Assembly: GCA_945483255.1 (NCBI GenBank)
Contig: CALYRP010000001.1
Location: forward strand, 1-25,691
DNA length: 25,691 nt
Source: an uncultured Pseudomonadota bacterium
GTDB taxonomy: Bacteria > Pseudomonadota > Alphaproteobacteria > Rs-D84
Direction: 5' to 3'
Shown: piece by piece, positions 1 through 25,691 of the stretch
Layout: every line of letters begins with the position of its first letter
How positions within the stretch are numbered: the stretch's first letter is position 1
The notes under the pieces: generated by a model
Told to the model about the DNA's origin: nothing
The model's input: the letters and a program-made list of their open reading frames with translations, nothing else
Databases searched by the model: none
Made by a program: the position numbers and the translations under genes

Positions 1-2242
1 AACGGAAACCTGTGACATCTTTACCATCCATACAATCTTTAACGATTTTATTCTGTTTCATGGTTTCAATTTTTGTTTGTAACAAATTATTTAAACCGCT
101 GATAATTGCTGTTATTTGTGGGTTACTTGGCATCGCATAATCACCCCCAAGCTCACTATTGTAATAAAAACCATATGTTGCGGCGGCTGCATTTGATTTT
201 TTGCCATTTTCATCTAATTTTGTATATTCGATACCGTTTACATTAAAACGATTACGTATATGTGGCGTAACACGTCCCATAACAATATCTTTTTGTGTAA
301 ATTCATTTGCAGAATTATGGCAATCTTCATCAGAATCTGACGTACATAATTTAACAGTCAACAAACCATCAAATGAAATATTACCCAAATCCAATGATTC
401 ACAATCTTCGGCACCGCCACAAACGGAAATCATTGCTTCTTTGGCTGCATTTTCACAACGCGCATATAACGCATCATTGATTTGTAATGCATAACCCTGG
501 GCTATATCGTATATGTATTTATAAATTTTATCTTGGTCGTTTTTGTTTTCTTCTTTACATGCCGTCAATGTGTCGGTTGGCAACAAATCCGCAATTGAAC
601 CCGGATTCAATCCAACACAGTACGAAAAATCTTCGCCACAGATTGCTTCGATACCCGCCTTGACTTCTTTTGTACATGCATCAACACGCAATGCTGCCAA
701 CATTGATTCAACCCCCATCCACAAACGTGATTGTTTCAAAGTTGTTCTATTTTGCGTATCTGATACAGATCCACCCGTTGCAACAATGCAAGATTCTACA
801 CGAATTTTGCATGAATCATACAACAACATTGGGTCGGACAAACACATATCATAATTTTTTGCGTCTGATTCTGGATTCCATTGTTGTGCACATGAATTGT
901 GGAAACAGTCTGCAACATTTTTAATACAGTTCTGACGAGCATCATCTTCGGCATTTAATTCCGCAGATTTTAATGCTGTCGCTGCACCTTCGATATATTT
1001 ATCCCAAACCTGGGCACGATAGTTTTCGCAATGAACCAAAACTTCGTCATCACAGATTGTTTTCTTGGACAACAATTGATTCATTGTTGAACCAGACAAA
1101 ACGATATCAACAACACCTTTGATTGTTCTGTCTTTGACTTTACCCGCGCCACCCATCATGTTTTCCTGGGCTGACAAAGTTATACATTTTGAATAATCAT
1201 CACCGCATTCATTTTGCATACAACGTGCATATTCTTGAACACATCCACCAAGATTATATTTATTCTTGTCTTTGAATTCATCCAATGCCGCATCACGCAA
1301 AGCTTTTTCTGCGGCTTGTAATTTTTGTGTGCTGGCAATTTTTTGCTGTTTCAAACTGTTTTCAAATGCCATACAGTCTGATTTAATCTTTTGTGCATAA
1401 ACATTTTGCAACATTTTAACCGATGCATTACATTTTGCCGGCATTTGTGCAATACACATTTTTGCAGCATCTGTATATAACGCATCACCTGTTTTGCTTA
1501 ATGCGTTTGAAACCGCAGACGCATCAACACTTATATCAACATTATCAAAGATATCTTCATCTTCGCTGAAAATATTGTTATTCCACGCAGACAAATCCAA
1601 TGTGCGTACTTTCTTTTGATTTTCTTGTTTCTTTTCTTCAACCGTTACTTTGTCCGCAGCCGCCTTGGCACGTGCAATAATTTGATCTGCACTTTCACCC
1701 ATTTGGATACGTTCAACACCTTCGGTTGCCATCAAATAACTTTGTTCGTCTAATTTTGCGATATCGTCCATAACAGATGTTAATTCAGTATTTCTGTTGC
1801 TGCATTGACAACGTCCACCTGACGCATTATCAATCATACAGAACGAATCCATACATCCGTAAAACGCATCCTGACATTCTTGGTCAATCACTGTATTAGA
1901 CGCCGCAGATGCAACCTTGGTTCCATTGTTAATAACCTTTTGTGTTGCACCAGCACGTGCCGCCATTGGTTTTGGTGCAGATGCATTATTTGATACAACC
2001 GTTTGTTTTTTCCCGGCACGCGCGGCAACATTACCAGATGTCGCATTTGATGTTTGGACATTATTCGCAACCTTTTGACGCGATGCCGCACGCGCTGCAA
2101 CCGGCGCAGATTGTGTCGTTACCGCTGCATTATTTGCCGCCGCCGTTCCACGTGCATTACCACGTGTTGCAGGCGCTGCAAAAGCCCCAAAATCAGCCAT
2201 ACACAGCGACAAAACCAAAGTCAAAAACATACGATTACGCAT
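1..2242 (-). CDS. Large secreted Cys-rich hypothetical protein, at least 747 aa, runs off the window's left edge (absent from the ORF track)
   Basis: ATG at 2242 follows SD TAAGGAG. I read the frame from 2242 to 2 by hand and found no stop. It starts MRNRMFLTLVLSLCMADFGAFAA (signal-peptide-like), then an Ala/Arg-rich linker, then motifs such as CQDAFYGCMDSFCMIDNASGGRCQCS. Confidence 0.9.
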   Translation of the reverse strand, partial: MRNRMFLTLVLSLCMADFGAFAAPATRGNARGTAAANNAAVTTQSAPVAARAASRQKVANNVQTSNATSGNVAARAGKKQTVVSNNASAPKPMAARAGATQKVINNGTKVASAASNTVIDQECQDAFYGCMDSFCMIDNASGGRCQCSNRNTELTSVMDDIAKLDEQSYLMATEGVERIQMGESADQIIARAKAAADKVTVEEKKQENQKKVRTLDLSAWNNNIFSEDEDIFDNVDISVDASAVSNALSKTGDALYTDAAKMCIAQMPAKCNASVKMLQNVYAQKIKSDCMAFENSLKQQKIASTQKLQAAEKALRDAALDEFKDKNKYNLGGCVQEYARCMQNECGDDYSKCITLSAQENMMGGAGKVKDRTIKGVVDIVLSGSTMNQLLSKKTICDDEVLVHCENYRAQVWDKYIEGAATALKSAELNAEDDARQNCIKNVADCFHNSCAQQWNPESDAKNYDMCLSDPMLLYDSCKIRVESCIVATGGSVSDTQNRTTLKQSRLWMGVESMLAALRVDACTKEVKAGIEAICGEDFSYCVGLNPGSIADLLPTDTLTACKEENKNDQDKIYKYIYDIAQGYALQINDALYARCENAAKEAMISVCGGAEDCESLDLGNISFDGLLTVKLCTSDSDEDCHNSANEFTQKDIVMGRVTPHIRNRFNVNGIEYTKLDENGKKSNAAAATYGFYYNSELGGDYAMPSNPQITAIISGLNNLLQTKIETMKQNKIVKDCMDGKDVTGFR

Positions 2243-2268
2243 AAAAATCTCCTTATACCTTTTGTGTA

Positions 2269-2297
2269 ATTTTATCATAAATAGAAAATTCGCGCAA
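2269..2297 (-). promoter_or_regulatory. Candidate sigma70 promoter of the large secreted gene
   Basis: TTGCGC (2297-2292), 17-nt spacer, TAAAAT (2274-2269), with TG at the extended -10 position. Confidence 0.6.
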
Positions 2298-2382
2298 ATA
2301 AATATTGTGCAAAAAAGAAAAAAATTTATGGATTCAATCGGCTTCGCCTGACAGGCAATCTGTTATTGAATTTGTTTATAGC

Positions 2383-2693
2383 TTCCCACGCTCGCGGGCT
2401 CGCTCGGAATGACATTGGTATTTTGAAATACTTGGACTCACAATTCATCCAAAGTTCACTGTCATTGCGAGGGAGTGTCAACGACCGTGGCAATCCATAA
2501 CAGATTATCGTCACAGTAGATTCCCACGCTCGCGGGCTCGCCCGGAATGACATTGTTTTTTTGAAATACTTGGACTTACAATTCATCCAAAGTTCACTGT
2601 CATTGCGAGGGAGTGTCAACGACCGTGGCAATCCATAACAGATTATCGTCACAGTAGATTCCCACGCTCGCGGGCTCGCCCGGAATGACATTG
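2383..2693. repeat. 138-bp tandem repeat (~2.25 copies) made of inverted pairs of REP-like GTCATT...AATC palindromes
   Basis: Units start at 2383, 2521 and 2659. Copies 1 and 2 differ at 4 of 138 nt. Each unit has GTCATTGCGAG...GCAATCC and, on the opposite strand, GTCATTCCG...GGAATC. Confidence 0.92.
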
Positions 2694-2722
2694 GTTGATG
2701 ACTATCTATGATTCCAGGAAAC

Positions 2723-2750
2723 AAAAAACCGCCCGAACGGACGGTTTTTT
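2723..2750 (-). terminator. Intrinsic terminator after rplQ (possibly bidirectional)
   Basis: Minus-strand RNA ACCGUCC-GUUC-GGGCGGU followed by a U-tract. The G.U pair forms only on the minus strand; there is an A-tract on the other side. Confidence 0.85.
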
Positions 2751-2770
2751 TATTCAGGTTTTTATAAAAA

Positions 2771-3334
2771 TTATTTACCTGTGGCGCGACGTTTAACAGC
2801 AACCGCTTTTTTTGCACCAGTTGCCTTTGGCGCCGCAGCTTTCTTTTCAGCGGCAACTTTCTTTATTGCTTTTGGTGCTTTTGCTGGTTTTGCATCTTCT
2901 GTTGCTTCTTTTGCGACAGGTTCTGCGTTTTCTGCTGCAACTGTTTTTGGTGCAACTTTCTTTGCATTTTCGTCACGATCGACCAATTCGATAATCGCCA
3001 TAGGCGCTGCATCACCATAACGGAATCCAGCTTTCAAAACGCGAGTATAACCACCAGGACGTTTTGCATAACGTGGACCCAATACAGCAAACAATTTTTT
3101 AACTGCTTTGTCAGAATTGTTACCCAATTCAGATGCAGTCAAACGACGATTAGCAACAGTGTCAACTTTTGCGCGGGTAATCAATTTTTCGACCACGCTG
3201 CGCAAATCTTTTGCCTTTGGCAATGTTGTTTTAATTTGTTCTTTTTCAATCAAATTTTTCGCCAAACCAATAAACAAGGCTTTGCGAGCATTTGTGTCGC
3301 GATTGAAAGTACGACCTGCTTTCATATGTCTCAT
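2771..3334 (-). CDS. rplQ: 50S ribosomal protein L17 with Ala/Lys-rich C-terminal extension
   Basis: MRH...IKTTLPKAK...[27 protein letters not shown]; SD GGAG. Confidence 0.98.
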
Positions 3335-3430
3335 TGATTACTCCTTTTGTTTCTGCCCCGGATACCCGGGGATTTATCGAGACACCACAACCAAAAATTT
3401 CTTTCTGTGATGTGGAATTTTGTTTTCCTT

Positions 3431-3458
3431 ATTGTACCCTATTCCTTGCAGTGTGCAA
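3431..3458 (-). promoter_or_regulatory. Candidate internal promoter for rplQ
   Basis: TTGCAC (3458-3453), 16-nt spacer, TACAAT (3436-3431) in the 227-nt rpoA-rplQ gap. Confidence 0.5.
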
Positions 3459-3487
3459 GAAAATTGTCAGAATGTGTCCAGTTGGCA

Positions 3488-3537
3488 GTGTTTGGTGGTT
3501 CGCGGTATAGTTGACCTATATAAGAACCGCCAAACAC
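3488..3537. other. Long stem-loop just 3' of rpoA, without a U-tract
   Basis: GTGTTTGGTGGTTC (3488-3501) is inverted with GAACCGCCAAACAC (3524-3537), with an inner TATAG/CTATA stem. Confidence 0.7.
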
Positions 3538-3561
3538 AACAAATGGAACATTATCACAATT

Positions 3562-4590
3562 TTATTTATAAGGGTCTTCGTATTTTTTTGCCAATTCAGC
3601 AATATTTTCAGGTGGCCATCCTGGAACTTCCATGCCCAGTGACAATCCCATTGCTTCCAATTGGACTTTGATTTCGTTCAAAGATTTGCGACCGAAATTA
3701 GGTGTTTTCAACATGTCATTTTCAGTCTTTTGAACCAATTCGCCCAACCAATTAATCTTGTCGTTTTTCAAGCAATTTGTTGCACGAACAGACAATTCCA
3801 ATTCATCAACATGTTTCAACAATTTTGCATCGAATGGCAAAACATCTTTTGCTTTTTCTTCATCAGATGCAGCATTGATTTGTGTTGGATCTTCGAAATT
3901 GATAAATACTGTCAATTGATCTGTCAAAATACGCGCAGCAAATGCAATTGCATCTTCTGGTGTGACAGAACCATTTGTTTTAACTGTTAATTCCAATTTA
4001 TCGTAATCTGTTGATTGACCGACACGTGTTTGGGATACCGCAGATGCCACATTCAAAATTGGTGAATAAATGGAATCCACAGGAATTGTTCCCAATGGCA
4101 AATCAGCAGCATTAACAGATGCAGGAACATAACCACGGCCTGATGCCAATGTGATTTCCATATCCAACGATGCACCATTGTCCAATGTGCAGATTTCTGC
4201 ATCTTTGTTCATAACTTCGACGCTGGAACTTGTTTCAATCATACCAGCAGTAACTACGGCTGGGCCTTTGACCTTGATTGCAGCTTTGTGTTGACCTTCG
4301 CTGTTGGCTTTGAAATAAACACCCTTTAAATTCAAAAGGATATCTGTAACATCTTCGCGAACGCCGGAAATGCTGCTGAATTCGTGTTGAACGCCATCAA
4401 TTTTAACATAAATTGGTGCGCATCCTTGCAACGAAGACAACAATACACGACGCAAAGCGGTGCCAAGTGTTAAACCAAAACCTTTTTCCAAAGGTTCAGC
4501 AATCAATGTTGCGATATTAGGATTTTTTTCATCGACTTTGATATTCAATTTTTTTGGCTTTATCAAAGTCATCCAGTTTTTTTCAATCAT
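3562..4590 (-). CDS. rpoA: RNA polymerase subunit alpha
   Basis: [31 protein letters not shown] and [12 protein letters not shown] motifs. Start placed at MIEKNW (4590), behind SD GGAG, rather than 4602. Confidence 0.98.
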
Positions 4591-4658
4591 TTTATACTCC
4601 ATCAGGCTTAGTTTATTATTTTCACCAGATTTACACGATTTTTCAATTGTGCCCGCGA

Positions 4659-4687
4659 ATTTTATATCAAAAAATATCGAAAGTCAA
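4659..4687 (-). promoter_or_regulatory. Candidate dedicated sigma70 promoter for rpoA
   Basis: TTGACT (4687-4682), 17-nt spacer, TAAAAT (4664-4659), then a GC-rich discriminator TCGCGG. It begins 4 nt after the stop of the Cys-rich gene. Confidence 0.75.
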
Positions 4688-4691
4688 TTAA

Positions 4692-6608
4692 TTATTGGTC
4701 TTGTTTGATGTTTACATAATCCCTAAAATATTTTACCACATTAAATCCCGGCAAATCAAAAGAAGTACAATAGCGACCGCTATCTTCGCAACCATCTTTC
4801 TTTTTACAACTTGTGTTGTAACATAATCTTGCTGGGAACAATTGACATGCCAATGGTGATGTACAACCTTTCCATTTATTGCCAATTTGATCCGAACAAA
4901 CCGTTGTACCAGATTCATCTTTTTCTGCAATTGTGGCGGTACCTATTGGACATGTGGTACATTGCGAAGAACCTACAAGCGAATAAGTATCTTCATTGCA
5001 AAGCTGTTTATTCTTACATAACATATTTTCTGTATCACAATAATATCCAGCTGGACACTGGGTACATGCGTCATCTTCAACACACGATCCCTTTGGGCAC
5101 GCTCCACATTTGTTGGTATTTTGGTTTGGGTATTCGCCCGCAGGACACATTTCACACCAATCTTCGCCTTTGCTGAAATCTGCATCTGATTTTATAATAG
5201 ATCTTTCACCGCCTTTGATGTTTTGCGATTCCAACACATATGTTTTTTTCGCAGCATCATATTTATATATAACTTTTGTACTGCTGTCGCACACAGATTT
5301 GTCTGTATTTAATTTTATCTGGCAACTGGTTATACCTGTTTGATTATCATCGCCAGAGAACACATACATTTTTCCACTTCCAATATATTCAGGAGCATCA
5401 CAACTTGCACATTTTTTTTCGGTTGGATCTATGTATCGACCGTTGATGCCCTTACAAATTTCTTCGGCAGATTGGTTTTCGTTTGTTGCACCGGTTCTAC
5501 TGAGTGTGCATTCGCTTGCACCCCCGGCTGCATAATACCCAGACTCACATTTGTTCTTTATACCTTTTACGCAATAATAACCTTCTGGACAGCTTACACA
5601 TTTTATATTCCCTTTTTCTGTCCCGGTTGCATCTGCAGCAAAATAACCAGCATCACACTCGGCGCAACCGATATTTAAACCATTCTTTGTTATAACCGCT
5701 TTGCCATCGCCAGTGCATTGTGTACAAGATGTATTTCCTTCTCCGCTGGCGTAAAAGCCAGAATTACACTTGTCGCAAGATGCCGTTCCTGGGTTTAATG
5801 CAGACGTCCCGGCTGGACATGATGAACAAGACGCGGCACCTGCCGATGAATATTTCCCGGCAGGACATGATGAACAAGATGTATTACCTGTTCCACTGGC
5901 ATATGTACCAGCAGAACATGTTTTACAAGACGAACTACCTGTGCTACTGGCATATCTACCCGCTGGGCATGATGAACAAGATGTATTACCTGTTCCACTG
6001 GCATATGTACCAGCAGAACATGTTTTACAAGACGAACTACCTGTGCTACTGGCATATCTACCCGCTGGGCATGCTGTACAAGACGCGGCACCTGCCGATG
6101 AATATTTCCCAGCTGGACATGGTTTTTTCCCCCCACCTGAATTATAATACACTGGATTTGTATTTCCACCGGGACAATAATACCCAGCTGGACAATCATA
6201 ATCTGTATAAGATTTTGTACTATTTGAAACCCTATATTTTTTTCCAGGAACAAATCCATAACACTTTGTAATACTTGATGTACCAGTCGCAGAAAACTGA
6301 AAGCCAGAAGGGCAACGAAATGCATATGAACATATTTCTTCCCCGCCCTTTTGTTCGGGGCTGGATCCGCCTTCAGTTGAAGCACAATGATTTTGCAATG
6401 CCTTTGTAGTCCATGCACAATTATGATTTCCTGATGCGCCGGGGCAATAACATCCAGGCGCACAATCATATGCAATTGTATTAGAACACATATCGCCCGC
6501 ATCAATTCCAGAAACACAACTGTAACCCAAAACATCAGTTGCACTGCCAACAAAGGTCAACACCAATAACAATTTTAATAAACAAAAAAATCTTTTCTTT
6601 CCATCCAT
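4692..6608 (-). CDS. Secreted cysteine-rich repeat protein (~638 aa, ~60 Cys; GCC2/GCC3 or ephrin-receptor-like CxxCxxGxY repeats)
   Basis: Long clean ORF with basic N-terminus and hydrophobic signal (KKRFFCLLKLLLVLTFVGSA) and many CPAGxY...CxxC units. Preferred start is 6608 because the 6620 ATG lies inside the -10 box. Confidence 0.9.
   Translation of the reverse strand: MDGKKRFFCLLKLLLVLTFVGSATDVLGYSCVSGIDAGDMCSNTIAYDCAPGCYCPGASGNHNCAWTTKALQNHCASTEGGSSPEQKGGEEICSYAFRCPSGFQFSATGTSSITKCYGFVPGKKYRVSNSTKSYTDYDCPAGYYCPGGNTNPVYYNSGGGKKPCPAGKYSSAGAASCTACPAGRYASSTGSSSCKTCSAGTYASGTGNTSCSSCPAGRYASSTGSSSCKTCSAGTYASGTGNTSCSSCPAGKYSSAGAASCSSCPAGTSALNPGTASCDKCNSGFYASGEGNTSCTQCTGDGKAVITKNGLNIGCAECDAGYFAADATGTEKGNIKCVSCPEGYYCVKGIKNKCESGYYAAGGASECTLSRTGATNENQSAEEICKGINGRYIDPTEKKCASCDAPEYIGSGKMYVFSGDDNQTGITSCQIKLNTDKSVCDSSTKVIYKYDAAKKTYVLESQNIKGGERSIIKSDADFSKGEDWCEMCPAGEYPNQNTNKCGACPKGSCVEDDACTQCPAGYYCDTENMLCKNKQLCNEDTYSLVGSSQCTTCPIGTATIAEKDESGTTVCSDQIGNKWKGCTSPLACQLFPARLCYNTSCKKKDGCEDSGRYCTSFDLPGFNVVKYFRDYVNIKQDQ
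5866..6073 (-). repeat. Exact 102-bp in-frame tandem duplication inside the Cys-rich gene
   Basis: The copies starting at 5866 and 5968 are identical. An identical 33-nt block also occurs at 5826-5858 and 6078-6110. Confidence 0.95.
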
Positions 6609-6615
6609 GTTTGGG

Positions 6616-6645
6616 ATCATAGCAAATTGTGTTTTTATTTGTAAA
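6616..6645 (-). promoter_or_regulatory. Candidate extended -10 promoter for the Cys-rich gene (probably leaderless)
   Basis: TTTACA (6645-6640), 18-nt spacer, TATGAT (6621-6616) with extended TG; the ATG at 6608 is 7 nt after the -10 box and has no SD. Confidence 0.55.
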
Positions 6646-6690
6646 GCCCTATTTTTGTTTTTTATGGTTTTACCAATTATTCCTGGTTAA

Positions 6691-6861
6691 TTCCGCCCCC
6701 GTGGGGAGGGGGACCACGAAGTGGTGGCGGGGGTATTCCGGTTTATCCATTCATGCGAACGGATGGGATTAACCCCCTCCCGGCATTGCCGGCACTCCCC
6801 CATGCTGGGGGAGAACACCCCCTCCTGGCTTCGCCGGCACTCCCCCATTCTGGTGGAGAAC
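6691..6861. repeat. Cluster of three GC-rich REP-like palindromic elements (ACCCCCnCC-hairpin-CTCCCC..GGGG.G type)
   Basis: Direct 45-bp copies at 6772 and 6817 are 40/45 identical. A diverged inverted copy lies at 6691-6734. Each has two small hairpins. Confidence 0.85.
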
Positions 6862-6887
6862 AAAAAACCGTCCAAAAATGGACGGTT
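6862..6887 (-). terminator. Intrinsic terminator after rpsK
   Basis: AACCGUCCA-UUUU-UGGACGGUU followed by UUUU on the minus strand, 20 nt after the rpsK stop. Confidence 0.85.
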
Positions 6888-6907
6888 AAATCGCAATCAT
6901 GCAAATA

Positions 6908-7291
6908 TTAGACACGACGGACTTTCTTTGGACGGCACCCATTGTGTGGAATACGGGTCGTATCTGTGATTGATTGAACAATCAATCCTGCATTTGCCAA
7001 TCCACGTACGGCCGATTCACGACCTTGACCAATACCACGCATCAAAACATCAACTGTTTTCATTCCCATTTCAGCAACTTTTTTGCCAACTGCATCTGCA
7101 ACAACTGTTGCGGCATATGGTGTTGATTTTTTTGCACCTTTGAAATTATTAGCACCCGCAGTTGCCCATGTCAATACGGCACCTGTTTGGTCTGTGATTG
7201 TTATACGTGTATTATTGTTTGTTGCAACCACATGTGCAATTCCATGTGATACTTTTTTTACAACTTTCTTTTTTGATTTTGTAACTGCCAT
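6908..7291 (-). CDS. rpsK: 30S ribosomal protein S11
   Basis: NNTRITITD, GAKKSTPYAA and DTTRIPHNGCRPKKVRRV motifs. Start MAVTK at 7291 with SD AAGGA. Confidence 0.98.
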   Translation of the reverse strand: MAVTKSKKKVVKKVSHGIAHVVATNNNTRITITDQTGAVLTWATAGANNFKGAKKSTPYAATVVADAVGKKVAEMGMKTVDVLMRGIGQGRESAVRGLANAGLIVQSITDTTRIPHNGCRPKKVRRV

Positions 7292-7348
7292 TTTTTTTCC
7301 TTTAGATGTCTTCAATTAACTATCGTGTTAATCTCTACCCAATTTTGA

Positions 7349-7726
7349 TTATTTACCCTTGGTCGCAGAACCAGCAACAACAACGCGTTTTCCTTTGCGG
7401 GTACGTGCGTTTGTTTGTGTGCGTTGACCACGAACTGGTAAACGGTTACGATGACGAATTCCGCGATATGTTTTTAAATCTTGCAAACGTTTAATATTCA
7501 TTGCAACTTCGCGACGAACGTCACCTTCTACTTTAAAGTTTTGTTCAATGTAATTTGAAATTTTGATAACATCTTCGTCAGTCAAATCTTTTGCGCGCAG
7601 ACCGTCTTTCAATTTCAATGCAGAACAAATCTGTGCAGATTTAGCCGGCCCAATACCATGAATGTATTGCAACGCAATTTCAATGCGTTTTTCGGACGGG
7701 ATGTTAACACCTGCTATACGTGCCAT
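7349..7726 (-). CDS. rpsM: 30S ribosomal protein S13
   Basis: [10 protein letters not shown]...[26 protein letters not shown]. Confidence 0.99.
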
Positions 7727-7749
7727 CTTTTATTTTCCTTTTTTGCTTG

Positions 7750-7839
7750 CCACCCAAAGCCTTGGCAACGGGTGGTTAATTTATTCGAATGTTTCCATTC
7801 GTACCCTGAATATTCAAAATCCACACGTTTTTTGAATAT
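7750..7839 (-). promoter_or_regulatory. Structured rpsM 5' leader (three hairpins)
   Basis: Stems AUAUUCAAAA/UUUUGAAUAU (7839-7810), CGAAUG-GAAA-CAUUCG (7801-7786) and CCACCC/GGGUGG (7775-7750). Confidence 0.5.
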
Positions 7840-7862
7840 CCTCTGATTTTCACAATAACCCA

Positions 7863-7891
7863 AATATATCATGCGATTATGTAAAAATCAA
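7863..7891 (-). promoter_or_regulatory. Candidate promoter for rpsM-rpsK
   Basis: TTGATT (7891-7886), 17-nt spacer, TATATT (7868-7863), with extended -10 TG, right after the secY stop. Confidence 0.6.
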
Positions 7892-7897
7892 ATTTTC

Positions 7898-9214
7898 TTA
7901 GCCGCGAAAACGACCTTTCTTTTGTGTTTTGTTTACAACACCTGTGTATTGTTTTTCAACCAAATAAGATTTTATTTGATTCATTGTATCCAATACAACA
8001 CCCGCAACGATTAAAACACTGGTTCCACCAATCATCAATGGCATTCCGCCATGTGTATTCAACAGAATTGGTAATACACAGACAACTATCAAATAAACAA
8101 CACCGATTGCAGTTGTGCGTGATACAACATCATCCAGATAATGCATTGTTTGTTCACCAGGACGAACACCCGGGATATATCCACCCATGTTTTTCAAATT
8201 TGTACTTGTTTCTTCACTGTTGAATACAACGGCTGTTTGGAAATACGCAAAGAACGCAATCAATACCGTATACAACAACATATAAGACCATGTTCCATAT
8301 GTAAAGAATCCAAGTATATTTTGTACAACTAAATTTTCACTTTGGACAAATCTTTGAACGAACGCAGGCAACATCATAATAGATGCAGCAAACACAGGTC
8401 CCATAACCCCAGACATATTAACCTTGATTGGTAAATATGAAACATTTGTGTTCATAACACCGTTCGCCATTGCCTGACGTGGATACAAAATTTGAATACG
8501 ACGTTGTGCTTGTTCCATAAATGCAATCAACGCAACAATCGCAACGACAAAACCCAAAACCAACGCAATCTTTGCCGGGGACATTTGACCAACCCCAATT
8601 AAAGAAAATAATTTCGCAATTCCATTTGGAACATCCGCAACGATACCTGCGAAAATCAACAGCGATGCACCCTGACCCACGCCACGAGATGTCATTTGTT
8701 CGGCCAACCACATAACGAATACTGTGCCACCGACCAACGCAACAATCGCAGATAATTCAAACGCAAATCCAGGATTTGCAACCGCTGCGACACCATTAAC
8801 TGCGGACATCGATTCAAGACCTTTGACAACCGCCCATCCCTGAACAACAGCTAAAACAACAGCCAAATAACGTGTGTATTGATTGATTTTTACACGACCA
8901 GATTCGCCTTCTTTGCGCAAATCATTCAAAGATTTACTGGTTGCTGTTAATAATTGAATCACGATAGATGCTGAAATATATGGGAAAATATTCAACGCCA
9001 ATACTGACATACGGGACAAAGATCCACCCGAAAACATATCAAACATTCCCATCATACCGTTATCACCGTTAAACAAATGTAAAACAGCGCTGGCATTAAC
9101 ACCTGGTAATGGAATGAAAGAACCAATACGATAAACAATCAACGCACCCAATGTGAACAAGATACGTTTTTGTAAATCTGTCAGATTGCCGAAAATATTT
9201 TTCAAGAATTTCAT
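7898..9214 (-). CDS. secY: Preprotein translocase subunit SecY
   Basis: RIGSFIPLPG, LNIFPYISASIVIQLL and IPGVRPG motifs; multiple hydrophobic segments. Confidence 0.98.
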   Translation of the reverse strand: MKFLKNIFGNLTDLQKRILFTLGALIVYRIGSFIPLPGVNASAVLHLFNGDNGMMGMFDMFSGGSLSRMSVLALNIFPYISASIVIQLLTATSKSLNDLRKEGESGRVKINQYTRYLAVVLAVVQGWAVVKGLESMSAVNGVAAVANPGFAFELSAIVALVGGTVFVMWLAEQMTSRGVGQGASLLIFAGIVADVPNGIAKLFSLIGVGQMSPAKIALVLGFVVAIVALIAFMEQAQRRIQILYPRQAMANGVMNTNVSYLPIKVNMSGVMGPVFAASIMMLPAFVQRFVQSENLVVQNILGFFTYGTWSYMLLYTVLIAFFAYFQTAVVFNSEETSTNLKNMGGYIPGVRPGEQTMHYLDDVVSRTTAIGVVYLIVVCVLPILLNTHGGMPLMIGGTSVLIVAGVVLDTMNQIKSYLVEKQYTGVVNKTQKKGRFRG

Positions 9215-9235
9215 TGGTTTTGAACTTTATGTTTT

Positions 9236-9264
9236 TGCGCATCCGGGGAAACCCCGAATGCGCA
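9236..9264 (-). other. Strong intergenic hairpin between rplO and secY (no U-tract)
   Basis: UGCGCAUUCGGGG-UUU-CCCCGGAUGCGCA: 13-bp stem with one G.U pair on the minus strand. Confidence 0.75.
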
Positions 9265-9272
9265 GATGATGA

Positions 9273-9731
9273 TTATTTGTTTGTGATTTTTCCACCAGCT
9301 TTTACAATTGCTGCTTCGGCTGATTTAGACCATTTGTCTGCAACAATGTTAACAGCTGATTTGATTTCGCCCTTTGCCAAGACTTTCAAACCATCCAATT
9401 TGCGATTCAAAATTTTTGCATCAAACAAAGTATCTAATGTGATTTCTTTTTTGGCATCAATTTTGCCAGATGCAATGAATTTTTCAATATCACCCAAATT
9501 AATGGTTGCATATTCTTTGTGGAAAGGATTGTTGAAACCAAATTTTGGGAAACGACGCAAAATTGGCATTTGTCCACCTTGGAATGTGGCTTGTTTGCGT
9601 GAACCGGAACGGGATTTTTGACCTTTGTTACCACGGCCAGATGTTTTGCCGTATCCAGATGCCATACCACGACCAACGCGTTTAACGTCTTTGCGTGCAC
9701 CAAAATTATCCATCAATGCATTTAATTTCAT
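9273..9731 (-). CDS. rplO: 50S ribosomal protein L15
   Basis: RVGRGMASGYGKTSGRGNKGQKSRSG...FQGGQMP motif. Start MKLN at 9731 with SD AAGGA. Confidence 0.98.
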   Translation of the reverse strand: MKLNALMDNFGARKDVKRVGRGMASGYGKTSGRGNKGQKSRSGSRKQATFQGGQMPILRRFPKFGFNNPFHKEYATINLGDIEKFIASGKIDAKKEITLDTLFDAKILNRKLDGLKVLAKGEIKSAVNIVADKWSKSAEAAIVKAGGKITNK

Positions 9732-9810
9732 TTCTTTTTCCTTTTTTGTCCTATGACTATGATATAGTCCTTGTCGCACATAATTCAAGATTACGTACTC
9801 GGTTAATTTA

Positions 9811-10365
9811 TTATTTTGCTTCGGTTGCTTCTTCTAATTTTTTGCCATCACGGCCAGCAATGATTTCTGCAACTGTTTTGCCACGACGTGCAGCAACAGT
9901 TTTCGGAGAATTCATTTTTTCAAAAGCCAAGAATGCAGCGCGAATCATGTTGTTTGGATTGTTTGAACCTTGTGATTTAACAACAACGTCTTGGACACCC
10001 AAACATTCAAATACTGCACGCAATGCACCACCAGCAATGATACCAGTACCAGGAACAGCACTGCGAACAACCAATTTGCTGGCGCCATATTTTGCAGAAC
10101 TGTCATGATGCAATGTACGACCTTCTTTCAAAGGAACACGAATCATTTTTGCTTTTGCTGCTTTTGTAGCTTTTTGAACAGCGGCTTGAACTTCCAAAGC
10201 TTTACCTTTGCCAAATCCAACCATACCAGATTTATCCCCAACAACAACCAATGCAGAGAAAGACATATTACGTCCACCCTTCACTGTTTTGGAAACGCGG
10301 TTGATAGAAACTAATTTATCTACCAAATTATCTGATTGTAATTTTTTTTCATCAAAACGTGCCAT
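9811..10365 (-). CDS. rpsE: 30S ribosomal protein S5
   Basis: [12 protein letters not shown] and PGTGIIAGG motifs. Start MARF at 10365 behind GGAG; 10380 is the alternative. Confidence 0.97.
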
Positions 10366-10384
10366 TGTCTTTTGCTCCATCTAA

Positions 10385-10741
10385 TTAAATTTTCATTCCG
10401 TTTGCGCGCATAGAATCGCCCAAAGCTTTTACACGACCATGATATAAATAACGACCACGATCGAAATAATAATTATCTTTGATACCTGCTTTGGCCATAC
10501 GCTGTGCAAAAATTTTGCCCAACATTTCAGCCCCAGCGATATTCCAACCTTTGCCTTTGAAATCTTTTTCTTTTGTAGATGCGGCACAAACTGTGTGTCC
10601 TTTGACATCATCAATAGCTTGGATTTCAATATGACGATCCGAACGGAATACTGACAAACGGATTTTGCCAGGATTCTTTCTTTTTAACGCACCGCGATTT
10701 GCCAATGTACGTCTTTCATCAGAAGATAAATGTCTTAACAT
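10385..10741 (-). CDS. rplR: 50S ribosomal protein L18
   Basis: RLSVFRSDRHI...FDRGRYLYHGRVKAL. Confidence 0.98.
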   Translation of the reverse strand: MLRHLSSDERRTLANRGALKRKNPGKIRLSVFRSDRHIEIQAIDDVKGHTVCAASTKEKDFKGKGWNIAGAEMLGKIFAQRMAKAGIKDNYYFDRGRYLYHGRVKALGDSMRANGMKI

Positions 10742-10761
10742 TTTATTTTTCCTTATTTTCT

Positions 10762-10781
10762 ATCCCCGTAACAGCGGGAAT
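10762..10781 (-). promoter_or_regulatory. CUGUUA-loop hairpin upstream of rplR
   Basis: AUUCCCG-CUGUUA-CGGGGAU; twin of the element at 12715-12734. Confidence 0.55.
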
Positions 10782-10787
10782 TATTTA

Positions 10788-11339
10788 TTATTTCTTTTTA
10801 CCTTCTTTGCGACGGATATATTCGTCTTTATAGAAGATACCTTTACCTTTATATGGGTCAGCTTTGCGGATTTTGTGAATCTTGTCAGCAAATTGTCCCA
10901 ACAAATTCTTGTCAACACCAGAAATTGTAAATTCTGTTGGTGTTTCACCCATTGTAACAGTCAAGCCTGCTGGGATTTCCATAACAACATCATGAGAAAA
11001 ACCAACAACCAATGTAAAGATGTTACCTTTGACAGATGCTTTATAACCAACACCTTTCATGTACATAGCTTTTGAAAAGCCTTCGGATACACCTTGAACT
11101 GCGGCTTTGATGTTACGTGTCATTGTTCCCCACATTGCACGAGATGCTTTGTCTTCTGCATCTTTTGGAGTAACAACAACATGACCGTCTTCAACTTTGA
11201 TATCAACCAAGTGGGCGTTCTTTGTATCCAAAGATACATGTTGTTCGCCTTTTGGCCCTTTTACAACTACAGCGTTATCTGTTAATTCAACCGATACGCC
11301 ATTTTTAATTTCTACTGGATATTTTCCTGCACGAGACAT
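10788..11339 (-). CDS. rplF: 50S ribosomal protein L6
   Basis: MSRAGKYPV...VKGPKG...DPYKGKGI...RRKEGKKK; start at 11339. Confidence 0.98.
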   Translation of the reverse strand: MSRAGKYPVEIKNGVSVELTDNAVVVKGPKGEQHVSLDTKNAHLVDIKVEDGHVVVTPKDAEDKASRAMWGTMTRNIKAAVQGVSEGFSKAMYMKGVGYKASVKGNIFTLVVGFSHDVVMEIPAGLTVTMGETPTEFTISGVDKNLLGQFADKIHKIRKADPYKGKGIFYKDEYIRRKEGKKK

Positions 11340-11355
11340 AACGATTTCCTTTTGA

Positions 11356-11754
11356 TTAGATAACTTTGCATAAAACTTCGCCGCCGACATTCATCAAACG
11401 GGCTTTGTGATCTGTCATAACGCCATTTGGTGTAGATACGATTGCAATACCCAAACCATTCAAAACACGTGGCATTTTTGCACAAGACGAATAAACACGA
11501 CGTCCTGGTTTTGATACTGTTGTGATTTCTTGGATTGCACCGTTACCGTTAACATATTTTAATTCGATAACCAAATTGGAACGTTTTTCATCAATATTTT
11601 CTTGACGAAAATCTGTGATAAAACCTTCATCTTTTAATACAGCCAATACTGCTGCACGCAATTTGCTGTTTGGAACAGATACGGTTTCTTTACCTGCATT
11701 TTGACCGTTACGGATGCGGGTAACCATATCTCCGATTGGGTGTGATATTGACAT
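11356..11754 (-). CDS. rpsH: 30S ribosomal protein S8
   Basis: PIGDMVTRIRNG, SKPGRRVY, GIAIVSTPNGVMTD and GGEVLC motifs. Confidence 0.99.
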   Translation of the reverse strand: MSISHPIGDMVTRIRNGQNAGKETVSVPNSKLRAAVLAVLKDEGFITDFRQENIDEKRSNLVIELKYVNGNGAIQEITTVSKPGRRVYSSCAKMPRVLNGLGIAIVSTPNGVMTDHKARLMNVGGEVLCKVI

Positions 11755-11829
11755 TTTTTTACTCCTTGTTTTGCAAGATTTTATTCTTGCGCTTGGGCTG
11801 CATTGTCCACAGCTTGCATTAAATTAATT

Positions 11830-12132
11830 TTACCAGCTGGATTTACGTACACCTGGCAATTTACCTTCGGACGCCATTGTGCGAACCTGTTGACGGCACA
11901 AACCGAACAAACGTGAGAAACCACGTGCACGACCTGTGATGGAACAACGATTGTGTAAACGTGTTGGATTTGCGTTGCGTGGCAACTTTGCCAATTTTTT
12001 CATGGCATCCATACGTTCTTCTGGGGTTGCATTAACGGACATCTTCGCTTTGATTGATTCGCGTTTTTTTGCATATTGCGCGACCAATTTTTCACGTCTT
12101 TTTTGTTTATTTATCAACGCTAATTTAGCCAT
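11830..12132 (-). CDS. rpsN: 30S ribosomal protein S14 (long ~100-aa form)
   Basis: RLHNRCSITGRARG...FGLCR...LPGVRKSSW. Confidence 0.98.
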   Translation of the reverse strand: MAKLALINKQKRREKLVAQYAKKRESIKAKMSVNATPEERMDAMKKLAKLPRNANPTRLHNRCSITGRARGFSRLFGLCRQQVRTMASEGKLPGVRKSSW

Positions 12133-12147
12133 CTTTATTTCCTTATA

Positions 12148-12693
12148 TTATTTCAAAACCAATGGCAAGCCGATTTTTGTCAGCAATGCACGGGCTTCAT
12201 CATCTGTTTTTGCTGTTGTAACAATAACGATATCCATACCACGGATAGCATCAATTTTATCAACAGAAATTTCTGGGAATATCAAATGTTCTTTGATACC
12301 GAATGCATAGTTTCCACGACCATCAAATTTAGATTTGGACAATCCACGGAAGTCTTTAACACGTGGCAATGCCACTGTGATTAATTTATCCAAGAAATCA
12401 TACATTCTTTTGCCACGCAAAGTAACTTTTGTTCCAATTGCTTGACCTTCGCGTAAACGATATGTTGCAATTGATTTCTTTGCATGTGTGATGATTGATT
12501 TTTGTGCAGCAATCGCTGTCAAATCAGCCGCAGCACTGTCTAATTTCTTTTTATCAGATACAGCTTCGCCAACACCCATATTCAAAACGATTTTGGTGAG
12601 TTTTGGAACTGCAAATTTATTTGTATACCCGAATTCTTTTACTAATTCAGGAACAACATTTTTTTCATAAATTTCACGCAATCTGCTTTGCAT
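12148..12693 (-). CDS. rplE: 50S ribosomal protein L5
   Basis: [24 protein letters not shown] and FDGRGNY motifs. Confidence 0.99.
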
Positions 12694-12714
12694 TTTTGTT
12701 ACCTTTTCGTTATC

Positions 12715-12734
12715 GATTCCGTAACAGCGGAATC
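12715..12734 (-). promoter_or_regulatory. CUGUUA-loop hairpin upstream of rplE
   Basis: Perfect 7-bp stem GAUUCCG-CUGUUA-CGGAAUC ending 21 nt before the rplE ATG. Confidence 0.55.
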
Positions 12735-12741
12735 ATTGGTT

Positions 12742-13044
12742 TTAGATTTCTGATCCAGATTTCTTTGAAACGCGAACTTTCTTGTCACCCTTCATTTCGT
12801 ATCCTGCACGTGTTGCTTTTTTTGTTTTTGGATCAATCAATGCAACATTAGATACATGAATTGGTGCTTCGCGATCAACGATGTGACCTGGTTGTTCTTG
12901 TGTTGGTTTGATGTGCCATTTATGACGGTTCACACCTTCGACAACAACACGGGATTCTGTTGGACGTGCTTGTAATACTTTACCTTTGACGCCTTTGTAT
13001 TTTCCCGAAATAACTACGACTTCGTCGCCTTTCTTAATTTTCAT
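12742..13044 (-). CDS. rplX: 50S ribosomal protein L24
   Basis: [18 protein letters not shown]...EAPIHVSNV. Confidence 0.99.
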
Positions 13045-13070
13045 TTTTTCGCCTTTTAGTTAGTAAAGTA

Positions 13071-13445
13071 TTATATTACTTCTGGTGCCAAAGACACAAT
13101 TTTTTGAACGTCATATTTACGACGAACTTCACGTGCGATTGGGCCAAAGATACGTGTTCCAATTGGTTCAAAATTGTTTTTGTTAATCAAAACAACCGCA
13201 TTATCATCAAAACGGATTATTGATCCATCTGGACGTTTAACTGGGAATTTTGTTCTGACGATTATTGCACGTTGAACAGTTCCTTTTTGAACTTTACCAC
13301 GTGGAATAGCATCTTTAATAGCGACAACGATTTTATCGCCAACTGTTGCATAACGACGGTGTGATCCGCCTAAAACCTTGATACACATAGCTTTACGTGC
13401 ACCAGAGTTATCTGCAACTGTCATAACTGTTTCATTTTGTATCAT
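13071..13445 (-). CDS. rplN: 50S ribosomal protein L14
   Basis: [23 protein letters not shown] and SLAPEVI motifs. Confidence 0.99.
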
Positions 13446-13566
13446 AACTTTTTTCCTTAATCCTGCATATGGGGCAATCCCCCACTGCTTTGTTACCGGG
13501 TTTCGACTGTCTTGAATTTTATGTATAATGTTTCAGATTCAAGACCTCAAAAAACCCACCAATTTA

Positions 13567-13833
13567 TTAGTCAACATTAACAGTTGTGTCTTTGCTGACC
13601 CCAACACGGCCCTTTACAACCCAAGATTTTGTCTTGGAAATTGGACGGTGTTCTTCAATAGCAACGATTTCACCAACTTTATATTCGTTGTTTTCATCGT
13701 GTGCCTTGTATTTTTTATTCTGCTTTACGAACTTTCCATACAATGGATGACGGAAACGACGTTCTACTTCGACAACGACTGTTTTGTCATTTGCTGTACT
13801 TGTTACTGTTCCTTGCAGTATACGTCTTGGCAT
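13567..13833 (-). CDS. rpsQ: 30S ribosomal protein S17
   Basis: MPRRILQG...HPLYGKFV...AHDENN...RPISKTK. Start at 13833 with SD TAAGGA. Confidence 0.98.
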
Positions 13834-13904
13834 AACTTTTGTCCTTATTTTTTGTTTTCCGGCTTTTGATTTTACACTAAAAAAATCAAAAGTCAAAGAT
13901 TTAG

Positions 13905-14108
13905 TTATTTCGCCGCATTCAACTTGGTTTTTACACGTGCAATTTCACGACGGGTTTTACGCAAAACATGTGTTTTTGGCAATTGACCCGCAGCCAGTTG
14001 AAAGCGTTGATTCATTTGTTCTTTTTTCAAATCAACCAGTTTACTTTGCAAAGCTTCCTTTGTCAAAGCTTCTTTTTCGGCTGTTTTAGCTGTTTTCTTT
14101 TCTGCCAT
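13905..14108 (-). CDS. rpmC: 50S ribosomal protein L29
   Basis: [17 protein letters not shown]...RREIARVKT; expected position between rplP and rpsQ. Confidence 0.96.
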
Positions 14109-14133
14109 TTTTTCTAACCTTTTTGCACTTGTA

Positions 14134-14547
14134 TTAGTTTACTTTGCGGTCTACGATTTTTGTTCTTACTGGCAATTTTGCAGCAGCCAACGCAAACGCT
14201 TCATATGCGATTTCTGGTTTAACACCATCTAATTCGAACATGATGCGGCCTGGTTTAACGCGGCAAATCCAGTATTCAACAGCACCTTTACCTTTACCCA
14301 TACGAACACCACCTGGTTTTGCTGTCACTGGAACGTCTGGGAAAATACGAATCCATAATTTACCTTGACGTCTCATATGACGGGTGATAGCACGACGAGC
14401 GGCTTCAATCTGACGTGCCGTAACACGTTCAGGAGACATTGCTTTCAGACCAAACGACCCAAATGCCAATTCACTTCCACCCTTGGCAGCCCCGTGAATA
14501 CGACCTTTGTGCTGTTTGCGAAATTTTGTTTTATTTGGCATTAACAT
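14134..14547 (-). CDS. rplP: 50S ribosomal protein L16
   Basis: [22 protein letters not shown] and VKPGRIMFE motifs. Confidence 0.99.
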
Positions 14548-14573
14548 GATTAAAACCCTTTGAATTTTAATTA

Positions 14574-15275
14574 TTATTTGCTTTTCTTTTCGCTGCTGCC
14601 GGCATATTCAGTCGGACGCGCCATTTCGGACGCCAGCTTTTCTTTGTTTACAACATCACCAGTGTAAATCCAAACTTTAACGCCGATAACACCATATGTT
14701 GTTTTGGCTTGGATTGACGCATAGTCAATATCTGCACGTAATGTGTGAAGTGGTATACGACCTTCGCGAATCTGTTCGCTGCGCGCAATTTCAGCACCAT
14801 TCAAACGACCAGAACACATTACTTTGATACCTTGTGCCCCTGCTTTTTGAGCATTTTGAACAGCTTTTTTCATCGCACGTTTAAAGGATACACGACCTTC
14901 GATTTGTTGTGCAATATTTTGTGCAATCAATTGTGCATTCAAATCTGGACGACGAACTTCATAGATGTTAACTACAACTTGATCGTTCTTGACCAATTTT
15001 TTGATATCGTTACGCAAAGCTTCGATATCTGCACCATTTTTACCAATAATCATACCTGGACGTGATGTGTGGATAGTAACAACTACCTTTTTAGCAAAAC
15101 GTTCAATGACGACTTTGGCCAATCCTGCTTTCTTTAATTTCTTTTCAACGAATTTACGGATTTTTACGTCTTCTGCCAATAATGCTGCATAATCTTTCTT
15201 GCCAGCAATCCAGCGAGAATCTGTGATTTTATTGATAAATTCGCGTAATGAAATTGGTGATACTTTCTGTCCCAT
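14574..15275 (-). CDS. rpsC: 30S ribosomal protein S3
   Basis: [32 protein letters not shown] and [10 protein letters not shown] motifs. Confidence 0.99.
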
Positions 15276-15290
15276 TTTTTCACTCCACTT

Positions 15291-15686
15291 TTATTTTGTT
15301 ACTTTTTTTGTTTTTTTCTTTTCAGGAGCCGCCCCACTTTCCAAAACAATTGTCAAATTAGAAAATGGTTTCAAAATAGGACGCGCACTTCCACGTGGGC
15401 CTGCCATGATGCGTTTCATTGTCAACGCTTTGCCACACCAAATTTCTTTGATGAACAATGTATCTGCAGACAAGTTTTTATTGTGTTCTGCATTTGCAAC
15501 AGCAGACAACAATGTTTTCAAAACTTCGTCAGAAACGCGTTTTTTCGAAAACTTCAAAACGTCAACGGCACGGTCAACTGGCAAGCCGCGAACCATATCA
15601 CAAACCAGATTTAATTTCTGGTGGCTGATGCGAATCATTTTGTTGAACGCACGAACCTGATTGTCTTTTATTCCATATCTTGTCAT
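15291..15686 (-). CDS. rplV: 50S ribosomal protein L22
   Basis: RISHQKLNLVCDMVRG and LLSAVANAEHN motifs; expected position after rpsS. Confidence 0.97.
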   Translation of the reverse strand: MTRYGIKDNQVRAFNKMIRISHQKLNLVCDMVRGLPVDRAVDVLKFSKKRVSDEVLKTLLSAVANAEHNKNLSADTLFIKEIWCGKALTMKRIMAGPRGSARPILKPFSNLTIVLESGAAPEKKKTKKVTK

Positions 15687-15701
15687 AATTTTACCCTACC
15701 C

Positions 15702-15977
15702 TTATTTTGCTGCTTTCTTGTTTGCGGCATGACCCTTGAATGTACGTGTTGGGGCAAATTCACCAAGTTTGTGACCAATCATATCTTCAACGATTGACAC
15801 AGGGATAAATTTGTTACCGTTGTGAACTTCAAATGTCAAACCAACCATAGGTGGCACAATTGTACTGCCACGAGACCAAGTTTTGATAGGTTTATGGTCA
15901 TCTTTTTCAATAGCCACCGCTACCTTTTTCAAGATAGATGGGTGAACATAAGGACCTTTCCATACTGAACGAGACAT
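15702..15977 (-). CDS. rpsS: 30S ribosomal protein S19
   Basis: [15 protein letters not shown] and [13 protein letters not shown] motifs. Confidence 0.99.
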
Positions 15978-15989
15978 TTTACACTCCTA

Positions 15990-16823
15990 TTATTTCTTCT
16001 TTGCCAAATGTCTGCTGCGGATAATCATCTTTGCAGTACGTTTATTGCTACGTGTACGATATCCCTTGGCTGGAATACCTGTGCGGGATACAGGTTCATG
16101 TCCTTTGGAATGACCGTTACCACCACCCATTGGGTGATCGTTCGGGTTCATCGCCATACCACGTGTAGATGGGCGAATTCCCAACCAACGTGCACGACCC
16201 GCTTTACCCAAATTAACATTGCGTTGTTCAGGGTTAGAAACGCTGCCAACTGTTGCCAAACATTCAGAATGAACTTTGCGTAATTCACCGCTATTCATTT
16301 TAATTTGGGCATAAACACCATCTTTACCCATCAATTGTGCATAACAACCAGCACTGCGGGCCAATTGACCACCAGCACCTGGTTTCAATTCTACGTTGTG
16401 AACAATTGTTCCGATTGGCATATTTTTCAATGGCATTGTGTTACCTGGTTTAATATCTTCACGTGTACCAGAAATAACTGTATCACCTGGTTTTAAATCA
16501 CGTGGTGCCAAGATATAAGAACGAACACCATCTTTATATTCAATCAATGCAATAAATGCAGTACGGTTTGGATCATATTCCAAACGAATTACTGTTGCAG
16601 GTATATCTTTTTTCTTACGATCAAAATCAATCAAACGATATTTACGTTTGTGTCCACCACCTTGGTGTGGAACTGTGACATGACCAAAATTATTACGTCC
16701 ACCTTTGGACTTTAAACCAACAGTCAAAGACTTTTCAGGTGCACCTTTGTGCAATTCACTGTGGTCAATCAATGTTAAACCACGTGTTCCTGGTGTTGTT
16801 GGCTTGTAATGTTTCAATGCCAT
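15990..16823 (-). CDS. rplB: 50S ribosomal protein L2
   Basis: [28 protein letters not shown] and MNPNDHP motifs. Confidence 0.99.
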
Positions 16824-16843
16824 TTTATTTTACCTTTGTTTAA

Positions 16844-16886
16844 GTTTTGACACTAACATCCGATTACCCGGGTTCTCTGTCAAAAC
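16844..16886 (-). promoter_or_regulatory. Extended hairpin between rplW and rplB (candidate L2 leader)
   Basis: GUUUUGACA/UGUCAAAAC stem enclosing AAC-CCG-GGUAAU-CGG-AU-GUU; ends 20 nt before the rplB ATG. Confidence 0.5.
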
Positions 16887-16895
16887 AGTTGTTCA

Positions 16896-17216
16896 TTACA
16901 TATCTGTTGCCAAATCCAATTTTGCGTCTTTTGGTAAAGATACATATGCTTTTTTAACTTTGCGTTGTGTGCCTGTGCTGCGACCACGGAAAGTTTTTTC
17001 TTTTCCTTTTGTAATAACGATATTAATTTTTGTTGGTTTAATACCGAATAATACTTGCATCGCTTTTGCAACATCTTCTTTTGTAGCAGACATTGCAATT
17101 TCGAACACAACACCATTATTTTCAGAAAGACGTGCAGCCTTTTCTGAAATGATTGGACGGCGCAAAACATCATATGTTTCGGCTGTCGCAACTAATTTTA
17201 CTTTTTTTTCTGCCAT
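16896..17216 (-). CDS. rplW: 50S ribosomal protein L23
   Basis: VLRRPIISEKA, KGKEK and KKAYVSL motifs. Confidence 0.97.
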   Translation of the reverse strand: MAEKKVKLVATAETYDVLRRPIISEKAARLSENNGVVFEIAMSATKEDVAKAMQVLFGIKPTKINIVITKGKEKTFRGRSTGTQRKVKKAYVSLPKDAKLDLATDM

Positions 17217-17232
17217 ATCTTCAAACCTTTAA

Positions 17233-17853
17233 TTATGAAAGTCTCGCTTCTACGGCTTTAACAGCATCGGCTGTCAAAACTAATTTTTCGTGTTTCAAGA
17301 TATCCAAAACATTCAAACCAATTGTTGGCAATACGTCAACATTGATAATGTTCGCAGCAGATTTCTTGAAGTTTGCATCAATATTTTCAGCGCCAACAAA
17401 CAAAGCTGATGCAACATTCAATTTTTTCAATTGTTTTGCCAATGTGTTTGTTTTTGCCTCAACCATTTTTTCGCTGTCGATAACAATCAAAGCGCCTTCT
17501 TTAACTTTTGAAGACAAAGCCATTTTCAAACCCAAAGCACGGATTTTCTTTGGCAAATCGATGTTATGATCACGAACGACTGGTCCATGAACTACACCAC
17601 CGCCACGCATGTGAACATTGTATCTTTCACCTTCACGTGCATTACCTGTTTTCTTTTGTTTGAATGCTTTTTTACCACTTCCTGCGACATCAGATACAGT
17701 TTTAACTGCATGTGTGCCTGCACGAGCATTTGCACGTTGCCATGTAACAACACGGTGCAAAATGTCTGCGCGTGGATCAATTCCAAAGATGCTGTCTGAC
17801 AATTCTACTTTGCCGACAGATTTTCCATCTAAATTTAAAATTTCTACTTGCAT
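17233..17853 (-). CDS. rplD: 50S ribosomal protein L4
   Basis: RAGTHAVKT, RGGGVVHGP and LPKKIRALGLKMALS motifs. Start MQVE at 17853 with SD AAGGTG. Confidence 0.98.
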   Translation of the reverse strand: MQVEILNLDGKSVGKVELSDSIFGIDPRADILHRVVTWQRANARAGTHAVKTVSDVAGSGKKAFKQKKTGNAREGERYNVHMRGGGVVHGPVVRDHNIDLPKKIRALGLKMALSSKVKEGALIVIDSEKMVEAKTNTLAKQLKKLNVASALFVGAENIDANFKKSAANIINVDVLPTIGLNVLDILKHEKLVLTADAVKAVEARLS

Positions 17854-17876
17854 TTTATTCACCTTTTATTGTGTCG

Positions 17877-18602
17877 TTATGCTGCTTCAGCTTCGTTTAC
17901 AGGTTCTTCTGCTTGTGCAACAGTTTCTATTGTTGCAACAAATGTTGGAACTGGCAATTGGTCTTGGACTTTCTTAACAGCATCATTTACCAAAACGAAT
18001 GTTCCGTTGCTGCCTGGAACAGCGCCTTCAACGAAAATCAAGTTTTCAGCAACATCAGTACCAAAAACTTTCAAGTTTTGTACTGTTACTGTTTCGTTAC
18101 CCATTTGACCTGACATCTTTTTACCTTTCAAGACGCGGCCTGGCCATTCACGCATACCTGTACCACCCAAGGAACGATGAGCTTTTAAAACACCGTGAGT
18201 TGCTTCTTTACCACCAAAATTATGGCGTTTCATAGCACCTTGGAAACCTTTACCTTTGCTGGTTGCTTGAACATCAACATATTGACCGGCAATAAAATGT
18301 GCGGCAGATAATTGTGTTCCTGCTGGAATTACACAATCATCAGAAACGCGGAATTCAACCACCTTGCGATAAGGTTTTACACCCGCTTTTTCTGCTGCTA
18401 CTGCTTGAGGTTTCGCAACATGTTTTGCTTTTGCTTCACGCAAACCCAATATATTTGCTACATAACCATTTTTTTCTGTTGTACGATTTCCAATAACAGC
18501 ACAATCTCCAACAGATAAAACTGTTACTGCGTGGGCAACACCGGCTTCATCATAAAGACGGGTCATCCCTATTTTTGTTGTAATTAATCCGCTACGTTTC
18601 AT
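17877..18602 (-). CDS. rplC: 50S ribosomal protein L3
   Basis: KIGMT, SKGKGFQGAMKRHNF, GKKMSGQMG and GAVPG motifs. Confidence 0.99.
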   Translation of the reverse strand: MKRSGLITTKIGMTRLYDEAGVAHAVTVLSVGDCAVIGNRTTEKNGYVANILGLREAKAKHVAKPQAVAAEKAGVKPYRKVVEFRVSDDCVIPAGTQLSAAHFIAGQYVDVQATSKGKGFQGAMKRHNFGGKEATHGVLKAHRSLGGTGMREWPGRVLKGKKMSGQMGNETVTVQNLKVFGTDVAENLIFVEGAVPGSNGTFVLVNDAVKKVQDQLPVPTFVATIETVAQAEEPVNEAEAA

Positions 18603-18658
18603 TTTTTTTGCCTTTTTGTCAGTGGTTAATGGACACCATGTCCACTAACATACACATT

Positions 18659-18970
18659 TTATAATTTAATTTTTACATCAACACCTGATGCCAAATCCAA
18701 CTTCATCAGTGCATCAACTGTCTGAGGGGTTGGGTTAACAATATCTACGACCGCTTTATGATTGCGGATTTCGAATTGTTCACGTGATTTTTTATTAACG
18801 TGTGGAGAACGGTTCACTGTAAACTTTTGAATCAAAGTTGGCAAGCGAACGGGTCCAACGACATCTGCGCCGGTGCGTTTTGCTGTTTTTACAATTTCTT
18901 CTACTGATTCCATCAAGACCCTGTGGTCGAAAGCTGTTAATTTGATGCGAATCTTAGATGCTGGTACCAT
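18659..18970 (-). CDS. rpsJ: 30S ribosomal protein S10
   Basis: [11 protein letters not shown] and [14 protein letters not shown] motifs. Confidence 0.99.
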
Positions 18971-18996
18971 TGTTCGTTTTCCTTATTTTAAGTTGT

Positions 18997-19030
18997 TTTG
19001 CGGGCAAAGGGTAAACCATTTGCCCGCAAA
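18997..19030 (-). other. Strong hairpin between tuf and rpsJ (no U-tract on the coding strand)
   Basis: TTTGCGGGCAAA/TTTGCCCGCAAA 12-bp inverted repeat, followed on the minus strand by A-rich sequence. Confidence 0.7.
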
Positions 19031-19039
19031 TTGCAACAA

Positions 19040-20227
19040 TTATTTAACAATTTTTGATACAACACCTGCACCAACTGTGCGTCCGCCTTCACGGATAGCA
19101 AAGCGGCGACCTTCGCTCATAGCAATAGGTGCAATCAATTGCACATTGATACGAACGTTATCACCTGGCAAGACCATTTCTTTGTCTGCTGGCAAAGTAA
19201 TTGTACCTGTTACGTCTGTTGTGCTGAAATAGAATTGTGGACGATAGTTAGAGAAGAATGCTGTATGACGGCCACCTTCTTCTTTCGTCAAAATATAAAC
19301 TTCAGCTTCGAAATCTGTGTGTGGTGTGATGGAACCTGGTTTGCAGATAATTTGACCACGTTCTACATCTTCTTTCTTTGTACCACGCAACAACAAACCT
19401 ACGTTATCACCGGCTTCACCTTGATCCAACAATTTGCGGAACATTTCAACGCCAGTAACTGTTGTTTTTTGTGTTGGTTTCAAACCTACGATTTCGCATT
19501 CGTCACCTACTTTGATAACACCAGATTCAACACGACCTGTTACTACTGTACCACGACCTGTGATAGAGAACACGTCTTCGATTGGCATCAAGAACGGTTT
19601 ATCAACTGGACGTTCTGGCATTGGGATGTATGAATCACATGCAGCCAACAATGCGTCGATAGATTCTTTGCCTAAACCGTCGTTTTTACCTTCCAATGCG
19701 GAAATAGCAGAACCACGGATGATTGGAGCATTGTCACCATCGAAGTCATTTGCAGACAACAATTCACGGATTTCCATTTCAACCAATTCCAACAATTCAG
19801 GATCGTTAGCCAAATCACATTTGTTCAAGTAAACTACGATTTTTGGAATACCTACCTGACGTGCCAACAAAATGTGTTCACGTGTTTGTGGCATTGGACC
19901 ATCAGTTGCAGCAACTACCAAAATAGCACCGTCCATTTGCGCAGCACCAGTGATCATGTTTTTAACATAGTCAGCGTGTCCTGGGCAGTCAACGTGAGCA
20001 TAGTGACGATTTGCTGTTTCGTATTCAACGTGTGCAGTATTAATTGTTATACCGCGAGCTCTTTCTTCTGGTGCGTTATCGATTTGATCAACACCTTTTT
20101 GTGCGTCGATACCAACGCCATAGTAGTGAACAATAGCAGCTGTCAATGTTGTTTTACCGTGGTCAACGTGACCAATTGTACCAATATTGACGTGTGGTTT
20201 TGTTCTTACATACTTTTCTTTTGCCAT
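19040..20227 (-). CDS. tuf: Elongation factor Tu
   Basis: [19 protein letters not shown] and NKCD motifs; [13 protein letters not shown]. Confidence 0.99.
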
Positions 20228-20267
20228 GGTTTTCTCCTTGGGCTGTTAGTTATTAAGTTTGTAATTG

Positions 20268-22349
20268 TTATTTTGTCATTTTTTTGATTACTTCGTCAGC
20301 AACATTTTGTGGCACTTCGTCATAGTGTGACAATTCCATATATGGATTTGCACGACCTTGGGACAAAGAACGTAATGTTTTGACATACCCGAACAAATTA
20401 GCCAGAGGTACATACGCAGTGATTAACTGGCTGCCGAATCTGGTTTCGATACCATTGATTTGTCCGCGGCGACTGTTCAAATCGCCAATAATGTCACCGA
20501 CGTATTCTTCCGGCGTGTTAACCGAAAGCTTCATAATCGGTTCCAATAATTTTGGTGATGCTTTCTTCATCGCTTCGCGGAAGCAAGCACGCGCCGCAAT
20601 TTCAAAGCACAACACATTAGAGTCAACTTCGTGATATTTACCATCTACCAATGTGGCTTTGAAATCTACTGTTGGATAGCCAATCAAAACACCTGTTTGT
20701 TGTGCTATCTTCAAACCTTTTTCTACACCTGGGATGTATTCTTTTGGAATTGCACCACCAACAATCTTGTTTTCGAATTCATAGCCTTGGCCTGGTTCCA
20801 ATGGTTCAAATTGGATTTTAACCTGGGCGTATTGACCAGAACCACCAGATTGTTTTTTATGTGTGTATTCTTCCAATACAGGTTTACGGAATGTTTCACG
20901 ATACGCGATGCGTGGTTCACCAACATTAACGTCTACTTTAAATTCACGCAACAAACGATCAACCAAAATTTCCAAGTGCAATTCACCAACCCCAGCCAAA
21001 ATTGTTTGACCAGATTCTTCGTCAACAGATACACGGAAAGATGGGTCTTCTTTTGCCAAAGCTTGCAAGCCCAAAGACATCTTTTCAATGTCTGCTTTTG
21101 TTTTTGGTTCAACTGCGATAGAAATAACGGGTTCTGGAACGTGGATAGATTCCAAAATAATTGGATTTGCTTCATCGCAAAGTGTGTCACCTGTGATTGT
21201 TTCTTTCATACCAACCAATGTGATAATATCACCTGCTGATGCTTCTTTGATTTCTTCACGCGCATTTGCGTGCATCAACAACATACGACCTACACGTTCA
21301 CGTTTATCACGATTTGAATTATAAATATAAGAACCAGATGTTAATTTACCCGAATAAATACGGATGAACATCAAGTTTCCAACGAATGGGTCATTCGCAA
21401 CCTTAAATGCCAAAGCACTGAAAGGTTCTTTTGGATCTGCATGACGTTCTGTTTCGGTTTCGCCGTCCATCTTTGTTCCCTTAATCGCAGGAATATCCAA
21501 TGGTGATGGCAAATAGTCAACAATCGCATCAAGCAATGGTTGAACACCTTTGTTCTTAAACGCAGTTCCGCACAACACAGGAACAAAGTTTTGTGCAATT
21601 GTTCCCTTTCTTAACAATTTTTTGATTGTTGCGACATCTGGGATTTTGCCTTCCATGTATTCTTCCATGATGGTATCATCCAATGTTACAACTTCTTCAA
21701 TCAATTTGTTGTGTAATTCGTCTGCTTTTTCTTTTAATTCTGCTGGGATTTCTTCTGTTTTTGGATGAGATCCATTTTCATCTTCCCAGATAATAGCTTT
21801 CATTTCAACAACGTCAACAACGCCTTTGAAATCTTGTTCTTGACCGATTGGGAAATTAACAACCAATGGGTTAGCGCCCAATCTTTCACGAATCATATCT
21901 ACACAGCGGAAGAAGTTAGCCCCTGTTCTGTCCATTTTGTTAATAAAGCAAATACGTGGAACATTATAACGGTCTGCTTGACGCCATACTGTTTCTGTTT
22001 GTGGTTGTACCCCAGATACAGATTCAAATACAGCAACTGCACCGTCCAATACACGCAATGAACGTTCTACTTCCATTGTAAAATCAACGTGGCCCGGTGT
22101 ATCAATCAAATTGATACGATGGTCGCGCCAGAAACAAGTTGTCGCAGCAGATGTAATTGTAATACCACGTTCTTGTTCTTGAACCATCCAGTCCATTGTT
22201 GCAGCACCATCGTGCACTTCACCGATTTTATATGTCTTACCAGTATAGAACAAGATACGTTCAGAAGTAGTTGTCTTACCTGCGTCAATATGGGCCATAA
22301 TTCCAATATTGCGGTACATATCCAAAGATGCGGTTTTTCCAACTGACAT
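20268..22349 (-). CDS. fusA: Elongation factor G
   Basis: [19 protein letters not shown] and NKMD motifs; [10 protein letters not shown]. Confidence 0.99.
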
Positions 22350-22379
22350 GTGTCTTTCCTTATTTCTTTATTATTTATA

Positions 22380-22853
22380 TTACCAACGGAAATGAGCAAA
22401 CGCCTTGTTCGCTTCTGCCATTCTGTGTGTGTCTAATTTCTTTTTGAATGCGCCACCTTGACCATTCAAAGCGTCACGCAATTCTGCAAACAATCTTTCT
22501 TCCATTGAACGTTCGCCACGTTTTCTTGCGAACATAATCAACCAACGCAATGCCAACGTTTGTTGACGCGCAGGACGAACTTCGACCGGAACCTGGTAAG
22601 TTGCACCACCAACACGGCGGCCTTTAACTTCGATAGATGGTTTCAAAGCGTCAATTGCTTCCAAGAAAGTTGTTAATTCATCTTTGTCTTTGGCGACAGT
22701 TTTCAATTTTTCCATTGCACCATAAACGATGTTTTCGGCAACTTCTTTTTTACCATCCCACATAACAACATTAATACATTTTGCAACGACCAGATTATTA
22801 TATTTTGAATCTGGCAAGATTTCACGTTTTATTGCAGCTTTACGTCTTGACAT
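22380..22853 (-). CDS. rpsG: 30S ribosomal protein S7
   Basis: [14 protein letters not shown] and [15 protein letters not shown] motifs. Confidence 0.99.
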
Positions 22854-22921
22854 ATTTAATTTCCTTTTTGTTTCTTCACTTGGTTTCCCAAATTACTCAC
22901 ACCTGGTTTAGATGTGTATTA

Positions 22922-23293
22922 TTATTTTGCACCTTTTGCGCCATACAGAGAACGTCCTTGTTTTCTGCTTTCTACGCCTTTGGTATCAAGAACACCACGG
23001 ATAATATGATATTTTACACCCGGCAAGTCCTTTACACGACCACCACGAATCATAACAACACTGTGTTCCTGAAGGTTGTGACCTTCACCTGGAATATATG
23101 CAGTTACTTCGTGACCGTTAGCCAATTTAACACGCGCAACCTTACGTTGAGCAGAGTTAGGTTTCTTTGGTGTCGTTGTATAAACACGTGTGCAAACGCC
23201 ACGTTTCTGCGGATTCGACATCATATCAGGAGCAGTCGATTTAACTGCTACTTTTTTACGTGGTTTCCGAATCAGTTGATTTACTGTTGGCAT
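22922..23293 (-). CDS. rpsL: 30S ribosomal protein S12
   Basis: [27 protein letters not shown] and [10 protein letters not shown] motifs. Confidence 0.99.
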
Positions 23294-23336
23294 TAAAATT
23301 TCTCTTTGTTTTTTTGTTTCTCTTTTTTACCATGCG

Positions 23337-23438
23337 AAACCCGCAAGCAGACTTATTTCCGGCGCGTTGCGCCTGATTATAAATCTCGCAAAAATGCGGT
23401 TTTCTGTTACTTCTTACTTTCCTTCATTACACGGAAAG
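23337..23438 (-). promoter_or_regulatory. Structured 5' leader of the str operon
   Basis: 5' hairpin CUUUCC/GGAAAG, then nested AAACCGCA/UGCGGGUUU, AGAUUUAU/AUAAGUCU (G.U on the minus strand) and GGCGC-AAC-GCGCC. Confidence 0.55.
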
Positions 23439-23445
23439 CAAGCAT

Positions 23446-23473
23446 ATTATAACCCCACCCCGCAAATTGTCAA
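23446..23473 (-). promoter_or_regulatory. Consensus sigma70 promoter of the str/S10/spc supercluster
   Basis: TTGACA (23473-23468), 16-nt spacer, TATAAT (23451-23446): perfect hexamers. Confidence 0.88.
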
Positions 23474-23575
23474 GGAAAATATCTGGTCATTTTATGTAAA
23501 AACCGCTGAAAATCTATACTTTCACACACAAAAAGCATAGACAGATAAAAAATTAGTCCAAACAAGTAGATATAT

Positions 23576-23601
23576 AAAAAAGCCCGATCAAACGACCGGG
23601 C
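23576..23601 (-). terminator. Intrinsic terminator after the OMP gene
   Basis: GCCCGGUC-GUUU-GAUCGGGC followed by UUUUUU. Confidence 0.88.
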
Positions 23602-23620
23602 CTTGTTTTCAATCTACAGA

Positions 23621-24442
23621 TTAGAAATCAATACCGAATTTAGCACCAAATCCAAATCCGTTTTCAACTTCCCATTCGTCATCGTGGTCACCACCTTGGT
23701 GATTCATTTCGGCATTTACGTATGCACCAACGAATTTTGTAGCATCGATATTATAATTTACACCCAATTCACCGGTCCATAAACCAGCATTTTTGATTTT
23801 TGCGCCATCAATACCACGATATTCTTTGTCTAAAACACCGGTATATTCTACACCAGCCAATACAGACCAATGAGAATCAATCAAATATTGACCGTCCAAT
23901 CCTAATGTTACGAAATGCATACCTTGTTCGCCTGCACCTTCATTCCAATTAAACGATTCTGTATTCCAATAAGTGAACAATGCGTGTGCTGCAACTGTCC
24001 AATTGGATGCTACATAACCACCGCGAACACCGGCAGTCCATGCATAACCTGTATCGTCCTTGTCCAAGAAAGGCCTATGATTTCCCCAAACAGGGTCTAA
24101 ACCATATGCACCAACCAAATCCAATTTCCATGCACCCATGTCTAATGCACGATATGCAGTTGCTAATGATAAATCACCCCAAGACCATTGGTCAAAAGAT
24201 TGTTCATCATTAATTGTTGTAGAAACCATAACTGCCCATTTATTTGTGATACCATAACCAAATTCTTCACCCATTGCCCATGATTTCAAATCTTTTGAAC
24301 CTGTATGAGATTCCAATGTTGATACACTGTAAAAATGACCCTGACCAGGCAAATATAATGGACTTTCATCAAATACGTTTGCAGCGTGTGCCCCAGAAAC
24401 TGCGAATACTGCCAATAATGAAGTCAATGCTAATTTTTTCAT
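23621..24442 (-). CDS. Outer-membrane beta-barrel protein (porin-like)
   Basis: Signal peptide MKKLALTSLLAVFAVSGAHA, alternating aromatic/hydrophobic strands and C-terminal beta-signal GFGAKFGIDF; strong SD. Confidence 0.85.
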   Translation of the reverse strand: MKKLALTSLLAVFAVSGAHAANVFDESPLYLPGQGHFYSVSTLESHTGSKDLKSWAMGEEFGYGITNKWAVMVSTTINDEQSFDQWSWGDLSLATAYRALDMGAWKLDLVGAYGLDPVWGNHRPFLDKDDTGYAWTAGVRGGYVASNWTVAAHALFTYWNTESFNWNEGAGEQGMHFVTLGLDGQYLIDSHWSVLAGVEYTGVLDKEYRGIDGAKIKNAGLWTGELGVNYNIDATKFVGAYVNAEMNHQGGDHDDEWEVENGFGFGAKFGIDF

Positions 24443-24495
24443 AATTTATCCTTTCCTTTGGTTAAACTTGAATCAGACTTTTGTCTGATAAGAAA

Positions 24496-24524
24496 ATTAT
24501 CTCATACAAAATTAGAATTAACAA
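24496..24524 (-). promoter_or_regulatory. Candidate promoter for the OMP gene
   Basis: TTGTTA, 17-nt spacer, GATAAT with extended TG. A hairpin AUCAGAC-AAAA-GUCUGAU sits at the start of the predicted transcript. Confidence 0.5.
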
Positions 24525-24537
24525 GAAAATAGATTTC

Positions 24538-24566
24538 TTGTAAATCAATATCAAATATGATATAAT
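24538..24566 (+). promoter_or_regulatory. Candidate plus-strand promoter pointing antisense into mltG
   Basis: TTGTAA (24538-24543), 17-nt spacer, TATAAT (24561-24566), extended TG and GC-rich discriminator. Confidence 0.55.
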
Positions 24567-24603
24567 TGCGTGCGTCGCGCGTTAAAAAAATTCGCGCATT
24601 TTT

Positions 24604-25614
24604 TTATTTATTTAATTCTTTTTTAATTTCACGCCAAACTTCGTGATTTTTTTGATGTTCTTTATAGTCTTTGGAAAATTTGTGTCCACCACGACCATCG
24701 GCAACAAAATATAAATATTTCGTATTTGCTGGTTTAAACACGCTGCGAATCGCATCGCGCCCAACATTGGCAATTGGATGTGGCGGCAACCCATTATGTG
24801 TATATGTATTATACGGGCTGTCTATTTTCAAATGTCCAGACAACAATGGGGCACCATGCATATCACCTTCGAAATCTGTCAATGCATAAACAACCGTTGG
24901 GCATGCTTGTAATCTCATATTAACATTCAAACGATTCAAATACACACTGGCAACAACTGGCATTTCACGTTTAAGCGGTGTTTCTTTTTGAACAATCGAA
25001 GCCAACACCATAACATCGTTCCAATCTTTTAATGGTGTCGGATATTTCATCCCATCAAAAGATTTTTTAATATCTATCATTTTTTTACGTGCTAAATCAA
25101 GAACCGCCAGACGCGCTGTTCCACGCGCAACACGGTATGTGTCTGGGAATATATCACCGTCTTTTAAATCACAAACAGGTATCGATTTATCACAATCAAC
25201 GTCGCCCACCAATGAATTAGTATTCATCAACAACATTTTTGTCTGTTTAATGGTAAAACCTTCGGGAATTGTGATGGTGGTCGTTGCAACACGGCCATGT
25301 GATAACATAGACGCAATTGTCCACACACCTGCGCCACGCGGAATTTCATATTCCCCCGCCATTATTTTTCCACCATTCATACGAATTGAAAAATAGAACA
25401 AATCTTTGGATTTAATAATACGATTTTGATAAAGACGATTCGCCATCCCTGTAATAGATGCCCCACGCGGAACGACAACACTGGTTGCGGTTTTTACCGG
25501 TGACCAAATATTAAAAATAAAATAAACAACAAACACAACAACGCATGCGATTGCCAGCGCAAATTTAACCCATTCTTTGATATTTTTCAATTTTCTTTTT
25601 GATATCTTTATCAT
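24604..25614 (-). CDS. mltG: Endolytic transglycosylase MltG (YceG family)
   Basis: N-terminal TM segment, then GEY, TITIPEG, LASIVQKE, YLNRL..MRLQ, DSPYNTY..GLPPHPIAN and YLYFVADGRGGHKFS motifs. Confidence 0.95.
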   Translation of the reverse strand: MIKISKRKLKNIKEWVKFALAIACVVVFVVYFIFNIWSPVKTATSVVVPRGASITGMANRLYQNRIIKSKDLFYFSIRMNGGKIMAGEYEIPRGAGVWTIASMLSHGRVATTTITIPEGFTIKQTKMLLMNTNSLVGDVDCDKSIPVCDLKDGDIFPDTYRVARGTARLAVLDLARKKMIDIKKSFDGMKYPTPLKDWNDVMVLASIVQKETPLKREMPVVASVYLNRLNVNMRLQACPTVVYALTDFEGDMHGAPLLSGHLKIDSPYNTYTHNGLPPHPIANVGRDAIRSVFKPANTKYLYFVADGRGGHKFSKDYKEHQKNHEVWREIKKELNK

Positions 25615-25691
25615 AATCCAGAAAGTATAAATGGTATTTTACATCAAGCAATAAAATAAAAATTTTTGGTCGCAGTGGCGGGCGTCTTGTT

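Follow-up and report, generated by a model that had tools for sequence, protein, structure and literature searches.

Tandem cysteine-rich units of the GCC2/GCC3 type (Pfam PF07699, Ephrin_rec_like) build up Mst1, the mastigoneme protein of Chlamydomonas (PDB 8tx1, 8wa2 and 9b4h). Mst1 is an elongated extracellular rod, a filament-forming glycoprotein of the eukaryotic ciliary hairs with a length of about 1990 aa. Disulfide-laddered modules of the same broad class occur in the TNF receptors, ELAPOR1 and the Eph receptors of animals, where they are joined to transmembrane and signalling parts. The VSPs of Giardia (PF03302) are likewise rich in cysteine and in CxxC motifs and form a variable coat from a multigene repertoire in which one gene is expressed at a time; they end in a transmembrane helix and a short conserved cytoplasmic tail. 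Among bacteria, the Vlp/Vsa proteins of Mycoplasma and Msp2/P44 of Anaplasma have conserved ends, a hypervariable middle and gain and loss of repeats, in organisms that depend on a host or partner. Their variation arises inside a single strain, either through phase switching or when silent cassettes donate sequence by gene conversion. Large bacterial extracellular proteins with PF07699 arrays also exist, but they are mostly far longer than the protein described below and have other co-domains, and our literature searches found no functionally characterised example. The part of a published account considered here (PMC6993872) still treats GCC2/GCC3 repeats as a eukaryotic speciality.

Here, we describe a cysteine-rich repeat protein encoded in a stretch of 25,691 nucleotides (GCA_945483255.1, contig CALYRP010000001.1, positions 1 to 25,691; the whole of it is referred to below as the window) from a bacterium of the Candidatus Enterousia clade (order Rs-D84, Alphaproteobacteria), a group of gut bacteria. 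Rs-D84/Enterousia bacteria are common across animal guts, and to our knowledge nothing has been described of how they contact anything. The part of PMC12306168 considered here gives genome sizes of 0.75–1.0 Mb for the clade, reports that the TCA cycle, the respiratory chain and standard transporters are absent, and proposes dependence on partner cells.

The cysteine-rich gene and its slot between rpsK and rpoA

The gene is an ORF at 4692..6620 on the reverse strand, encoding 642 aa plus stop; a second ATG at 6608 would give an alternative protein of 638 aa. From either start the product contains 61 cysteines (9.5%), one of which, residue 13, lies within the N-terminal hydrophobic stretch. This recount reproduces the figure in a first-pass annotation of the same DNA, including the single cysteine placed in the signal peptide. 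The remaining 30 ORFs of the window contain 1.03% Cys (70 of 6810 residues), with 4.1% in the top single ORF. The repeated CxxC units noted in that annotation also stood up to counting: there are 15 CxxC motifs, compared to a mean of 5.7 and a maximum of 13 when the protein was shuffled 2000 times, and eight CxxC-(12..15)-CxxC pairs, compared to a mean of 0.17 and a maximum of three. Between residues 168 and 302, the cysteine spacing switches between 3 and 13–14, the regular pattern of a tandem unit.

Within the ribosomal gene cluster, the gene stands as a unit of its own, with the terminator of rpsK on one side and the promoter of rpoA on the other. On the left, this slot is bordered by a terminator-like hairpin and T-run directly 3′ of rpsK (6866..6887, reverse strand), and an equivalent hairpin follows rpsK in the related loci inspected. 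A promoter-like site for the gene itself (TTTACA, 18 nt, TG-TATGAT; 6616..6645, reverse strand), recognised by its match to consensus, lies 7 nt upstream of the ATG at 6608, and the arrangement is kept in a related locus, L003 (85% DNA identity over 6646–6586). On the right, the promoter-like site of rpoA (TTGACT, 17 nt, TAAAAT; 4659..4687, reverse strand) begins 5 nt past the stop codon of the cysteine-rich gene. The corresponding TTGACTT-N17-TATAAAAT precedes rpoA in most of 79 distinct upstream sequences.

The slot was compared across a set of 80 related rpoA loci. Of these, 49 have rpsK upstream in the same orientation, with a gap of 22–208 nt in seven and 518–4283 nt in 42; the terminator runs directly up to the −35 box of rpoA in L034 and L069. 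The scan for ORFs ahead of rpoA found some in 71 loci, of which 56 have at least one ORF with a signal peptide; for loci where rpsK was not found, the scanned region was a stretch of up to 5 kb rather than the bounded slot. The contents across loci are mostly orphan genes with signal peptides. An NCBIfam search with the porin-like ORF of the window and 15 proteins of related loci, most of them encoded in the slot, gave nothing near cut-off for any of the 16, and Rfam gave nothing meaningful for the GC-rich insert and the rpoA leader. We also considered whether contigs tend to break just ahead of rpoA, which would have pointed to strain-level hypervariability, and rejected this: within 2.5 kb, the 80 loci have 18 contig ends on the upstream side and 15 on the downstream side (p 0.73).

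Domain architecture and relatives

The product is a Sec-exported modular repeat protein with a predicted signal peptide, a GCC2/GCC3 array, a mid-module and a C-terminal module. The signal peptide spans residues 1–27 (MIPNMDGKKRFFCLLKLLLVLTFVGSA|TD; 6540..6620, reverse strand, as for all features below), with the cleavage site placed by a crude −3/−1 rule that was positive for three of the 31 window proteins, this one included; the first-pass annotation had also taken the protein to be exported. The N-terminal region that follows (residues 28–142, 6195..6539) has irregular cysteine spacing and a GCYCPG motif common to the relatives P0135, L005 and L006. Its AlphaFold2 model is unreliable (pLDDT 34–49).

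Residues 143–371 (5508..6194), delimited by the Pfam stretches and a list of units, form the GCC2/GCC3-type rod of 17-aa CxxC units (CPAGxYxxxxGxxxCxxC). The HMMER search that the annotation had proposed for its GCC2/GCC3 assignment matched PF07699 with 82 bits (cut-off 23.1, E 2.6e-23) in nine stretches. At E ≤ 1, the only other Pfam families were PF23091 (27.7 bits, below the cut-off of 33.2), PF07562 and PF00020 (TNFR_c6; 10.4 bits against a cut-off of 29.4, E 0.95). The likeness to Giardia VSPs suggested earlier was not borne out, as PF03302 is absent at this threshold, and none of the four families is among those that we take to represent ciliate antigens or apicomplexan wall proteins, which had been suggested as well. 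Residues 161–310 of the array were predicted with pLDDT 77–98, and the array is confidently modelled as TNFR-like modules. In Foldseek, this model matched Mst1 first (E 7e-14), then ELAPOR1, then cysteine-rich domains of the TNFR family and Eph receptors, with E values of 5e-6 to 0.05 for these animal receptors. Mst1 was also the best sequence match in the PDB (8tx1, E 1.3e-27, query residues 168–303). The TM-scores to Mst1 are low (0.14–0.28), as expected for flexible rods, so that only the type of module is held in common; Mst1 has no counterpart of the mid-module or the C-terminal module, and the transmembrane and signalling parts of the animal receptors are absent from the cysteine-rich protein.

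Within the rod, Tandem Repeats Finder identified a 102-nt tandem duplication (5866..6083; 2.1 copies, 98% matches) that yields two identical 34-aa double units at residues 184–251. In P0002, a near-identical protein (97% over 641 aa), the two double units differ at four residues. Repeat homogenisation as a general process in the family was rejected: in three of nine proteins (the window protein, L002 and L078), units resemble others of the same protein more closely than those of different proteins, and in the other six they do not, indicating only sporadic recent duplications.

The mid-module, of about 75 aa (residues 393–470, 5211..5444), is flanked by CxxC pairs and has the consensus LYxF..G..SC.(L/I)KLN...S.C..GT.V.Y.Y....Y. 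According to the unit map, it is present once in the window protein and one to four times in relatives. An exhaustive HMMER search with residues 372–488 gave 15 matches at E ≤ 1e-3 among 1.84 billion representatives, one of them spurious. The module had no match in Pfam and its profile had none in the PDB. When folded with the family alignment, it was predicted to be beta-rich with pLDDT 88–95. Searched in the Atlas, it matched TNFR/GCC2 clusters alone, with scores below 0.9; this second model gave only partial GCC2/TNFR-like matches in the PDB (TM 0.16–0.23) and none among viral folds at E ≤ 0.001. A second block of GCC2-type units (residues 489–560, 4941..5156, from Pfam and the unit list) follows, with pLDDT 61–81 in the first model and 89–95 in the second.

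The C-terminal module (residues 573–642, 4695..4904), defined from alignments and a profile search, has the pattern ..GC.S..AC....LC...C.. followed by a cysteine-free tail (FNVVKYFRDYVNIKQDQ). It was modelled with low confidence in both models (pLDDT 34–51) and no relative was found in the PDB. The mid-module and the C-terminal module are thus new, with no relative in Pfam or the PDB. The profile search, carried out on the longer proteins, found the C-terminal module in 13 proteins, all of one family. A role for the module as a general sorting tag was rejected on the same 13 matches, a weak test given that the candidates were chosen by shared words.

A motif scan found no lipobox, LPXTG, PEP-CTERM-like tail or C-terminal aromatic residue, in keeping with the earlier view that the protein has no barrel, lipobox or C-terminal anchor. 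Pfam gave no sorting domain, the autotransporter barrel and the T9SS C-terminal domain included, and there is no second hydrophobic segment (Kyte-Doolittle value of the best 19-mer 0.76 outside the signal peptide and 1.91 inside). As none of the known anchors or secretion tags was recognised, the protein may remain periplasmic. The even number of cysteines in the mature part (60), to which the annotation had drawn attention, recurs in all ten scorable family members (60, 34, 54, 8, 56, 52, 30, 6, 36 and 68), although the ten counts are not independent observations, as the proteins have modules in common. A general bias of exported proteins towards even counts was rejected: raw even counts were 106 of 152 for the exported ORFs of the loci, compared to 146 of 309, but the difference was lost after merging orthologues (18 clusters mostly even, 22 mostly odd). 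As the lineage is reported to have no respiratory chain, the oxidant for 30 disulfides is unaccounted for.

Word-indexed searches gave 635 matches at E ≤ 1e-3 among proteins of 353–1124 aa, and 781 at E ≤ 1e-10 among those of 1125–3210 aa. The PF07699 matches are a mixture of named eukaryotes and proteins bearing bacterial-type co-domains (Flg_new, PF09479, and RCC1 repeats), with Flg_new in at least seven among the 120 matches listed of the 635. Hundreds of the matches are large bacterial PF07699-array proteins; examples include P0237, a “DUF4215 domain-containing protein” from a Myxococcales MAG, and others with Flg_new, RCC1 or NHL. None of these is known from a ribosomal gene cluster or with the mid- and C-terminal modules. 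In the relatives of the cysteine-rich protein itself, Flg_new-like sequence is weak (P0138, E 0.019, below cut-off). The Atlas likewise contains PF07699 clusters labelled Bacteria, Archaea and Eukaryota. This type of repeat is therefore already abundant in bacterial-style database proteins, and the present family is a further variant. The description of the protein as “eukaryote-style” is right about the repeat family but overstated, since the same repeats are common in bacterial-type proteins. A phage, plasmid or defence origin was rejected, as PHROGs and PADLOC returned no families for the protein and tblastn against phages and plasmids, run with the low-complexity filter on, gave no match.

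Retention and divergence of the slot protein

All 12 genomes of one clade have a gene for a cysteine-rich, predicted secreted protein in the slot. These genomes form a single clade in a DNA tree of rpoA and rplQ (SH-aLRT 99, one change), and each has an intact signal-peptide-bearing ORF that ends 81–130 nt before rpoA. The flanking proteins are 84–100% identical, with the exception of one local match of rpsM in L003 (70%), while the slot protein retains 30–39% identity in aligned columns and ranges in length from 102 to 974 aa. Both flanks are 82–92% identical in DNA, and blastn homology ends at 6859–6908 and restarts at 4627–4696. What is kept in the family are the cysteine positions, the N-terminus and the C-terminal module; the first 12 residues, for example, are the same in P0135, for which identity is only 32% overall. 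In L011 and L004, the family members are reduced to 102–112 aa. L043, although it belongs to the clade, was rejected as a family member (hhalign probability 9.5%; blastp E 0.10 against its sister, L009).

For four pairs of loci, dN was 0.55–0.73 in the slot protein, estimates limited by repeat alignments that were partly forced, compared to a dN of 0.025–0.034 and a dS of 0.43–0.79 in rpoA for the same pairs. The L009–L043 pair was left out of this comparison, as were two rpoA rows with L002, in which an in-frame stop broke the codon register. Synonymous sites within the cysteine-rich gene are saturated (pS 0.67–0.72). The sequence and length of the slot protein thus turn over at about the neutral rate, which fits relaxed constraint as well as it fits diversifying selection. 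Within the species, P0002 shows 21 differences, 12 of them in residues 365–456 (5253..5528), a patch read by hand from the alignment that makes up 14% of the length (binomial p 5.6e-6). This clustering suggests an exposed, selected face. Whereas Vlp/Vsa and Msp2/P44 vary within a strain, the variation seen here is between species and between two alleles with 97% identity, and neither blastn nor tblastn found silent cassettes or paralogs in the 25.7-kb window. The likeness to the VSP repertoire is one of analogy only, in that VSPs work like a variable coat; the cysteine-rich protein also lacks a C-terminal transmembrane helix.

Possible roles of the cysteine-rich protein

In the explanation we favour, to which we give about even odds, the cysteine-rich protein would be a rod, braced by disulfides and quick to diversify, that lies outside the cell or on its surface. 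Once the protein is exported, its 60 mature cysteines would pair into about 30 disulfides, and this ladder would produce a stiff, protease-resistant rod, either shown on the cell or let go from it. The conserved ends would handle export and attachment, while the variable middle, residues 365–456 above all, would be the exposed face, where a binding partner, host antibodies, phages or grazers exert pressure. The most likely role is attachment to another cell, because a partner-dependent lifestyle has been proposed for the lineage.

A signal peptide with no anchor, barrel, lipobox or known secretion tag would also suit a soluble protein, periplasmic or freely released, that has no part in attachment and serves, for example, as a structural component of the periplasm or as a ligand-soaking decoy, variable because only its cysteine scaffold matters. 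The TNFR-like and ELAPOR1-like structural matches recall soluble ligand-binding ectodomains, and the C-terminal module is not common to other passenger proteins. Periplasmic housekeeping, however, would predict neither an identity of 30–39% beside flanks of 84–100% nor lengths of 102–778 aa, and the within-species differences cluster in one module; we regard a soluble protein of this kind as unlikely. The slot could equally be viewed as a permissive site that gathers dispensable, decaying genes, with the cysteine-rich gene as tolerated cargo of no important function. It is empty in seven loci and holds many unrelated orphan families elsewhere, the amino-acid divergence of the cysteine-rich protein about equals the synonymous divergence of rpoA, and the family includes the 102–112-aa members of L011 and L004, beside an L043 that is unrelated by sequence. 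Decay is difficult to reconcile with an intact signal-peptide ORF in 12 of 12 clade genomes, with reading frames of up to 778–974 aa that remain open despite saturated divergence, with the conserved cysteine positions, N-terminus and C-terminal module, or with a promoter-like site of the gene's own that is conserved with L003. Tolerated cargo is thus improbable in our estimate.

The first-pass annotation had leaned towards a host-surface mimic of recent eukaryotic origin, with the animal host or a protist partner as the donor. Protists inhabit the gut and rumen, the best characterised relatives (Mst1, ELAPOR1 and the Eph receptors) are eukaryotic, and PMC6993872, in the part considered here, traces Ephrin_rec_like back to ancient eukaryotes and explains a bacterial case by horizontal transfer. 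The gene nevertheless maps to a single origin at the base of the 12-genome clade, so that any transfer must be old. Unnamed proteins from metagenomes are its best non-self matches, and several of them contain the bacterial Flg_new repeat; among the matches listed, P0003–P0014 score 212–281 bits, compared to 211 for P0015, the first named eukaryote. The mid-module and C-terminal module had no eukaryotic relatives in our searches, and the G+C content along the gene is 0.38–0.44, compared to 0.37–0.41 in most of the flanks (0.45 over rplQ); the higher values of the gene may be due to a composition rich in Gly, Ala and Cys. A recent eukaryotic acquisition therefore appears highly improbable. The least credible reading is that the cysteines bind zinc or iron through CxxC pairs instead of forming disulfides. 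The CxxC motifs of Giardia VSPs bind zinc, and the protein has 15 such motifs. Metal binding would also suit a strict anaerobe for which the part of PMC12306168 considered here reports no respiratory chain. Against it stand the signal peptide, the even counts in ten of ten members, and the match of the array, in sequence and predicted fold, to extracellular cysteine-rich modules of solved structure.

A bolder version of the attachment proposal, which we think improbable as it stands, is that the rpsK–rpoA slot is an expression site for the main outward-facing protein, with a VSP-like disulfide-rich rod as a species-specific coat or attachment organ that diversifies under an arms race in one Enterousia subclade. 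If so, the rod encoded in the slot would let these very small bacteria, poor in transporters, dock onto a partner cell, giving a bacterial counterpart to the cysteine-rich variable coats of protists, and a strict anaerobe with no respiratory chain would need an undescribed route to about 30 disulfides per molecule.

How 60 cysteines are oxidised in such an anaerobe is a testable question that the protein raises in any case. The family adds to the grounds for regarding GCC2/GCC3 repeats as more than a eukaryotic speciality. The slot, a terminator–promoter junction in the most conserved gene cluster of bacteria, gathers orphan secreted genes order-wide, and would be useful as a marker locus, both in strain typing and in the search for more surface proteins. 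A secreted protein that is retained while diverging near-neutrally, with conserved ends and a module that varies within the species, is an obvious candidate for a contact surface, one at which antibodies, FISH-coupled imaging and binding screens could be directed.

Cysteine pattern and modules of the slot protein

The product of the cysteine-rich gene is an exported GCC2/GCC3-type repeat protein. Its ORF (4692-6620, minus strand) encodes 642 aa, or 638 aa from a second ATG at 6608 (the coordinate in the first-pass annotation), and contains 61 Cys (9.5%), one of which, residue 13, lies in an N-terminal hydrophobic stretch. Among the remaining 30 ORFs of the window, the Cys content averages 1.03% and reaches at most 4.1%. 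The cysteines are clearly patterned, since the 15 CxxC motifs exceed both the mean (5.7) and the maximum (13) of 2000 shuffles, and the eight CxxC-(12..15)-CxxC arrangements compare with a mean of 0.17 in 2000 shuffles, bearing out the cysteine-rich repeat protein described in the first-pass annotation. Its assignment to GCC2/GCC3 repeats was confirmed by the Pfam profile PF07699 (Ephrin_rec_like), which scored 82 bits over nine stretches, against a cut-off of 23.1. The likeness to Giardia VSPs also noted there was not borne out by profile matches: apart from PF23091, PF07562 and PF00020, which scored under their own cut-offs, neither a VSP model nor any further model was matched in Pfam at E ≤ 1, and NCBIfam gave no match. 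As anticipated there, motif and hydrophobicity scans detected no lipobox or C-terminal anchor: the protein has neither LPXTG nor a PEP-CTERM-like tail, its terminal residue is not aromatic, and it lacks a second hydrophobic segment.

When residues 372-488 were searched exhaustively with HMMER against 1.84 billion representatives, no more than 15 proteins reached E ≤ 1e-3, of which one is spurious; the signal peptides of the proteins found are similar. Each family protein contains one to four copies of a mid-module of ≈75 aa, for which no relative was found in Pfam or the PDB. The common C-terminal module has the pattern ...GC.S..AC...LC...C..., after which comes a tail without Cys around KI.S.N.SV.K; the profile of the module recovered 13 proteins, every one of this family. 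The database relative P0135, 32% identical to the window protein and collinear with it, has exactly the same first 12 residues and shares its mid and C-terminal blocks. The common signal peptides and modules thus define an architecture with conserved ends and a modular, variable middle.

A full-length structure model based on a 35-sequence alignment had a mean pLDDT of 62; values were 77-98 over residues 161-310 and under 50 in three stretches (25-123, 404-491 and 580-642). A second model, of residues 372-642 and based on the family alignment, reached a mean of 80.6, with 88-95 in the beta-rich mid-module and the next GCC2 units; the last ≈40 residues were poor. In Foldseek, the full model matched the mastigoneme protein Mst1 (E 7e-14), ELAPOR1, and TNFR-family and Eph cysteine-rich domains; Mst1 was the best PDB match by sequence as well. 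The second model matched only Mst1/ELAPOR1/TNFR/Eph-type modules, with TM scores of 0.16-0.23, and no viral structure at E ≤ 0.001.

The junction between rpsK and rpoA

Judged from ORF order and Pfam matches to EF-Tu, S13, S11, RpoA and L17, the window represents a long ribosomal-protein gene cluster. The cysteine-rich gene is adjoined upstream by rpsK (6908-7315) and downstream by rpoA (3562-4590), both on the minus strand, with secY and rpsM before and rplQ after (Pfam). The adenylate kinase gene is located between secY and rpsM in many alphaproteobacteria; the corresponding interval here (7727-7897) holds no ORF of adk size. On the minus strand, the cysteine-rich gene is bordered by the rpsK terminator hairpin (6887-6866) and an rpoA promoter-like site (4687-4659), and it has a promoter-like site of its own (6645-6616). 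No terminator-like site was seen after it. Its own promoter-like site and the bracketing elements indicate a separate unit inserted at the terminator-promoter junction, which is not part of the ribosomal operon.

A -10-like TATGAT is located exactly 7 nt upstream of ATG 6608 in the window (6608-6645, minus strand) and in L003, a related locus (3621-3662). A Shine-Dalgarno sequence is absent before this ATG in both, so a leaderless mRNA is possible. The protein may instead start at ATG 6620, which lies inside the -10-like box and is conserved too; the N-terminus of P0135 reads MIPNMDGKKRFF.

The rpsK terminator is separated from the gene's promoter-like site by a G+C-rich (65-72%) insert of ≈200 nt (6647-6861), which holds two copies of a 45-nt direct repeat (6772-6861) and folds strongly (z -3.6). 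It matched no Rfam family, is missing at the equivalent place in L003, and occurs a single time across the window and 80 related loci; it could be a small mobile repeat. Other G+C-rich palindromes are found in the short rpsK-rpoA gaps of L054 and L076.

The 80 loci were collected by an RpoA scan of species-representative genomes (76-97% identity) and are recorded as Candidatus Enterousia or as uncultured Alphaproteobacteria from gut and rumen. Of these, 49 have rpsK upstream of rpoA and co-oriented with it, with a gap of 22-208 nt in seven (L034, L054, L063, L069, L074, L076 and L079) and of 518-4283 nt in the other 42; rpsK lies elsewhere in four, and 27 have no rpsK within the DNA covered. 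In the short-gap loci, the rpsK terminator hairpin sits immediately next to a TTGACTT-N17-TATAAAAT promoter-like site, and the conserved rpoA leader comes next. The content of this slot varies widely among relatives, from orphan families to occasional housekeeping genes, and includes a pair of 650-aa and 245-aa proteins. A family of small secreted proteins (≈105-140 aa) with 31 members in 31 loci (e.g., L008, L012, L013, L015, L017, L019 and L053) occupies it on either strand; an ETETYT-like motif follows the signal peptide, and the family matched nothing in Pfam or NCBIfam. A crude signal-peptide rule that picks out just 3 of the 31 window proteins was positive for 81 of the 170 ORFs lying in the slot or upstream region, with at least one positive ORF in 56 of 71 loci.

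In 12 loci (L018, L021, L026, L028, L032, L033, L035, L045, L049, L056, L068 and L080), the 5.3-6.0 kb upstream of rpoA contains no rpsK, and the rpsK-rpoA junction is thus also a rearrangement breakpoint in Rs-D84. A serine recombinase is encoded upstream in L049.

The conserved rpoA leader is present in the window (4590-4690, minus strand) and in L001-L080. Its elements are the TTGACTT-N17-TATAAAAT site, a hairpin whose sequence varies, and GGYGAAAATRATAAACTAAGC, an invariant box ≈20 nt upstream of the Shine-Dalgarno sequence; read by eye, the box is present in 78 of 79 distinct upstream sequences, the exception being L079. Hairpin pairs displayed 15, 4 and 9 double changes in a 60-sequence alignment, with a weak RNAalifold energy (-2.3 kcal/mol), and Rfam gave no match to the leader, which may be a cis-regulatory element of the rpoA-rplQ unit. 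The true rpoA start is probably ATG 4590 (MIEKNW...), not ATG 4602: GGAG is found 7 nt upstream of 4590, and in L002 an in-frame stop separates the corresponding ATGs. Directly after rplQ, a second secreted protein (2-2278, minus strand; at least 759 aa, 31 Cys) runs off the window. It had no match in Pfam, NCBIfam, PHROGs, PADLOC or PDB; of the 80 loci, 52 encode a relative (22-80% identity, mostly 33-57%), which usually keeps this position and sometimes lies in the slot before rpoA. These proteins form an orphan family spread across the clade.

Retention and divergence of the slot gene

The cysteine-rich gene forms a unit of its own within the variable slot and is kept throughout a clade. 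By blastp, relatives of the window protein occupy the slot in L001, L002, L003, L005, L006, L007, L009, L011 and L078. PF07699 scored above cut-off in L002, L003, L006, L007, L011 and L078, and marginally so in L004 (23.3 bits); it was not matched in L005 or L009, and the partial slot ORF of L001 had a sub-threshold PF23091 match alone. L043 encodes a secreted 974-aa protein with 69 Cys in the equivalent position, considered as a relative and rejected for want of detectable similarity. In a midpoint-rooted rpoA+rplQ DNA tree of all 80 rows, the 12 rows including the window form one clade (SH-aLRT 99) with a single change of state, and under this rooting the deepest branches have an empty slot. 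In the 11 loci, the plus-strand cysteine-rich ORF stops 81-130 nt upstream of rpoA.

Compared with the clade loci by blastn, the window is 82-92% identical across secY, rpsM and rpsK; homology ends at 6859-6908 and restarts at 4627-4696, in 6 of 10 loci at 4688-4696, right at the stop codon of the gene. Only L003 shares 60 nt around its promoter-like site and start. Flanking proteins are 84-100% identical, with the lone exception of a local rpsM match to L003 (70%), and the secreted neighbour (2-2278) is 37-83% identical. The slot proteins, 102-778 aa long, are 30-39% identical in aligned columns. In four usable pairs, the slot protein had a dN of 0.55-0.73, and rpoA a dN of 0.025-0.034 and a dS of 0.43-0.79. 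Relative to the synonymous divergence of rpoA, the amino-acid divergence of the slot protein is thus ≈0.9-1.7-fold, a ratio to be read with the slot gene's own synonymous sites saturated and the repeat alignments partly forced. The overall rate is roughly neutral, with conserved ends, and does not prove positive selection. P0002, a relative from the same species (97% identical), differs at 21 residues, 12 of them within residues 365-456 (p 5.6e-6). A 102-nt tandem duplication (98% identity) in the gene, together with lineage-specific unit duplications in three of nine proteins, shows ongoing repeat turnover.

Host lineage and possible role

PMC12306168 assigns Enterousia to order Rs-D84, with genomes of ≈0.75-1.0 Mb reported to lack a TCA cycle, respiratory chain and standard transporters, and proposes a partner-dependent lifestyle. 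Rs-D84 is noted, in PMC11257099, in termites with gut flagellates and in termites without them. In the window, a 273-aa protein (23621-24442, minus strand) that carries a signal peptide, lacks Cys and ends in ...GIDF resembles a small outer-membrane beta-barrel, which suggests that the organism has an outer membrane; it had no match in Pfam or NCBIfam.

Several readings of the slot protein rival that of a disulfide-paired surface rod. That it is soluble or periplasmic and plays no part in contact is unlikely, if worth bearing in mind, and we consider tolerated, decaying cargo quite improbable. PMC6993872 describes the PF07699 repeat as eukaryotic in origin and treats one bacterial case as transfer. 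The family is already known and, from database sequences, appears in many bacterial-style proteins; a recent transfer from a eukaryote, serving mimicry, seems very doubtful here. That the patterned cysteines bind metal instead of forming disulfides is scarcely plausible.

The open-access literature searched yielded no account of cysteine-rich proteins in Enterousia/Rs-D84 or of a variable rpsK-rpoA slot. We give roughly even chances to a fully disulfide-paired, rigid rod displayed at the cell surface or beyond, which would act where the bacterium meets a partner cell, host immunity or phage.
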